IMG/VR virus record: IMGVR_UViG_3300034095_001503
Coordinates: 13,986-77,985 of that record
Direction: 5' to 3' (one strand)
Length of the DNA stretch: 64,000 bases
DNA from: a virus
The notes beneath the pieces were generated by a model. It searched no databases, was not told the DNA's origin, and was given only the letters and a program-made list of their open reading frames with translations. Shown piece by piece: positions 1 through 64,000 of the stretch. Position 1 is the stretch's first letter; each line of letters starts with the position of its first letter. The position numbers and the translations under genes were made by a program.

Positions 1-2738
1 TTTGTACCACCACTAATACTTGTAGTTGCTGCTGATAAGATAACAGTTTGGATATTACTGTTGTTCCAGTTAGGTATATGTGTTGCAGTTACTGTTCCAG
101 CACTATAAATAGGATTTCTAGATTGACCAGTAAATGTTAAATTACCATCAACCAATAAGTTTCCACTAACATGTAACCTTTCTGTAGGTGCTATAACACC
201 AATACCTATTTTACCACCAGGAACTACAGTTAATGATGCATTACCACCAGTTATTGAATAAGTTCCAGTTCCAAACAACACACCACCAATATTGATACTG
301 TCTATTGTACCAGCAGATAAAGTTATATTTGTACCAATAATTATATTATTTGAACCAATACTATCACTAGTGATTGTTGCATAACCAACATTATAACCAA
401 ATAAATTTGAATTAGTAGCACCAGTTGCTCTAAAACCAGTAGCACTACCCATGAAATTAGAAAAAGAAGCACTAGATGCACCATTACCAGCTTGATAACC
501 AATGAAATTACTAAATTTAGCATCAGTTGCTTGTTGACCAGCACTATACCCCATGAAATTAGATTGACTAGCACCAGTTGCTTGATAACCAGAATTATAA
601 CCAATAAAGTTTGAATTAGTAGCACCAGTAGCCCCTAAACCAGCAGCACGACCCATAAAATTAGCAAAAGTAGCACCATTAGCTTCCCTACCAGCACTAC
701 TACCAATAAATGTTGAAAAACCAGCACTATATGCTTTATAACCAGCATACCAACCAAAGAAATTTGATTCACCAGCACCAGATGCTTGATAACCAGAACT
801 ACCACCTATAAAAATTGAAGCTAACGCACCAGATGCTTGATAACCAGAATTATAACCAATAAAGTTTGATTGATAAGCATTATATGCTTGTTGACCAGCT
901 GCTTGACCAAAGAAATTTGAATTATTAGCACCACTAGCTTGATAACCAGCCCCTTGCCCCAAGAAGTTAGAGTTAGATGCGTTATAAGCTTGACCACCAG
1001 CAGTAGTACCAAAGAAGTTAGAATTATTAGCACCACTTGCTTGATAACCAGTGTTAAATCCAATGAAGTTAGCTCGAATAGCATTAGTTGCTTTATAACC
1101 AACTAAATAACCAATAAAGTTTGAATTATTAGCACCAGATGCTTGAAAACCAGCACTTGGACCAATAAAGTTTGAACCAGCAGCATCATAAGCTTGATAA
1201 CCAGCATTAGTACCAAAGAAGTTTGATACAGTAGCACCACTAGCAAACAAACCAGAGTTTACACCAAAGAAATTTGATTGAGAAGCATTAGTTGCACCAT
1301 AACCAGCACTACTACCCAAGAAATTAGATGAGTTTGCATCAGTTGCACCATAACCACTACGGAAACCAAAGAAGTTAGATTGTTCAGCGTTTGTTGCAAA
1401 TGTACCAGCACTTAAACCCATAAAGTTTGACAATGAAACTCCAGATGCTTGATATCCAGCATAGTTTCCGAAGAAGTTTGAATCAGTAACTCCAGATGCT
1501 TGATATCCAGTATCTACTAATCCAGTTGAAAATAAAGAAGATGTGTTAATAACTGATATTGGACCACTACCACCATTGGTAAACCCACTTACATTAAATG
1601 TACCACCAGAGTTATTGGTGAACGTAGCAGTACCAGAACTATAAGTACCACCAGTTACAAATGTATCTGTCATTCCAGTTAAGAACCCACTTACATTAAA
1701 TGTACCACCAGTATTGTTGGTAAACGTAGCCACACCATTATTAGCATTATATGTACCACCAGTAATAGTCATATCACTAGCTAAAATAGATAAATTTTGA
1801 CTAAAACTAGTATTATCGTTTCTACTAATAGTTAAATTATAATTACTAGCGTTAAAAGTCATACCAGTAGTATAAATGTCATCAGATGTTTTAAAATAAC
1901 CAGACACATTAAATGTTCCACCAGTATTATTGGTAAATGTAGTTGTTCCGTTTGAATAAGTACCACCAGTTGTAAATATATCAGTATTTATTGGTAAATT
2001 ATAATATGTTGTAGCACTTACTGTACTAGCAGTTAAATTACCAAATATTTGAGTATCACCACTACCAATAATACTTAAAGCCTTTTTTGCTGGAATAGTA
2101 CCATTTGGTGTTAAATAAAAATCCATTCTAGTACCACCAGAACTACCAAATGTAACACCACCATGATTTTCATTAGCGTATACACCTATCCAATTATCCC
2201 ATTGTGAACCACCAGAAATACCATAAGCAGTAGTTGTAAATTTTATAGTACCCAAAACATCATTTTTCAATAAATTTAATGATGCTTGAGGTGTACCTCT
2301 TTGTCTATAGAAACCTAAACTTCCAGATTCATTAGGGCTATTTTGATATGATTCTTGATTAATATAAGTATATCCAGTATGTCTAATAGCAAATTGTTGT
2401 TTACCCATAAAACTAAAACTACCAGTCCCAGCTGATGGGATATAATCACCAACAAATATACTACCTCTTCTTTGTATTACTGCATCTTTATCTGAACCAG
2501 CATCTGTTGTTTGTGAATTTTGTAAAAAAAACGGTGTACCAGCACCAGTACTGAATTCAATGTCTTCTCCATTGAATTTTGTTAGTGTTACAATTCCATT
2601 GTTTGTTGTTGCAGTATGTATTGCGAGTCCTTTTAAAAAGATGAGATTTTCATCCATTTCAGCAAAACTTAATACGCTACTTTTTGTAACGTCATTATAT
2701 GGGCTATTTTGACTTCTTAATATTAAATAGTTATTCAT
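1..2738 (-). CDS. Tail fibre / adhesin-like beta-solenoid protein, 3'-truncated by the window edge (>912 aa)
   Basis: Absent from the ORF track because it runs off the edge. ATG at 2738 (MNNYLILRSQNSPYNDVTKSSVLSFAEMDENLIFLKG...); the frame is consistent through to base 3 (...SISGGT). Has three TGGTY..GT.TFTNNTGGTFNVSG-like repeats and ~22 copies of a 17-aa GYQAxGAxxSNFxGxxA repeat. Confidence 0.85.
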   Translation of the reverse strand, partial: MNNYLILRSQNSPYNDVTKSSVLSFAEMDENLIFLKGLAIHTATTNNGIVTLTKFNGEDIEFSTGAGTPFFLQNSQTTDAGSDKDAVIQRRGSIFVGDYIPSAGTGSFSFMGKQQFAIRHTGYTYINQESYQNSPNESGSLGFYRQRGTPQASLNLLKNDVLGTIKFTTTAYGISGGSQWDNWIGVYANENHGGVTFGSSGGTRMDFYLTPNGTIPAKKALSIIGSGDTQIFGNLTASTVSATTYYNLPINTDIFTTGGTYSNGTTTFTNNTGGTFNVSGYFKTSDDIYTTGMTFNASNYNLTISRNDNTSFSQNLSILASDMTITGGTYNANNGVATFTNNTGGTFNVSGFLTGMTDTFVTGGTYSSGTATFTNNSGGTFNVSGFTNGGSGPISVINTSSLFSTGLVDTGYQASGVTDSNFFGNYAGYQASGVSLSNFMGLSAGTFATNAEQSNFFGFRSGYGATDANSSNFLGSSAGYGATNASQSNFFGVNSGLFASGATVSNFFGTNAGYQAYDAAGSNFIGPSAGFQASGANNSNFIGYLVGYKATNAIRANFIGFNTGYQASGANNSNFFGTTAGGQAYNASNSNFLGQGAGYQASGANNSNFFGQAAGQQAYNAYQSNFIGYNSGYQASGALASIFIGGSSGYQASGAGESNFFGWYAGYKAYSAGFSTFIGSSAGREANGATFANFMGRAAGLGATGATNSNFIGYNSGYQATGASQSNFMGYSAGQQATDAKFSNFIGYQAGNGASSASFSNFMGSATGFRATGATNSNLFGYNVGYATITSDSIGSNNIIIGTNITLSAGTIDSINIGGVLFGTGTYSITGGNASLTVVPGGKIGIGVIAPTERLHVSGNLLVDGNLTFTGQSRNPIYSAGTVTATHIPNWNNSNIQTVILSAATTSISGGT
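330..1510 (-). repeat. 51-nt (17-aa) degenerate coding tandem repeat, ~22 copies
   Basis: CCAGATGCTTGATATCC recurs at 1441 and 1492 (period 51); SNF(F/I/M)G recurs throughout. Confidence 0.85.
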
Positions 2739-2772
2739 AGTTTAAATCTTTACAATAAATATCTATAAAAAC

Positions 2773-2800
2773 AAAAAAGCTGGAGCATTGCCCCAGCTTT
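2773..2800 (-). terminator. Intrinsic terminator
   Basis: Minus strand AGCTGGGGC-AAT-GCTCCAGCT followed by TTTTTGTTTTT. Confidence 0.75.
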
Positions 2801-2815
2801 ATTTATTTTAATGTG

Positions 2816-2848
2816 TTTTTATTATAAATATGATATTTATAATAAAAA
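2816..2848. promoter_or_regulatory. 33-bp palindrome carrying back-to-back putative late-promoter motifs
   Basis: TTTTTATTATAAATAT-G-ATATTTATAATAAAAA; each arm contains the ATATTTAT motif found upstream of structural genes. Confidence 0.65.
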
Positions 2849-2858
2849 ATAATATATT

Positions 2859-3500
2859 ATGAATAGTACATTACAAAAATTAGCACAATCATTAGGTTTT
2901 AAAAAAGATATAGATAATCTTAAATCTAATACTACTGAAGGTGTTGATTCAATATCTGAAGTTTATGATTTATTATTAACTAATATTAATAGAATTAATA
3001 CATTAGAAAATAATTTATCTGGAACCACTGGTACAACTACATCAAATAAAAAAGTTGCTTTCTCACCTATGAATATTTCATCTTGTGATACCGCACCAAC
3101 AGCTGGTACCACACAATACTATTATTTAACTATTGCTGAAATGGATATGACCATTAGTAAAGCAAAACTTTGGGGTTATAGTGGTACTGATACTGTGTTA
3201 TTTGGTATATATAGAGGTACATTTGAGTCACACACATTAATAGGTGAAGGTAGTGCAGTTTGTGGTTTAGGACCAAATGTTATAAATATAACCCCAAAAG
3301 AAGGACAAACATTAGATGTAACTACTGGTGAAAATTTAATTGTTGGTTTTTACCCTACTGGTACCAGTTGGAGAACAATATACGATACTGGAATAAATGA
3401 TTTAATTTTTGGTATAACAAGTACTGCTAATATTAATTCTATGCCACAAAATATAATAGGGACAGCAACAAATGTTAGATTTGGTTTAACTTTATATTAA
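2859..3500 (+). CDS. Hypothetical protein, probably virion-associated (short coiled coil plus Thr/Gly-rich beta domain)
   Basis: 213-aa ORF with ATG start, downstream of the ATATTTAT motif. Confidence 0.7.
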   Translation: MNSTLQKLAQSLGFKKDIDNLKSNTTEGVDSISEVYDLLLTNINRINTLENNLSGTTGTTTSNKKVAFSPMNISSCDTAPTAGTTQYYYLTIAEMDMTISKAKLWGYSGTDTVLFGIYRGTFESHTLIGEGSAVCGLGPNVINITPKEGQTLDVTTGENLIVGFYPTGTSWRTIYDTGINDLIFGITSTANINSMPQNIIGTATNVRFGLTLY

Positions 3501-3502
3501 TT

Positions 3503-3895
3503 ATGATATTATTAACTATATTAGGAATATTACTTGTTATAGCAGCAAGTATTTCAGAAGCAATTATGGATACTATACAATTTCATTATGAAAGAAGTAT
3601 TTTCAAATTCGACCCAGATAAATATAATCCATTATTTTGGGACGCATCTATTTCTTGGAAAAATAAATACAAAGAAAATAGTATGACTGAACCTAAATTT
3701 TATGGTTCAAAAACAATTTTTGTTTTTCTAACAGATGCTTGGCATTTTTTTAAATTTTTAAGAAACTTATTTTTATTTATCGGGTTACCATTATTAGGAC
3801 TTGGTTCATTGAATATTATTGTAGCTGTTGTAATAGCTAGAGTACTTTACGGATTGGTATTTACATTTTGTTTTGATAAAGTACTTATTAAATAA
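3503..3895 (+). CDS. Small membrane protein
   Basis: 130 aa with hydrophobic N- and C-terminal helices and Trp-rich motifs (SWKNKY, TDAWH). Confidence 0.7.
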   Translation: MILLTILGILLVIAASISEAIMDTIQFHYERSIFKFDPDKYNPLFWDASISWKNKYKENSMTEPKFYGSKTIFVFLTDAWHFFKFLRNLFLFIGLPLLGLGSLNIIVAVVIARVLYGLVFTFCFDKVLIK

Positions 3896-3901
3896 ACCAT
3901 T

Positions 3902-4480
3902 ATGGATGAAAAATTAGTTGATTTACAAATAAACAAATTGATACAAGAATATTCTTTTTTAAAGTCTGATGAAGAATTAAAAAAAGAGATGATAAACACA
4001 AATCAAAAAGGTTTTTTAGATTTAGTTAATGGTAAATTAGGTGATTTAAAACCAGAAGAAATTAACCAAGGACCAACCAAAGAACCAAAATCAAAAAAAA
4101 TTGAACCAAAAGTAGATATGTCTGGTATATCTGAAAACACCAAAGTTAGAATCAAGAAAATATATAGAAACATAGTTAAATTAACACACCCAGATAAAGC
4201 TGAATCAGAAGAATTGAACGAGTTATACATGGAAGCAACTGAAGCATATGAAGCTTATAATATATTTGAATTATGTTTCATTTCCAAAAAATTAAATATA
4301 AAAGTAAAACTATCACTAGAAGAAACAAAAACATTAAAGGAATTGTTAGATTCCAAAAAAGATGAAATAAAGAAAATAGAATCTTCTTTTATTTGGTTAT
4401 GGTTAACAGCATCTAATGAAAATGATAAAAATGAACTAGTAGATAGATTTATTGAAAAACACTATAAAAATGGAAATTAA
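3902..4480 (+). CDS. J-domain (DnaJ-like) protein
   Basis: KKIYRNIVKLTHPDK: HPD motif following a basic helix II. Confidence 0.75.
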   Translation: MDEKLVDLQINKLIQEYSFLKSDEELKKEMINTNQKGFLDLVNGKLGDLKPEEINQGPTKEPKSKKIEPKVDMSGISENTKVRIKKIYRNIVKLTHPDKAESEELNELYMEATEAYEAYNIFELCFISKKLNIKVKLSLEETKTLKELLDSKKDEIKKIESSFIWLWLTASNENDKNELVDRFIEKHYKNGN

Positions 4481-5675
4481 AAAATTAAAAATTGGAATAA
4501 CAATTGGACTGAAAGATAATAAAGAATCAATCTGGACAAATGGTATTAAACAAAATGTTTTAATGTTAACAAGATTGTTAAAAAATTCTAAAAACAATTA
4601 TGAGATAAAACTTTTAAACACGTTTGATGTTGATTGGACTGAAAAACCTAGTTATTTAAATGATGTTGATATCTGTACATTTAGAGATAACTTCATGGAT
4701 ATGGATATGTTAATCGTTATGGGTTCACAAATTTCAAATACTGATATCAAAAAATTTAAAACCGACCCAAATAAAAAAGTGATTGCTTATAAATGTGGTA
4801 ATAACTATGTTATCACAATGGAGAATATTTTATTCAGAGAACAAGAAGAAAATAAATCATATCAATTTGAAGAAGATTATGATGAAATTTGGTATATCCC
4901 ACAACAAGATGAAGTTAATAGTGGATTTTATAAAACACTATATAGAACAAACGCTTTCATAGTTCCTTTTATTTGGCATAACCAATACCTATTAGAAGCT
5001 CTTACAGATATTGAAAGGGGATTTAAAAGAGGTAAATTCAAAAAAGATTATCGTTATGAAATTGGTAAAGAGAAAAAAAGAATTGGTGTTATGGAACCAA
5101 ATCTTAATATTGTTAAATTTTCTCTAATTCCAACTATGCTTGTTGAAGAATGTTATAGAGGTGATATTGGTAAAGAACACATTGATAAATTAATGCTTAC
5201 TAATTCTGAGAAAATTGCTAAGAATAAAGAATTCATGGCCATGATTAAAACATTTGATTTATTTAAAGATAATAAAATAACAGCTGAAAGTAGATACCAA
5301 ACAGCATTCATCCTTTCTCAACACATAGATGTGTTGGTTTGTCATCAAATTTTAAACCCATTAAACTACCTATATTTAGATGCGGCTTATATGGGTTATC
5401 CAGTATTACATAACGCACCAATGTGTAAAGATTTAGGTTATTACTATGAGAATTCAGATACAGTTGATGGTGCTAAACAATTAGATTATATCTTGACTGA
5501 ACATGATAAAAATATTGATGTTTATAATGAAAGAAACGATAAAGTATTGATGAGATATTATGCTGATAATATGAAGCTTGTTAAAACTTATGATAAATTA
5601 ATTTCCAACCTATTCAACGGTGGTAATCACGGATTGATTTACAACTCTAAAACAAACTTATATACAAATTTATAA
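4470..5675 (+). CDS. DUF2827-like protein (putative GT-B glycosyltransferase)
   Basis: Motifs SIWTNGIKQN, CGNNY, EPNLNIVK, HQILNPLNYLY, YPVLHN. ATG at 4470 preferred over the TTG at 4452. Confidence 0.7.
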   Translation: MEIKKLKIGITIGLKDNKESIWTNGIKQNVLMLTRLLKNSKNNYEIKLLNTFDVDWTEKPSYLNDVDICTFRDNFMDMDMLIVMGSQISNTDIKKFKTDPNKKVIAYKCGNNYVITMENILFREQEENKSYQFEEDYDEIWYIPQQDEVNSGFYKTLYRTNAFIVPFIWHNQYLLEALTDIERGFKRGKFKKDYRYEIGKEKKRIGVMEPNLNIVKFSLIPTMLVEECYRGDIGKEHIDKLMLTNSEKIAKNKEFMAMIKTFDLFKDNKITAESRYQTAFILSQHIDVLVCHQILNPLNYLYLDAAYMGYPVLHNAPMCKDLGYYYENSDTVDGAKQLDYILTEHDKNIDVYNERNDKVLMRYYADNMKLVKTYDKLISNLFNGGNHGLIYNSKTNLYTNL

Positions 5676-5693
5676 CAATGTTTATAAACAAAA

Positions 5694-5717
5694 AAAGGGA
5701 CTCTTTCGAGTCCCTTT
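5694..5717. terminator. Terminator hairpin between convergent genes
   Basis: AAAGGGACTC-TTTC-GAGTCCCTTT with an A-tract on the left. Confidence 0.85.
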
Positions 5718-5768
5718 CTCATTCTTATTAATTTTAGTTTAATTAGAATAATTTTGATTAATCACTGA

Positions 5769-8409
5769 TTAAACAGCATCAACTTTTTCACCAGATTTCT
5801 TACCACCACCAAAAACATCTTTTAACTCTGCTAATTGTGTTCTAAGTGCAGATATACTAGCGTTAGCTTTTGACATACTAGCTTCTAGTTCTACAATTAC
5901 TTTACTATAGTTAGCAATTTTAGCTTCAGCTTTAGCAATATTCGCTTGAGATGAAGAATACAACTCAGTAGCTTTTTTCAAGTCTTCGTTAATCACCATT
6001 AATTGTTGTCTTGCAGCTTTCAATTTAGCTTCACTCTGATTCAAACGATTTTGAAATTCTTCAATCATAGAATCATTGTCAGCTTTTTGAGCTCTAGCAT
6101 TCATTAGTGAATCTTGAGAATCTGCTAAAATAGCATTAGCACTAGCTATAGTAGAATCATAACCATCAATAGTTGCTTGGTCATCACCACCATCTGCTAA
6201 ATATTGAGCTTTTTCTGCTTCAGTATTTGCTTTATTTGCTTGAGCTTCAGCAATAGCTTTTTCATATTCTGCAATACTAACACTTAAATCAGCATCAGAA
6301 GCTTGTGCCTCTGCCAAGAAATTTTGACTTTCAGCAATTCCTTCTTGAGTTTTTGCCACATCACTATTTGTGTTATTTAGGTCTTCTTGAAGACTAACCA
6401 TCTCTTGTTGAGACATGTTCATTTCAGCAGTTGCTTGATTCAATCCATCTTTTGAAGCCTCTAAACTAGCTTTAGAACTTGCCATGTTCATTTCTGATTC
6501 TTGCAATTCCATTTCTAGTTTTGCAATTTGAGCATTGATATCAGCAGCAGAAACAGCATCAGTAGCATAAACAGCATAAGCTTTAACTCTATCACCAACT
6601 AATGGAGCATCGATAAAATCAACAGCAGCAATGTTTCCAGAAACACTTACTGTAGTGTAATCTTCACCTTCAGTTAATAATAAACCGTTTAAGAAAATAG
6701 ACTCAGAAGAACTTCTACCCCAAGTTGTGAATGTAAATCTTACGATTTCTCCATCTGGAGTTTCGTTAACAACCAACTTTTTGTAGTATTCAGCATCAAC
6801 TCTTTTAGTGATTAAAGACTCAGCATTTTCAGCACGAGCAATTTCACTATCTAAGTTAGCAACAACTTCAGCGAATGAATCAATTGAAGTTAAATCAGTG
6901 TTAGCGATGATGTAAGATACTTCAGTAGATAATACTTCAGCGATAGACGCTTCAGCTTCCATAGCTCTTTTCTCTTCATTTTTGATACCTTCAGATAATT
7001 TAGCATCACTTTCTTCTCTTGCTTTAGCTTCATCAGAATCAGCAGCTTCTCTTGCAGCAACTTCTTTTTCTATTGCAGAATCTAAACTAGCGAATAATTT
7101 AGTATCAATTTCTTCTCTAGCTTTAGCTTCAGCAGCAATAGCTTCTTCTCTTACAGAAACTTCAGTAGACATTGCAGATTCTAAACTATTAAATAATTTA
7201 GTATCACCTTCTTCTCTTGCTTTAGCTTCAGTAGCATCAGCTTCTTCTCTTACAGAAACTTCAGTAGACATTGAATCAGATAAATTAGAAAATAATTTAG
7301 CATCACCTTCTTCTCTTGCAGAAATTTCAGCAGATAAAGCAGAACTAGCAGACTCAGCTAAAAGTGTAATTGCACCATTCAAGTCATCATCAGCTGATTT
7401 GAACGCACCAACGATTTCAGTTAATGAATCCAAAGCATCACCATCAACATTAGATAATACATTATCAATTTGACTTTGTAATTTAGCATCACCTTCTTCT
7501 CTTGCTTTAGCTTCATTAGCATCAGCTTCTTCTCTTACAGAAACTTCTTGTGAAATTGTAGATTTTAAATTAGCTTGTAATTGTCTATCACCTTCTTCTC
7601 TTGCTGAAGCTTCATTAACATCAGCTTCTTCTCTTACAGAAACTTCTTGTGAAATTGTAGATTTTAAATTAGCTTGTAATTGTCTATCACCTTCTTCTCT
7701 TGCTGAAGCTTCATTAGCATCAGCTTCTTCTAATAGAAACTTCTTGTGAAATTGTAGATTTTAAATTAGCTTGTAATTGAGCATCACCTTCTTTTCTTGC
7801 ATTAGCTTCATTAACATCAGCTTCTTCTCTAATAGAAACTTCTTGTGAAATTGCAGCATCTAAATTAGCTTGTAATTGAGCATCACCTTCTTTTCTTGCT
7901 GAAGCTTCATCTAAATCAGCTTCTTCTCTTGCTTCAACTTCTTTTGCCATTGCAGCAGCAGCAGCATCAGCCAATGTAGTAATTGCACCATTGATATCAC
8001 CATCAGCAGCTTGGAATGCACCAATGATTTCAGTTAATGAATCGATAGCAACTGGGTCAGAATTATTAGTGATGAAATCAATTTGATTTTGTAATGCTTT
8101 ATCACCAGCAACATGATGTTCATGTTCGTCACTAATTAAAGCAGATACTTCAGCAGATAATTCAGCGTCAGCTTTAGTTCTAGCTTCATCTTCATTTTTG
8201 ATACCTTCAAATAATTTAGCATCAACAGCTTCTCTTGCTTTAGCTTCAGCAGCTATTGCGGCTTCTGTTTCTTTTGATACAACATCAAAAGCATCACTAA
8301 CACCAGCAATATCTGTTAATACGATACCAACTGGGGCTATAATTTTTGCGTTGTCTAATATTAAATCAGACTGTCTATTCAATACAATTTTTGTGTTTTT
8401 ATTTGCCAT
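5769..8409 (-). CDS. Long coiled-coil fibre-like protein (~880 aa) split by a 2-nt deletion at ~7731 (track ORFs 7720..8409 and 5769..7433 are one gene)
   Basis: The intact repeat reads ATT AGA GAA GAA GCT; the copy at ~7731 reads ATTAGAAGAAGCT. The downstream frame is open from 7730 to 5769 and continues the same 33-aa repeat. DS(L/F)xE(I/V) motif occurs three times. Confidence 0.75.
6990..7940 (-). repeat. 99-nt (33-aa = 3x11) coding tandem repeats (hendecad coiled coil)
   Basis: EEADVNEASAR-EEGDRQLQANL-KSTISQEVSVR units, near-identical at DNA level in 7500-7900; a second set lies at ~7000-7330. Confidence 0.85.
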
Positions 8410-8529
8410 AATAATTGTTTTTGTTTTTGTTTTTGTTTTACGTTATTTTATTATTTTTCGAACATATGAATCCACCCAACTATTAACTAATAATTGTTTT
8501 AAATAACGATACAATAAAAGGACTAATCC

Positions 8530-8766
8530 TTATTTGTTGTTATAAAGTAAATTTTTAATGTTTCTTATTGCATTTGTGTATGCAAGTGGTTCACAAGAAC
8601 CCGTTTCGGTCAAATATTCATTAACATAGGTTGTTAACTCTGGGGTTTCGTCAAAAACAAATTTAGATTTTGTTTTTTCTTTAGTTGCAGTAAACTTTAA
8701 ACCCTTTGTTTTTAGATAGGCGGTTAAATATAAATCAGATGTTACATATGTGATTTCGCTATTCAT
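8530..8766 (-). CDS. DUF5659-like small protein
   Basis: TSDLYLTAYL...G...KFVF pattern; 78 aa; ATATTTAT motif upstream (8785-8792). Confidence 0.6.
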   Translation of the reverse strand: MNSEITYVTSDLYLTAYLKTKGLKFTATKEKTKSKFVFDETPELTTYVNEYLTETGSCEPLAYTNAIRNIKNLLYNNK

Positions 8767-8842
8767 ATTAATATTTGTTTTATTATAAATATAGATATTT
8801 TACTGAAAGTTATTAAAATATTCAAAAAAAAAATTAAATAAA

Positions 8843-9331
8843 TTAAAAACTCCTATAACTACATCTAATTCTCATACCAAACATAGGTGAATCACTGAAG
8901 ATTATTGACTTTCCGTCAATAATATAATCCTCACCATTCTCTTGTAAAAGACCATTTAAATACACATGTTCTGAGTTTAATATTGGTTCATAAGATAATT
9001 GAAAAATTGTGTTATCATCATCAATAAGACCAGTTGGATTTTCTTTGTCAATATGAATAATATTATTAAAAGATATTTCGGACCAATCAGATAAATCCCA
9101 CTCCCATTCAATATCTTTTAATTTGTAGTATTGTTTACCACCATCAACACCCACAATCATTCCAGCCCTTCTTCTTTCTTCTGGTATTTCAATCATGTCA
9201 TTAATAGTTTCAACATTTCGAAAACCATCAATACCGTACAATGGGTCAATAACAGCATAGGTATCATCAGTGGCCATTGGACTAATAAAGCCCATTACAC
9301 CAACACCACCTATTTTATAAAAATTAGTCAT
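8843..9331 (-). CDS. Virion structural protein (fibre/baseplate-type beta domain)
   Basis: N-terminal IPEERRRAGMIVGV module; C-terminal VYLNGLLQENGEDY domain shared with the 5769..8409 protein. Confidence 0.65.
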   Translation of the reverse strand: MTNFYKIGGVGVMGFISPMATDDTYAVIDPLYGIDGFRNVETINDMIEIPEERRRAGMIVGVDGGKQYYKLKDIEWEWDLSDWSEISFNNIIHIDKENPTGLIDDDNTIFQLSYEPILNSEHVYLNGLLQENGEDYIIDGKSIIFSDSPMFGMRIRCSYRSF

Positions 9332-9347
9332 AAAACTCTAAAGTTAT

Positions 9348-11483
9348 TTAATCGCAAAACCAAATGTCCAAGACACCATTTGTTTTATTATAAGTCCTAT
9401 ATACCGTATAATTAACAGTAAATCCATTTGCGTCCAAAATATTAATATCTGCTAACGATATATAAGGTACATCAAAACCTTGACAACCAAATTGACTATT
9501 TTTAAAGTTAGTTGGTTGTACAAAATCTGATGGCACTATTACATAACCATAACTATTTGTATTTGACGAAAAAGTTATAAAATTGTTAATAATTTCATCA
9601 CCTAAAGTAAACATTAAATTATTAACATCATTCAATGTGATGAAACTAGTTGGTAATTTACCATAATAATACCCACTAGGTGCTTTTATTATCGTTGTAC
9701 TCACACCATTTAATCCTAACATGTAATTATTTTGTATATCGTTATATGTTAAATCACATATGTTGAATCTAAATTGCTCAATACCACCAATAAATGTACC
9801 AGCAAAATTAGTTTCTATTGGTAATTTTCTATCATTTAAATCTAAACCATCAAATGTTTGGCTTTCTAATAAACCCAATGAACCACCACCTAAACTAAAG
9901 TTAAATGGAACACCTATTTGTTTGTCTTTATATTCAAATAAACGTCTTGCAATAAATTCATCAAATTCTTCAACTACAAATTTTAATTTGGCGTTTACGT
10001 AAAACATTAATCTACCTTTTCTACGTTTAGATGTTTTTAATTGACAATCATCTTCGTAATCTGTAATGAATCTAATAACAACATAATTCCATTCATTTGG
10101 CATAACCATATTAGGTTCTGAATATTTTTCCTCTATGGTAACACCACTAACATATGTTCTTTCACCAGTTGTTGATGTAATACAAGCACCAGTATATGTC
10201 AATAATCTATAACCAATACTACCATTGTCTTTTATTCTAAAACCTAAAGCGTTATCTATAATATCTAAATTATAATCCAATTCAGTAATTGGAGATGTTA
10301 AACCACTAAAACTACAAATAGTTTGATTTCCTAAACCATCGTTAGGACCAGAACAAGCTGAACAATTACATGTACTACCAGAACTTGCTCTACCATAAAT
10401 CAAAAATGGGTTTTGATTATTTGTTTTTCTTTCAGCTGTTTTAACTACAACAATACCATTACCATCATAAGAACATACTGTTTGACTACCTAATCCATCG
10501 TGAACATTACCACAAACACCACAAGTATCGTGTGTATCATTTGTGTCTGCTGAAAATACATAAGTACCAGTACTAGCTGTTGATAAACTATATCCATCAT
10601 CTCTAGCTCTACCATAAATTAAAAATGGGTTGGTTATTAAATCAATTTCAACTTGAGGTGGGTCCAACGGTATTGCAACACCATAACTACCAATTATTGA
10701 TATTTCAGATTCTTTAGGTATTGTACACCAATTACTTAATGTGTCGGTACACCCAGATGGAATAGTACAACCGATAGTACAACCAGTATCAGCACCATTC
10801 CAAATATTCCAGAATTTATTTTCAGCTCTAGTACCCATATAAAAGAAAAATCCTTTATTGTTAGGGTAAATATCATTAAGTGTTGTACCAGTATATGTGC
10901 AAATATCTTGTTTATTTAACCAAAATTCAGCGGCCCATGCTTGATTAATTCTAGTTGGTAAAACTTCATATGAATAACCATCTATTTTATAGTAACCTTG
11001 ATAAAAACCACCACAAAATTGTGCATAAGTTGTAGTACCACTTATAATATCTATTGGATATATAAAATTACCAGTTGTACCAGTAACTCTAGTCATTTGA
11101 AGTCTTGTATCACCAGAAGGAATAACCAAAGTTGTACCAGTCAAAGCACTTAATAAAGCTAAATTACTAGTATCACCACTTGTTTTATTGAATAAAACTA
11201 ATCCATTATCAATTCCCGTTAAACCAATTGTATTAAATGTATATCCAGTATTTATAGCTTGATTCCATGTAACTAAACTATAAATCGATGTTGCTGATAT
11301 TTGACTATTAGCAAAAGTTGTTGGGTTGTTAAAATCATACCAAACTACAAGACATTCACCGTATGCTGGCGGTCCATCATTACAATTATTATATTCATCA
11401 GTAGATAAATAAAAATCCCAATAGTCAGAATTTGACAATTTTAGGTCTAGTTTATTGAAATTAAAGTTTTTAATATTTCCCAT
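9348..11483 (-). CDS. Large Cys/Thr/Gly-rich virion structural protein, possible LamG/ConA-like fold
   Basis: 711 aa; WAAEFWL, WNYVVIRF, LMFYVNAKL and FIGGIEQFRF resemble LamG strands; duplicated NPFLIYGRA...C..C...DGLG.QT.CS module. Confidence 0.6.
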   Translation of the reverse strand: MGNIKNFNFNKLDLKLSNSDYWDFYLSTDEYNNCNDGPPAYGECLVVWYDFNNPTTFANSQISATSIYSLVTWNQAINTGYTFNTIGLTGIDNGLVLFNKTSGDTSNLALLSALTGTTLVIPSGDTRLQMTRVTGTTGNFIYPIDIISGTTTYAQFCGGFYQGYYKIDGYSYEVLPTRINQAWAAEFWLNKQDICTYTGTTLNDIYPNNKGFFFYMGTRAENKFWNIWNGADTGCTIGCTIPSGCTDTLSNWCTIPKESEISIIGSYGVAIPLDPPQVEIDLITNPFLIYGRARDDGYSLSTASTGTYVFSADTNDTHDTCGVCGNVHDGLGSQTVCSYDGNGIVVVKTAERKTNNQNPFLIYGRASSGSTCNCSACSGPNDGLGNQTICSFSGLTSPITELDYNLDIIDNALGFRIKDNGSIGYRLLTYTGACITSTTGERTYVSGVTIEEKYSEPNMVMPNEWNYVVIRFITDYEDDCQLKTSKRRKGRLMFYVNAKLKFVVEEFDEFIARRLFEYKDKQIGVPFNFSLGGGSLGLLESQTFDGLDLNDRKLPIETNFAGTFIGGIEQFRFNICDLTYNDIQNNYMLGLNGVSTTIIKAPSGYYYGKLPTSFITLNDVNNLMFTLGDEIINNFITFSSNTNSYGYVIVPSDFVQPTNFKNSQFGCQGFDVPYISLADINILDANGFTVNYTVYRTYNKTNGVLDIWFCD

Positions 11484-12685
11484 TAGAAGTTTTCTAAATT
11501 AGTTCTTTTCCAACCAGTGCTACTTTTAATATATAAGTAGTTATCGTCTCTTGTTATATTTCCTTCACTACCAGCAGCATCATTTGATGATGTTGGAGTA
11601 TATAAAGGTATAGTTAAGTCTTGAGGTTTAAAATCATTATTTGTAACAAAATCACCATTGGCATCTGTTATCAAATCTGATGATAACCCTTGACCTTTAG
11701 CATGTAATATACTTAAACCACCACCCAAAGCTGTTTGTTGTGTTCCGTTGAAGTTTAACTCAACATTATTATCTTCAGCAAGTATTGTTTGTGTTTCTAA
11801 ATGAGTGTTGTTTGATGTTGTAATACCAGAAGATAATTCTTTAACTGCTTCAACCAATAATGCTGTTACATTATCATAATGAACACCCATATATTGTTCT
11901 GGACTATTAGGGTTTGTAAATGTTAATTCTGGAACAATATTGTTAACTTCTTGAGCGATAAAACCAATTCTAGTATCACCAGTTGGGTTTTCAGTCCAAT
12001 TATATGTTACACCTCTTAATTGATTGACTTTACTCAACGCACCAGTAAGTGTTGTTATGTTTGTTTTAAGTCTTTCATCAGAAGTATTGGTTGTAAGAGT
12101 ACCATCAGAAGTATAATGCAACGCACCAGCTGATGCAGTTGAACCAATACTTCTAAATCTACCATTTCCATTAACATCAAGTATTTGTGTTGGTAATAAT
12201 GTATTTATACCAATATAACCTTGCGTTGCACCACTACCAACTATATTCATAGCCATAGCAGATGGCGAAGCACAATCACCACCAGTCCAAAATCTTATAT
12301 AATCGTCAGTACCAGTACCATCTGAACTAATTATATTTAATCCATTAGATTGCTTGCTAGAATATATGTGTGAATCACCAGGTTTACCATATGCAGAATA
12401 AACTGCATCATCCCAAGCTCTAATACCAATACTAACACTACCACTTTGATTTACAACACTAGTGTCGGTGCTAACACCCATCAGAGCTAAACCAGTACGT
12501 GCTGAAAGAATCACAGCACCAGCACCACCAGGACCAGCTCCATCATAATAAAATTTATTATTAGTACCACCTCTAGCATCTATTACATATGCTGGTGATG
12601 AAGTATTTACACCTATTTTAGAAGCTAATATTGTTGTAGCTGATATGCTAGTTATACCACTAAAGTTATTATTATTGTTTATCAT
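11483..12685 (-). CDS. Tail fibre/spike protein with intramolecular chaperone (Peptidase S74) domain
   Basis: TSDERLKTNI autocleavage motif, LRGVTYNW, IGFIAQEV, YDNVTALLVEAVKEL. Confidence 0.85.
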   Translation of the reverse strand: MINNNNNFSGITSISATTILASKIGVNTSSPAYVIDARGGTNNKFYYDGAGPGGAGAVILSARTGLALMGVSTDTSVVNQSGSVSIGIRAWDDAVYSAYGKPGDSHIYSSKQSNGLNIISSDGTGTDDYIRFWTGGDCASPSAMAMNIVGSGATQGYIGINTLLPTQILDVNGNGRFRSIGSTASAGALHYTSDGTLTTNTSDERLKTNITTLTGALSKVNQLRGVTYNWTENPTGDTRIGFIAQEVNNIVPELTFTNPNSPEQYMGVHYDNVTALLVEAVKELSSGITTSNNTHLETQTILAEDNNVELNFNGTQQTALGGGLSILHAKGQGLSSDLITDANGDFVTNNDFKPQDLTIPLYTPTSSNDAAGSEGNITRDDNYLYIKSSTGWKRTNLENF

Positions 12686-12700
12686 ATTTATTATTTATTT

Positions 12701-14968
12701 TTAGAATGTATTTTTATCATATAGTAATTCAACGTTACAAGTCCAATCAATCGTTTTACCAATCTCACCAGTAACATCAATATACATATTAGGTCCAGAT
12801 ATAACGAAACTTGAAGAGGCTGTTGTAAATTCACTCTTAATGATATAATCAACAACTCCAATTTGTGTTACTGGAGTTGCACCAGTAGAATTAACTCTTA
12901 CCCACGATGTTATTTCAGCAGCATAACCCAACATTTTATCACTTGATATTCCTCTAACGTGAGACTTAATTTGAACTATACTAGTATTAGTTGTGGCTGG
13001 GTCCATATCACAATATATCATTAAAGTCGTTGTATTATCACTCGTTTGCATACAACCACCTCTTTTATCATCTGTAACTGTAATTTGTGGATATCCAGAT
13101 GGTGAAAATTTATATTGATGTTTATCAGTTATAATATTAGTTGAACTCCATTTTTGGTAACCATTATCCGTTATTGTTGATAATATACTAGATGGTGTGT
13201 GATTAGTTTGTGATAATATAGTATTAGAAGTATCTTCTGATTTAATACCAGTTCCGTAATTTATTCCTAGTGGGTCTAATGAAATAGTATCTGTTAGACC
13301 CAAGGCTATATCAGTAACCGTTGATGTTATAGATGTTGGGGTAGACATAGTTAAAGAACCAACTCCAGTATTCTCTGTGATATATGTATAACCAGTAAAT
13401 GCTGATGAACCAGAAACAACATTTCCAGATGAATCTAAACCTAAGTTAATTAAGCTAGTACCACTTCCAATAGTTTTAATATTCAATGCATTCGTATAAA
13501 CAGTATTAGCTGATGTACCAGTTATACCCTCACCAAAAACAATCGTATTCGTATTGGTTGCACTTGAATTTCTACCATGTACAAATGATTGAAGACCAGA
13601 TGCTACACTACCAGAACCTCCACCAGCATGACTATAAGCACCACTAGCTGTAGTAGCAAAACCTTCAGCATGTGACATTTGACCACTTGCTAGTGTAACA
13701 GAACCTTCAGCATGACTATAATTACCAGTTGCTGAATTACCATTATTTTGTGCATGTGAAAATATACCACTAGCTATAGTTGACCCACCTTCAGCGTGTG
13801 AACCAACACCAGATGCTATTGTGTTACTACCTTCAGCATGTGACCATGTACCACTAGCAATCGTACTATTACCTTCAGCATGACTTGTTGTACCAGACGC
13901 AATTGTACCATTACCTTCAGCATGACTATAAGCACCACCAGCTACCGTGAAATTACCTTCAGCATGCGATGTATTACCAGATGCTATTGCTACAACACCT
14001 TCAGCATGTGAATTAGCACCACTAGCAATAGTAGCGTTACCTTCAGCATGTGCTGCATAACCAGTAGCAGTTGTACTTTCACCTTCAGCATGTGTTCCTC
14101 CTGGTCCATTAGATATGGTGAATTGACCCTCAGCGTGAGAGTTAACTCCACCAGCATAAGTTGTTTGACCTTCGGCATGACTATTATTACCTATGGCTTG
14201 TGTGTAACTACCTTCAGCATGAGAAGCTGTACCACCAGCTATTGTTTCTGTACCCTCAGCTACAGAAGTATCACCAGTGGCAATACTAGCAGAATTTCCT
14301 AATACAGCTGAATTAGCACCAGTACCAGCAGTCCATATAGTTGAACCAGATGATGAACCATTATATTGCCACTCACCCATTCCTTCAGAATCCAAACAAG
14401 TCCAAACATAACCAACTTGAGGGTTTTCTGTTATAATAAGTCTTTGTGTTCTTGTAATACCAGAAACATCATTCCATATAGTTCTACCAGTAAAATCTAA
14501 ACCAATTGTTTCTAAAATTTGTAATTGTTGTGATGTTATATCACCACTATAAGCACCACCACCTAAATTAGTGAAAGTATTAGCATACATTGAATAACTA
14601 ACACCAGTATAATGTGTATACCCAGTGTTTCCATCAATATTAAATAAACTACTAACATCTGGTGTAAATATTGCACCAGTATTTTGTGTTGTAGCTGAAT
14701 TTGATGGTGTGATTGCAGACAAACTTGAATCACCTAAACTCATTCTAGTATCAGCCCATGTGAAAATTGTTGTTCCACTATTTCCAGAGAAAGTACCAGT
14801 AAGATTATTAATAGTTTGCGTTATTGAACTTAAATTTGTATTAGGTCCAGTTGGTAAATCACCATAAGGCACACCAAAATATGTCCCACCAGATAATATT
14901 GTTGTAGTTTCTATTCTTTGTTTTACTTGTCTATTGTCAGAAAAGTCTAATTTTGTTCTAAATCCCAT
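12701..14968 (-). CDS. Fibre/adhesin-like protein with 14-aa SHAEG repeats (YadA-head-like beta-roll)
   Basis: About 16 ASGxxSHAEGxxT repeats. Start placed at ATG 14968 (MGFRTKLDF) because the promoter motif lies at 14987-14994. Confidence 0.8.
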   Translation of the reverse strand: MGFRTKLDFSDNRQVKQRIETTTILSGGTYFGVPYGDLPTGPNTNLSSITQTINNLTGTFSGNSGTTIFTWADTRMSLGDSSLSAITPSNSATTQNTGAIFTPDVSSLFNIDGNTGYTHYTGVSYSMYANTFTNLGGGAYSGDITSQQLQILETIGLDFTGRTIWNDVSGITRTQRLIITENPQVGYVWTCLDSEGMGEWQYNGSSSGSTIWTAGTGANSAVLGNSASIATGDTSVAEGTETIAGGTASHAEGSYTQAIGNNSHAEGQTTYAGGVNSHAEGQFTISNGPGGTHAEGESTTATGYAAHAEGNATIASGANSHAEGVVAIASGNTSHAEGNFTVAGGAYSHAEGNGTIASGTTSHAEGNSTIASGTWSHAEGSNTIASGVGSHAEGGSTIASGIFSHAQNNGNSATGNYSHAEGSVTLASGQMSHAEGFATTASGAYSHAGGGSGSVASGLQSFVHGRNSSATNTNTIVFGEGITGTSANTVYTNALNIKTIGSGTSLINLGLDSSGNVVSGSSAFTGYTYITENTGVGSLTMSTPTSITSTVTDIALGLTDTISLDPLGINYGTGIKSEDTSNTILSQTNHTPSSILSTITDNGYQKWSSTNIITDKHQYKFSPSGYPQITVTDDKRGGCMQTSDNTTTLMIYCDMDPATTNTSIVQIKSHVRGISSDKMLGYAAEITSWVRVNSTGATPVTQIGVVDYIIKSEFTTASSSFVISGPNMYIDVTGEIGKTIDWTCNVELLYDKNTF
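13570..14290 (-). repeat. 42-nt (14-aa) SHAEG coding repeats
   Basis: ACCTTCAGCATG recurs at ~42-nt spacing on the + strand. Confidence 0.85.
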
Positions 14969-14978
14969 ATTTTTATCG

Positions 14979-15024
14979 GTTTTATTATAAATATTCCACA
15001 ATTTGAATATATTTATAATAAAAC
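14979..15024. promoter_or_regulatory. Divergent pair of putative late promoters (16-bp inverted repeat)
   Basis: GTTTTATTATAAATAT-N14-ATATTTATAATAAAAC between divergent genes. Confidence 0.7.
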
Positions 15025-15031
15025 TTAATTT

Positions 15032-15526
15032 ATGGCAACATTTAAAAAGAAAAAATTACAAGAGTTGGTTGGTGGCGATATGACATCTAGTGGTGGTGAT
15101 AGAAATGTGACTAACAATAGTGAAATTGAAACTGGTCCAGTTCAAAAAGATTTTAAAGATAAATCATCTTATGAAAAAGGTGTTTCGACAACAACTGATA
15201 AAGTGTTTGGTCATTATAGACAAAATATTCCATGGTTTGCTGTTTATAGTTTTGGTGGTTCTAGAACTGGTGGTATACCTATTAGTTATGGTCTTAATGA
15301 AGATAATAAAAATATAATTATCACTAAAAAAACTGTTGAAGAAAAAATTGAAGATTTAGTTAAAAAAAGTAAATCATCAGAAATAAATAAAAAAGATTAC
15401 AACCCTAAAGTTGAAAAAGTATTGGATGAGATTTCTGATTTGGATTTATCTGAAAAACAAATTGAAGAATTACTAAAAGCACTTGAAGATAAAAAGAATA
15501 ACCCTTCTAAAACAAAAAACATATAA
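15032..15526 (+). CDS. Hypothetical protein, probable head-internal protein
   Basis: 164 aa, charged; LQE and LNE motifs; first gene after the late motif. Confidence 0.7.
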   Translation: MATFKKKKLQELVGGDMTSSGGDRNVTNNSEIETGPVQKDFKDKSSYEKGVSTTTDKVFGHYRQNIPWFAVYSFGGSRTGGIPISYGLNEDNKNIIITKKTVEEKIEDLVKKSKSSEINKKDYNPKVEKVLDEISDLDLSEKQIEELLKALEDKKNNPSKTKNI

Positions 15527-15936
15527 TGAAAACTAGTTTAGATAATACAAATTTTAATCACGACAAACAAGAATTGGATGGTGAAGCGTTGAAAATGCGT
15601 CAATCTAGATTAAAAGCTGAATTAAAAGCTGGTACTATTACACCAGATGGTGAAAAAGATTTAGAAGAGATAACAAAAAAACTAGAACACGCTAGAAATA
15701 TAATCAACAATGGTAAAGAAATTACTAAAGATGTAGATTATAGAAATACATTTAGAAAAGAACAAAAAGTTATGAATGTAAATTCAGCATCAGTTTCTAA
15801 AAAAAGTGATAAATCTGGTGATGTTAGTAATATATTATCAAATAAACAAGCAATGAAAGAAGAAATTTCTTCTATTAGATATTTAATAGAGTACATGAAT
15901 AACAATAATAACAATAACAAAAAACAAAACTTATAA
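15526..15936 (+). CDS. Hypothetical protein, probable head-internal protein
   Basis: 136 aa; start overlaps the previous stop; C-terminal MKEEISSIRYLIEYM helix. Confidence 0.7.
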   Translation: MKTSLDNTNFNHDKQELDGEALKMRQSRLKAELKAGTITPDGEKDLEEITKKLEHARNIINNGKEITKDVDYRNTFRKEQKVMNVNSASVSKKSDKSGDVSNILSNKQAMKEEISSIRYLIEYMNNNNNNNKKQNL

Positions 15937-15939
15937 ATT

Positions 15940-16440
15940 ATGCCAGCTCCAGTTCCTTACAACGGTGGTCAATCTAGATTAGAATACTACGCATTAAACG
16001 GTAACGTAACAGTTAATGGTGGTCTAGGAAGACCAGTATTAATCAACCAAACAACATTATACTACGGTCATTCATTCAAGAATCCATTATTAAGTTCACC
16101 TAATGATATCTATGGTTTAGTTCACACTAACGCAATTAACGATATACCAACACCTTTTAGAGGTAAAGGTACCAATGATGGTATCAATGTTACCAATACT
16201 TATATGGGTATGATGGCAAGAAATAACTACAAAGGTGGTGATGATTTCGATATAAACGGTGGTAACGCTGGTATGCAAGCTGGTGTCAGTATTGCTGGTC
16301 AAGCAATTGGTCGTAAATCATCACTAATTCTTAATTTCTCTACTTGGGGATACCAACCAGACCAAAGTGGTGCTGGGGCAGATACAGACTGGTACCACCT
16401 ACCTAACATGTCTCTTAATGTTGGACAAGTAATTATTTAA
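15940..16440 (+). CDS. Hypothetical Gly/Asn-rich protein
   Basis: 166-aa ORF in the operon; many C-ending codons suggest high expression. Confidence 0.7.
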   Translation: MPAPVPYNGGQSRLEYYALNGNVTVNGGLGRPVLINQTTLYYGHSFKNPLLSSPNDIYGLVHTNAINDIPTPFRGKGTNDGINVTNTYMGMMARNNYKGGDDFDINGGNAGMQAGVSIAGQAIGRKSSLILNFSTWGYQPDQSGAGADTDWYHLPNMSLNVGQVII

Positions 16441-16456
16441 TTATTTAATTTTTTAC

Positions 16457-17224
16457 ATGAAACTTTACAATTTATATCAAGATATTATATTAGAAGAAAT
16501 AACTAAAGCTAAGTTGTTGGCTGAAGCAATGTCAACAACTGATGTGGATACTATTTTAGATGGTGACCCAAAGAGACAAGGTGTGTATTTTAAAGTTAAT
16601 ATTAAATATAAAGATGAAGATGGTGAAGTTGCTAATAGATTTATAGAAGTCTATCAAAGAAATATTTCAACTGCAAATAACCCTTTGATTGATGCTTATC
16701 AGTTATCTAAAAATAACAAAAACAGTGGTATTAAATTAAAATTAGATAAACAAAATAGATTAGTACCAGCAGTAGATAAAAATGGACAACAAGTAATTGA
16801 AGATTATGAAGGGTGGAGAAAATTTAGATTAGATAGAATTCTATCGTTTAAAGTTAGTAAAGTTGCTTACTTTAAACCTAGACCTGGATTTAATGATAAA
16901 GGTAATAATTCATCAACAGTAAGTTCAACACAAAAAATTGCTGGTGATACAACTAGTTACCAATATAAAGATACAACTCTTAAACAAAGAAAACAAACAC
17001 AACAACAAGCACAAACTGCTAAAGTTGATTTGAAAAATAAAAGTTATGGTGATATTGAAAAACAAAGAAAAGATAAATTGAGAGGTGATTTAGAACAACA
17101 ATTACAAAATCAGTTGAAACCACAACCAGAAGCTCAACCGCAACCAACAGTTGAACCAAAACAAAATATTCAAGAACCAGAAATTGGTGATGAATTAGAT
17201 AATAAAGATGAATTAAATAAATAA
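16457..17224 (+). CDS. WYL-like domain protein without an HTH
   Basis: VNIKY...RFIEVY...LIDAYQ...GWRKFRLDRI is the WYL signature; N-terminal ILEE/LLAE; Gln/Pro-rich tail. Confidence 0.7.
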   Translation: MKLYNLYQDIILEEITKAKLLAEAMSTTDVDTILDGDPKRQGVYFKVNIKYKDEDGEVANRFIEVYQRNISTANNPLIDAYQLSKNNKNSGIKLKLDKQNRLVPAVDKNGQQVIEDYEGWRKFRLDRILSFKVSKVAYFKPRPGFNDKGNNSSTVSSTQKIAGDTTSYQYKDTTLKQRKQTQQQAQTAKVDLKNKSYGDIEKQRKDKLRGDLEQQLQNQLKPQPEAQPQPTVEPKQNIQEPEIGDELDNKDELNK

Positions 17225-17227
17225 AAT

Positions 17228-17806
17228 ATGGATTCACCAGCACCAGTAAATTTAGCTGCTTTAAAAGGTATCTTAGCCAAAGCTAAAACCGTTATGAATA
17301 AAATAGAGGAAGCTAATCCTAAAGGTAGACAAAAAGTAAGAGAAAGTTATGATGATGGATACTCCAATCAACCAATTTATGATGAATCGGATGAAAGAGA
17401 ACCAGTTTATGAAAACTTTACGCCTAGTACACCTTCACAAATGCAACCTCAAATGTATACTCCAGAACAAGTTATGGCATCAAAATTGCCAGCAAATGTA
17501 AAAGAAGCTATGCTTAAAACACCAATACCACAATTGCAAGGACCACCCTCTAAATTTAGTTTAGAAGATTTAAGTGATTTAATAGAAAAACCTAAAAATA
17601 ATTACAAACCATCTGGTGTTCCATTACATGAAAGTTCTGGTAATTACCAACCACAGTCGATTGACCCTAATATGTTAAAGGCAATGGTAAAAGAAGCTGT
17701 CAATGAATACTTCAAAGAATCTTATGAAAAAAGGATAACTGAAGAAGCAATCAAAAAGACAATAAATGTTTTGATAAAAGAAGGTAAAATAAATACAAAA
17801 AAATAA
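17228..17806 (+). CDS. Hypothetical protein (probable head/scaffold-associated)
   Basis: 192 aa with VRE, LHE, VNE and ITE motifs and SKLPANVKEAML. Confidence 0.7.
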   Translation: MDSPAPVNLAALKGILAKAKTVMNKIEEANPKGRQKVRESYDDGYSNQPIYDESDEREPVYENFTPSTPSQMQPQMYTPEQVMASKLPANVKEAMLKTPIPQLQGPPSKFSLEDLSDLIEKPKNNYKPSGVPLHESSGNYQPQSIDPNMLKAMVKEAVNEYFKESYEKRITEEAIKKTINVLIKEGKINTKK

Positions 17807-17813
17807 AATATTC

Positions 17814-17841
17814 AAAAAGGGCTTTTTTAAGGCCCTTTTTT
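17814..17841 (+). terminator. Intrinsic terminator
   Basis: AAAAAGGGC-loop-GCCCTTTTTT. Confidence 0.8.
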
Positions 17842-17842
17842 A

Positions 17843-17872
17843 TTTACATATATTTTTTAAAGATTATATTTG
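17843..17872 (+). promoter_or_regulatory. Putative host-sigma (early/middle) promoter
   Basis: TTTACA-N16-TATATTTG; the downstream box matches Bacteroidota TAnnTTTG. Confidence 0.5.
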
Positions 17873-17904
17873 TTTTATTAATAAAAAGTTTTTAAATAAA
17901 ATTT

Positions 17905-19176
17905 ATGAAAAAATTAAAAGTACTAGTAGTACCTAGCGATAGAACTGGAGTTTCTTATTTCCGCTCAACTAACCCACATATTGCGTTAGAAAGTAATTAC
18001 CCAAATGAATTCCATGTTGATGTGGATTATGAACCTCAAATCGATAACGATGAATGGTTAAAACAATATGATATAATTCATTATCACAGAACTTTGGGAC
18101 ATTATGACCAAATGCCAGCTTTGTTGGAAAGAACAAAACGTTTAGGTATTGTAACTATCATGGATTTAGACGATTATTGGTCACCTGGACCACATCACCC
18201 AGCTTATTACCTTATTAAATCAGCAAATATTGATAAAATGATTTTAGACAATATTAAAGTTGCTGAGAATGTAATAACAACAACAACATTGTTTGCTGAT
18301 GAAATTAAAAAATACAATAAAAATGTATTTGTTTTAGCTAACGCTATTAACCCAACTGAAAAACAATTCACACCTAAATTAGAACCATCAAATGGTCGTG
18401 TTAGAATTGGGTGGTTAGGTGGTTCATCTCACTTAAAAGATTTAGAAATACTTAAAGGTATTGTCGGTAAACTTAAAGTTGATGGATTATTAGATAAAGT
18501 ACAATTTGTGTTGTGTGGTTTTGATACTAGAGGAACGCATACTGAAATCGACCAAACTACTGGACAACAAAATACTAGACAAATTAGACCAATTGAAAGT
18601 GTTTGGTATGAATACGAAAAAATCTTTACTGATGATTATAAAACTGTTAGTCAAGGATATAAAGAATTTTTGATGAAATTTATTCCAAATTCAGAATTTG
18701 AAAATGTTGCAAACGAACCTTATAGACGTGTTTGGACTAAACCAATTTCGACATATGCCTCTAACTATAATTTATTTGATATTTCATTGGCACCAATTGA
18801 AGATAATATCTTCAACAAAGTGAAAAGTCAATTAAAAGTTATTGAAGCTGGTTTCCACCATAAAGCAATTATTGCTCAAGATTTTGGACCTTACAAAATA
18901 GATATAAAAAATGCTATACAATATGGCGGTGGTTTTGATTTAGAAGCTAACGGTATTTTGATAGACCCAAAGAAAAACCATAAAGATTGGTATTCTGCAA
19001 TTAAAAAATTAATTCAAAATCCAGAAGTGGTTGCTGCATTGCAAGAAAATTTATACAACACTGTAAAAGATACTTACTCAATGGATAAAGTAACTGAAGA
19101 AAGAAGAGAATTGTATTTAGGTTTGTATGAAAAAAACAAAATAACTAAAAATAAAAAAGAAACTGAAAACGCATAA
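17905..19176 (+). CDS. Glycosyltransferase, GT-B (GT4-like)
   Basis: DRTGVSYFR, MDLDDYW, RIGWLGGSSHLKDL, DISLAPI..N.FNKVKSQLKVIEAG. Confidence 0.85.
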   Translation: MKKLKVLVVPSDRTGVSYFRSTNPHIALESNYPNEFHVDVDYEPQIDNDEWLKQYDIIHYHRTLGHYDQMPALLERTKRLGIVTIMDLDDYWSPGPHHPAYYLIKSANIDKMILDNIKVAENVITTTTLFADEIKKYNKNVFVLANAINPTEKQFTPKLEPSNGRVRIGWLGGSSHLKDLEILKGIVGKLKVDGLLDKVQFVLCGFDTRGTHTEIDQTTGQQNTRQIRPIESVWYEYEKIFTDDYKTVSQGYKEFLMKFIPNSEFENVANEPYRRVWTKPISTYASNYNLFDISLAPIEDNIFNKVKSQLKVIEAGFHHKAIIAQDFGPYKIDIKNAIQYGGGFDLEANGILIDPKKNHKDWYSAIKKLIQNPEVVAALQENLYNTVKDTYSMDKVTEERRELYLGLYEKNKITKNKKETENA

Positions 19177-19178
19177 TT

Positions 19179-19676
19179 ATGGCTAGAAAAGATGATTTAA
19201 AACTTTTATTTAACTTCATGATTGAGTTATTAAAAGACGAACAAGAAACAAATACTGTTAAAGAACAGACAATTAAGTATGAGGTACCTAATATTACACC
19301 AAAAGAGTTTAACGAAATCACCAAACAAGTTTTAACTGAAAACCAAAATGATTCAGCTAAACATATTTTGGAAGTGATGAAGCGTGCTGAACTTATGGAT
19401 AAAATGAGAAGTACTGTAATCGCTAGACCTAAAGTTGTTCCACCATCATTAAGAGATGATGATGAAATAGCTCAAAATGATAGAGAGGCAATCAATACCC
19501 ACAAAGCAGAAAAGAAAAATAAAAACATTAAAAATATTTTATCTGATGCTAAAGGGTTTATGGATGAACTAGAATTTAAAAAACCATTGGTTCCAAGTGT
19601 ATCACTTCATGAATTAGCTGAAAAGGAATTAGCTAAAAGTATTATGAGGTCTGAAGAAGAAAAAATTGAAAAATAA
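19179..19676 (+). CDS. Hypothetical protein
   Basis: 165-aa ORF tightly coupled to the upstream gene. Confidence 0.7.
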   Translation: MARKDDLKLLFNFMIELLKDEQETNTVKEQTIKYEVPNITPKEFNEITKQVLTENQNDSAKHILEVMKRAELMDKMRSTVIARPKVVPPSLRDDDEIAQNDREAINTHKAEKKNKNIKNILSDAKGFMDELEFKKPLVPSVSLHELAEKELAKSIMRSEEEKIEK

Positions 19677-19686
19677 AATATAAAGG

Positions 19687-19747
19687 TTGATTTATTGGTT
19701 TTTTGTTAGTATATTTGTTTAAATAATATTAATAAAAAACCAATAAA
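19687..19747 (+). promoter_or_regulatory. Host-sigma promoter with a 14-bp inverted repeat pairing the spacer with the translation initiation region
   Basis: TTGATT-N17-TATATTTG; arms TTTATTGGTTTTTT (19691-19704) and AAAAAACCAATAAA (19734-19747) abut the ATG at 19748. Confidence 0.6.
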
Positions 19748-20311
19748 ATGCCTTTAGAACAAGAAAAAATCGTTGCAAATGCTAAAAAGTATTTCGACAC
19801 AGCTACAAAGATTGGCTTTATGAATGAAGACCTAATGAAATTCTTAGGTGAATCTTTTATAAAAGCTCCAGCATCAACAATGACAGACTTACATAACGCT
19901 TTTGAAGGTGGACTTATTGACCATTTATTAAGAGTTGGTTCATACGCTGTTAAATTCAACAACGCATTACCAGAAGAAGAAAGAGTTGACCAAAATTCTT
20001 TACTTAAAGTTTGTTTACTACACCAAATTGGTAAAGCAAATCTTTACAAGCCATGTGAATCAGAATGGCACAGAAAAAATCAAGGGAAAATGTATGAATT
20101 CAATGATTCTATTTCATCTATGAGAGTAGGTGAGAGAAGTCTTCATTATGCTATGTCAAATGGTGTCTCTTTTACTGAAGAAGAATTCAGTGCTATTTTG
20201 AATTTTGAAAAAAATGATGATAAAATGGCTGAGTATCATAACTCAACTGTTGGTGATTTATTAAAAACAGCTGCATTATTTGCTGTTAAAAATGAAAAAA
20301 TAAAAAAATAA
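19748..20311 (+). CDS. HD-superfamily phosphohydrolase-like protein (YhaM-like; HD is HQ)
   Basis: APAS...HNAFEGGLIDH...LLHQIGK. Confidence 0.75.
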   Translation: MPLEQEKIVANAKKYFDTATKIGFMNEDLMKFLGESFIKAPASTMTDLHNAFEGGLIDHLLRVGSYAVKFNNALPEEERVDQNSLLKVCLLHQIGKANLYKPCESEWHRKNQGKMYEFNDSISSMRVGERSLHYAMSNGVSFTEEEFSAILNFEKNDDKMAEYHNSTVGDLLKTAALFAVKNEKIKK

Positions 20312-20312
20312 T

Positions 20313-20897
20313 ATGGATTTATTGGAAAAAATGCGAGAGAAAGTTTTTCTACTTGCTGACCCAGATAGCGGTTACACCCAAAAAGATTTTGACGCTGAGT
20401 TTAACCCATCAACATTGGGTATGGAACCTAATTTTGATGAATATAAAATCAATTTCAAATTTAAAAATGAATCTAACAACCCAGACCCAGAATATGCAAC
20501 TGGTGGTTCTTCTGGATTTGATTTAAGAGCTAATTTAACAGAGGTTATAAAATTATCACCACAAGGTGGTTTTGCCATTATACCAACTGGGTTATATTTT
20601 GAGATTCCAGAGAATTTTGAAATACAAGTTAGAAGTAGAAGTGGGTTGGCTGCAAAAAACCAAGTAGCAGTTTTAAACTCACCTGGTACCGTGGATGCTG
20701 ATTATCGTGGTGAAGTTAAAGTTATTTTAATCAACCATGGTTTAAATGAGTTCACAATTAACCATGGTGATAGAATTGCACAAGCGGTAGTTGCTGCTGT
20801 AACTGCTAAAAACTTTATTAAACTAACTAAAGTAAATAATATTAACGAAGACACTGAACGTGGTTCTGGTGGTTTCGGTTCAACTGGAATAAAATGA
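20313..20897 (+). CDS. dut: dUTP diphosphatase (trimeric)
   Basis: All five motifs present: GFDL, RSGL, GTVDADYRGE, GDRIAQ, RGSGGFGSTG. Confidence 0.97.
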   Translation: MDLLEKMREKVFLLADPDSGYTQKDFDAEFNPSTLGMEPNFDEYKINFKFKNESNNPDPEYATGGSSGFDLRANLTEVIKLSPQGGFAIIPTGLYFEIPENFEIQVRSRSGLAAKNQVAVLNSPGTVDADYRGEVKVILINHGLNEFTINHGDRIAQAVVAAVTAKNFIKLTKVNNINEDTERGSGGFGSTGIK

Positions 20898-21154
20898 TTA
20901 GAACTGAATTTATAGAAATATTAAAAGAACATGCTGAAACAGCTGGTGTATTTGGTAACAGATTTGTTTGTCGTTCCGATGACAAAAATTATTGGACTTA
21001 TCATATACCAGCAGTGGATACACCAGAACCTTCAATAGAATTATTTACTGAAGGTTTTGTTCTATATTCACCAAATATAGGTTTTGGATTGAATGCTATT
21101 GAAAAAATAAGTTATGAAGATTTCATAACAAAATATAATTTAACTAGAAAATGA
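20894..21154 (+). CDS. Hypothetical protein
   Basis: 86 aa; ATGA overlaps with both neighbours. Confidence 0.7.
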   Translation: MIRTEFIEILKEHAETAGVFGNRFVCRSDDKNYWTYHIPAVDTPEPSIELFTEGFVLYSPNIGFGLNAIEKISYEDFITKYNLTRK

Positions 21155-22338
21155 TAACAGTTGTATATTGTACAAGAGAATCAAACCCAGAACACACAGA
21201 ACATTTAATCAAGACTTCTGGTTTACATAAACACTTAGAAGTTATTGAAATAATCAATAACGGTGAATCGTTAACAAAAGCTTACAATCGTGGGTTAAAA
21301 ATGGCTACAAATAAAATTGTAGTTTTTTGTCACGATGATTTAACTATTGAAACTAAACAATGGGGTACCAAACTTATCAAATTATTTGAAAGAAATAAAG
21401 AATATGGTATTATCGGTATTGCTGGTACAAAGTTTATGGCGGAAAATGGTCAATGGTGGACTAACCCTAGAAAAATGTACGGTAGAGTTCAACATACACA
21501 CGAAGGTAAAACTTGGTTATCATCATATTCAGATGATTTAGGTCAATCACTAGAAGAAACTGTTATTGTTGATGGTTTATTTTTTGCTGTGAATAAAGAT
21601 GTTGTTAAAAAAGAATTTAACGAGGATTTTGAAGGTTTCCATTTCTATGATGTTAGTTATTGTTTTGACAACTTTTTAGAAGGTGTTAAGGTTGGTGTGA
21701 CAACTGTAGTTAGAGTTAACCACCAATCTATTGGTATGGTAAACGAACAATGGGAAGAAAATAGAAAACAATTTGCTGAAACTTATAAAGATAAGTTACC
21801 AATCAACATTAAAAAAACACTAAGGAAAGGTGAAAAATTAAAAATTATGGTTACTTCATTATCTTTTGATGATGCAAACCCTAAAAGTAAATTAATTTTA
21901 GAATTTGCTACTAAGCTAAAAAATGAAAAACATGATGTAACTATCTGTTCCAACATCAATGGTAAAATACCTTCTTTAGCTAAAAAAATAGGAATTAGTT
22001 TAGCACCAATACAACAACCACCAGGTTTTGCTTTAGGTGATGGTAAATGGGTTTTAAACACAAATGAGGGTCCAGTTCCATCAACACCTAATACATTGTA
22101 TAAAGTTAAAGATTATAAGTTTGATATTATCCATACTTTTGATGATGAACTTATTAGTCATTTAGAAAAATTGTATGGTGGTTCAAATATCATCAACACA
22201 AACTTTCCAAATGGTTTATTTATTAATACTGAAAAAAATCCTTTGGTTAAAACAACGATAAGTTTAACAAATGATTTAACTGAATTTGTTAAATTAGATA
22301 TCGATAACGTTATACAAGAATATATTGACGTAATATAA
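21151..22338 (+). CDS. Glycosyltransferase, GT-A (GT2-like) with a C-terminal GT4 N-domain-like region
   Basis: YNRGL...VVFCHDD, VDGLF, GFHFYD; C-terminal KLKIMVT...HDVTIC. Confidence 0.85.
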   Translation: MITVVYCTRESNPEHTEHLIKTSGLHKHLEVIEIINNGESLTKAYNRGLKMATNKIVVFCHDDLTIETKQWGTKLIKLFERNKEYGIIGIAGTKFMAENGQWWTNPRKMYGRVQHTHEGKTWLSSYSDDLGQSLEETVIVDGLFFAVNKDVVKKEFNEDFEGFHFYDVSYCFDNFLEGVKVGVTTVVRVNHQSIGMVNEQWEENRKQFAETYKDKLPINIKKTLRKGEKLKIMVTSLSFDDANPKSKLILEFATKLKNEKHDVTICSNINGKIPSLAKKIGISLAPIQQPPGFALGDGKWVLNTNEGPVPSTPNTLYKVKDYKFDIIHTFDDELISHLEKLYGGSNIINTNFPNGLFINTEKNPLVKTTISLTNDLTEFVKLDIDNVIQEYIDVI

Positions 22339-23123
22339 TGATTAAAATAGTTTCTGGATATTCTGAAAAAGGTGGTTCAACATCTGCATTTATTGATTTA
22401 ACGAATGAGTTAAATCGAAATGGTATTGATACAACTTTTTATGGACCACATGCATGGCATTTAGATAAATGTAAATCTGGTATTTTAGATAGCAGTTTTG
22501 TTGTTGACCCTACTGATACATTAATTTGTCATTTCCTACAATTACCAAGCAGACCAAATGCTAAAAAAGTTATTTTAAGCTGCCATGAAAAGTGGTGGTT
22601 TAAAGTAGGTGAGATAAAAGAATATTGGGATACTGCTATCTTCTTACATAATGAACATAGAGAGTATCATAATGCTTATGAAGGTGATTTTACTATCATA
22701 CCAAATTTGAAACCAGATTTAAAACCAATCGACAAAGAAAATTTAGATTTGGTTGCTGGTATTATTGGAAGTATTGAAGATAGAAAACAAACCCACACCT
22801 CAATACAAAGAGCTTTGGCTGATGGTTGTGAAAAAATAAAGATATTCGGTCATATTGGTGAAGAAGGTTATTATGAAAAATATGTAAAACACTTACTTAA
22901 CGATAATATTGAAATTGTTGGTTTCAGCACCAATAAACAAGAAATGTATGATTCTATTGGACGAGTATATCATTCATCAAAAGGTGAAGTTGCTTGTTTG
23001 GTTAAAGACGAATGTTGGTTAACCAACACTAAATTCTTTGGAAATGAAGAAACTGAAAATGAAGTATCTAAATTATCAAATATTGAGATTATAGATGCAT
23101 GGAAAAAAATATTAGGGATATGA
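22338..23123 (+). CDS. Glycosyltransferase, GT-B
   Basis: KGGSTSAF N-terminal loop, GIIGSIEDRKQ, HSSKGEVACLVKDE (E-X7-E-like). Confidence 0.75.
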   Translation: MIKIVSGYSEKGGSTSAFIDLTNELNRNGIDTTFYGPHAWHLDKCKSGILDSSFVVDPTDTLICHFLQLPSRPNAKKVILSCHEKWWFKVGEIKEYWDTAIFLHNEHREYHNAYEGDFTIIPNLKPDLKPIDKENLDLVAGIIGSIEDRKQTHTSIQRALADGCEKIKIFGHIGEEGYYEKYVKHLLNDNIEIVGFSTNKQEMYDSIGRVYHSSKGEVACLVKDECWLTNTKFFGNEETENEVSKLSNIEIIDAWKKILGI

Positions 23124-23836
23124 TAATACACGCACACATACTAGCATTCAATGAAGAAAAAATTCTTCCATTTACGTTAGATTATTATTCTAATTTATGC
23201 GAAAAAATATTTATATATGATAACATGTCAACTGATGGTTCAGATGAAATTTATACAAGATATCCAAAAGTTACTGTTATTAAATGGGATAGTAACAATG
23301 AAATAAATGAAATGAATTATGTCAACATAAAATCAAATGGTTATAAACAATATAGTAGAGATGCTGATTGGGTTATCGTTTGTGATTGTGATGAAATTTT
23401 GTATCATTCAAAATTGTTAGATAAATTAACTTATTACAAAGAAAACGGTATAACTGTACCTAAAGTAAATGGTCATGATATGGTGAGTGAAACGTTTCCA
23501 GAATATGATGGTGGTTTGATTACTACCAAAGTTAAAACTGGTTCTGAAGTTTACGCACCTTTTTGTAAAAACATAATATTCAATCCTAAACTAAATGTTG
23601 AATTTGGTATTGGTGGACATTCTTTCAAATGTGACAACGCTACTTTTTCTGTTAGCCCAGAATTAAAATTGTTACATTACAAATTTTTAGGTGTTGAATA
23701 TGTTGAAACCATTTATAAAGCTAGAATGGAACGATTAAGTGAATTTAACAAAGAACATAAATTTGGTGAGCATTATTTTAATGTTCCTTATGATTATATG
23801 GAAAAATTATTAAGTGAAAATATACAAATAGTATGA
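23120..23836 (+). CDS. Glycosyltransferase family 2-like
   Basis: FNEEKIL, YDNMSTDGS, WVIVCDCDE, LLHYK; ATG at 23120 overlaps the previous stop. Confidence 0.85.
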   Translation: MIIHAHILAFNEEKILPFTLDYYSNLCEKIFIYDNMSTDGSDEIYTRYPKVTVIKWDSNNEINEMNYVNIKSNGYKQYSRDADWVIVCDCDEILYHSKLLDKLTYYKENGITVPKVNGHDMVSETFPEYDGGLITTKVKTGSEVYAPFCKNIIFNPKLNVEFGIGGHSFKCDNATFSVSPELKLLHYKFLGVEYVETIYKARMERLSEFNKEHKFGEHYFNVPYDYMEKLLSENIQIV

Positions 23837-24654
23837 GAAAAATATTAATATCAGATTTTACTATAAAAGAAGCACCACATGGTGGTTCAGAATGGGTTAA
23901 CCAAGTTTTGATTGATAAATTTAATTTAGAATTTAAATACTCACAACAAGTTACTTCTTTTGAACCAGATGTTTTATATATCATTTCAAATGTATCTTTA
24001 ATGAGACCAGATTTGGTTAGTCAAATTTCTAGTCTTAATTACATCATAATTGAGAATGATTATAAAATATGTCATTCTAGACACCCATGGCGTTGGCCAG
24101 AATCAATCATCCCATTGAATGAACGAATCAACTATGATATGTATGCTAACGCTAAAGCAGTTTTTGTTCAAACCAACGACCACCAAAGAGTTTATAAGAT
24201 AAATGATGTCAAAGCTAATTTTATCAACTTACACTCATCTATATGGGCTGAAAGTGATTTAGAGTTATTAGAGAATACTCTTAAACAAACTACAGAGAAA
24301 AATGGTAAACACGCTATTTACGCTACTGATAACTGGATTAAAAATTCTCAAGGTTCTGTAAAATATTGTGAAGATAATAATTTAGAATTTGATTTGATTT
24401 ATAACCAAGAAAGAAGAGAAGATTTTATAAGTAAATTGGCTCAATGTTCTAATTTGGTGTTTTTTCCTTTGGCTAGAGAAACTTTTTGTAGATTAGTTGT
24501 TGAAGCTAAATGTTTAGGTTTAGATGTAACCACAACTAAAAATTACGGTGCTTCTTTGGAAGGATATTTTGAAATGTCTGGTCAAGAACTGATTGATTTT
24601 TTAAGAATGCAAACAGAAGATAATTTAAATAAAATAAACAAATACCTTAATTAA
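23833..24654 (+). CDS. Glycosyltransferase, GT-B-like
   Basis: HGGSE N-terminal loop; FFPLARETFCRLVVEAKCLG (E-X7-E). Confidence 0.75.
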   Translation: MRKILISDFTIKEAPHGGSEWVNQVLIDKFNLEFKYSQQVTSFEPDVLYIISNVSLMRPDLVSQISSLNYIIIENDYKICHSRHPWRWPESIIPLNERINYDMYANAKAVFVQTNDHQRVYKINDVKANFINLHSSIWAESDLELLENTLKQTTEKNGKHAIYATDNWIKNSQGSVKYCEDNNLEFDLIYNQERREDFISKLAQCSNLVFFPLARETFCRLVVEAKCLGLDVTTTKNYGASLEGYFEMSGQELIDFLRMQTEDNLNKINKYLN

Positions 24655-25682
24655 TGGAAAATATCTTTATAAATATAAAAAAATGGGGTTACAGTAAATT
24701 AGCTATGCTTTCGTTAGCAATGTCCAACGTTGAAAAAAACTCTTTAGGACAATCCGCTGAACCTTTATCAACTGACACTGCTAAATTCCAAAGACATACA
24801 CAAGGTCAATTAGCTGATTCACTTATAAATGGTGAAGTAACACAAGAAGTTATTGACATGCGATGGAGAACATATAAAATCATTCGAGAAACTGAAGGTG
24901 TTACTGCTGAAATAGTTGGGTATGATGAGAATGGTATGCCAATTGTTAAAACTAGAAAAAGAAACAAAAAAGCTGGTCTTAAAAAAGTTAAATTAGATGA
25001 ATTTGATTCTTATCCTTTGGAAATGATAATCGATAATTCAGAAATAGTTTTAAGTGGTAATCAAGCTATGGATAATGATAACATTTCTATCTTTGATGAA
25101 GTAATTATAAACCAAACTACTGGACCAATAGGTGTGATTGGACCAATAGGTCCAGATGGTCAAAAAGATGTTGATGGAGAACCAAGTAAAATTGAATGGT
25201 CAGCTTCACATGGTTCAATTAGTGGTACTGAATATTTTGCAACCAACAAATCTGAACGTCCAATCATATTAACTAGACTTAACCCACCTAAATTCAAGTT
25301 AGAGAACTTTACAAAAAAACTAAATATTAGAACTATAAATAAAACTGAAAAGTTATTAGAGTTTTATGTTAGTAAGTATCCAGATGAATACAATAGAACA
25401 AGTCGTTTATTTATTAGCGATATTAAAAAAGCTATTTTAGAACCAGAGAAATCAACAATACTAGAATTTAGTAGTGTTAATTTTATCACTTACAAATGTA
25501 TGGGTGTTGATGACTTTTTAGAGTTTGAATATGAGATTATTTCTTTTGATAAAATAATTGAATACAATGGTTTTTATGTTGTTAAATTTATTGCAAAAGT
25601 TAATGTTAACGGTGTGGATATGTTAGAAAAACATAGAGTTGTTGAATTAGATAAAAAATACGAAAATAAACAAAAGAAATAA
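24654..25682 (+). CDS. Hypothetical protein with a short collagen-like insert
   Basis: 342 aa; GPIGVIGPIGPDGQ; no GT motifs recognised. Confidence 0.7.
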   Translation: MENIFINIKKWGYSKLAMLSLAMSNVEKNSLGQSAEPLSTDTAKFQRHTQGQLADSLINGEVTQEVIDMRWRTYKIIRETEGVTAEIVGYDENGMPIVKTRKRNKKAGLKKVKLDEFDSYPLEMIIDNSEIVLSGNQAMDNDNISIFDEVIINQTTGPIGVIGPIGPDGQKDVDGEPSKIEWSASHGSISGTEYFATNKSERPIILTRLNPPKFKLENFTKKLNIRTINKTEKLLEFYVSKYPDEYNRTSRLFISDIKKAILEPEKSTILEFSSVNFITYKCMGVDDFLEFEYEIISFDKIIEYNGFYVVKFIAKVNVNGVDMLEKHRVVELDKKYENKQKK

Positions 25683-25683
25683 T

Positions 25684-26415
25684 ATGGGAGAAATAACTGC
25701 AATTTTAAATGGTTACAAACGTCCACAATTTTTGAAAGAACAAGTTGAGGCAATTAGAAACCAAACTATTAAACCTAAAGAGATTATGTTATGGCAAAAT
25801 AACAGTGAAGGTTTTGATAAAGAACTAACCGATACTTTAATTACGGCTAGTTGTAATAGTAATTTAGGTGTTTGGGCTAGATTTGCTTATGCTTTAAATG
25901 CTAAAACAGAATATATTTGTATTTTTGATGATGATACAATACCTGGTGATATGTGGTTTGAAAATTGTTTAGAGACAATGAAAACACATGAGGGGTTATT
26001 AGGTACTGTTGGGTTGATTTACGATACACCAAATAGTTATAGACCAAACGTTAGATTCGGGTGGGCTGATATTAACAATCCAGAACCCATTAGAGTTGAT
26101 ATTGTTGGACACGCATGGTTTTTTAAACGTGAATGGCTTTCTGCTTATTGGAGAGAATTACCACCTATCGGATTAACAACTGTAGGTGAAGATATGCACT
26201 TCTCATACACATTACAAAAATATTTAGGTTTAAACACTTATGTACCAGCACATCCAGAAGAAAATAAAAGACTTTGGGGTAGTTTAAAAGGTTGGGAAAT
26301 GGGAACAGAACAAAATGCATTATCATTCAATAATGACAATTTAATGCTTATGGATTCGTATCATAAACATTTGTTATCACAAGACTTTAAACTAGTTAGA
26401 TATGGAAAAATTTAA
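25684..26415 (+). CDS. Glycosyltransferase family 2
   Basis: ILNGYKRP, ICIFDDD, GEDMHFSY. Confidence 0.85.
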   Translation: MGEITAILNGYKRPQFLKEQVEAIRNQTIKPKEIMLWQNNSEGFDKELTDTLITASCNSNLGVWARFAYALNAKTEYICIFDDDTIPGDMWFENCLETMKTHEGLLGTVGLIYDTPNSYRPNVRFGWADINNPEPIRVDIVGHAWFFKREWLSAYWRELPPIGLTTVGEDMHFSYTLQKYLGLNTYVPAHPEENKRLWGSLKGWEMGTEQNALSFNNDNLMLMDSYHKHLLSQDFKLVRYGKI

Positions 26416-27121
26416 TAGTGATTTTGATTATTTTTGGGGTAAAATTAATAGAAAAGAAAATTTTACCTTTACTAGATACGCAGATGGCGAAATATTATTA
26501 ATGAAAGGTGCACCAGTAAAAGAAGGAACACAAGCCTTCAATGTTGATAAATGGTCATCACCTATTGGTATAACAAAAGTTGGTAGAGAATTATTAGGTT
26601 CTTTGAATCATAATGAAACCAATTATTACTATGCTATTTCAGCACCAACTGATAATATTTACGATTATAACTTTTTGATTAACAATATCAAACAAGATAA
26701 ATCAAAAATAACATTTGTAAATTTGTGGATAAATGCAAATTATAATAAAACATTGGAAAACTATAAAAAACTTGACAGAGAAGTTATTTTAATTTGTAAC
26801 GATAAAGCCAATGCTGATAATTTTCCATTTAAAGTTAAAGACATCACTTATTTTCCAAATGATTGTATAAATTTTTGGGAAGAAAATAGTGATAGTTTCA
26901 TTAATGAATTATCTTTAAAATACAAAGATTTCAACAATGAACTTTTCTTTATTTCATGTGGTCCAATATCAGAAATAATAATACATAATTTATATTTACT
27001 TAACCCAAATAATTCTTATATTGATGTAGGTTCATCGATTGATGAATTTGTACATGGTTTTAAAACAAGACCATACATGGAAAATAACACAGTTTATAGT
27101 AATATGACATCAAGTTTTTAA
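26402..27121 (+). CDS. GT-D fold (DUF1792/GT101-like) glycosyltransferase
   Basis: FTRYADGE near the N-terminus, ISCGP, YIDVGS. Confidence 0.65.
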   Translation: MEKFNSDFDYFWGKINRKENFTFTRYADGEILLMKGAPVKEGTQAFNVDKWSSPIGITKVGRELLGSLNHNETNYYYAISAPTDNIYDYNFLINNIKQDKSKITFVNLWINANYNKTLENYKKLDREVILICNDKANADNFPFKVKDITYFPNDCINFWEENSDSFINELSLKYKDFNNELFFISCGPISEIIIHNLYLLNPNNSYIDVGSSIDEFVHGFKTRPYMENNTVYSNMTSSF

Positions 27122-27826
27122 ATGGAATTAACATTATTAACATATACACATAGTAAAGCATCTGATTTACATAATGTTTATTTCGACAGAGTTAAAAAAT
27201 TCTTCAAACCAGAAAACCATGTAGTTTTGTGTGATATAGAAATTAATTATAGTGACATTATTATGTCCATATACGATAATGAAAGTAAGTATTATGAACA
27301 AATGATTAATGCTTTGGATAAAGTTAAAACTGAATATGTTATTTATTCACAAGAAGATTATATATTATTTGATTATGTCAACTTAGATAAAATAAATAAT
27401 TTAATTTCTGTATTAGATAACGACAAAAAATTATCATTTATTAGGTTAATTTATAGCGGAGTAGACTTCAATACTATTGATTACAATGAAGATTTAATAT
27501 ATCTAAAATCAGAACATCAATATTATTTTAGTACTCAAATAACCATATGGAGAACACAAGATTTAAAAGATATGTTCAATAGTTCTAAAGTAGAAACTAT
27601 ATGGGATGAACCTAAAAATTCTATTTATTTAAAAGAACTAAATAAAATTGGGTTATGTGTTAAAGAAAAAGGTGATAAAGTTGGTGGTCATTTTAATTCG
27701 TCAATATATCCATATATTGCTACTGCTATTGTTAAAGGTAAATGGAATGATTCAGAATATAGTGATGTATTAAACACCATTTATGATGAGTATAATATAA
27801 ATAAAGAAATAAGAGGTGTAAGATAA
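27122..27826 (+). CDS. GT-A-like glycosyltransferase
   Basis: YVIYSQEDY, STQITIWR, TAIVKGKW. Confidence 0.65.
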   Translation: MELTLLTYTHSKASDLHNVYFDRVKKFFKPENHVVLCDIEINYSDIIMSIYDNESKYYEQMINALDKVKTEYVIYSQEDYILFDYVNLDKINNLISVLDNDKKLSFIRLIYSGVDFNTIDYNEDLIYLKSEHQYYFSTQITIWRTQDLKDMFNSSKVETIWDEPKNSIYLKELNKIGLCVKEKGDKVGGHFNSSIYPYIATAIVKGKWNDSEYSDVLNTIYDEYNINKEIRGVR

Positions 27827-28497
27827 TGAATGATTTTGTTATAATAGTTCAAGGTTCTAGTATATACGTAGAACAAATAAAAGAAGCTTTAAAAGATTGT
27901 AATATTATCTTTTCAACGTGGGTTGGTGAAGAAGAAAAATATTCAGAAAATGATAATGTCATCTTCAATGAAACACCAATTTATTCTGGTCCAGCCAATT
28001 TAAATTATCAAAAAATATCTACTTTATCTGGTTTAAAAAAAGCTAAAGAATTAGGTTATAATAGAGCATTAAAACTTAGAGGTGATATTATACCTACAAA
28101 TATTAATGAACTTATTAAATCATTTGATAATGACTCTTTAAACTTTTTATGTTGGCATTGTCATGAGGTTTACCCTAATTGCCCTGGTTATTTGATAGAT
28201 TATTTAATGTCTGGAAAAATTGATGATTTAATTGAATTATGGGATATAGAAGATATGACTTGGTGTACTGTTCCAGAAATACATTTAACACAACAATACA
28301 TTAGTAAATTAATGGGTAGAGTTAATATTGAATATTTTTTACCAGAACTTAATTCTAATAATGATTTATTATGGGTTAAACGTGGTATTAATTTAAGTTC
28401 GTATCAAGCGAATACAATTTATGACAAATATAGAAAATATGATTTTGAATTAAATAAAGAGCATTTAGTTACTGATTATATTAAATTTTTAAAATAA
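27826..28497 (+). CDS. WavE-like LPS/polysaccharide modification protein
   Basis: IIVQG, IIFSTW, NLNYQKISTLSGL, LKLRGD. Confidence 0.65.
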   Translation: MNDFVIIVQGSSIYVEQIKEALKDCNIIFSTWVGEEEKYSENDNVIFNETPIYSGPANLNYQKISTLSGLKKAKELGYNRALKLRGDIIPTNINELIKSFDNDSLNFLCWHCHEVYPNCPGYLIDYLMSGKIDDLIELWDIEDMTWCTVPEIHLTQQYISKLMGRVNIEYFLPELNSNNDLLWVKRGINLSSYQANTIYDKYRKYDFELNKEHLVTDYIKFLK

Positions 28498-28521
28498 CAA
28501 AAACAAAAACAAAAAAAAAAT

Positions 28522-29265
28522 ATGTGGTTAGCAAGTAATGATACTCAAAGTAGATATGAAATGGCAGTTAATGAAGCGTTGACTGATGATAATAAATTTA
28601 AAACATTTAAAAGCGATTCAAATTATAATTGTATTGTAGGTATGAGTGAACAATGGCAAGCACCGTTGTTCTATAAATTTATTGAAGAAAATAATAAAAC
28701 AATTTTTGATAAACTTGATTTATTTAAAAATAACGACTCAATAGGTTCACCAGAAATTTGGGTGTCAGAAAACGGTTACTCTATGTCACCAAACACGTTG
28801 AGATATGTTAAAACTTTGGTTGATATAGAAAATGCTTTTGGTTCACTAAAAGGTTTTGTTATTGCTGAATTAGGTATTGGCTATGGAGGTTTATCTTTTA
28901 TCATCAATACCAATAATGAATTAAAAGATTATGTACTTTGTGATTTACCTAAAGTGGAAGAATTAGGTAAAAAATATTTATCTTCTTTCAACTTCACTTC
29001 AACAAATGATAGAAATAAATACGATAAATTTGATTTGTTTGTTAGTGAGTTTTGTTTATCAGAATTTAATGATGAGGGTATTTATAATTTTTATAATGAT
29101 TTAATTTTAAAATCTGATAGAATTTATTTAACTATGAATCTTCATGATGAAATTAGAAAAGAAACTTTTTTAAATAAAATTAAAGAAGATTTTGATATCA
29201 CAATTTTAGATGAATACCCAAAAACTCATTGGCCAAATTACATCATAATAGGTAATAAAAAATAA
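28522..29265 (+). CDS. Putative sugar O-methyltransferase (SAM-dependent)
   Basis: IGSP...SPNTLRY, ELGIGYGG (SAM motif I), YVLCDLP, FCLSE. Confidence 0.75.
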   Translation: MWLASNDTQSRYEMAVNEALTDDNKFKTFKSDSNYNCIVGMSEQWQAPLFYKFIEENNKTIFDKLDLFKNNDSIGSPEIWVSENGYSMSPNTLRYVKTLVDIENAFGSLKGFVIAELGIGYGGLSFIINTNNELKDYVLCDLPKVEELGKKYLSSFNFTSTNDRNKYDKFDLFVSEFCLSEFNDEGIYNFYNDLILKSDRIYLTMNLHDEIRKETFLNKIKEDFDITILDEYPKTHWPNYIIIGNKK

Positions 29266-29267
29266 AG

Positions 29268-30635
29268 ATGAAATTAATAATATTTGATTTAGATGGTGTG
29301 TTGGTTGAGGCCAAGGAAATTCACTATACAGCATTAAACGAAGCACTAGCTGCAATCGGTAACCAATATATTATATCATGGTCTGAACATTTAAGTAAAT
29401 ATGATGGTCTTAAAACCAATCAAAAATTAGAAATGTTAACAATTGAAAAAGGTTTACCTTCAGACCAACATAAAAACGTCTGGAATAAAAAACAAGAAAT
29501 AACATTAGAAAAATTACGCTCGTTGGAACCTTCGTTAATTTTACAAGAAACTATGTCAAAATTAACGCAAGATGGTTTCAAAATAGCTTGTTGTTCAAAC
29601 TCAATTCGTAAAACAGTATTGACTGTTTTATCTAAATTAGGTATTATTGAATACTTTGATTTGGTCATTTCAAATGAAGATGTTAAAAATAGTAAACCAC
29701 ACCCAGAAATGTATTGGAAAGCAATTTCTTTTATTGGTGTTTTACCAGAAGAAACATTAATTGTTGAAGATTCTCCTTATGGTTTATTAGCTGCTGCTAG
29801 GAGTAAATCACATGTATTAAGAGTTATAAGTCCAAATGAAGTTAATTATTCAAATATAAATAATAAAATAACTGAAATAAAAACAAATAAACATATGAAA
29901 ACACCTAAATGGAGTGATAAAAAATTAAATGTATTAATACCTATGGCTGGAGCTGGCTCTAGATTTGAGCAAGCTGGATATACATTTCCAAAACCTTTGA
30001 TTGATGTAAATGGTGAACCTATGATAAAAGTTGTGAGTGAAAACTTAAATCTAGACGCTAATTTTATCTATATTGTACAAAAAAAACATAGAGAAAAATA
30101 TAATTTAGATACACTTTTAAATCTTATTTCACCTAACTGTACTATTGTTGAGGTTGATGGAGTAACTGAAGGTGCTGCATGTACAACATTATTAGCTAAA
30201 GAACTAATCGATAACGAACAACCATTAATTATGGCTAATTCAGACCAATTTATTGAATGGGATTCAAATGAGTTTATGTATAAAATGAACGAAACTGAGG
30301 CTGATGGTGGTATTGTTACCTTCACATCTACACACCCTAAATGGTCATTCGCTAAAATAGATGATAATGGATTTGTAACTGAAGTTGCTGAGAAAAACCC
30401 AATATCTGATATTGCAACTGTTGGTGTTTATTTTTGGAAACATGGTTCAGATTACGTAAAATACGCTGAACAAATGATAAGTAAAAATATTAGAGTTAAT
30501 AACGAATTTTACGTTTGTCCAGTGTTTAATGAAGCAGTCTTAGATAATAAGAAAATAAGAACATTCAATATAGAAAAAATGTGGGGTATTGGTACTCCAG
30601 AAGATTTGAACTATTTTTTAGAAAAATACAAATAA
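29268..30635 (+). CDS. Fusion of a HAD phosphatase and a BcbE-like nucleotidyltransferase
   Basis: N-half FDLDGVL, CSNS, KPHP, VEDS; C-half LIPMAGAGSRF..GY..PKPLI, ANSDQ, EKNPISD.ATVG.Y, NNEFYV.P, GIGTPEDL. Confidence 0.9.
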   Translation: MKLIIFDLDGVLVEAKEIHYTALNEALAAIGNQYIISWSEHLSKYDGLKTNQKLEMLTIEKGLPSDQHKNVWNKKQEITLEKLRSLEPSLILQETMSKLTQDGFKIACCSNSIRKTVLTVLSKLGIIEYFDLVISNEDVKNSKPHPEMYWKAISFIGVLPEETLIVEDSPYGLLAAARSKSHVLRVISPNEVNYSNINNKITEIKTNKHMKTPKWSDKKLNVLIPMAGAGSRFEQAGYTFPKPLIDVNGEPMIKVVSENLNLDANFIYIVQKKHREKYNLDTLLNLISPNCTIVEVDGVTEGAACTTLLAKELIDNEQPLIMANSDQFIEWDSNEFMYKMNETEADGGIVTFTSTHPKWSFAKIDDNGFVTEVAEKNPISDIATVGVYFWKHGSDYVKYAEQMISKNIRVNNEFYVCPVFNEAVLDNKKIRTFNIEKMWGIGTPEDLNYFLEKYK

Positions 30636-30637
30636 AA

Positions 30638-31267
30638 ATGATACATTTAATTGGTAATAGTCATGTTAATACCTTTTCAAATGATGATAAAATAAATATG
30701 TCATTTGAAAATGAATTTTTTAAATCACACCACATTGGCCCAGTGATTGCTTATAACTTTTATGAACATCATATGAGTTCAGTTAATAAGATTATTATTG
30801 ATAATAATATTCAAAAAAGTGATTATATATCTTTAATCATTGGAGAAGTTGATTGTAGGGTACACTTACCATTACAAGCCGATATTCAAAAAATAAATGA
30901 TGAAGAAATAGTTGCTGAATGTGTTAATAGATTATTTAGATGTTATGATAACTTATTAGAAAGAGATTATAAAATAATTGTTTATTCCACTCACCCAACA
31001 ACTACTGAAAATCACGATATGAGTAGAGAAGATAGACCGATATATGGTGATGTAGAAAGAAGAAATAATATTTCTTTGATATGGAATAAAAAATTAGGTG
31101 ATTTATGTAAATCTAAAAACATTAAATTTGTAAATTTTTATGATTTATTAGTAAATGAAAATAATATAACAAAAATGGAATATTTTTTAGACTACTGCCA
31201 CCTTAATAGCAGTATGTGTTATCCATTTATATTAGAAAAAACAAAAAATGAAATTAATATCGCATAG
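30638..31267 (+). CDS. SGNH/GDSL-like hydrolase or acyltransferase
   Basis: LIGNSH, GEVDCR, DYCH (DxxH); ATG at 30638. Confidence 0.7.
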   Translation: MIHLIGNSHVNTFSNDDKINMSFENEFFKSHHIGPVIAYNFYEHHMSSVNKIIIDNNIQKSDYISLIIGEVDCRVHLPLQADIQKINDEEIVAECVNRLFRCYDNLLERDYKIIVYSTHPTTTENHDMSREDRPIYGDVERRNNISLIWNKKLGDLCKSKNIKFVNFYDLLVNENNITKMEYFLDYCHLNSSMCYPFILEKTKNEINIA

Positions 31268-31685
31268 AGGTAATATAAATGGTAAGTTAGAATCATGGGA
31301 GAATGAACCAACCTATATTGATTTAGCTATATCAAAAGGTTATGATGTAGAAATAGATGTTTGGTATAAAGATAATATGTTATGGTTAGGTCATGATAAA
31401 CCAGATTATGGAATTGATTTCAGATTTATTAGAGATAGGATATCTAAACTTTGGGTTCACTGTAAAAATATTGAAGCTATTCTTTTTTTAAAAGAATGTG
31501 GTTATGATGTTAATTATTTTTGGCATGAAAATGATGTAATAACTTTAACAAGTCTTAATTATATTTGGGCTTTTCCAGGTAAACAACCAATTAAAAATAG
31601 TATAGCGGTCATGCCAGAAATTTTCAATGATGATGTTTCAAGTGCAATTGGTGTTTGTAGCGATTTTATTGAAAATTATAAATAA
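31248..31685 (+). CDS. Minimal glycerophosphodiester phosphodiesterase (GDPD)-like protein
   Basis: ISHRGN, EN.P, DVEIDV, LGHD, WVHCKN, GVCSD. Confidence 0.8.
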   Translation: MKLISHRGNINGKLESWENEPTYIDLAISKGYDVEIDVWYKDNMLWLGHDKPDYGIDFRFIRDRISKLWVHCKNIEAILFLKECGYDVNYFWHENDVITLTSLNYIWAFPGKQPIKNSIAVMPEIFNDDVSSAIGVCSDFIENYK

Positions 31686-31687
31686 CA

Positions 31688-31716
31688 TTGACATTGAATT
31701 ATTTTATTAGTAATAT
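31688..31716 (+). promoter_or_regulatory. Sigma70-type promoter
   Basis: TTGACA-N17-TAATAT upstream of wecB. Confidence 0.55.
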
Positions 31717-31727
31717 TAATTAAAAAT

Positions 31728-32729
31728 ATGATTCTATTAACTTATGGTACTCGACCAGAATACATCAAAATTAAACCGTTGATAAAAGAATTTAAAAATT
31801 CTAATTTACCATTCAAAATACTCTTTACTGGTCAACATAAAGATATAGCAAATGGTGAATATGATTTTAAATTAGAAATGACTGATTTATCTAATAATAG
31901 ATTAGATTCAGTTATTGCTAATCTAATGACTTTATCTGATGATATTTTTGACGAGATTACACACGTACTAGTTCAAGGTGATACAACATCTGTTGTTGGT
32001 TTATCTTTGGCTGCTTTACATAGAAAGATAAAACTAATACATTTAGAAGCTGGTTTAAGGACATATGACACTGAAAACCCATTCCCAGAAGAAAACAATA
32101 GACGCATAGTATCAACTATCGCTACAATACATCTATGCCCTACTGAATTAAATGCAAATAATTTATATAAAGAAAATGTGAGTGAAAATGTTTTTATTGT
32201 TGGTAATACTGTATTGGATAATCTTATTGATTACAAAGAAAAGTGTGAATATACAAATAAAGTCTTAGTTACGATGCATAGACGTGAAAACCATGAAAAT
32301 ATTAATGAATGGTTCACTGAAATAAATGAGTTAGCCAAAAAACATAATGAATTAGAATTTATTCTACCTTTACACCCAAATCCAAATGTTCAAAAACATA
32401 AATCAATATTAACACATGTTAATATTGTTGAACCTTTGAAACATGAAGATTTATTAAATCTATTGGTTAAAACAAGGTTGGTTATAACTGATAGTGGTGG
32501 TATTCAAGAAGAGTGTTCATTCTTCAATAAGAAATGTTTAGTATGTCGAAAAGTAACCGAAAGACCAGAATCAGTAAATTTGACTAGCTTTTTAATCGAT
32601 GAACCAAAAGATTTAGCGTCAATCTTTAATTGTCATATCAATAATTATAATGTAAATATTGAGTCACCATATGGTGATGGTAAATCGTCAATTAAAATTT
32701 GTGATATTTTGAATAAGTTAATAAAATAA
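31728..32729 (+). CDS. wecB: UDP-N-acetylglucosamine 2-epimerase (non-hydrolysing)
   Basis: GTRPEYIK, TGQH, VQGDT, HLEAGLRT, PFPEENNR, HRREN, TDSGGIQEE, TERPE, YGDG. Confidence 0.95.
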   Translation: MILLTYGTRPEYIKIKPLIKEFKNSNLPFKILFTGQHKDIANGEYDFKLEMTDLSNNRLDSVIANLMTLSDDIFDEITHVLVQGDTTSVVGLSLAALHRKIKLIHLEAGLRTYDTENPFPEENNRRIVSTIATIHLCPTELNANNLYKENVSENVFIVGNTVLDNLIDYKEKCEYTNKVLVTMHRRENHENINEWFTEINELAKKHNELEFILPLHPNPNVQKHKSILTHVNIVEPLKHEDLLNLLVKTRLVITDSGGIQEECSFFNKKCLVCRKVTERPESVNLTSFLIDEPKDLASIFNCHINNYNVNIESPYGDGKSSIKICDILNKLIK

Positions 32730-32751
32730 GATATTTATAATAAAAGTTTGT

Positions 32752-33612
32752 ATGATAAAAAAACCAGCTACAACAGCTAGAAAACCTAGAGTTAAAAAAA
32801 CAACAACCGAGGTAGTTGTTGAGAAAAAAGTTTCATTTGATTTATTATCGTTAATTAAAATAGATATCAAACATAAAAACGAGATTCAAAAGAAATTAAC
32901 GCAATCAATTAAGAATGGTGATGTTACTATATGTACTGGTCCAGCTGGTACTGGTAAAACTCTTTTGAGTGTTGCTGAAGCGTTGTTACTTCTTAAAACC
33001 CATAGCGACATATACCATGAGATTAAATTGGTTAAATCAATTATAAACTTAGAAGGTGAAGATTTAGGTACATTACCTGGTGATGAAAAAGACAAACTTA
33101 AATTTATTATGATGTCTTTCTTCGATGCGTTTTATAAACTTATTGGTGAAGAACTTACAAACAGACTTTTAGAAGCTGGATACATCAAGATGGAAGTATT
33201 TGGTGCAATACGTGGTAGGTCTATTTCTAACGCAATTATATTGTTTGATGAATTCCAAAATGTATCTGATAGAAACGGTAAAACTCTTTTAACAAGATTT
33301 TCTGAAAACACAAAAGTTATTGCTTTAGGTGATAGTAATCAAGTAGATTTAAAAAACCCAGATTTGAGTTGTTTGAAAGAATTGGTTAGAATGACAAAAC
33401 TATATCCAGAACAAGGTGTTAGTGTTGTTGAATTTACCGATGAAGAAGTTGTTAGACATAGACTTACTAGATACTTTATAAACATATTTGAACACAAAGA
33501 TTATAAAAAGAAAGAACCTAGAGTTATTCCAGTAATCGAAAGACCAAAAACTCAAATTATAAAAAAAGAAAGTTTTTTTAAAAAACTTTTATCATTTTTT
33601 ACAAAAAAATAA
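32752..33612 (+). CDS. phoH: PhoH-family ATPase
   Basis: GPAGTGKT, LGTLPG, RGRS, DEFQN, LGDSNQVD, VVRH. Confidence 0.93.
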   Translation: MIKKPATTARKPRVKKTTTEVVVEKKVSFDLLSLIKIDIKHKNEIQKKLTQSIKNGDVTICTGPAGTGKTLLSVAEALLLLKTHSDIYHEIKLVKSIINLEGEDLGTLPGDEKDKLKFIMMSFFDAFYKLIGEELTNRLLEAGYIKMEVFGAIRGRSISNAIILFDEFQNVSDRNGKTLLTRFSENTKVIALGDSNQVDLKNPDLSCLKELVRMTKLYPEQGVSVVEFTDEEVVRHRLTRYFINIFEHKDYKKKEPRVIPVIERPKTQIIKKESFFKKLLSFFTKK

Positions 33613-33655
33613 TTTTTTACTTTACTTATCTATAGTTATTCCTTAGATTTATTTT

Positions 33656-34261
33656 ATGAAGATAGGGATAACTATAAACGAGGTTTTAAGAGATTTTATT
33701 GGTCAACTAAATTACACGTATTCAAAATATATCAACGAAACTGATATTACAGAAGAAAATGTAACTAGTTTCAATTTAATTGATTATTTTAAGTTTGACG
33801 ACATCAATCAACTTAATAGGTTTCTATACTTAGAAGCACCTCTAGAAATTTTCGGCCATGCCGACCAGATGTCAGATGGTTTAATTAACCATTTTAATAC
33901 TTTTTTAATGGACACCAAAGATGAAGGTGAACATGAAATCATTTTAATTAGTCGAGAAATCGAAAAAAGTATTCCTTCAACACTTTTCTTTTTATCAAAA
34001 ACTGGATGTCGTGCAGCAAATATTAAATTTGTTACTTCATATTCAGAAAAATGGGATGATGTTGATGTATTGATTACAGCAAACCCACAAACACTTGAAA
34101 ATAAACCAAACGGTAAAATTAGTGTAAAAGTTAACGCTTCTTACAATAAAAATACGCCATCGGATTATGAGATAGACTCCATATTAGACTTCATCAACAA
34201 TGAAGAACTTAGAGAAAAAATCTTAAATACAAAAATAACAACTTACGAAGAAATTAATTAA
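33656..34261 (+). CDS. 5'(3')-deoxyribonucleotidase-like HAD-fold protein, degenerate motif I
   Basis: MKIGITINEVLRDF occupies the IxIDxDxVL position; C-terminal YN motif. Confidence 0.6.
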   Translation: MKIGITINEVLRDFIGQLNYTYSKYINETDITEENVTSFNLIDYFKFDDINQLNRFLYLEAPLEIFGHADQMSDGLINHFNTFLMDTKDEGEHEIILISREIEKSIPSTLFFLSKTGCRAANIKFVTSYSEKWDDVDVLITANPQTLENKPNGKISVKVNASYNKNTPSDYEIDSILDFINNEELREKILNTKITTYEEIN

Positions 34262-34262
34262 T

Positions 34263-34622
34263 ATGATTGGATTCGGTGGAAACATCTATTACATTGACTT
34301 AGATGCCTTAGAAAAAACAATAATACCACTTGGTGTAAGCCCAACTGATAAAGTCATTGAACGTGAAGAAAAAGTTCATGTAGATGCAGATAACAAAATA
34401 GTACATACTGATATTACAGAAGTTAGTAGAGATAGAGGTCGAGAAATTGATGGTGCTAAATACGAAATAGTTAGACTTATGCTTGAAATATTGATGGATG
34501 GTACAGAAGAAACTGACGATGACGCATTAGGTGCTGATAGAGCATTAGAAAAGACATCATTATCGTATAAAATTGCATTCAATACCCTATACAATTACGG
34601 TATTTTAAAAGAACAAGAATAA
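34263..34622 (+). CDS. Hypothetical protein
   Basis: 119-aa ORF in the operon. Confidence 0.75.
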   Translation: MIGFGGNIYYIDLDALEKTIIPLGVSPTDKVIEREEKVHVDADNKIVHTDITEVSRDRGREIDGAKYEIVRLMLEILMDGTEETDDDALGADRALEKTSLSYKIAFNTLYNYGILKEQE

Positions 34623-34646
34623 CACCCATATAAAAAAAAAATAGAA

Positions 34647-35795
34647 ATGGAAGAAAAACAAAAACAAATCGCAGAACAAATTACTCAAGTAAATGAAGTT
34701 CTAGCAAAATTGGAATCAAAAGATTTCAACCTATACTTTTTCACGTTAGATACAAAAGGTAACCCAACAGCTGGTATTGCAAATATTTACGAGCATGTTA
34801 AAATTTTAAATAGTTTAGGTTACAAAGCAAGTATTCTTCATGAAAAAAATGATTATAAATTAAGAGGTGACCAAGAAGGAAACGGTATTGCTGATTGGTT
34901 AGGTGAAGAATATGCTTCATTACCACACACTTCAATCGAAGGACAACAATTAAACGTTAGCCCAGCTGATTTTATCATTATCCCAGAAATTTTTGCTAAC
35001 ATTATGGACCAAGTAAAAGGTTTCCCATGCAAAAAAATAGTTTTCTCACAAAGTTATGATTACTTATTAGAATTGTTACAAATAGGAAAAAGATGGAATG
35101 TTGATTATGGATTTACAGATGTTATTACAACAACTGAAAGACAATCAAATTATTTGAAAACATTATTCCCATCAATAAAAACTCACATTGTACCAGTTGC
35201 AATCGCACCTTATTTTAAAGATAGTGATAAACCAAAAATTCCAGTTGTTTCTATATTGACTAGAAATCAAGGTGATGCTGCTAAAATTGCAAAATCATTC
35301 TATTTACAATACCCAGTTTACAAATGGATTACCTTCAAAGAATTGAGAGGTTTACCTAAAGAACAATTTGCTAGCGAATTAGCTAAATCTTGTTTAGCTG
35401 TTTGGGTTGATGACCAATCATCTTTCGGTACATTCCCATTAGAAGCTATTGAATCTAACACGCCAGTAATTGGTAAAATACCTAACATGATTCCAGAATG
35501 GATGGAAAGTGTTGATGAACAAGGTAATGTTACTATCAAACAAAATGGTATTTGGACAAATACTACATTGAATATTCCAGAATTAATCGCAACTTATTTA
35601 AAAGTTTGGTTAGAAGATTCTGTACCATCTGATTTAATCGAAGGTATCAATGAATCTAAAGGATTATACACTTCAGAAAACCAAATTTCTGTTGCAACTA
35701 ACGTATATTCAACTTTAGTTGAAAATAGACTTTCTGAATTAAAAATAACTTTAGAAGCATTAGAAGATGCTCAAAAAGAAACAACTAACGCTTAA
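34647..35795 (+). CDS. Glycosyltransferase, GT-B
   Basis: AGIANIYEH, IIIPE, SSFGTFPLEA...PVIG. Confidence 0.8.
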   Translation: MEEKQKQIAEQITQVNEVLAKLESKDFNLYFFTLDTKGNPTAGIANIYEHVKILNSLGYKASILHEKNDYKLRGDQEGNGIADWLGEEYASLPHTSIEGQQLNVSPADFIIIPEIFANIMDQVKGFPCKKIVFSQSYDYLLELLQIGKRWNVDYGFTDVITTTERQSNYLKTLFPSIKTHIVPVAIAPYFKDSDKPKIPVVSILTRNQGDAAKIAKSFYLQYPVYKWITFKELRGLPKEQFASELAKSCLAVWVDDQSSFGTFPLEAIESNTPVIGKIPNMIPEWMESVDEQGNVTIKQNGIWTNTTLNIPELIATYLKVWLEDSVPSDLIEGINESKGLYTSENQISVATNVYSTLVENRLSELKITLEALEDAQKETTNA

Positions 35796-35808
35796 TAAAA
35801 ATACGAAT

Positions 35809-36603
35809 ATGAAAAATACAAATATTTCAGTTATCCTTCCAGTTCATGAATTGAACGAAGAAACAACAATTTTATTTACAAACGCAGTACAAAGCGTTAT
35901 CGACCAGTCAATTAGACCAGAACAATTAATTATCGTAGTACCAAAAGGTAGTGCAGTAGTTAATATTGTTAAAACTGTTGATTATGGTGATTATAAAGAT
36001 TCAGTAGTAATTGCTGAAAATGATGGTGAAACTGATTTTGCATCACAAATTAATTATGGTGTATCAGTTTCAACGACAGAATGGTTTTCAATCTTAGAAT
36101 TAGATGATGAATATGCTAAAATATGGTTTAAAAATGTTGTAGAATATAGAGAAAAACATACAAATGTAGATATCTTTATGCCTATAATCATTGATGTAGA
36201 TAATTCTGGTCAATTTATTGGATTTACTAACGAAGCTGTTTGGGCTCAAAGTTTCTCTGATGAATTAGGTGTATTGGATAACAATGCATTGTTGGCTTAT
36301 CAAAATTTCAACATCGATGGTATAGTAATAAGAAAATCAATCTATAATGATTTTGGTGGGTTTAAACCTAGTATCAAATTAACTTTTATTTATGAATTCT
36401 TATTACGTATGACGTTTAAAGATGCTAGAGTTTTTGTTATACCTAGATTTGGTTATAAACACGTAAATCAAAGACCAGGCTCGTTATTCTCTTCTTATAA
36501 AGAAACATTAGACCCAGCAGAAGCTAGATGGTGGTTAGCAACAGCTAAAAAAGAATATTATTTTCCAACAGATAGAAAAATAACATACGCTGTAGAAAAA
36601 TAA
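35809..36603 (+). CDS. Glycosyltransferase family 2
   Basis: ISVILPVH, INYGV, ILELDDE, EFLLR; ATG at 35809. Confidence 0.85.
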   Translation: MKNTNISVILPVHELNEETTILFTNAVQSVIDQSIRPEQLIIVVPKGSAVVNIVKTVDYGDYKDSVVIAENDGETDFASQINYGVSVSTTEWFSILELDDEYAKIWFKNVVEYREKHTNVDIFMPIIIDVDNSGQFIGFTNEAVWAQSFSDELGVLDNNALLAYQNFNIDGIVIRKSIYNDFGGFKPSIKLTFIYEFLLRMTFKDARVFVIPRFGYKHVNQRPGSLFSSYKETLDPAEARWWLATAKKEYYFPTDRKITYAVEK

Positions 36604-36606
36604 TAA

Positions 36607-37335
36607 ATGGTAACTAAACGAGGACGCAAAAGAAAAAACGACATGTATTTTGGTCCAGAAGAAGAAGAAGCCGTTATTAATTTTTTAGAATCAGAAAACG
36701 AAATAGAAAGGAATCTTATTTTTAACGAGTGGTTAAAAGCACCACTCGATAAAATGATAGAATCGATAATTAGAAGGTATAAGTTATATCGCAAAGGTGA
36801 AACCTTTGAAGAACTGCATGGTGATACTGTGTCATTTCTTATGACAAAAGTACATAAATTCGAAGGAGCTAGAGGTAAAAAAGCCTATTCATATTTTGGA
36901 ACAATTGCCAAGAATTATATTCTTGGGTTGCTTATAAAAGATGAGAAACACATGAAACAGACAACTTCATATGAAGATTTGTCTGATAGATTAGAAGAAC
37001 GTGAAGATTTAACTTATGTTATTGACAACGACCACTTTTCAATGGATGAATTTATAAAAAAATTAGCCAATGGTATTAGAGAAGAATTAAACGATGAAAC
37101 CCTACCACCAAAGAAAAAGTTAAACGATAATGAGAGAAAAGTTGGATACGCTCTGATTGAAATTTTAGAGAATTGGGAAACAGCATTTGAATCAATGAAT
37201 GGTGGTGCTAAATACAATAAAAATTCAGTGCTAGAAACCATGAGAAACTATACCAACCTTTCAACGAAAGATATTAGGTTGGCAATGAAGAGATATAAAG
37301 AACTTTATGAACTTCTAAAACACCATGGTTTGTAG
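36607..37335 (+). CDS. Phage sigma factor, T4 gp55-like (late transcription)
   Basis: KFEGARGKKAYSYFGTIAKNY resembles sigma region 2 of gp55-type factors; no region-4 HTH recognised. Confidence 0.7.
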   Translation: MVTKRGRKRKNDMYFGPEEEEAVINFLESENEIERNLIFNEWLKAPLDKMIESIIRRYKLYRKGETFEELHGDTVSFLMTKVHKFEGARGKKAYSYFGTIAKNYILGLLIKDEKHMKQTTSYEDLSDRLEEREDLTYVIDNDHFSMDEFIKKLANGIREELNDETLPPKKKLNDNERKVGYALIEILENWETAFESMNGGAKYNKNSVLETMRNYTNLSTKDIRLAMKRYKELYELLKHHGL

Positions 37336-37387
37336 AAAAATTACAATAAAACCGCTTTATTAGGTATTTATAGTAAAACTAAAAAAC

Positions 37388-37780
37388 ATGCCAAGAAAAA
37401 AGAAACAAGACGTAAAAGTAAACAATACAGAATCATTAGAAGGTCTTATGCAAGAAACCTATAACGATGCGTGTTTACAAATAACTGATGCTCAGAAGAC
37501 AATTAACGAATTAGCTTCTAGTGCAACACCAGTTGATATTGATGATTTAACTAAAATTGCCAAAGAAAAAGGTGGTTTATTAAAAATTAAAGATTCAGCA
37601 ATTAGAATCAAATTAGAGTTAGCTAAATTACAAAGTGATATAATTAAGAATCGTGGAGACGTTGAATCGACAATCACAGAAAGAAGTCATGGTGCTGCAT
37701 CTTTAACTGATTTTAAATCAATTAGAGAAATGTTAAAAAATGATAAAAAAGATAACGATTTAGATAACGAAATTGAGTAA
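37388..37780 (+). CDS. Helical coiled-coil protein (possible small terminase subunit)
   Basis: 130 aa, predicted two long helices; late motif GTATTTAT upstream. The function is a guess. Confidence 0.55.
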   Translation: MPRKKKQDVKVNNTESLEGLMQETYNDACLQITDAQKTINELASSATPVDIDDLTKIAKEKGGLLKIKDSAIRIKLELAKLQSDIIKNRGDVESTITERSHGAASLTDFKSIREMLKNDKKDNDLDNEIE

Positions 37781-37782
37781 CT

Positions 37783-39231
37783 ATGTCAGTAGTAGACAAA
37801 AAACAAAAAATTTTTGGAAATATAGCAGCAGCTAGAACCATAACTGAAGGAATGCCTAAGTTCAAAAAAAACTCGTCATTTCCTTCAATTAATAATAAAG
37901 GTAATTCCATAACTTTTTTAACCGATTTAATTAAAGCACTTATTGGATATATTGCTTTGGTTAAAGCAATTGTCGATATATTAACACATCAATTAGCGAA
38001 GATTGAAAAAGATATTAAAAAAGCTTTAAAAACAGAACTAAAAGCCATTGTTAGTTGTGGTGTTGACCCTAGTTTACCTAGTTTTATCAAATCAACTGGT
38101 ACTGGTATTGTTATTGAAGTTAAAAAAGTAGATTTTTTACAATTATTTAAAATTGATGCTAAAACAAAAGTTGGTGCATTATTATATAATGATGTCACTC
38201 CAGTTCTGACCGACTCAACAGATTTAAATACATTCTTATATGGTGTAATACAAGATGACGGTGTAATGCACACATGGAAAGATAAAAATGGAAACGGGTT
38301 GTTTGATATAACTTTCAAATCAACTGGAACTGCTGGTATTCCAAATAATACTTTTACAATAAAAGCAAATTCAAGTTACAACACGAAAACACTTAACGAT
38401 TTAAATAATAATTTTGTCGATTCATTAACTTTATTCAATTCAGAAAACATTGTTAGTAGAATAATAGATATTATCTTTGGTTCTATTTCATTTACAGTAA
38501 AGAAACCTAGATTCCATTTAGAAATGGAAGAAAAGATAAATAAAATTGTCGATAAAATGGTTGATGAAGATGCTAACGCTAAAGAAAGTGATTCTGGCGA
38601 TGATGATACCTTTTTTACTTTTAATAATGATGAATTATCTGTTATTGAAAGTCGTTCTGATGAACGACAAAGAGGTGTTATAAAAATAAAAACATCAACT
38701 GAAATAGATGGTGTTGTTCCAGTAGAAACACTTACAGCGTTCACTCAATCAATGTCAGTTGCATCAACAACAGAACAGAAAAAAGCAGCGTTATCGAATA
38801 GTTTAGACCAAATGGCTAATGAAAGTGCTAGGGATGTTAAATTAATCAAGGATAAGGGTTCTGTTAAATTAAATTTTATACAATTACTTATAACCAATTT
38901 AATAAAAGCCATTGTTGGTATTGTTTTGTCACCTAAAATAGTTATGATATTTTTAATAAATTATAAAATAATTTATGGACCAACAGCAACTTATGGTGAC
39001 GCAATTGATTTCATAAAAAAGAATAAAAAACTTTTCAAACAAATAATGAAAAGAATTGCTGGTATGATAATTAAAATTTTATTAGCAATTGCTTTACAAA
39101 AAATAGCAAAATTAGTTGGTGATGCTATGATTGAAAAAAATATTGAAAAAAATAAAAATAAAAAGACTCAATTATTAAGTCTTGTTGGTGTACCACAAGA
39201 AGCTTTGAGAGCAATTAAAGGATTAATGTAA
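37783..39231 (+). CDS. Hypothetical structural protein with hydrophobic helices
   Basis: 482 aa in the late operon upstream of the spike gene. Confidence 0.7.
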   Translation: MSVVDKKQKIFGNIAAARTITEGMPKFKKNSSFPSINNKGNSITFLTDLIKALIGYIALVKAIVDILTHQLAKIEKDIKKALKTELKAIVSCGVDPSLPSFIKSTGTGIVIEVKKVDFLQLFKIDAKTKVGALLYNDVTPVLTDSTDLNTFLYGVIQDDGVMHTWKDKNGNGLFDITFKSTGTAGIPNNTFTIKANSSYNTKTLNDLNNNFVDSLTLFNSENIVSRIIDIIFGSISFTVKKPRFHLEMEEKINKIVDKMVDEDANAKESDSGDDDTFFTFNNDELSVIESRSDERQRGVIKIKTSTEIDGVVPVETLTAFTQSMSVASTTEQKKAALSNSLDQMANESARDVKLIKDKGSVKLNFIQLLITNLIKAIVGIVLSPKIVMIFLINYKIIYGPTATYGDAIDFIKKNKKLFKQIMKRIAGMIIKILLAIALQKIAKLVGDAMIEKNIEKNKNKKTQLLSLVGVPQEALRAIKGLM

Positions 39232-39632
39232 TGTTTGATATTAGTAATATTAGTGGTGTACTAAATGTGATTTTAGCTGCATTCACAATTCCAGAAGAAC
39301 CAATAGCGTCACTCCCACCACCATTGATTATTGTAGGTGCTAAGTTAAGACCAGGTGTATCAGCAAAATCAATTGCTTCTAAAATTATATCTAGACAATC
39401 ACAGTCTGGTAGACAAGTTGGTGATGTATTTGCTGATGGTCCTAATAATGAAGAAGCAATGGAATTAATTAGAATTGAAGAAATAATAAATGCGTTATTA
39501 AATGAAAGTGTTATTAATGTTGCGATTCCACCTGGAATTTCTGTTACGGTAACTGGCGGTAACGCTGGTGGTCCATTCATTGCTCAAGGGTTCACAACAA
39601 CAATAGCAACTGGTAACGGTATACATAGATAA
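39231..39632 (+). CDS. Hypothetical baseplate/spike-associated protein
   Basis: 133 aa, Gly/Pro-rich C-terminus; lies near the gp5-like gene. Confidence 0.65.
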   Translation: MFDISNISGVLNVILAAFTIPEEPIASLPPPLIIVGAKLRPGVSAKSIASKIISRQSQSGRQVGDVFADGPNNEEAMELIRIEEIINALLNESVINVAIPPGISVTVTGGNAGGPFIAQGFTTTIATGNGIHR

Positions 39633-39643
39633 ATTTTGTTATT

Positions 39644-39835
39644 ATGATAGAAGAAAAAAAAGATGATTTAGAATCAAAATCAAGCAATGAAATTTTGTTT
39701 GAAATAAAACAAATGGAAGCTGACCATGAAGCAATAAAATTAAGAATGGTACAAGATTATGATAGATTAGTTGAAATAGAAAATAAATTTGAAAAAGCTA
39801 ATCAAATAATATTAAAAAGATTAAAAGGTGTGTAA
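39644..39835 (+). CDS. Small coiled-coil protein
   Basis: 63-aa ORF filling the operon gap. Confidence 0.65.
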   Translation: MIEEKKDDLESKSSNEILFEIKQMEADHEAIKLRMVQDYDRLVEIENKFEKANQIILKRLKGV

Positions 39836-40825
39836 ATGAGCAACGATGGTACAAGTAGTTGGTTCTTGGGTCCTTATCCAAGTAAACAAGACAATTTTAG
39901 ATATTTAAAATATGGTGTTGTTGATTCTATAGAAGATGAATTTGGAATGGGTAGAATCAAAGTTAGGGTTAATGGTAACCACGCTGTTGGTGGTGACGGT
40001 GATACATTAACTAAAGATTTACCATGGGCGTTTCCATTGTTACCTAAACATTTATCAACTATACCAAAAGTTGGTGAAGTTGTGTGGATTTTTATTTTAG
40101 GTAAAAAATCACAACATGCTGATAGACTTTATATTGGACCAATTACGTCTCAATTAGATAAACTTAATGAAGATAGATTTTCTGCGTTAACACCTTTAAG
40201 ACCATTTACATTTGGTCAATTAACTCCAGGTGCCTCAGTATTGACTGATGAGACAACAAACAAAATAATACCAGAATTAATAGGTGTCTTCCCAAAAGCA
40301 GATGAAATATCAATACAAGGTAGATACAATACTGATATCACTCAAAAAAAGAATGAAATTGTAATTAGAGCTGGTAAATTTGAAGCTTCAGAAAGTAATG
40401 TTTATAAAATAGCATTCAACAGTAAAACACAAGGGTTTATTCAAATTAAAAATGATGTTTCATATCCATCAACAAATAATTCTGAAAGTATTGAAAAAGG
40501 AAGTGTTACTAATATCGTTGCTAATAAAATAAATTTATTAACACATAGAGATGGTACACCAACAATCAATATAAATAATAATGATTTAATCAGCAATGAT
40601 GAATTAAAAATGATTTTAATGGATGCTCATCAATTACCATTTGGTGATATCTTATTAGAATATTTACGTTTATTGAAAGAAGCTATATTTTCACACGTAC
40701 ATAATGGTAACGGAAACCCAGCAACTGATTTAACGGCAACTGACTGTGCAGCAGTAGCAGCACTTAAATCACAAGCAGATGATTTAGAAAAAAGAATGTT
40801 ATCTAAAAACATTCGTATTAATTAA
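39836..40825 (+). CDS. Baseplate central spike (gp5/gpV/VgrG-like OB fold with HxH apex)
   Basis: GVVDSIEDEFGMGRIKVRV, LPWAFPL, IPKVGEVVWI; C-terminal SHVH. Confidence 0.8.
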   Translation: MSNDGTSSWFLGPYPSKQDNFRYLKYGVVDSIEDEFGMGRIKVRVNGNHAVGGDGDTLTKDLPWAFPLLPKHLSTIPKVGEVVWIFILGKKSQHADRLYIGPITSQLDKLNEDRFSALTPLRPFTFGQLTPGASVLTDETTNKIIPELIGVFPKADEISIQGRYNTDITQKKNEIVIRAGKFEASESNVYKIAFNSKTQGFIQIKNDVSYPSTNNSESIEKGSVTNIVANKINLLTHRDGTPTININNNDLISNDELKMILMDAHQLPFGDILLEYLRLLKEAIFSHVHNGNGNPATDLTATDCAAVAALKSQADDLEKRMLSKNIRIN

Positions 40826-40856
40826 TCTTTTTAGATATTTATTATAAAAAGATACA

Positions 40857-42263
40857 ATGGTAATACGAACATATTTCGATAAGAACAATACTATTGTTTA
40901 CAATTTAAATGTAAACACTGGATTAAACCCAATAACTCAATTATTCTATGGTGGACCAGTTGGTAACCAAACTTATAGTAGATTTTTATTTCATTTCGAT
41001 GAAAATAGAATTAAATCGCTATATACTGGTGGTACATTCACCGATTTATCTAAACTTAAACATACACTTAGAATGACCAACACTGGTGCTTTTGATAAAG
41101 AATTATTAAACACTAGTGTGGGTGGTAAAGTTAGAACAACTTCTTTTAATTTAATTGCATTCAAAATAGAACAACCATGGGATAATGGAGTTGGTTATGA
41201 TTATGAAGTTCCAATTCTAACATTTGGTGACCCAGCTTATTTTGTTGGTCCATCAAACTGGGTTAGAGCTCAAACTGGAATTGACTGGTCTGGTGGGTCT
41301 GGCGTTTATTCTGGGTCACCAAGTGCGATAACCGTAACATATCAACATTTTAATAAAGGTAATGAAAATATAGAAATGGATGTTACCAATTATATTAATG
41401 GTGTTTTAACTGGTAATACAAATTATGGATTAGGAATTGCTTATGATAGAAGTTATGAATTATTAAATACTACAGTACCACAATATGTTGGTTTCTTCAC
41501 AAACAATACACAAACATTCTACGAACCTTATATTGAAACGGTTTATGATAACCATATAAAAGATGATAGAAATAATTTTTATTTAGATAAAAATAATAAA
41601 CTATATCTTTATGTAAATGTTGGTGGAAACCCAACAAATTTAGATGTTATACCAACAGTAGAAGTATATAATAACAACGATGTATTATTTTCTTCATATA
41701 CCCAATCACAAGTAACTCACGTAACAAAAGGTGTTTATTCAATAGATATTATTGTTCCATCAAATGGTTCAAATGATTGCGTTATGTATAATGATATTTG
41801 GTCTGGAATAACTATAAATGGTGTTTCTAGACCAAATATTTCTTTGGATTTTGCAATGAAAGATTCTATGGAATATTATAACATTGGAACATCGGATAAT
41901 TTACCTAAGAAAACAGCGGTTAGTATTTCTGGTATTCAAAACAACGAAAGAATAAAACGTGGTGATGTTAGAAAAGTAATTGTTTCTGCTAGAATACCTT
42001 ATACTATTGAACAAACACAACTTATTGATGATATAAAATATAGATTATACGTTACTGAAGGTAAACCAGAATTAACTGTAATTGATTACCAACCAGTTGA
42101 AATGGCTAACAATCATTATTATTTCTTATTGGATACTGCTAGTCTTATCCCAAATACATATTATTTAGATGTTCTAGTTACCTCTAATTTAGAGGTGACA
42201 ACATTAAAAGGTGTGTTGCAATTTGATATTGTAAACCAAGTAGATTTAAGAAGAGGACAGTAA
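40857..42263 (+). CDS. Virion structural protein (beta-rich)
   Basis: 468 aa; YSRFLFHFD, WDNGVGYDY, MDVTNYI...NYGLGI; late motif upstream. Confidence 0.7.
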   Translation: MVIRTYFDKNNTIVYNLNVNTGLNPITQLFYGGPVGNQTYSRFLFHFDENRIKSLYTGGTFTDLSKLKHTLRMTNTGAFDKELLNTSVGGKVRTTSFNLIAFKIEQPWDNGVGYDYEVPILTFGDPAYFVGPSNWVRAQTGIDWSGGSGVYSGSPSAITVTYQHFNKGNENIEMDVTNYINGVLTGNTNYGLGIAYDRSYELLNTTVPQYVGFFTNNTQTFYEPYIETVYDNHIKDDRNNFYLDKNNKLYLYVNVGGNPTNLDVIPTVEVYNNNDVLFSSYTQSQVTHVTKGVYSIDIIVPSNGSNDCVMYNDIWSGITINGVSRPNISLDFAMKDSMEYYNIGTSDNLPKKTAVSISGIQNNERIKRGDVRKVIVSARIPYTIEQTQLIDDIKYRLYVTEGKPELTVIDYQPVEMANNHYYFLLDTASLIPNTYYLDVLVTSNLEVTTLKGVLQFDIVNQVDLRRGQ

Positions 42264-42264
42264 T

Positions 42265-42615
42265 ATGAAAAGTTTTATAAAAAAAAGAATTAGAGAAGAA
42301 ATGATTGATGGTCAGAACATGTCACCAATTATGCAAACATTTTGTAATCAAATGAGTATACCAAAAGAATGGTTTAATGCTGATTATGAACGTATAATTG
42401 AATTAGTGAGTAGTATGATTGGACCTAAAGATGGTAAAAATGCTGCAATTTGGGAAAAGATTCATTTACCATTAAAACAATGGAAACAACAAGAAACTAG
42501 TATCAACAAACAAGTTAAACAAGGAAAAATGTCTGGTAGTTCAAATCCAGACAATAATACTTATTGGACAGAAATCCAAACAACAATTTGTGAACAAGGT
42601 TCAGATTTTGAATAA
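42265..42615 (+). CDS. Hypothetical protein, probable head-internal (N-terminal IRE motif)
   Basis: MKSFIKKRIREE leader. Confidence 0.65.
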   Translation: MKSFIKKRIREEMIDGQNMSPIMQTFCNQMSIPKEWFNADYERIIELVSSMIGPKDGKNAAIWEKIHLPLKQWKQQETSINKQVKQGKMSGSSNPDNNTYWTEIQTTICEQGSDFE

Positions 42616-42655
42616 AAAGACTTGACAATTTTTTTTATTGTCATATATTTATAAA

Positions 42656-42727
42656 TGTGTTAACTCACGTATTGGTCTCGACCCTTAAAATGGTTTAGAG
42701 TTGTCAAGGCAACAAAGATATCAGTAC
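42656..42727 (+). ncRNA. Candidate structured cis-regulatory 5' leader RNA
   Basis: GC-enriched leader; GUAUUGGU/AUCAGUAC closing stem encloses two hairpins; 5' arm is complementary to the 3' UTR at 43670-43680. Confidence 0.4.
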
Positions 42728-42757
42728 AATAATAACAAAAATTAAAAGTTAATTAAA

Positions 42758-43657
42758 ATGTACAAAAAAAACTATGAGGCACCAACTGTGCCTACAGCTA
42801 TGATTGCTGTGAACAAATCAAGACTTAAAGTCTACAACAATACGGGCGATATGCCAACGTATTATCTACAATCTGGAACTGAGTTCCAAATCGAATTATT
42901 CAACCCAACAACGGACGTTATTTTGGCTAAAATCATACTTAACGGTAATCCTATTTCACAAGGTGGTTTGGTATTGAACCCTGGCCAGAGAGTTTTCTTG
43001 GATAGATACTTAGATGTTGCTAAAAAATTCTTATTCGATACCTATGAAGTATCTAACACTGAAGAAGTTAAAAAAGCCATCGAAAAGAATGGTGATTTCA
43101 AAGTAGAATTCTACAGAGAAAGAATCGAACCTAAATTCAACCCAAATTACGGTAGTCTAACAATAAATAGCTGTAATTCTAGAGGTTTTAGTGGAAACTT
43201 AAACAACACAATTGGTGGTTACGCTTCAAATAACGGTAATGCTGTTAATCTTTCAAACACATCTGGTCATCTTGGGACTACTGCATTATATAGTTCTCCT
43301 ATATCCAATACTTTCTTTGACCAAAACGCTAACAGAAGTATTCCAACACTAGATTCAATGGAAGATACTTTATCGTTGGATATACCAAATGTAACTAGAA
43401 GGTTTTCACAAAAGAAGCTTTCTAAGAGCATAGAAACTGGTAGAGTAGAGCAAGGTTCAGTTTCTGACCAAAAGGTTGTTACAGTGGATAAAAAGTTTGA
43501 ATATTGGGCTTTCCATACAATTGAATGCAAGATGCTACCAGTATCACAAAAAATAAATACAGTTGAAGATATACATGTAAAAGTATATTGCACCAACTGT
43601 GGTTCTAAATTAAGTAAAGGTCACAAATTCTGTGGTCACTGCGGAACAAAAGCATAA
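42758..43657 (+). CDS. Zinc-ribbon domain protein with an N-terminal beta-sandwich-like domain
   Basis: C-terminal CTNCG...KFCGHCG; 299 aa. Confidence 0.8.
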   Translation: MYKKNYEAPTVPTAMIAVNKSRLKVYNNTGDMPTYYLQSGTEFQIELFNPTTDVILAKIILNGNPISQGGLVLNPGQRVFLDRYLDVAKKFLFDTYEVSNTEEVKKAIEKNGDFKVEFYRERIEPKFNPNYGSLTINSCNSRGFSGNLNNTIGGYASNNGNAVNLSNTSGHLGTTALYSSPISNTFFDQNANRSIPTLDSMEDTLSLDIPNVTRRFSQKKLSKSIETGRVEQGSVSDQKVVTVDKKFEYWAFHTIECKMLPVSQKINTVEDIHVKVYCTNCGSKLSKGHKFCGHCGTKA

Positions 43658-43684
43658 AATAAAATTAACGAGTTAACACACAAT

Positions 43685-43715
43685 AAAAAAGCCTAGAATG
43701 TTCTAGGCTTTTTTT
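43685..43715. terminator. Bidirectional intrinsic terminator
   Basis: AAAAAAGCCTAGA-ATGT-TCTAGGCTTTTTTT between convergent genes. Confidence 0.9.
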
Positions 43716-44377
43716 TATTTTATTAATATTGGCATTTTATTCTTTATAAATATTTTATTCAAATCTGTTATCGTTGTTTTTGTTATTACACAATCTTTTT
43801 TACCATCTGCGTTAACACCTAACCAAACATAGGTTATTTTATTAATAACCAATATTTTATAATAATGTGTTGGTATTTTTATTGTTGAATTAGGTAAGTA
43901 TTTTTTATTCTTTTCATCGTAGATAACACCAGTAATTATAATAGCATCTTTTTTATATTTGGCTATTGAATCCTCAACACCCATCTCTAATTCTTTCCAT
44001 GGATGTTCGTTAAAATAAGCATATTGTGGTGCTTCATTTAACATACTAAATGAATAACGATTTATTAAACTATCATACGATGTAATGCTAGATGGTGTTA
44101 AATGTCCCATATCAAAACCAGTTTTAGAAAATCTACTTTGGATATATTTTCCTTTATAAGCTTCTTGGAACCAACAATTACATCTATCATATGTACCTTT
44201 ATTTTTAAAGTTTTTATATGTTATAACATGTTTAGAAGCTAATGTTGTTGTATCATTATCTAAATATAAAGTTATATCACCATGAGGTATTGTTAGTGTA
44301 TTATTTATTATTACATTTGTTTGGGAATAAGTTCCAAAAGTAATTAGTAGTGTTAGTAAAATTAAAATATGTTTCAT
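43715..44377 (-). CDS. Secreted DNA/RNA non-specific endonuclease (NucA/EndA-like)
   Basis: Signal peptide MKHILILLTLLITFGTYS|Q; DMGHL (DRGH-like), N.APQ...N...W..LE, IPTHYYKI. Confidence 0.85.
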   Translation of the reverse strand: MKHILILLTLLITFGTYSQTNVIINNTLTIPHGDITLYLDNDTTTLASKHVITYKNFKNKGTYDRCNCWFQEAYKGKYIQSRFSKTGFDMGHLTPSSITSYDSLINRYSFSMLNEAPQYAYFNEHPWKELEMGVEDSIAKYKKDAIIITGVIYDEKNKKYLPNSTIKIPTHYYKILVINKITYVWLGVNADGKKDCVITKTTITDLNKIFIKNKMPILIK

Positions 44378-44441
44378 ATAGATAAATATCTTGATTAATA
44401 AAAAATAATTCGTATATTTGTATAAATTAAAACTTATAACT

Positions 44442-44597
44442 ATGTGTATTAAAAAATTAGTAAGCCAAACTTATTTAGATATTAAAAAATTGGTTGAAGA
44501 AACACCTAATGATATGGATTTAGGTAAGGTGATTAGAAACTATATCGCAAAAGAAAAAGAAAAAATAGAAAAAGATGATGATTATGAAAACGTATAA
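44442..44597 (+). CDS. Small hypothetical protein (51 aa; not in the ORF track)
   Basis: MCIKKLVSQTYLDIKKLVEETPNDMDLGKVIRNY...; preceded by TTGATT...TATATTTG and an A-rich leader; overlaps the HNH start. Confidence 0.65.
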   Translation: MCIKKLVSQTYLDIKKLVEETPNDMDLGKVIRNYIAKEKEKIEKDDDYENV

Positions 44598-45075
44598 ATT
44601 AACATCTGAAATTGTTCCAAGTACATCTTGGTATAATAACGTAAGAAGCAACATATCAACGAAAGAATGGGATTATTTAAGAAAAAAATCTTATGAAGCT
44701 GCTGGTAATGTATGTGAAATATGTGGTGATACTGGTAAAAATCAAGGTTTTAACCACAACGTAGAATGTCATGAAATTTGGGAATACAACGATGAAACTC
44801 TTATACAAACACTAACTGGGTTGATTTCATTATGTCCACACTGCCATAAAGTAAAACACCCAGGTTTGGCTCAAATAAAAGGTGAATCTGAAATAGTTAT
44901 CTCTCAATTAATGAAAGTTAATGAAATAAGTAGAAATAAAGCTATGGAATATTTAACAGAAGCTTTTAATTTATATCATATGCGTTCTGAACATGAGTGG
45001 ACATTAGATATTACCTATTTGGAAAATACTTTAAATGATTATAATGAAAAACCTTGGTGGGATAAAATGATTTGA
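44584..45075 (+). CDS. HNH endonuclease-like protein
   Basis: CEICG, ECHEIWEY, LCPHCHKVKH. The start could be 44575, 44578 or 44584. Confidence 0.85.
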   Translation: MKTYKLTSEIVPSTSWYNNVRSNISTKEWDYLRKKSYEAAGNVCEICGDTGKNQGFNHNVECHEIWEYNDETLIQTLTGLISLCPHCHKVKHPGLAQIKGESEIVISQLMKVNEISRNKAMEYLTEAFNLYHMRSEHEWTLDITYLENTLNDYNEKPWWDKMI

Positions 45076-45678
45076 TTATCTTTCTAAACTATAAACCATA
45101 TTCATAACATTTGTTTTTGGGTTTTGTTTAAGATATTCATCACCTTTAGCTATAAGTTTGTTTAGTTTATCCATACCCAGAGTATAGATGAATTGTGTAT
45201 TGTGTAGTTCTCTACCTCTAGCTATCCATTTTTTATTTTCTTCGTCATCAAAATCATGACTCATATCATCGAACCATTCTTCTTTGCCAGTTCTTTGTGT
45301 TCTAACTATTGGTTTCTTTTCAACATCATCTCTAGTTGTAAATTTTTCCCATACATTAATGGCATCTTGACTGGTTGAGGAATCATCTGACATAGTAATT
45401 CCTTTTGGATAAACATATGTCATTGCTAATTCGTATAACAATGCCCCATAACCTCTGTCAGAATAAGCACCATAAATACCATATACATCACCTTGTGTAA
45501 GACTAAATGAAATATAACCTTTTGGTTCAGCAGTTGTTGTATCTAAGAGTAAGTTTTTTACGAGCTTGACAAGTAAAAATATGTTATCATCTTTGATAAA
45601 GATAACAGCCAAATTAGCAGTATCATTTATTGTGATTCTTGCTTCTAATAGTTCGTTAAAAATTTCACTTAGTTTCAT
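45076..45678 (-). CDS. GNAT-like acetyltransferase, probable head-packaged protein
   Basis: Motif A-like RGYGALLYE followed by SD...S..A..VW; N-terminal LSE/FNE/LLE; ATG at 45678. Confidence 0.6.
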   Translation of the reverse strand: MKLSEIFNELLEARITINDTANLAVIFIKDDNIFLLVKLVKNLLLDTTTAEPKGYISFSLTQGDVYGIYGAYSDRGYGALLYELAMTYVYPKGITMSDDSSTSQDAINVWEKFTTRDDVEKKPIVRTQRTGKEEWFDDMSHDFDDEENKKWIARGRELHNTQFIYTLGMDKLNKLIAKGDEYLKQNPKTNVMNMVYSLER

Positions 45679-45700
45679 ATTAATAAATATCCTATAAAAC

Positions 45701-45731
45701 AAAAAAGCTCCACATTTCTGTAGAGCTTTTT
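45701..45731 (-). terminator. Intrinsic terminator of the major capsid gene
   Basis: Minus strand AGCTCTACA-GAAA-TGTGGAGCT-TTTTTGTTTT. Confidence 0.85.
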
Positions 45732-45750
45732 AGTTTATATAAGATTATTA

Positions 45751-47610
45751 TTATCTTAATTCGTTAACATTAAATGTTGGTACACCATCAACTCTTACGT
45801 GACCGTAGAATCTATTGTTAACCACTTTTTTAGCGTAACGTGTCATAATACCTTTAACTGGAGCAAAGTTAAATGGATTGTACATAGTTGGAGTTAATTG
45901 TAAAGGCACGTATGGTGCGTAGATATAACCAGTATCCAATAATGATTTTCCTTTGTGACCGATGATTACTGAGAATGCTGGTGCATAAGGGTCACGGTAC
46001 ACTTGGTAACGTCCACTTAAAGAACCGATTCTTTCAATACCCATGTTGTATTGGTCTTGCTCTGGGTTAGCATCAGATACGTGGAAGTATTCTAAATCGT
46101 CAAAGATTGCAGAGATTTCAGAAGAAACCACGATGAAGTTTGCACCACCACGAAGTGTTGATTTATGGATTTGAGCAGAAACTTGGTTTAATCTAGTGAT
46201 TAAAGTTTGATTCCATTCTTTTTGAGTATATGGGTTTGCAGATGTAGCAGCTTTTCTCCATCCGTTATAATCCCAACGTAATTGCCATGCAGCAGCTTTA
46301 CGGATATCTCTAAGGATTTCACGGTCAATCTCAGCAGCAACTTGTTCAGATAACATAGCAGTTAATTCAGCTTCAGCATCAATGTTGTGGAATGCACTAA
46401 CATCTTGTGCTAACTCTGGAGACCATGTAGCTCTTAATTTTCTTTCTTCTACAGATACAACAACTTCGTCTAATCTGAAAGATACTTCTCCCATTTCAGT
46501 TTCAAGCTCTAATGAAGCGTATTCAGCCCATGCAGCAGTGAAAGTGAAAGCAGATACAGTTGTTGCAGATGCACCAACATATCCATCATAAGTAGCAGTA
46601 CCAGGAGTGATATTTGTACCAGCAGCAGTTGTTCCAACTGGGTGACGTAAATCTAACTCTACATAACAAGTACCAGTACCATCAGTTAATGAACTAGAAC
46701 CAGTTACGATACCTTTACCATATTGTTGAGTAACTAAACGGAAAGGAACTTCTTTACCAGCCTCGATGATTTGGTTACCGTCTCTATCTAAGATAGCAGC
46801 ACTAGTTACAACGTGTAATGAAGCTAAGAAAGATTCAGTATCCATGTTGTTACCGTTAGCACCAGTCATTACTTCTCTACCGTTGTTTGTAACGTTTTTA
46901 GAGAAACCAGTGATTCCTAAGATAATACCTCTTAATGAACCATCAGTTGCAGTTGCACCTGGAGACATAGCAGCAGTAGCTACAGTATAAGAACCGTCAG
47001 TTCCTAAAGTGTAAACAGCAGAACCACCAACTTGGATAGTAAGAGTACCTTTAGAGTTGTCAAATAAACCGTCATTGTAGAAAGCATCATAAAGATTTTT
47101 TCCTACGAATGGAGTTACAACACAACCACCAGCACTAATACAAGAAGGCAATGCAGCTCCAACTGGAGTACCATTGTTAAGACCACCTAAACCAGTGTGT
47201 GCAGAAAATTGAGTATTATAAGCACCACCATTTACGTCATAATCAGAACCAGCATTTCCAGCACCGTCAACACGACTAGAAGTTTGTGGAACGAAGAAGA
47301 ACAATTTACCAATTGGCATGTTCATAGCTTGTACAGATACGATATCGTTAGCTAATAATTTAGAGAAAACTCTACGTACAATTGGGAAAACTACAGTTTC
47401 GAAAGAACCAGAGTTAGTTGCAGTTGTAGCTTCAGTTAATAATGAAGACGCTTGGTTTTCATATAATTGAGCGATGTTTTCTTTTACGTGTCCTCTAAGA
47501 CCGTCAAGGAATCCTAAAGAATCCCATTTTGTTTGTGTTTCCAAACGAATAGCTTTCATGTGGTTTAAACCGATGTTACCTACTTGTCCAGATGTTAATA
47601 AATGTGACAT
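45751..47610 (-). CDS. gp23: Major capsid protein, T4 gp23-like
   Basis: FPIVRRVF, VSVQAM..P.G, RKLRATWSPELAQD..AFH.IDAEAEL, EIDREIL, YAPYVPL, GIMTRY. Confidence 0.97.
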   Translation of the reverse strand: MSHLLTSGQVGNIGLNHMKAIRLETQTKWDSLGFLDGLRGHVKENIAQLYENQASSLLTEATTATNSGSFETVVFPIVRRVFSKLLANDIVSVQAMNMPIGKLFFFVPQTSSRVDGAGNAGSDYDVNGGAYNTQFSAHTGLGGLNNGTPVGAALPSCISAGGCVVTPFVGKNLYDAFYNDGLFDNSKGTLTIQVGGSAVYTLGTDGSYTVATAAMSPGATATDGSLRGIILGITGFSKNVTNNGREVMTGANGNNMDTESFLASLHVVTSAAILDRDGNQIIEAGKEVPFRLVTQQYGKGIVTGSSSLTDGTGTCYVELDLRHPVGTTAAGTNITPGTATYDGYVGASATTVSAFTFTAAWAEYASLELETEMGEVSFRLDEVVVSVEERKLRATWSPELAQDVSAFHNIDAEAELTAMLSEQVAAEIDREILRDIRKAAAWQLRWDYNGWRKAATSANPYTQKEWNQTLITRLNQVSAQIHKSTLRGGANFIVVSSEISAIFDDLEYFHVSDANPEQDQYNMGIERIGSLSGRYQVYRDPYAPAFSVIIGHKGKSLLDTGYIYAPYVPLQLTPTMYNPFNFAPVKGIMTRYAKKVVNNRFYGHVRVDGVPTFNVNELR

Positions 47611-47643
47611 ATTGTTTTTTTTTTATTTTTGTTATTGTTATTA

Positions 47644-48867
47644 TTATCTTTTTTCAACTCTGTTAATCAAATCCATGATTCTCTTTGTTGAAGGGTCAAC
47701 GTATGCAGTACTTTCATTTAATTGTTTTGAAATACTAGTAGTTGCTTCCTTAATGATTTTACTTTCTACTGATTCTGAAATTGGTTTTCTGTTCTCCAAT
47801 TCAACTGCAATAGTTTTATGTAATTTTTTAGATTCTTTAAGATTAGAAATATCATCAAATCTTTTTAGAATACTTTGTTTTTCAGCTTTAGTTGTAGAGT
47901 GCTCTGTAAACAATCTTGTAATATAAGTCAAGTTTGAATTAAACACTACAGTTTCAACTAACTTATTTCTAAATTCTTTAAGAGCTGTTCTGAATTCTTG
48001 ATTCTCAGTCTGTAATTTTTTAGCTTCAGTTAATAAGCTGTTATATTTTTTTGCTGTTTCAGAAACAATTTGTTTAGCTTTGATAGATTCTCCAAGTCCT
48101 TCACGTTTTAATTCGTCTGGGAAGTTGTTAGGTTTAACTGAATTCATGCGACCATTTTTCAATGTATGTTGCATATTTTCTTCAATTTCCTCTTCTTCTT
48201 CTTCTTCGTCACCTAATTCAGATTCTTCTTCTTCAGATTCTTCTTCTTCTTCGTCACCGAATTCAGATTCTTCTTCTTCAGATTCTTCTTCGTCATCACC
48301 CATTTCAATGTCGTATTCAACATCAGAATCGTCTTCTTCATCATCACCACCTAATTCGATAGGTTCAATTTCAGAATCAACATCCATGTCATCACCACCT
48401 TTTAATGAATCTAGTTTAACTATATATTCACCAGGTTCTGTAACGTTTAAGTGAAGTTCATCACCAACAATTTCGATTTCGTCTTCACCGCTTAATTTTT
48501 TGTAAATTGCGATTACATCTTCATCGCTTGCTCCAGTCATATCAAGTTCTTCTGATGATTCATCATCGTCCATTCCCATTGCACCCATAGCTGGTAATTC
48601 TTCATCACCAAATTCTGAGTCTACATCTTCGATATCACTATCTGCATTCAAGTCATCTTCGTCTTCTTCTTCTTCACCATCTATTGGTGTTAAAGGATTG
48701 ACTTCTTCTTCTTCATAAGTCGCTTCTTCAAGTGACTCTTTCACAACACTATCAATTTCTTCTTTAGCAACGCTACGAAGTATTTCTTTTGTGTTTGCAT
48801 TAAGAGCGTTTTGGATATTTTTAATATCCAAAAGAGCTTCTTCAAGTATTGATTTTTTTTCTGCCAT
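47644..48867 (-). CDS. Prohead core scaffolding protein (gp22-like)
   Basis: Lies between protease and capsid genes; very acidic centre and C-terminal coiled coil; many (L/I)xE sites. Confidence 0.8.
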   Translation of the reverse strand: MAEKKSILEEALLDIKNIQNALNANTKEILRSVAKEEIDSVVKESLEEATYEEEEVNPLTPIDGEEEEDEDDLNADSDIEDVDSEFGDEELPAMGAMGMDDDESSEELDMTGASDEDVIAIYKKLSGEDEIEIVGDELHLNVTEPGEYIVKLDSLKGGDDMDVDSEIEPIELGGDDEEDDSDVEYDIEMGDDEEESEEEESEFGDEEEEESEEEESELGDEEEEEEEIEENMQHTLKNGRMNSVKPNNFPDELKREGLGESIKAKQIVSETAKKYNSLLTEAKKLQTENQEFRTALKEFRNKLVETVVFNSNLTYITRLFTEHSTTKAEKQSILKRFDDISNLKESKKLHKTIAVELENRKPISESVESKIIKEATTSISKQLNESTAYVDPSTKRIMDLINRVEKR

Positions 48868-48986
48868 TTTATCTTTTATTTATTTTATTCTTTTATTAGA
48901 TAAGCACAAGATTTCTCTCATTTGTTAATAAATATGTATTATTTTATCAAAAATCATTTTTTAATTAAAAAAAAAATATTTTTTGG

Positions 48987-49712
48987 TTAATCAGTTAAAA
49001 ATTTATCTAAATCATTTAATAGATTTTCTTTGATGATTGGTTTCTTCTTTTCAACGTTTTCAACGTATGGAGTCATTTCTTCTCTATTTCTACCAATCCA
49101 TGCGTCTGGTGTAGATGGTGCAGTAACAACGTCCCAACAAATTATTTCAAAATCGTCTTGAACTATTTGTTCACCATCTTTTCCTTCTTTAAGAGAACCA
49201 ACACCACGTGAAGAAACACCAATCTTGATTCTATTTCTTAATAAGTTAGCAACTTCGTCACCTTTTGTAGATACGATACCATAATTAATAAAACCAGGTG
49301 TCATTAAGATTTCCATCTTACCCATAAGAGTATGACCTTCCCACCATGTTTCAACAATATTATGTGATATTCTATCACCAGCAATAATTGATGACTCTGG
49401 GTGGTCTAATTCACCTACTGCTCTACGTTCACGTATTGCTTCTTGATATAATCTGTCTTGTGATTTAAGGATTGATTCTGGATATATCCTACCATTTCGG
49501 TTTAGGATACCATACTTTTGTAACACTACGTATACAATAAGTGGTTCAACGATAGACATTTTGCTACCAGTATCTATTTTTTTTATTTCGTTTATGAAAG
49601 GTTGATTTCTTGGTTCGTCTGGACTAATGTATCCAGCATCGTGTTCAATAAGTCCACCCCAACCGCTTTCACCACGTTTTACTATTTTAAAGTCTTTATA
49701 ATTTATATCCAT
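48987..49712 (-). CDS. gp21: Prohead protease, T4 gp21-like
   Basis: NRNGRIYP, GELDHP, SH, GVSSRGVGS, WDVVTAPSTPDA; ATG at 49712. Confidence 0.95.
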   Translation of the reverse strand: MDINYKDFKIVKRGESGWGGLIEHDAGYISPDEPRNQPFINEIKKIDTGSKMSIVEPLIVYVVLQKYGILNRNGRIYPESILKSQDRLYQEAIRERRAVGELDHPESSIIAGDRISHNIVETWWEGHTLMGKMEILMTPGFINYGIVSTKGDEVANLLRNRIKIGVSSRGVGSLKEGKDGEQIVQDDFEIICWDVVTAPSTPDAWIGRNREEMTPYVENVEKKKPIIKENLLNDLDKFLTD

Positions 49713-49752
49713 GATAAGTTTGCTTATATAGATATAAATATGTTGGTTAAAT

Positions 49753-49773
49753 AAAAAAAGCCCCAATGGGGCT
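49753..49773 (-). terminator. Intrinsic terminator
   Basis: Minus strand AGCCCC-ATT-GGGGCT-TTTTTT. Confidence 0.8.
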
Positions 49774-49777
49774 CTTA

Positions 49778-50221
49778 TTATATTTTTTTCTTATTAAAAT
49801 TAAATGTTTTATTGTTTTCAAAATTTGTCTTTATCAAATTTTCTGTTACCGATTCTAATTTGTCTTTCATGTAATCTGATGTTACCGACATTTCTTCGTT
49901 TAAGAATAATGTCATCTCACAACTCATAAAACTACGTTTCCCGTATCTTATACCAGATTCTCTGATATCCAAATCAACTATAGTTCTATTGCCATCAAAA
50001 AAACAATCCTCTTGTTCATCAAAAATTTTGAATAATGATTGTTTTATTTTCTTATTCAAATTCCTAATTACTTGATTGTAATTTACACCAATCTCTTCTG
50101 TGGGTTGAGCCCATGAAGAAATGTTGATATAGATGGCTTTTGGGTTCTTATTGTTTACGCTACCAAAAACTACATTATAATTTTTAAATTTAGTTGTTTT
50201 AATTTCTTTTCCTTTTTTCAT
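49778..50221 (-). CDS. Hypothetical protein
   Basis: 147 aa; has its own host-sigma-type promoter. Confidence 0.75.
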   Translation of the reverse strand: MKKGKEIKTTKFKNYNVVFGSVNNKNPKAIYINISSWAQPTEEIGVNYNQVIRNLNKKIKQSLFKIFDEQEDCFFDGNRTIVDLDIRESGIRYGKRSFMSCEMTLFLNEEMSVTSDYMKDKLESVTENLIKTNFENNKTFNFNKKKI

Positions 50222-50266
50222 ACCTGGTTTTTATTCAAATATAAGCAAAAACCAGGTATAAGTCAA
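50220..50266 (-). promoter_or_regulatory. Host-sigma promoter with a 13-bp inverted repeat covering the start codon
   Basis: TTGACT-N17-TATATTTG; arms ATACCTGGTTTTT and AAAAACCAGGTAT(G). Confidence 0.65.
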
Positions 50267-50271
50267 GTACC

Positions 50272-50601
50272 TTAAAATTTACCCCAAAGAGCTAACCCAA
50301 TTCCAATGATAATCTGTACAAACGAAATAATTGCAATTGCAGCAACCCAACGATTTTTTTGTTTATATATTTCATCTTTAGCCTCTTTCATTTGAGATGG
50401 AGACCATATTTCACCAACTTTCTCAATCCATAAGGCGTTTAAGTTAACGGTTTTTTCAATATTTTTAACTTCAGTAAGTTTTTGATTCAATTCACCAAAC
50501 TTAGTATCCATATCTGTTCTCATCTTTTCGTGGTTTTCGTTAAGACGCTCTAATTCTTTAAGTACTAATTTACTATAGTCATTCCAAGTTTCTTCTGCCA
50601 T
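50272..50601 (-). CDS. Coiled-coil protein with a C-terminal transmembrane helix (holin/XhlA-like architecture)
   Basis: WVAAIAIISFVQIIIGIGLALW at the C-terminus. Confidence 0.6.
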   Translation of the reverse strand: MAEETWNDYSKLVLKELERLNENHEKMRTDMDTKFGELNQKLTEVKNIEKTVNLNALWIEKVGEIWSPSQMKEAKDEIYKQKNRWVAAIAIISFVQIIIGIGLALWGKF

Positions 50602-50602
50602 T

Positions 50603-50839
50603 TTAATTAAATTTAATATCTTCTAATATTTTCATAATAGTTATACACATAGTTTCATAACATTTTATTTTTGATTGCTCAGTATCAGCTGTATCAACCG
50701 TTTTTTTGCCATCATCAATCATGTTTTTTAATTTTTTTAAAACATCTTTGTATTGAACATCACTTATGTGTTCAATACTACATAATCTTTCGGTTAACGC
50801 CCTTAACTTTAAAATATTATCACTTGGAACAGTTTTCAT
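50603..50839 (-). CDS. Hypothetical protein
   Basis: 78-aa ORF in the operon. Confidence 0.65.
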   Translation of the reverse strand: MKTVPSDNILKLRALTERLCSIEHISDVQYKDVLKKLKNMIDDGKKTVDTADTEQSKIKCYETMCITIMKILEDIKFN

Positions 50840-50851
50840 AATTTTTGTTAT

Positions 50852-51637
50852 TTATTTAAGATTATTTCTAAGTTCAACTAATTTAGAAATATTTTTAGTG
50901 TAATCTTCATTAACTTCTTGTTTATCATTCAACAATTTATCTTTTACTTGTAATAATTTGTCTTTTGCGTCTAAACTAGATTCTTTAAGTTTCTCATTGA
51001 TTAAATCAATACATTCTCTAAGTGTTTTTGAATAAACTTCTTTTTTCTTAACATCATCTGAATCAATAAGTGCTTTTAATATTTCTTTATCTGATTCATC
51101 CAAATCAGAATATTTCTCATTGTATTTATCAACCATAATTGACGAAATTAAACTATTTGGTAAACCAGATGATTCAAAAATTTCTTTAGGTTTATTAGCC
51201 AATATATAGTCAACCACGTTGCTAGTGGCCTCTACAATAGTGTCAATAGTTTTTGGTGTTCTTTTTGTGAAGATAAGAGTTGATATATTTTCATGTAATG
51301 ATTTATGATTGTAATCTAAATCTTCTTTAAGTAAATCACCTTTATCACATAATGTAATAAACTCAGCCAAATACGTATTAAGTTCAACCATTCTTTTCTT
51401 ATCAAAATAAGAGAACAATGCAATATTTTCTTTTACAAATTCAGTTGCTTTTTCTCTGTTTGATTCTATTTTGTTTTCTATGTTAGAGATTACTAAAAAC
51501 TGAGTTTTTAATATTTCATTCTCTTTAATAGTTTTAACGTATTTTTTGAATAAATTAATTGATTCAGCATCTTTTGTTGCGATACCTTCAGAAACCAATT
51601 CGTTAAATATGTTTTTTATTTTACCGAAGTTTTTCAT
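50852..51637 (-). CDS. Hypothetical helical protein in the head module
   Basis: 261 aa immediately downstream of the portal gene; late motif upstream. Confidence 0.75.
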   Translation of the reverse strand: MKNFGKIKNIFNELVSEGIATKDAESINLFKKYVKTIKENEILKTQFLVISNIENKIESNREKATEFVKENIALFSYFDKKRMVELNTYLAEFITLCDKGDLLKEDLDYNHKSLHENISTLIFTKRTPKTIDTIVEATSNVVDYILANKPKEIFESSGLPNSLISSIMVDKYNEKYSDLDESDKEILKALIDSDDVKKKEVYSKTLRECIDLINEKLKESSLDAKDKLLQVKDKLLNDKQEVNEDYTKNISKLVELRNNLK

Positions 51638-51684
51638 ACTTTGTTTTTTTTATTATAAATATCTTATTTTACTTGTAAAAGCTA

Positions 51685-53721
51685 TTATTCTTCTAACATT
51701 TTATCAATATCACCAATCATATTATCAATATCTTTATTTATCTTTAAATTTTGGTTATAAATTTTAACATTTTCAACTTTTTTAGTTTGGTCTGGTTTGA
51801 TTGTTTCAACCAATGCATCAACAAATCTATTTTTATATTTATCGCTTCTTTGGTTTAATTTTCCAGATAAAACTTGTTTTCTTTCAGTCAATAATTTTTC
51901 CATTTTTTTAATTGATTCAGCAACTGGTTCAGCTTCTGTAGCTGCCTCTAAAGCACCAACATCACCACCAGCTTCTGTATCAGCAGCAGCTTCTTCACCT
52001 TCAGCCCCAGCTTCAGCCCCAGCTTCATCACCGAAATCTAGGTCTTCACCACCCATTCCACCGCCTCCGAAGCCTCCACCGCCTCCACCGCCAATAGCAC
52101 CACCTTCAGCGTCTCCACCTTCAGCTGCACCACCACCACCGTTTAAAGCAGCTTCAAAATCACCATAGATTCTATCAACATTGTCAAACATACCAGTATG
52201 TTTAATAACAGCAGAAGTATTAGCCAATTCAGCAGAAGCAGCTTTCTCCATACGTTGTTCAAGTAAATCTTGTTTGATTTCATCATCAGACCAACCCATA
52301 ATTTCTCTATGAGCACGAGTCCATGACATAACACCAAATCCATTACCAATATCAGATACAGCATCTTTAAGAAGTGTAACTTTATTTTGTAAGTGTTCAA
52401 CTTTAAGCATTTCAGCTTGTGTTGATGGATTATTAAGTGTAAGTGTAAAATTATCTAAATCATCCTCAAAACCTAAAAGGTATAAATGGATAATAGCAAT
52501 TTTGTTTAATTCTTGTAGGATTGATTGTTGTATTCTATTTATCGTTCTAGAAAAACGAATATCTTGAATTGCTAAGTTTTTACCATCACCAGTTGTCTCA
52601 TCAAAACCTAAAAATGGTTTAGGAACTCTCAATGCTGTAAATAAATTACTTCTTAGGTATTCAATATCAGCAATTTGGTCTAAGTTAGACGCACCTGGTA
52701 AAGTATCGATAGGGTTTGGTGCGTTCTCATCCCTTACTGGAATAAAGAAATCTTGGTCATTTGCCAATTGATTGTAACGTAAATCGATTTGTCCAGTTTG
52801 TGGGTCAACGATAGGCATACGTTTAAATCTATCAGCGATAGCGTTTACGTATGGTTCAACATCAGCATCATCAATATTACCAACATAGATTTTGTATACA
52901 CGTCTTTCTGGTGCTCTAGTTACACGATAAACAAGCATACTGTCCTCTGATAATAATAACTGTTTCCAAATACGTCTAGCCTTCTCTAATACAGATGTAC
53001 CGTAAGGTAAACGTCTATCATCACCCAATAATCTAAAGTGAGCAATTTGCCATGAATTGAATTCAACATCACGACCTCTCCAAAAGAATTTTACTTTATC
53101 TCCAGAAGAAACTTCGTTATCTGGTAATTCTCTACCACTAATCATATCGAATAAACCAGACTCTCTTCTTTCCATTTCGTAGTTAGGCATTTGTTTTGCA
53201 CCAACGATACCATTATCAGCATCAATGTTCAAATAAACAAAGTTATCACCGTATTTACATGTATTTCTAGTCCACATTGGTCCAGAAGTATGGAAATCTA
53301 ATCTATTGAAAAATAAATCTTCTAATATTGTTTTTACACGTTTACTATCAGAGTATATATTCATCATTTTACCTTGGTCATTTAGAGTTGTTGATTCCTC
53401 CATCATAACGTCCAAAGCCGCTGCAATTGTTGGATAGAACTCCATAGCTTCAAAATCGGCATAAGAACCAATACGTGTTGTTTCGTAGTTGATTGATTGT
53501 TGGAATAATCCACTTTCAACTTTCTTCCAAACAGAACCTAAATATTTGTTTTGTTGTGCTTGTAATTTAGCTGATTCAAATTCAGCTTTATTATCTGTTT
53601 TCAATAACTCACCATTACCAATATTGTATCGTTGAGTTGATGGTTGTTTTTTTGGTTTTATACCGTCTGGGCTAATTACTTGCCCTAATCTTTGGAATAT
53701 AGTTAAATTTCTTTCTGCCAT
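51685..53721 (-). CDS. gp20: Portal protein, T4 gp20-like
   Basis: YGTSVLE.AR..WKQL.L.ED..LVYRVTRAPERRVYKIYVGN, DFFIPVR, IDTLPG, ALRVP; Gly/Glu-rich C-terminal linker. Confidence 0.95.
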   Translation of the reverse strand: MAERNLTIFQRLGQVISPDGIKPKKQPSTQRYNIGNGELLKTDNKAEFESAKLQAQQNKYLGSVWKKVESGLFQQSINYETTRIGSYADFEAMEFYPTIAAALDVMMEESTTLNDQGKMMNIYSDSKRVKTILEDLFFNRLDFHTSGPMWTRNTCKYGDNFVYLNIDADNGIVGAKQMPNYEMERRESGLFDMISGRELPDNEVSSGDKVKFFWRGRDVEFNSWQIAHFRLLGDDRRLPYGTSVLEKARRIWKQLLLSEDSMLVYRVTRAPERRVYKIYVGNIDDADVEPYVNAIADRFKRMPIVDPQTGQIDLRYNQLANDQDFFIPVRDENAPNPIDTLPGASNLDQIADIEYLRSNLFTALRVPKPFLGFDETTGDGKNLAIQDIRFSRTINRIQQSILQELNKIAIIHLYLLGFEDDLDNFTLTLNNPSTQAEMLKVEHLQNKVTLLKDAVSDIGNGFGVMSWTRAHREIMGWSDDEIKQDLLEQRMEKAASAELANTSAVIKHTGMFDNVDRIYGDFEAALNGGGGAAEGGDAEGGAIGGGGGGGFGGGGMGGEDLDFGDEAGAEAGAEGEEAAADTEAGGDVGALEAATEAEPVAESIKKMEKLLTERKQVLSGKLNQRSDKYKNRFVDALVETIKPDQTKKVENVKIYNQNLKINKDIDNMIGDIDKMLEE

Positions 53722-53767
53722 AATTTTTTTTATTAAAATATAATTAATTTATTGGTAAAATAAATAG

Positions 53768-54004
53768 TTATTCAAGATAACCACACTCTACATAGGCAAA
53801 ATGTGCTTGTTCATGATTTACCACTTCTAAATTATATACGTATGTTGTTATCCAATCTTGACCTTGTGAACCAGCTACTGCGTCACAATAGAATGGTCTA
53901 CCAGTAGATTGTTTTTTTGATAAATCATTAGGGTTTGGTGACCATTTATATAAAACGTTACCACCAGCACTTTTTAGCATGAATACTTTTTTCTCTATTG
54001 CCAT
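53768..54004 (-). CDS. Hypothetical protein
   Basis: 78 aa between terL and portal. Confidence 0.65.
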   Translation of the reverse strand: MAIEKKVFMLKSAGGNVLYKWSPNPNDLSKKQSTGRPFYCDAVAGSQGQDWITTYVYNLEVVNHEQAHFAYVECGYLE

Positions 54005-54012
54005 TTTAATAT

Positions 54013-55779
54013 TTATTTAATTTTTCCAAATAACCAAGCATATTCACCTTTAGGGTCTTGTACATTTTTATATGCACTATGATTGGGGTTTATTTTCTTT
54101 TCAATTTGTTTTGTTTCTGGGTTAATAGTTGACACTGTAGGTGATACATTAGCTGAAGAAGCCCAACTAGATAACATTGCTTTGGTTTGTTTCTCTAATT
54201 TTTCTAGATTTTTAAACGAATGTTCCAAAACCCATAAAGCCATACCCAAAGACATAAGTAAATCATCATGGTAGCCCTCCATGTGGTCTGGTCTACCGTT
54301 TTTATAGATAAATGTTTTCATTTCTGAAATCATTCTACTTGAACGAATCTTAACACCATTTGTTCTAATCATATATTCTAAATTAGAAATCATTGGTAAA
54401 CGTACATTTGTTGCATGAAAACCAGGTATCTTGTTACTATTGCTTCTATCATATGATGTTAACTCTCTTTGTCTAGCTGAAAGTATTTTCCCATTAGTTG
54501 AATCATAATGTAATCGTTTGTATTCGAATTCTAATAATTTAAGTACTGTAGAAACACCCATACCACCAGTAACATCGACTACCGTATAAGACTTGTATAA
54601 ATTACCATATTCTTCAACTATTTGAGCCAACAAATCTGGTTGTATTTTACCTTGGTATTCCATTACTTGTTCCATGGTAGTAAAATCTATAATAACCATT
54701 GTAGACGCATCTTCACCATCACCTCTGGATACATCGACACCCATTATGTATTGGTGACCTTCTTGGGGTTCTTCCCATATCCATATCTCTTGTTCTAAAC
54801 CAGCAGTGTATTTTGGTTGTTTTACATTGTTTTTTTCATGGAAATCGATATATTCTTCATTGATTACATTACCCCCAGAACCAATAAATGACACATCTAA
54901 CTCTTGTGCAATCATTTTGGCATCGTTGTTCATACCTCTACACATTTCTTCATACCATGTAGATGTTGGTTTCCACCCATCTTCAATCATTCTAGTATAA
55001 GACACAAAAGTAAATTCATATTCTTTTGATACTTCATCACCTTTTATCCAACTTAAATCTTTATTGTAACGTAAATCTTCAAACCATTTCATCTCTACAA
55101 TGTTGAAACTATTCTTTTTGTTTCTTGCTTGGTCGTATGTTTTATAATACAATGCATCCATACCATTAGGTGTTGAAATAAGTGTTGCTCTACCCCCAGT
55201 ACCCAATGCAGTAAGTGCCGCACCAAATACTTCAGCTCCGTTATCAATATAAGCTGCCTCATCCATAATAAGGAATGTAGGTGTAAAACCCCTCAAGGCA
55301 TCTTTAGAAGTTGCTACTGCTTTTACACGACTACCGTTAGGTAATTTAATCTCTTTCTTTGAATCTGTAAGGAAAATTGATTTACCCTCGTTTTTAGGGT
55401 TGCCATAATATTCATGTCCCCATATCCACCTAGGTAATTGATTTAGGAAATCTTTAATCTTTGCCAAAAACTCAAAAGCTAACTCTTGCTTATTGGCAAT
55501 AATTAGAATATTTTCTGGGTTTTCAGAATCAGCAAAACCAACTTTGATTGACATATATGCTGCTGTTGTTGTTGATACACCAGCTTGACGTGGTTTTGTT
55601 ACAATATTAAAACGGTGTTTTTCGTATGCACTAATAATTTCTTTTTGTCGAGGGAATAGCTTAAATGGGACAAAACCCTCTTGAGTTTTATCAAACGTTT
55701 CCAAATATGTTTCAATAGCATATGTCGGTTGGGTAAGACATCTTGCGTATTCTTTAAATATTTCTTGTGTTGTTAGCAT
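54013..55779 (-). CDS. terL: Terminase large subunit, T4 gp17-like
   Basis: FPRQ, KPRQAGVST, LIMDEAA, ISTPNG, QELDVSF, GVDVSRGDGED, HDDLLM. Confidence 0.95.
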   Translation of the reverse strand: MLTTQEIFKEYARCLTQPTYAIETYLETFDKTQEGFVPFKLFPRQKEIISAYEKHRFNIVTKPRQAGVSTTTAAYMSIKVGFADSENPENILIIANKQELAFEFLAKIKDFLNQLPRWIWGHEYYGNPKNEGKSIFLTDSKKEIKLPNGSRVKAVATSKDALRGFTPTFLIMDEAAYIDNGAEVFGAALTALGTGGRATLISTPNGMDALYYKTYDQARNKKNSFNIVEMKWFEDLRYNKDLSWIKGDEVSKEYEFTFVSYTRMIEDGWKPTSTWYEEMCRGMNNDAKMIAQELDVSFIGSGGNVINEEYIDFHEKNNVKQPKYTAGLEQEIWIWEEPQEGHQYIMGVDVSRGDGEDASTMVIIDFTTMEQVMEYQGKIQPDLLAQIVEEYGNLYKSYTVVDVTGGMGVSTVLKLLEFEYKRLHYDSTNGKILSARQRELTSYDRSNSNKIPGFHATNVRLPMISNLEYMIRTNGVKIRSSRMISEMKTFIYKNGRPDHMEGYHDDLLMSLGMALWVLEHSFKNLEKLEKQTKAMLSSWASSANVSPTVSTINPETKQIEKKINPNHSAYKNVQDPKGEYAWLFGKIK

Positions 55780-55835
55780 ATTCTTTTTAGTAATAAATAT
55801 GCTGAAATCAAGTAAAAATGTTTAATACAAATGAC

Positions 55836-55857
55836 AAAGGCCCCAAACGGAGCCTTT
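55836..55857 (-). terminator. Probable terminator hairpin
   Basis: Minus strand AAAGGCTCC-GTTT-GGGGCCTTT. Confidence 0.6.
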
Positions 55858-55880
55858 ATCTATAATTATGTTACTAATTT

Positions 55881-57182
55881 TTAAAATAATTCATCAATAT
55901 CAAAACCACTTTCTTCTTCTGGCTTATCATCTGAACTACCAAATGTTGTTCCACCCATAAGTTCGTCAAAATTAAAACCTTCTTCATTAGAAATTTCTTT
56001 CTCTTGATTATCGACATCACCCATTGCTTGATTGTATTCTTCTTCTTGTAAAGAACGATTAACTTCATTAACAATATCTTTAATAATCTTCTTACCTTCA
56101 GCGGTGTTAGCCATTACTTCTCTCATTTTATAGTTGAAATCGTCAACTGGTAATGCTGCCATTTCACTATATACGTGATGTTTCAAATGAAAGTCATCTG
56201 GTTCGATAGCATTTGTGAATCGACCCCACAGACCTGGACCCATACGCATATCCCATGGTTCAGCAGCTAAGAAATCAGCTTTACCAATAACAAATTCACC
56301 AGTTTTTTTATCTTGTGGTAAACCATGTGCTGATAAAATTTCCATAACACCTTTAACCAATTCATGGATAAGAACTGGCAACACCATTGCTTGTGCATTG
56401 ATAACAGCTTTTGGGTTTGATTTAGTAGGGAATTCAACACTAACAACACCACCATTTGTACCATTTTCCATATTAGGGATAATGTAATACATATAATCAG
56501 CAGCTGCCATCATTTTACTGTATTTATTTGCTAAACGAGGGTCAATGTCTGTCAATTCATCGTCAGCCATATGAAACATATGGTTACATTTTTTTGCAGC
56601 ACCTTGTGTCATTGCATTTAGAAATCTTCTTTTATAAACTTCTTTGTTGGCGTTGACCATCTCATCATGATTACCAAACTCCATTTCAACAGTAATTGGT
56701 TTAGGATTCTTTTTCGTACCTTCCATGTTGATATGTGGTGTTAATTCTGCGTTTATTTCAACAGCATCTTCATCCATATCATATTCTTCACGAATCATTT
56801 TAATTGCTAATTCAATTAATTCTTTTCTGTGTTTTGTTTCTAAACCCATAGTTTCATAAACCAATGGCATCATTTTACCCATAACGTCAGAATTATCTAT
56901 TGAATCACATTCAAACGCTCTTTTATAACGTTTTGCAACTTCATTAAACCTTTCACCCATAATAGTTTCTTCAAATCTATTTTCATGACCTTCTGGTAAA
57001 ACTGGACTACCACTTAATGAATGTCTATCGTTTTTCAAATCCTCTTCAAGTTGAGGTGCCATTCTTTCAGACATACCTTCTGGATATAAAATACTTTCAT
57101 TTAAAGGTTTAGCGGTGCTAACTTGTTTACCCAATTTTGACTTTCTTAATGCTTCTTCAGCTATTTTTCTGTAATCGCTCAT
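55881..57182 (-). CDS. Hypothetical protein (HExxxGxxE motif), probable head-associated
   Basis: 433 aa; LIHELVKGVME; N-terminal LNE. Confidence 0.75.
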   Translation of the reverse strand: MSDYRKIAEEALRKSKLGKQVSTAKPLNESILYPEGMSERMAPQLEEDLKNDRHSLSGSPVLPEGHENRFEETIMGERFNEVAKRYKRAFECDSIDNSDVMGKMMPLVYETMGLETKHRKELIELAIKMIREEYDMDEDAVEINAELTPHINMEGTKKNPKPITVEMEFGNHDEMVNANKEVYKRRFLNAMTQGAAKKCNHMFHMADDELTDIDPRLANKYSKMMAAADYMYYIIPNMENGTNGGVVSVEFPTKSNPKAVINAQAMVLPVLIHELVKGVMEILSAHGLPQDKKTGEFVIGKADFLAAEPWDMRMGPGLWGRFTNAIEPDDFHLKHHVYSEMAALPVDDFNYKMREVMANTAEGKKIIKDIVNEVNRSLQEEEYNQAMGDVDNQEKEISNEEGFNFDELMGGTTFGSSDDKPEEESGFDIDELF

Positions 57183-58195
57183 TATTTTATATCTTTAATT
57201 TTAATTGTTTTTATAACATTTCTTTTTTTACCATATGCCTCTACCATTGCTTTTGTTAAAACAACCCTTTCATTCATTGGTTGTTCTGGTGATTTTGGTT
57301 GTTTAGCCAAATCTTTTAATCCAGAAACCAAATCGGTTAAACCATTTCTAGGTACGCCAATAAGTTCAGCAAATGCTGCGATAACTTCTCTCTGAGCTAC
57401 TGGAGTTTTGATTGTAGCGATAACATTTGGAAGTTTTGATTTAATCATATCCATAAGTTTTTTGGCTTTTGCATTCATTTCCTCATCAGATTCTTCACCA
57501 GTTGGTGTTATTTCATTCAATGATTCAGATTTTCTTTTCTTAGAACCAAACATCTTATCATTCATATGTTTTTTAAACTCACTAACACCCATATAATCTT
57601 CTTCCTCTGACTTACCGCTAGATAACATTTCTTTAATACTACCAAAACTTCTAACTTCATTCGTACCTCTTTTAACTAAAAAATGTTTACGACCTTCATA
57701 TGTGTCTTCTTTAGCTTCTTCCATTGCTTTTGATTCCTCCATAGCTTTAGCTTCTTCCTCTTCAATTTTTTGTTTTGCTGGTAAAGCTATTTTTTGTTCA
57801 AATTCTTCAATTGTATGTATACGATTACATCCATTATCATCAGTTTCATCATGTGCAAAAACAGCCATAACAATTTGGTTATCATTAGCTAAACCTCTAA
57901 TCATTTGATATTTTTGAGCACCAATAGTAAAAGGTTGTGATATCTCACCAGTTTTATTATCAATAACGTTTGATAAATATTTTATTGTTGCATTATCTTG
58001 AGGTGCAATAACTGCCTCTGGTTCCAATACGTTTAATTCCTCATCAACTACATTAACATTAACATCTTTACCTAACTTTTTCAAATCATTAGCGACTGAA
58101 GCTAAATCTTTTTTTTGAACATTAACGGTTGTTTTTGAATTTGAAGATGAACTATTATTAAACATAGTTTCTTGTATATTATTTTTCTTTTTCAT
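57182..58195 (-). CDS. Hypothetical protein, probable head-internal
   Basis: 337 aa; IQE, LNE, MNE and MVE sites separate modules. Confidence 0.7.
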   Translation of the reverse strand: MKKKNNIQETMFNNSSSSNSKTTVNVQKKDLASVANDLKKLGKDVNVNVVDEELNVLEPEAVIAPQDNATIKYLSNVIDNKTGEISQPFTIGAQKYQMIRGLANDNQIVMAVFAHDETDDNGCNRIHTIEEFEQKIALPAKQKIEEEEAKAMEESKAMEEAKEDTYEGRKHFLVKRGTNEVRSFGSIKEMLSSGKSEEEDYMGVSEFKKHMNDKMFGSKKRKSESLNEITPTGEESDEEMNAKAKKLMDMIKSKLPNVIATIKTPVAQREVIAAFAELIGVPRNGLTDLVSGLKDLAKQPKSPEQPMNERVVLTKAMVEAYGKKRNVIKTIKIKDIK

Positions 58196-58592
58196 GTGTT
58201 TGTTTTTTATATTGTAATATTAGGTCTTTTTCGTATAGTTTGGATTCAACTGATTCAGCATCCTCACCAAATTTAAAACAAAGTCTTTTCTCTGGGTAAG
58301 CATCATAAGCATTTATGTTTTCCCAAGCCAAAGCTATAACATCATCAATTGCATCCCAAACAGCAAACGTATCACTATCTTGAATAACATCTAAGTTTAG
58401 TTCAGATTCTAATCTACCAACTTTTTTAATGTAATGGTCATGTGGTGCAGATGGTCTTCCAGATGCTGGAAAAGTATCCCAATCATCACCATCAATACCT
58501 TTGGTAGTATCAGAAAAGATAAATTCATAAATGAAATTACCTTTGTAATCTTTACCAACTCTATTTACATATATTAAAAAAAGTTCTTTCAT
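58179..58592 (-). CDS. Hypothetical protein
   Basis: 137 aa; overlaps both neighbours. Confidence 0.75.
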   Translation of the reverse strand: MKELFLIYVNRVGKDYKGNFIYEFIFSDTTKGIDGDDWDTFPASGRPSAPHDHYIKKVGRLESELNLDVIQDSDTFAVWDAIDDVIALAWENINAYDAYPEKRLCFKFGEDAESVESKLYEKDLILQYKKQTHEKEK

Positions 58593-60475
58593 TATTTACT
58601 TTCCCAAACTATACGACCTTCGTTATCTTCTATCCTTAATCTAGAGTTAGGGTATTTTCTCTTCATATCTTCGTAATGAGCTGGTATTGCATCTTTAATT
58701 TCGATACTGATATCTTGACCAACTACTCTATTGTTATCAATAGCAATTATTGACCAAGGACCATGTTGAGAACCACCTCTAACACCTTTCATAATATTAT
58801 TCCAAACACCTTCATTAATTGCTTTTGGGTCTGGTGTAACCGCTGGCATTGGTAAAAAAGGTTTATTTTTTCTACTTGGTGCTATATTAGGTTGCACTTT
58901 ATCTGGAGAAGGAACCACTTTTGGTTTAGTTTGCGGTTGAATCATTGGTTCAGTATCATGATTAAAAGTTTCTTGTATTTTCATAATTAAATAGTTTTTA
59001 TCAAAGGTACTATTTTTTTCATTAAAAACCAAATTTTCACCAACAATTTTAGAAACTGGTTTTGATGACCACATTTTACATGACCAATATTTAGGTGTTG
59101 TTCTATCTTTTGCTTGAGAACATTTATGTCTTGCTCTGAAAGATTTTTTATTTTTTGGATTATCTCTTTTGATTTCCATATTAGCATCACCAAAATTAAC
59201 CTTTACAACGTTTCCTTTTTTGTTTTTAACATAAACTTTGAATTTCTTGTTTTTAACATCACCAGAACTTGGTTTACCCAATTTAACTTCTTTACCATGA
59301 TATTCAGCTTCATTCATATTTACGTTTTCAACAGAACCGTATTCATCTTCATAACCACCTTCAGTTTCACCATCATAGTCTAAACTATCATCATATTCCA
59401 TAGTTGCTTCTAAGAAGTGATATACCTCTTCTACATCATCAGCAGAAGTTGCTAGATGGTCAACAGCCCATGCGTGTCCATTAGCTATCAATGTATCAAC
59501 ATTGTTATAATCCATTTTTAGAATTTCAGTTGCGGCATGTGCTATAGTTTTAAGATTTTGCCAAAACATATAATTGTTTGATGAAGCGTTAGGTAATGTA
59601 GACACTGTATTATCAATACCCATCTCATTTGAATGTGATAAAAAGTCCATGGCTAAATTTCCATCACCTTTACCCAAAGCAGCAGCCGCAGCATTGTTAT
59701 AAGTTGATTTATTTAATTCATCAATTCCTTCTTCTTTGGTTAATTTATCCCATTGTTTTTTATCTGGATAACCTTTATCACCTGGTTGTGCTGCTGGTCT
59801 ACCTTCATCATTCTTTTTAGCAATATTACCCCATAAACTTTCTTCTAAAGTTTCTTCATCATGTTTGAATTCAGCTTCTTTGCTACCTTTTGGTGCAAAT
59901 AAACTACTTCTTTTTATTTGGTCTTTATCCAATATGAAAGCACCTTCTTGTAAACCTTCTTCATCAGAATTTTCAAGGTCACCCATATCACCACCAAACT
60001 CATCACCAGACTCGTCAGAATCACCAGAATCATTGTTGCTATCATCTTCATTATCTTCACCATCATCACCAGATGTATTAACTTTTTTGATTATATCTTT
60101 TCTGTCTTCTTCATCCATTTCAGCAGTATGAGTTGCTGACAATAAAGAGTTTATAGCAAATTTTTCCAAATCAAAATCTGGTTGACCTTGTTCGTCAGTG
60201 TATGCTCTAAGAGACTCACCTAATTTACCAGTAAGTTGTTGTATGAATTTTTTAGGGTCAGTTTCTTCGTCAGCTTCTACACCAGCATCAAATGGTTCGT
60301 CTTTAAATGGTTTATTGTCATTCTCTGGTGCTGGTTCTTCACCCCCAAAATCACCGAAACCAGCGTCATCGGCTGGTTCGGATATAGGTTCCGCTGGAGC
60401 TGGTGCTGGAGCCGCTTTGGCTGGTGCATCAATCTTCAACTTATATTTTATTTCGTTTATTTTTTCGTTGCTACT
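58592..60475 (-). CDS. Multi-module head-internal protein; probably the -1 frameshift extension of 60457..61455
   Basis: No nearby ATG start; the frame opens just upstream of the A10 run. Contains a KVNFG...SFRARHKC...YWSC module and many xxE sites. Confidence 0.7.
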   Translation of the reverse strand, partial: SSNEKINEIKYKLKIDAPAKAAPAPAPAEPISEPADDAGFGDFGGEEPAPENDNKPFKDEPFDAGVEADEETDPKKFIQQLTGKLGESLRAYTDEQGQPDFDLEKFAINSLLSATHTAEMDEEDRKDIIKKVNTSGDDGEDNEDDSNNDSGDSDESGDEFGGDMGDLENSDEEGLQEGAFILDKDQIKRSSLFAPKGSKEAEFKHDEETLEESLWGNIAKKNDEGRPAAQPGDKGYPDKKQWDKLTKEEGIDELNKSTYNNAAAAALGKGDGNLAMDFLSHSNEMGIDNTVSTLPNASSNNYMFWQNLKTIAHAATEILKMDYNNVDTLIANGHAWAVDHLATSADDVEEVYHFLEATMEYDDSLDYDGETEGGYEDEYGSVENVNMNEAEYHGKEVKLGKPSSGDVKNKKFKVYVKNKKGNVVKVNFGDANMEIKRDNPKNKKSFRARHKCSQAKDRTTPKYWSCKMWSSKPVSKIVGENLVFNEKNSTFDKNYLIMKIQETFNHDTEPMIQPQTKPKVVPSPDKVQPNIAPSRKNKPFLPMPAVTPDPKAINEGVWNNIMKGVRGGSQHGPWSIIAIDNNRVVGQDISIEIKDAIPAHYEDMKRKYPNSRLRIEDNEGRIVWESK

Positions 60476-61455
60476 TTTTTTTTTACAGTACCTTCAGATA
60501 ATGAAGTAATCATTTTGTCTAATCTTTTGATACTTTCTTCCATAGAATTTAAAATAGGAAAATCACCACCATCAATTTCACCATTATGATTAGCATCTAT
60601 TTTGTATTGTTTACCACTTAATTCTTCATTCATTTGTGTTAAAATAGATGCAATTTTACCTAAATCAGTAATAGTTCCACCTTCATAAGCCAATGATACC
60701 ATTGAAATATTCTCTGGAGTTACTTCCATACCTCTTTCAACTAATTTAGATTTAAGATATTCAACAAGGTCAAATTCATCATGACTTATTTCATTGTTAG
60801 CACCATCTTCTCTAGCCATCATTTCTTCAATAGCTTGTTCAAATTCATTCAAACCTTCTTCAACATCATCACCCATCATACCTTCATTTTTTTCAAAAGT
60901 TTCTGGGTTTCTGCCTTGTTTGTTAGCAGTAGCGTAGTAAGCACTTTCACCATCATCACCATATTGTTTCTCAAACTTGTTTATAATTTCTTTGTTTTCT
61001 TCAAAATTGTTTTCACCAGAAAAACCATTTCCTTCCATTTGAGAGAAACCACCAGCTCTAGCGTTTTCAGATAATAAATTATCATCTTCGAATACGTTGA
61101 TATCACCACCTTTATTAAAAGCTTCAGCCAAAGATTTAAACTTAAAGTTTAATTGTTTGATTGCTCTTGCATAAGTAGGGTAAGATTCATCTTTTTTATT
61201 TTGTAAACCACCAATATATTTGAAATCTTCCAAAACCAAACCAGATTTTTTATCTGTTCTTTTGATATAATATTCATGATTTTCTCTAACAATAGCATAT
61301 GCGTTATCATCTGGTCCAATCTTAGTTAATTCAACAGCTGAATTTGTTTTGTTTTCATTTTCATTTATAGGTTTGATACCCATAAGAGATAATTGACGTT
61401 CAAGGATTTGATTTCCTTTAAGACCAACTGGACTAATTATTTGTTTATTTTTCAT
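60457..61455 (-). CDS. Hypothetical head-internal protein (short form)
   Basis: 332 aa; INE, LSE, LNE and MNE sites; EF-hand-like IDANHNGEIDGGDF. Confidence 0.8.
   Translation of the reverse strand: MKNKQIISPVGLKGNQILERQLSLMGIKPINENENKTNSAVELTKIGPDDNAYAIVRENHEYYIKRTDKKSGLVLEDFKYIGGLQNKKDESYPTYARAIKQLNFKFKSLAEAFNKGGDINVFEDDNLLSENARAGGFSQMEGNGFSGENNFEENKEIINKFEKQYGDDGESAYYATANKQGRNPETFEKNEGMMGDDVEEGLNEFEQAIEEMMAREDGANNEISHDEFDLVEYLKSKLVERGMEVTPENISMVSLAYEGGTITDLGKIASILTQMNEELSGKQYKIDANHNGEIDGGDFPILNSMEESIKRLDKMITSLSEGTVKKKVATKK
60475..60484 (-). promoter_or_regulatory. A10 slippery site (putative -1 ribosomal frameshift or transcriptional slippage)
   Basis: GTA AAA AAA AAA GTA in frame 0, five codons before TAA; the -1 frame reads KKKSSNEKINEIKYKLKIDAP into the 615-aa ORF. 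Confidence 0.65.
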
Positions 61456-61480
61456 ATTTTTTTATTGGTATTTTAATTTA

Positions 61481-61723
61481 TTATAATTGTGAGCTACCTA
61501 GATAAACATCTACGTTTTCACCTAATAGATAGCATCCAGTACCACCACTAACAGTTCTAATTGCTATTCCTAAATTAGATGTTGCCGCTACACTTACAGT
61601 AACACCGTTAATTACGATTGTGCAACCAGCTGTACCACCATATATTTCAGTATATGTGTGTGCTGTCATATTAGGACTTTGAGCTGGTACTATTAAACTA
61701 TGTATATCACTTATTCTTGGCAT
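61481..61723 (-). CDS. Small beta-rich late protein
   Basis: 80 aa; late motif at 61741-61748. Confidence 0.7.
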   Translation of the reverse strand: MPRISDIHSLIVPAQSPNMTAHTYTEIYGGTAGCTIVINGVTVSVAATSNLGIAIRTVSGGTGCYLLGENVDVYLGSSQL

Positions 61724-61756
61724 AATTAATTTCTTTTATTATAAATATTATCAAAA

Positions 61757-61783
61757 ACAAAAAAAGCATCAAAAGATGCTTTT
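61757..61783 (-). terminator. Intrinsic terminator
   Basis: Minus strand AAAAGCATC-TTTT-GATGCTTTTTTTGTTTTT. Confidence 0.75.
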
Positions 61784-61799
61784 ATTTAGATTTTAAATA

Positions 61800-61883
61800 T
61801 TATTTATCACCATTTATTAATAAAGTGATTTCATATATTGATGGTGCACCTACTGCTCCAAATTCTTCAAATATTTCTTTCAT
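61800..61883 (-). CDS. Possible 27-aa peptide
   Basis: MKEIFEEFGAVGAPSIYEITLLINGDK*, with an A-rich leader, between thyA and the terminator. Confidence 0.35.
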   Translation of the reverse strand: MKEIFEEFGAVGAPSIYEITLLINGDK

Positions 61884-61912
61884 TTTCTTATTTTTTATAT
61901 TTTACGTTATTT

Positions 61913-63409
61913 TTAATTTGATAATTGTGCTTTTATAGTTGAGTGTGATTGATAATTTTCCACCATAAAATCAGATATATCTAAATGATTTAATAAACTC
62001 AAATCATCACCTAATTCTCTAAAGAATCCAGAAGATTTATTGAAACCTAATTTAGGTAAGTCAAATGGTTCTCTAGTTCGTGTTGGAATACCAAACTCAT
62101 CACATACCTTTGTAAATTCAGAATCACTCATCCCTTCTTGTATTTTAGTTAAATCCAAACTAGGGTTCTCATAACACATACAAACTCGCTCATCAACTTC
62201 TAAGTATCTACCAATTTGTTCCAATGCTTGGTCAACGTGATTTGAATACAAGTGAACATCACCCAAGTTACCAATCAATTCATCTGGAACCATATTAACC
62301 ATTTTACCAACAATCTCAAGTAATAAACCATAAGAAGCAATATTAAATGGTAAACCTAAGAATGTGTCTACACTTCGTTGATTCCACATTAATGAGATTG
62401 CTCTACGTGGAATATTAAATTTATCTAAAAAATCGTGTGATGGTAATGCCATTCTATCCCACGGAAATTGTTTATCTTTTGGATGATAATTATAACGGAT
62501 ACGCCATCTTTCTTCTTGACTCAACTCTCTTGTATAAACTTGAAATCCATAATGACAAGGGGGAAGTGTCATTGAATCCAATTCTCCAACATTCCAAGCA
62601 TTTACCATTAATCGTCTTGAGTCTGGATTTGTTTTAATGTCGTTGATTAGGTTTTGGATTTGGTCTATACCACCAACATATTTGTCAAACTTATCATCAA
62701 TTACTTTAGCAACTTGAATTGGACAAAAAGATTTTTCATTGTAACCAAGTGTTATATTTTTATAGTAAACTTTTTTACCTTCATCCTCATCACTGTAAAG
62801 AGATTGGTCAGAATCTTGTATTGGAGTTATTAACCACTCAGTACCATTAGCAAATGAATGTAAATCGCTCCATTTAACAGCCCAACCATTATCAGTTTTG
62901 TGTAAAAAACCTCTTTGTTTAACATCTTTCCATCCACCCCAATTTCTCCATTGCTTACCATAAATTGGACCTAACTCACCCCACTTTTTAGCAAACGCAT
63001 CATTTGTTTTGATATAGTTAACGAATTCTTCTTTTGAATATGTTTCAAACTCATACTCATTAGTTTCGTGATTATAATATGAACTACCATATTCTATTTT
63101 AGCTATCTCACCTAATTCCCAATATCGTTTACAATATGATTGGTAAGCATCACCATCCCAAATATGACAATCATTATCAACAAGGAATTTAATGTTTGTA
63201 TCACCTCTTAAAAACCAAATTAACTCGGTTATAATACCTTTCATATACATCTTCTTTGTGGTCAGAAGTGGAAAACCATCACTCATTTTATGACGAATTT
63301 GTCTCCCAAAGACAGAAATGGTACCCGTTCCAGTTCTATCACCTTTGCGAGTACCATTTTCTAAAATGTCTTTTAATAAATCTTGATAAGTTTTATCTAA
63401 ATTATTCAT
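61913..63409 (-). CDS. thyA: Thymidylate synthase with large insertions
   Basis: DRTGTGT, FPLLTTK, ELIWFLRG, GPIYGKQWR, DSRR, LPPCH, QRSVD.FLG.PFNIASY, GDVHLYSNH. Confidence 0.97.
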   Translation of the reverse strand: MNNLDKTYQDLLKDILENGTRKGDRTGTGTISVFGRQIRHKMSDGFPLLTTKKMYMKGIITELIWFLRGDTNIKFLVDNDCHIWDGDAYQSYCKRYWELGEIAKIEYGSSYYNHETNEYEFETYSKEEFVNYIKTNDAFAKKWGELGPIYGKQWRNWGGWKDVKQRGFLHKTDNGWAVKWSDLHSFANGTEWLITPIQDSDQSLYSDEDEGKKVYYKNITLGYNEKSFCPIQVAKVIDDKFDKYVGGIDQIQNLINDIKTNPDSRRLMVNAWNVGELDSMTLPPCHYGFQVYTRELSQEERWRIRYNYHPKDKQFPWDRMALPSHDFLDKFNIPRRAISLMWNQRSVDTFLGLPFNIASYGLLLEIVGKMVNMVPDELIGNLGDVHLYSNHVDQALEQIGRYLEVDERVCMCYENPSLDLTKIQEGMSDSEFTKVCDEFGIPTRTREPFDLPKLGFNKSSGFFRELGDDLSLLNHLDISDFMVENYQSHSTIKAQLSN

Positions 63410-63869
63410 TTACAATTTCTGGTTTTTTAGTTGTTACTTTTTCGAATGTTGAAATCTTCCCTTTCAATCCAGTCAATGAACCAGCTGTTACGTTTCCGTT
63501 TTTAAGATAGTTACTGATGATATCACTCATAGTTTGTAACATTTCTTTTGTTGCAGCATCTGGTGTGATATCAGATTCAGTTTCAACTTTCAATTCTTCA
63601 ACTTCTTTTAAAATTTCAGTTGTATCAACATTATCCAATTTACTGCTAGTATATTTTTTAATGTTGGTATTCAATACAGAACCTTGACTATCAGCAGTTT
63701 CAAAACGCATGTAATCAGTTTTTGAAACATCAATATATTTGTACTGACCACCATGGTTGAAAATAACTGATAATTCATTTGTAATGTTGTTGTACACTGA
63801 AGCACAAATGTTTGATGAAGAATAAATCGCCTTGATTACACCATCTTTTTCTTTTCTTTTTAAAATCAT
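63402..63869 (-). CDS. KTSC domain protein
   Basis: SSNI....Y....L.V.F..G..Y.Y..V....Y..F..ADSQG. Confidence 0.8.
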   Translation of the reverse strand: MILKRKEKDGVIKAIYSSSNICASVYNNITNELSVIFNHGGQYKYIDVSKTDYMRFETADSQGSVLNTNIKKYTSSKLDNVDTTEILKEVEELKVETESDITPDAATKEMLQTMSDIISNYLKNGNVTAGSLTGLKGKISTFEKVTTKKPEIVNE

Positions 63870-63890
63870 TTTTCTTTTTTTTTATTTATG

Positions 63891-64000
63891 TTATTGTAAT
63901 TTACTATATGTTTTATAAGCACTTATTTCACTTAAATGAAATATTTCACCAACTTTGTTAACGTGTTCCAGTGTTTCACCATATCGTTTAGTTGTTATCA
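63891..64000 (-). CDS. 3' end of a gene entering from beyond the window
   Basis: Open frame ...ITTKRYGETLEHVNKVGEIFHLSEISAYKTYSKLQ*. Confidence 0.55.
   Translation of the reverse strand, partial: ITTKRYGETLEHVNKVGEIFHLSEISAYKTYSKLQ

Follow-up and report, generated by a model that had tools for sequence, protein, structure and literature searches.

Results

A gene split between two frames upstream of a T4-type head module

The window analyzed here is a 64,000-nt stretch of DNA from an uncultured lake phage (positions 13,986 to 77,985 of IMG/VR record IMGVR_UViG_3300034095_001503). The gene of interest is encoded entirely on the minus strand, and a T4-type head module (45751..55779, minus) lies just downstream of it (Table 1). 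The 3′ end of ORF1 reads GTA AAA AAA AAA GTA GCA ACG AAA AAA TAA. In the −1 frame, a TGA is followed by AGG TAC TGT and then by the A10 run, which is the only homopolymer of at least 9 nt within any CDS of the 78-kb contig. The overlap between the two reading frames is bounded by both stops, so the frame shift must happen inside it. Fusion at the run gives ...SEGTVKKK-SSNEKINEIKYKLKIDAP..., with 327 residues from ORF1 (through KKK) and 627 residues from the −1 frame. The I-N-E encoded across the ORF1 stop corresponds to a conserved [LIV]-[NTDS]-E motif that immediately precedes (T)KYKLK in the relatives compared.

An earlier note on this DNA described a 332-residue ORF ending at an A10 run, a second ORF in the −1 frame with TTG as its sole nominal start, and a fusion of about 954 residues. 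Rereading the minus strand reproduced each of these features. The TGA closing the −1 frame is also present, but it lies three codons upstream of the run and not four as the note had it.

Table 1. Features of the recoded gene and the neighboring head module (coordinates of the window)
Feature	Coordinates	Strand	Evidence or remark
Whole recoded gene	58592..61455	minus	Long form, 954 aa
ORF1, short form	61455..60457	minus	332 aa; ORF translation
A10 slippage run	60484..60475	minus	Plus-strand T10; frame 0 = GTA AAA AAA AAA
Overlap of the two frames	60457..60496	minus	TGA closing the −1 frame (60496-60494) to ORF1 TAA (60459-60457)
ORF2 frame (−1)	58592..60493	minus	633 open codons; stop at 58594-58592
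ATA AAC GAA (I-N-E), ORF2 frame	60452..60460	minus	Overlaps ORF1 stop TAA; candidate prohead-protease site
Nominal ORF2 TTG	60437..60439	minus	Sole nominal start; Leu codon of conserved KYKLK motif
TerL	55779..54013	minus	Terminase_6N
Portal	53721..51685	minus	Portal_T4 2.5e-73
Prohead protease	49766..48987	minus	Peptidase_S77 9.5e-25 (gp21-type)
Putative scaffold	48867..47644	minus	
Major capsid protein	47610..45751	minus	Gp23 1.4e-72

The A-run and the frame break are conserved among relatives

Related loci with both halves of the gene were drawn from IMG/VR, JGI, ENA and NCBI metagenome contigs (132 loci, 72 distinct junctions). ORF2 is offset by −1 from ORF1 in 132/132 loci. The run is A10 in 67 of the 72 junctions, A9 in three and A11 in two, and none is shorter than A9. 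Its final nine positions are 100% A, whereas the majority base at flanking positions reaches only 35-60%. The codon before the run varies in amino acid (TTA, GTA, CCA, TCA, ACA, ATA) and keeps its third-position A. The end of the run coincides with an ORF1 codon boundary in 69/72 junctions, and the remaining two frames stop within at most nine codons in all 72. Overlaps in the relatives span 16-70 nt, and every one includes the run. The run and the offset are constant despite identities of 40-75% between the encoded proteins. Judged from these junctions, conservation of the slip site far exceeds chance.

Contigs from three independent studies carry A10 with no indel across the run, a comparison at the contig level in which minor variants are not visible. 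This agreement, the same offset at 132/132 loci and the A9-A11 lengths of the 72 junctions argue that the frame break is not a sequencing error. The earlier note had called the run and frame break in relatives the decisive comparison and had raised an A11 homopolymer error within a single ORF as one way its reading could fail; the relatives retain both features, and the contigs from all three studies are A10.

A reading without recoding would make ORF1 and ORF2 separate genes, with ORF2 starting at TTG or elsewhere, or would ascribe the break to misassembly or a pseudogene. A TTG does stand at 60439, and gene callers report the ORF2 relatives as distinct proteins, but this TTG is an internal Leu codon of KYKLK, a motif kept in relatives that spell the Leu with other codons. 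Peptide conservation (KKK-S/T-x-[LIV]-x-E-x-TKYKLK) starts at the run, and in 12/54 relatives the second frame has no ATG, GTG or TTG among its first 100 codons. The same break also recurs across many samples and assemblers. Independent initiation of ORF2, the other escape named in the earlier note, is impossible as these frames read, and the reading without recoding as a whole is exceedingly improbable.

Slippage could also occur in the DNA. Replication slippage would then mix A10 and A11 genomes, and the long form would come from A11 genomes only. In about 15 protein clusters of one member each (P0124-P0137, 584-805 aa), ORF1 and ORF2 are fused in frame and the joint contains ...KKK...; one of them, P0126, exactly matches the −1 reading across the junction of locus L069, like an A11 version of it. 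These fused proteins are singletons, however, against more than 3,200 split ORF2 relatives, and they may be homopolymer errors. The contig of P0124 was absent from IMG/VR and from a scan of JGI metagenomes. The run is out of frame in all 132 loci and in all three independent assemblies, and if a lytic phage requires both forms in one cell, phase variation could not supply them. Phase variation of this kind is very unlikely. Taken as read from the junctions, the A10 run is a genuine programmed slip site within one gene that encodes a 332-residue protein and a 954-residue fusion.

RNA polymerase slippage is the favored route

In the proposed scheme, expression without slippage would yield the short form, which terminates at a stop six codons past the run. 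Some expression events would shift to the −1 frame and yield the long form; the N-terminal 327 residues would be common to both products, and the 627-residue extension would be a chain of small modules. RNA polymerase slippage is probably the route to the long form and is favored above ribosomal −1 frameshifting. The polymerase, presumably that of the host, would slip on the T10 template and produce a fraction of mRNAs with 11 A's, from which ordinary translation would make the fusion. A transcript carrying 9 or 12 A's would reach TAG immediately (GTA AAA AAA AAG TAG), and its product would be nearly identical to the short form. Some ribosomal −1 slippage may also take place on A AAA AAA and add to the yield.

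A census of internal sense A-runs covered those ORFs of these phages that have 150 codons or more (~720 kb), at loci picked around the recoded gene. It counted 1964 A5, 1139 A6, 420 A7, 106 A8, 6 A9 and 3 A10 runs, and the step ratio falls from that of A7 to A8 (0.25) to that of A8 to A9 (0.06). Runs of A7 and A8 are thus frequent in related phage ORFs, and A9 or longer is nearly missing outside the slip junction. Since A7 and A8 runs with the heptamer are abundant, they appear to be tolerated, and just runs of at least 9 are avoided or used. RNA polymerase slips efficiently from 9 A/T, and its RNA-DNA hybrid is 9-10 bp long (Atkins et al. 2016, PMC5009743, section 43); the census threshold at 9 matches both values. 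The census is indirect evidence, and its counts are also compatible with ribosomal slippage that climbs steeply with run length. The single RNA run with matches to this DNA, a marine metatranscriptome (6% of words), has zero depth over 60416-60511.

RNA structure around the run was also evaluated. The 70 nt 3′ of the run fold at −7.4 kcal/mol (z = −0.62), in agreement with the earlier note, which had seen no strong hairpin there. Across the 54 junctions compared, no hairpin 5-9 nt downstream of the run is conserved; the downstream hairpins that are present begin at least 30 nt away, inside a GC-rich stretch coding for Pro/Ala. An upstream hairpin in the nascent RNA was considered as a slippage stimulator and rejected (mean z = −0.76, no conservation).

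Ribosomal −1 frameshifting would proceed on the unedited A10 mRNA, by tandem tRNA-Lys slippage on A AAA AAA or by sliding of the ribosome on poly(A). The −1 direction and the close zero-frame stop are classical traits of such sites, the codon boundary at the run end fits this mechanism, and E. coli dnaX frameshifts on A AAA AAG (Atkins et al. 2016, PMC5009743). Every relative has A AAA AAA in phase, as does any run of at least 9, so a ribosomal contribution is possible. Seven A's would be enough for a ribosomal shift, yet all relatives have at least nine, and A7 and A8 runs persist by the hundred undisturbed within ORFs of the same phages. A Shine-Dalgarno (SD)-like GAAGG/GAGGG is found upstream in 31/72 junctions (43% versus a 20% background, about 2-fold); most junctions are without it, and it overlaps conserved Glu-Gly codons. 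Downstream structure at the canonical spacing is not conserved. Ribosomal frameshifting as the main route is possible but rather unlikely. The missing conserved stimulator and the A8-to-A9 drop are the reasons for preferring RNA polymerase slippage, which the earlier note had considered as plausible as frameshifting and which the census strengthens.

Both products are modular and resemble no characterized protein in the searches made

The architecture of ORF1 was derived from an alignment (A1) and an AF2 model. Its N-terminal domain (residues ~1-130) is conserved, as is a C-terminal helix that ends in ...SEGTVKKK; the part between them varies and is built from swappable modules. ORF2 is mostly disordered, with a Pro/Ala linker, acidic linkers and a small C-terminal domain; its modules are helical at residues 80-140 and 308-365 and basic at 392-475. 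The basic module is the sole PHROGs match (phrog_7595, unknown function) found with ORF1, ORF2 and three downstream ORFs, and the same five ORFs have zero Pfam matches. A search of 50,697 phage records returned nothing for the 2.9-kb region by megablast and nothing for ORF1 by tblastn. ORF2 gave single-module matches only (residues 305-364 and 389-521), so these records hold no cultured relative detectable by tblastn. The ORF1 N-terminal domain matched only unnamed viral clusters in the ESM Atlas, with scores <0.8. The ORF1 model (pLDDT 65) matches none of the PDB folds at E ≤ 0.001, the ORF2 model (pLDDT 45) is of too poor quality for a fold search, and profile searches of two alignments (A1 and A2) against PDB sequences gave zero matches.

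Genome context points to a probable head-internal protein

The adjoining T4-type head module and the conserved [LIVM]-x-E motifs are the basis for the proposed role of the product in the head. I-N-E occupies ORF1 residues 30-32 in 45/45 relatives, in a loop predicted by AF2 to be disordered (pLDDT <50), and the borders between modules retain conserved [LIVM]-x-E motifs. The 954 residues contain 28 [LIVM]-x-E tripeptides compared with ~20 expected, the tripeptide being a common one. No N-terminal leader shared among the neighboring ORFs, as a common targeting sequence would be, was seen. The product probably belongs to the prohead core or the head interior. It may plausibly deliver head cargo and be processed by protease: the long form would carry cargo modules that the T4-type protease would free at [LIV]-x-E sites.

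Tentatively, the A10 run might act as a dosing device in the manner of Gag/Gag-Pol. Slippage by the host RNA polymerase would set a fixed ratio of a short core or targeting form to a cargo-bearing form, and the two would co-assemble. The conserved N-terminal domain common to both forms would bring the long form, with its 627-residue cargo string, into the prohead. There the gp21-type protease would cut at the borders of the modules and at the [LIV]-x-E that immediately follows the slip site.

Discussion

The slip mechanism is already known, and the gene family is undescribed; no published description of it was found in the literature. The closest precedent for the signal is Thermus thermophilus dnaX, in which programmed transcriptional slippage on nine A/T produces tau and gamma (Atkins et al. 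2016, PMC5009743). In both genes nothing but a conserved homopolymer of at least 9 is evident as a signal, the two products have a common N-terminus and the non-productive frames are soon stopped. They differ in polarity: Thermus dnaX makes its long product without slippage and the short gamma with it, whereas here the unslipped product would be short and slippage would add 627 residues. The Thermus gene is a replication gene, and the phage gene, for which slippage in the RNA is proposed, belongs to the late/head region.

In IS elements and the Shigella type III secretion genes mxiE and spa13, transcriptional slippage fuses orfA to orfB (PMC5009743). The arrangement is alike in that a short ORF and a −1 downstream ORF would be joined by one base added in an A/T run, with the fusion as the minor, extended product. 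The phage gene is of another class, and a stem-loop stimulator is neither needed nor seen at A10. E. coli dnaX and lambda G/GT share the −1 offset and an available Lys-codon heptamer (A AAA AAx), and lambda G/GT provides a fixed ratio of short to C-terminally extended protein for virion assembly (PMC5009743). Unlike these two systems, the phage junctions have no conserved downstream structure, an inconsistent SD-like element and runs of at least 9 rather than 7, and unlike lambda G/GT the recoded gene does not encode a tail assembly chaperone.

The setting recalls that of the T4 internal proteins IPI-III and Alt, which have a capsid targeting sequence (CTS) and are processed by gp21. The phage has gp21, gp23 and gp20 homologues, the gene is just upstream of the head module, and the strongly conserved N-terminus of ORF1 includes the I-N-E of residues 30-32, with [LIVM]-x-E at module borders. 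Foreign proteins enter T4 heads as CTS fusions (PMC9026906). The T4 CTS is ~10 residues long, whereas ORF1 has a ~30-residue conserved leader and a folded domain and no CTS similarity. Pfam, PHROGs, PDB fold and profile searches gave no sequence or fold similarity to T4 internal proteins, which are made without recoding.

Gene callers split the gene in every assembly, and more than 3,200 'ORF2' proteins are stored in databases as separate hypothetical proteins. With the slip site recognized, the annotation is corrected for a family that is widespread among T4-like and jumbo phages of freshwater and marine habitats. Outside the tail chaperones, phages thereby gain a natural example of recoding, large and deeply conserved, that has just a bare A9-A11 run. 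The tolerance of A8 and avoidance of A9 are a testable hint that RNA polymerase, and not the ribosome, slips. If the dosing scheme is true, transcriptional slippage would here, for the first time in a large phage family, set the stoichiometry of packaged internal proteins. If the protein is head cargo, the slip site would show how a phage doses the proteins that it packages.

Conservation of the frame break

ORF1, the short form, and ORF2 are consecutive reading frames that meet at an A10 run. The 332-aa ORF1 ends ...GGT ACT GTA AAA AAA AAA GTA GCA ACG AAA AAA TAA. The -1 frame is closed upstream by a TGA; AGG TAC TGT then leads into the run, and 633 codons stay open down to 58592 on the minus strand, with TTG at 60439 as the sole nominal start of ORF2. 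The fusion at the run reads ...SEGTVKKK-SSNEKINEIKYKLKIDAP... and gives a long form of 954 aa (327 + 627). All particulars of the earlier note held on re-reading except the TGA-to-run spacing, which is three codons and not four. Its question of A10 versus A11 was answered at the contig level: contigs of three independent studies span 60353-60592, all with A10 and no indel in the run.

Relatives came from scans of IMG/VR and of a metagenome collection: a first IMG/VR scan with ORF2 as query gave 262 related loci, and one more scan of each source added others. The frame offset was counted in the loci with both the conserved ORF1 N-domain and a conserved ORF2 block, and ORF2 lies in the -1 frame in 132/132. 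Run length over 72 distinct 90-nt junctions is A10 in 67, A9 in three and A11 in two, so the A-run and frame break that the same note proposed to look for in related genomes are present throughout. The junction alignment shows no variation at the last nine positions of the run, and the flanks have only a 35-60% majority base. The codon before the run varies in amino acid (TTA, GTA, CCA, TCA, ACA, ATA) and always keeps A in the third position, which indicates selection on nucleotides and not on a Lys-Lys-Lys peptide. Identity to the window's proteins is 45-77% for ORF1 relatives and 55-98% for ORF2 relatives. Judged from these alignments, the frame break is no error: the family has diverged, and the signal has been conserved.

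Coordinates of the slip site and other features
Feature	Position	Strand	Detail
ORF1	61455..60457	-	332 aa
A10 run (slip site)	60484..60475	-	sequence
TGA closing -1 frame	60496-60494	-	sequence
Basic Cys/Trp module, phrog_7595	59069-59320	-	ORF2 residues 392-475; ..KVYVKNKKG..FRARHKC..YWSCKMW
Thymidylate synthase ORF	61913-63409	-	498 aa
A10 before ATG	28511-28520	+	gene start 28522
A10 before ATG	34632-34641	+	gene start 34647
A10 before ATG	47615-47624	-	gene start 47610, major capsid protein
A9 before ATG	63875-63883	-	gene start 63869
T10 on coding strand	48967-48976	-	~10 nt past prohead protease gene stop
T10 on coding strand	8824-8833	-	~10 nt past 162-aa gene stop

RNA polymerase as the probable slipping machine

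The mechanism was argued comparatively, from the sequence of relatives. Seven in-phase A's would already make a ribosomal slippery heptamer, yet none of the 72 distinct junctions has fewer than nine. A-runs truly internal to ORFs on the sense strand were counted in distinct ORFs no shorter than 150 codons (~720 kb in all), taken from loci chosen around the ORF1-ORF2 gene. The census gave 1964 A5, 1139 A6, 420 A7, 106 A8, 6 A9 and 3 A10 runs, and the step ratio falls from 0.25 to 0.06 between 8 and 9. Thus, runs containing A AAA AAA are tolerated by the hundreds, and runs of at least nine are avoided except at the ORF1-ORF2 junction. RNA-polymerase slippage is efficient in vivo from nine A or T, a length tied to the 9-10 bp RNA-DNA hybrid (Atkins et al. 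2016, PMC5009743). The apparent avoidance threshold at nine A's matches RNA-polymerase slippage, and by this indirect comparison the census favours RNA polymerase as the slipping machine.

It is less likely that the run acts mainly through ribosomal -1 frameshifting, because seven in-phase A's would suffice and the A7 and A8 runs inside ORFs number in the hundreds. SD-like GAAGG/GAGGG upstream in 31/72 junctions against a 20% background may speak for the ribosome; the element coincides with conserved Glu-Gly codons. No conserved hairpin 5-9 nt downstream was found among the junctions of the window and relatives. The 70 nt downstream of the run in the window fold with z = -0.62, in line with the earlier statement that no strong hairpin follows; hairpins in some relatives start at least 30 nt downstream, within a GC-rich Pro/Ala-coding stretch. 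RNA-polymerase slippage, previously considered as plausible as the ribosomal route, is now the probable mechanism in view of the census, the minimum of nine A's and the missing hairpin. Slipping on the run would produce mRNA with one (or four) extra A and hence the long form. The two frames other than ORF2's close within nine codons at 72/72 junctions (in the window, mRNA with 9 or 12 A's runs into AAG TAG); therefore, all transcript classes except +1 or +4 would yield a short form. RNA-polymerase slippage and ribosomal frameshifting may also act together.

ORF2 as a continuation of ORF1

In 12 of 54 distinct relatives, ATG, GTG and TTG are all missing from codons 1-100 of the ORF2 frame, and conservation of the ORF2-frame peptide starts at the run (KKK-S/T-x(0-6)-[LIV]-[NTDS]-E-x-(T)KYKLK-[LIV], then a Pro/Ala linker). 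The TTG at 60439 does no more than encode the Leu of KYKLK. Independent initiation of ORF2, the contrary case raised at the outset for this TTG, is ruled out on these three points.

About 15 single-member clusters in a large protein collection (P0124-P0137, from other metagenomes) join ORF1 and ORF2 in frame, with KKK where the two meet. One of them, P0126, matches the -1 reading of L069, a related locus, over the whole junction, which is what an A11 version would give. At the level of predicted proteins, the fusions confirm the joined protein as the meaningful reading. They are singletons versus more than 3,200 split ORF2 relatives and are therefore rare variants or homopolymer errors.

Other homopolymer runs

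Homopolymer runs in the contig do not exceed 10 nt; six have that length and one is of 9. Four of the A9/A10 runs are found 1-5 nt 5' of ATG starts, in place of a Shine-Dalgarno sequence, and may be A-rich translation leaders or hint at a non-SD host such as Bacteroidota. The T10 runs after gene stops could be U-tracts of terminators or some other kind of signal.

Some relatives have an in-frame A10 inside the ORF2-type gene (L017:5065, L037:6430 and L136:1613, all + strand). In L017 it directly follows the conserved PDPKA at the last-module border, where a +1A slip would read KKKS-stop. A run placed in this way could be a further slip site, used to remove the last module.

Modular proteins beside the head genes

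Neither ORF1 nor ORF2 hit a Pfam family or a solved structure, and the ORF1 model had no match among known folds. The N-terminal ~130 residues of ORF1 are strongly conserved; in the model they form a short helix and a small alpha/beta domain (pLDDT 80-86), with a disordered loop at residues 29-35 in between. I-N-E inside the loop is conserved in 45/45 relatives. A variable middle with modules swapped among relatives follows; the C-terminal helix, which extends to the run, is conserved. Residues about 135-300 are a mosaic in the alignment of ORF1 relatives (A1), with modules present or absent by relative: NPWAICTASVGREDK..YEACV, F.DQYG..G...YYATANKQ.RDPETFEK and an EF-hand/dockerin-like EL.G.Q.K.D.NKNGKID..DF; Pfam Dockerin_1 is present in one relative. 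Lengths span 181-602 aa for the short forms and 584-1148 aa for the long forms. The ORF2 model is mostly disordered (mean pLDDT 45), with small modules joined by acidic and Pro/Ala linkers. Its phrog_7595 module is encoded by a small gene of its own in pelagiphages, roseophages, Methylophilales and Flavobacterium phages and Nitrosopumilaceae spindle-shaped viruses; thus, the polyprotein strings together modules that are independent in other viruses.

The window comes from a 77,985-nt IMG/VR viral contig (completeness estimate 22%, G+C 30%), and lake-water metagenomes of at least a dozen studies hold near-identical DNA. The same-strand gene order is thymidylate synthase, an 80-aa ORF, ORF1, ORF2, three unknown ORFs (137, 337 and 433 aa), large terminase, portal, two small ORFs, prohead protease, a 407-aa acidic protein that is probably the scaffold, and major capsid protein. 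The T4-type head genes were identified as Peptidase_S77, Gp23, Portal_T4 and Terminase_6N. Identity of the large terminase to cultured phages does not exceed 31%, which makes the source a deep-branching uncultured T4-like phage. The Pfam match of the thymidylate synthase ORF spans residues 6-402 with just 225 profile positions, so this gene bears a large insertion or extension.

Several predicted domain borders carry a conserved [LIVM]-x-E (ORF1 residues 32, 130 and 204; ORF2 residues 183, 218, 395, 508 and 561), and one such motif lies immediately after the slip site; [LIVM]-x-E is a common tripeptide, with 28 observed in the 954 aa versus ~20 expected. In the window and many relatives, the codons for [LIV]-[NT] at the junction share nucleotides with the ORF1 stop (TAA within xTA-Axx), and the [LIV]-x-E before TKYKLK is retained even in lineages with the ORF1 stop elsewhere. 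In the major capsid protein, LLTE-A lies near residue 60, the place at which T4 gp23 is cleaved. The T4-type protease, gene position and [LIVM]-x-E motifs fit a head-core or internal protein processed like T4 internal proteins (PMC9026906). The ORF1-ORF2 product is a putative head cargo, a reading that stands evenly balanced.

Relation to known systems

Thermus dnaX, IS-element orfA-orfB fusions and Shigella mxiE/spa13 are the closest cases for slippage; at Thermus dnaX, too, the other transcript classes lead to a short form. E. coli dnaX and lambda G/GT are the closest cases for the ribosomal alternative. A literature search found no description of the ORF1-ORF2 family with its slip site. The recoding mechanism is of a known kind. 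New are the gene family and its setting: a bare A9-A11 run conserved over a very large group of uncultured T4-like and jumbo phages, in a gene that lies a short way upstream of the head module and is no tail chaperone.
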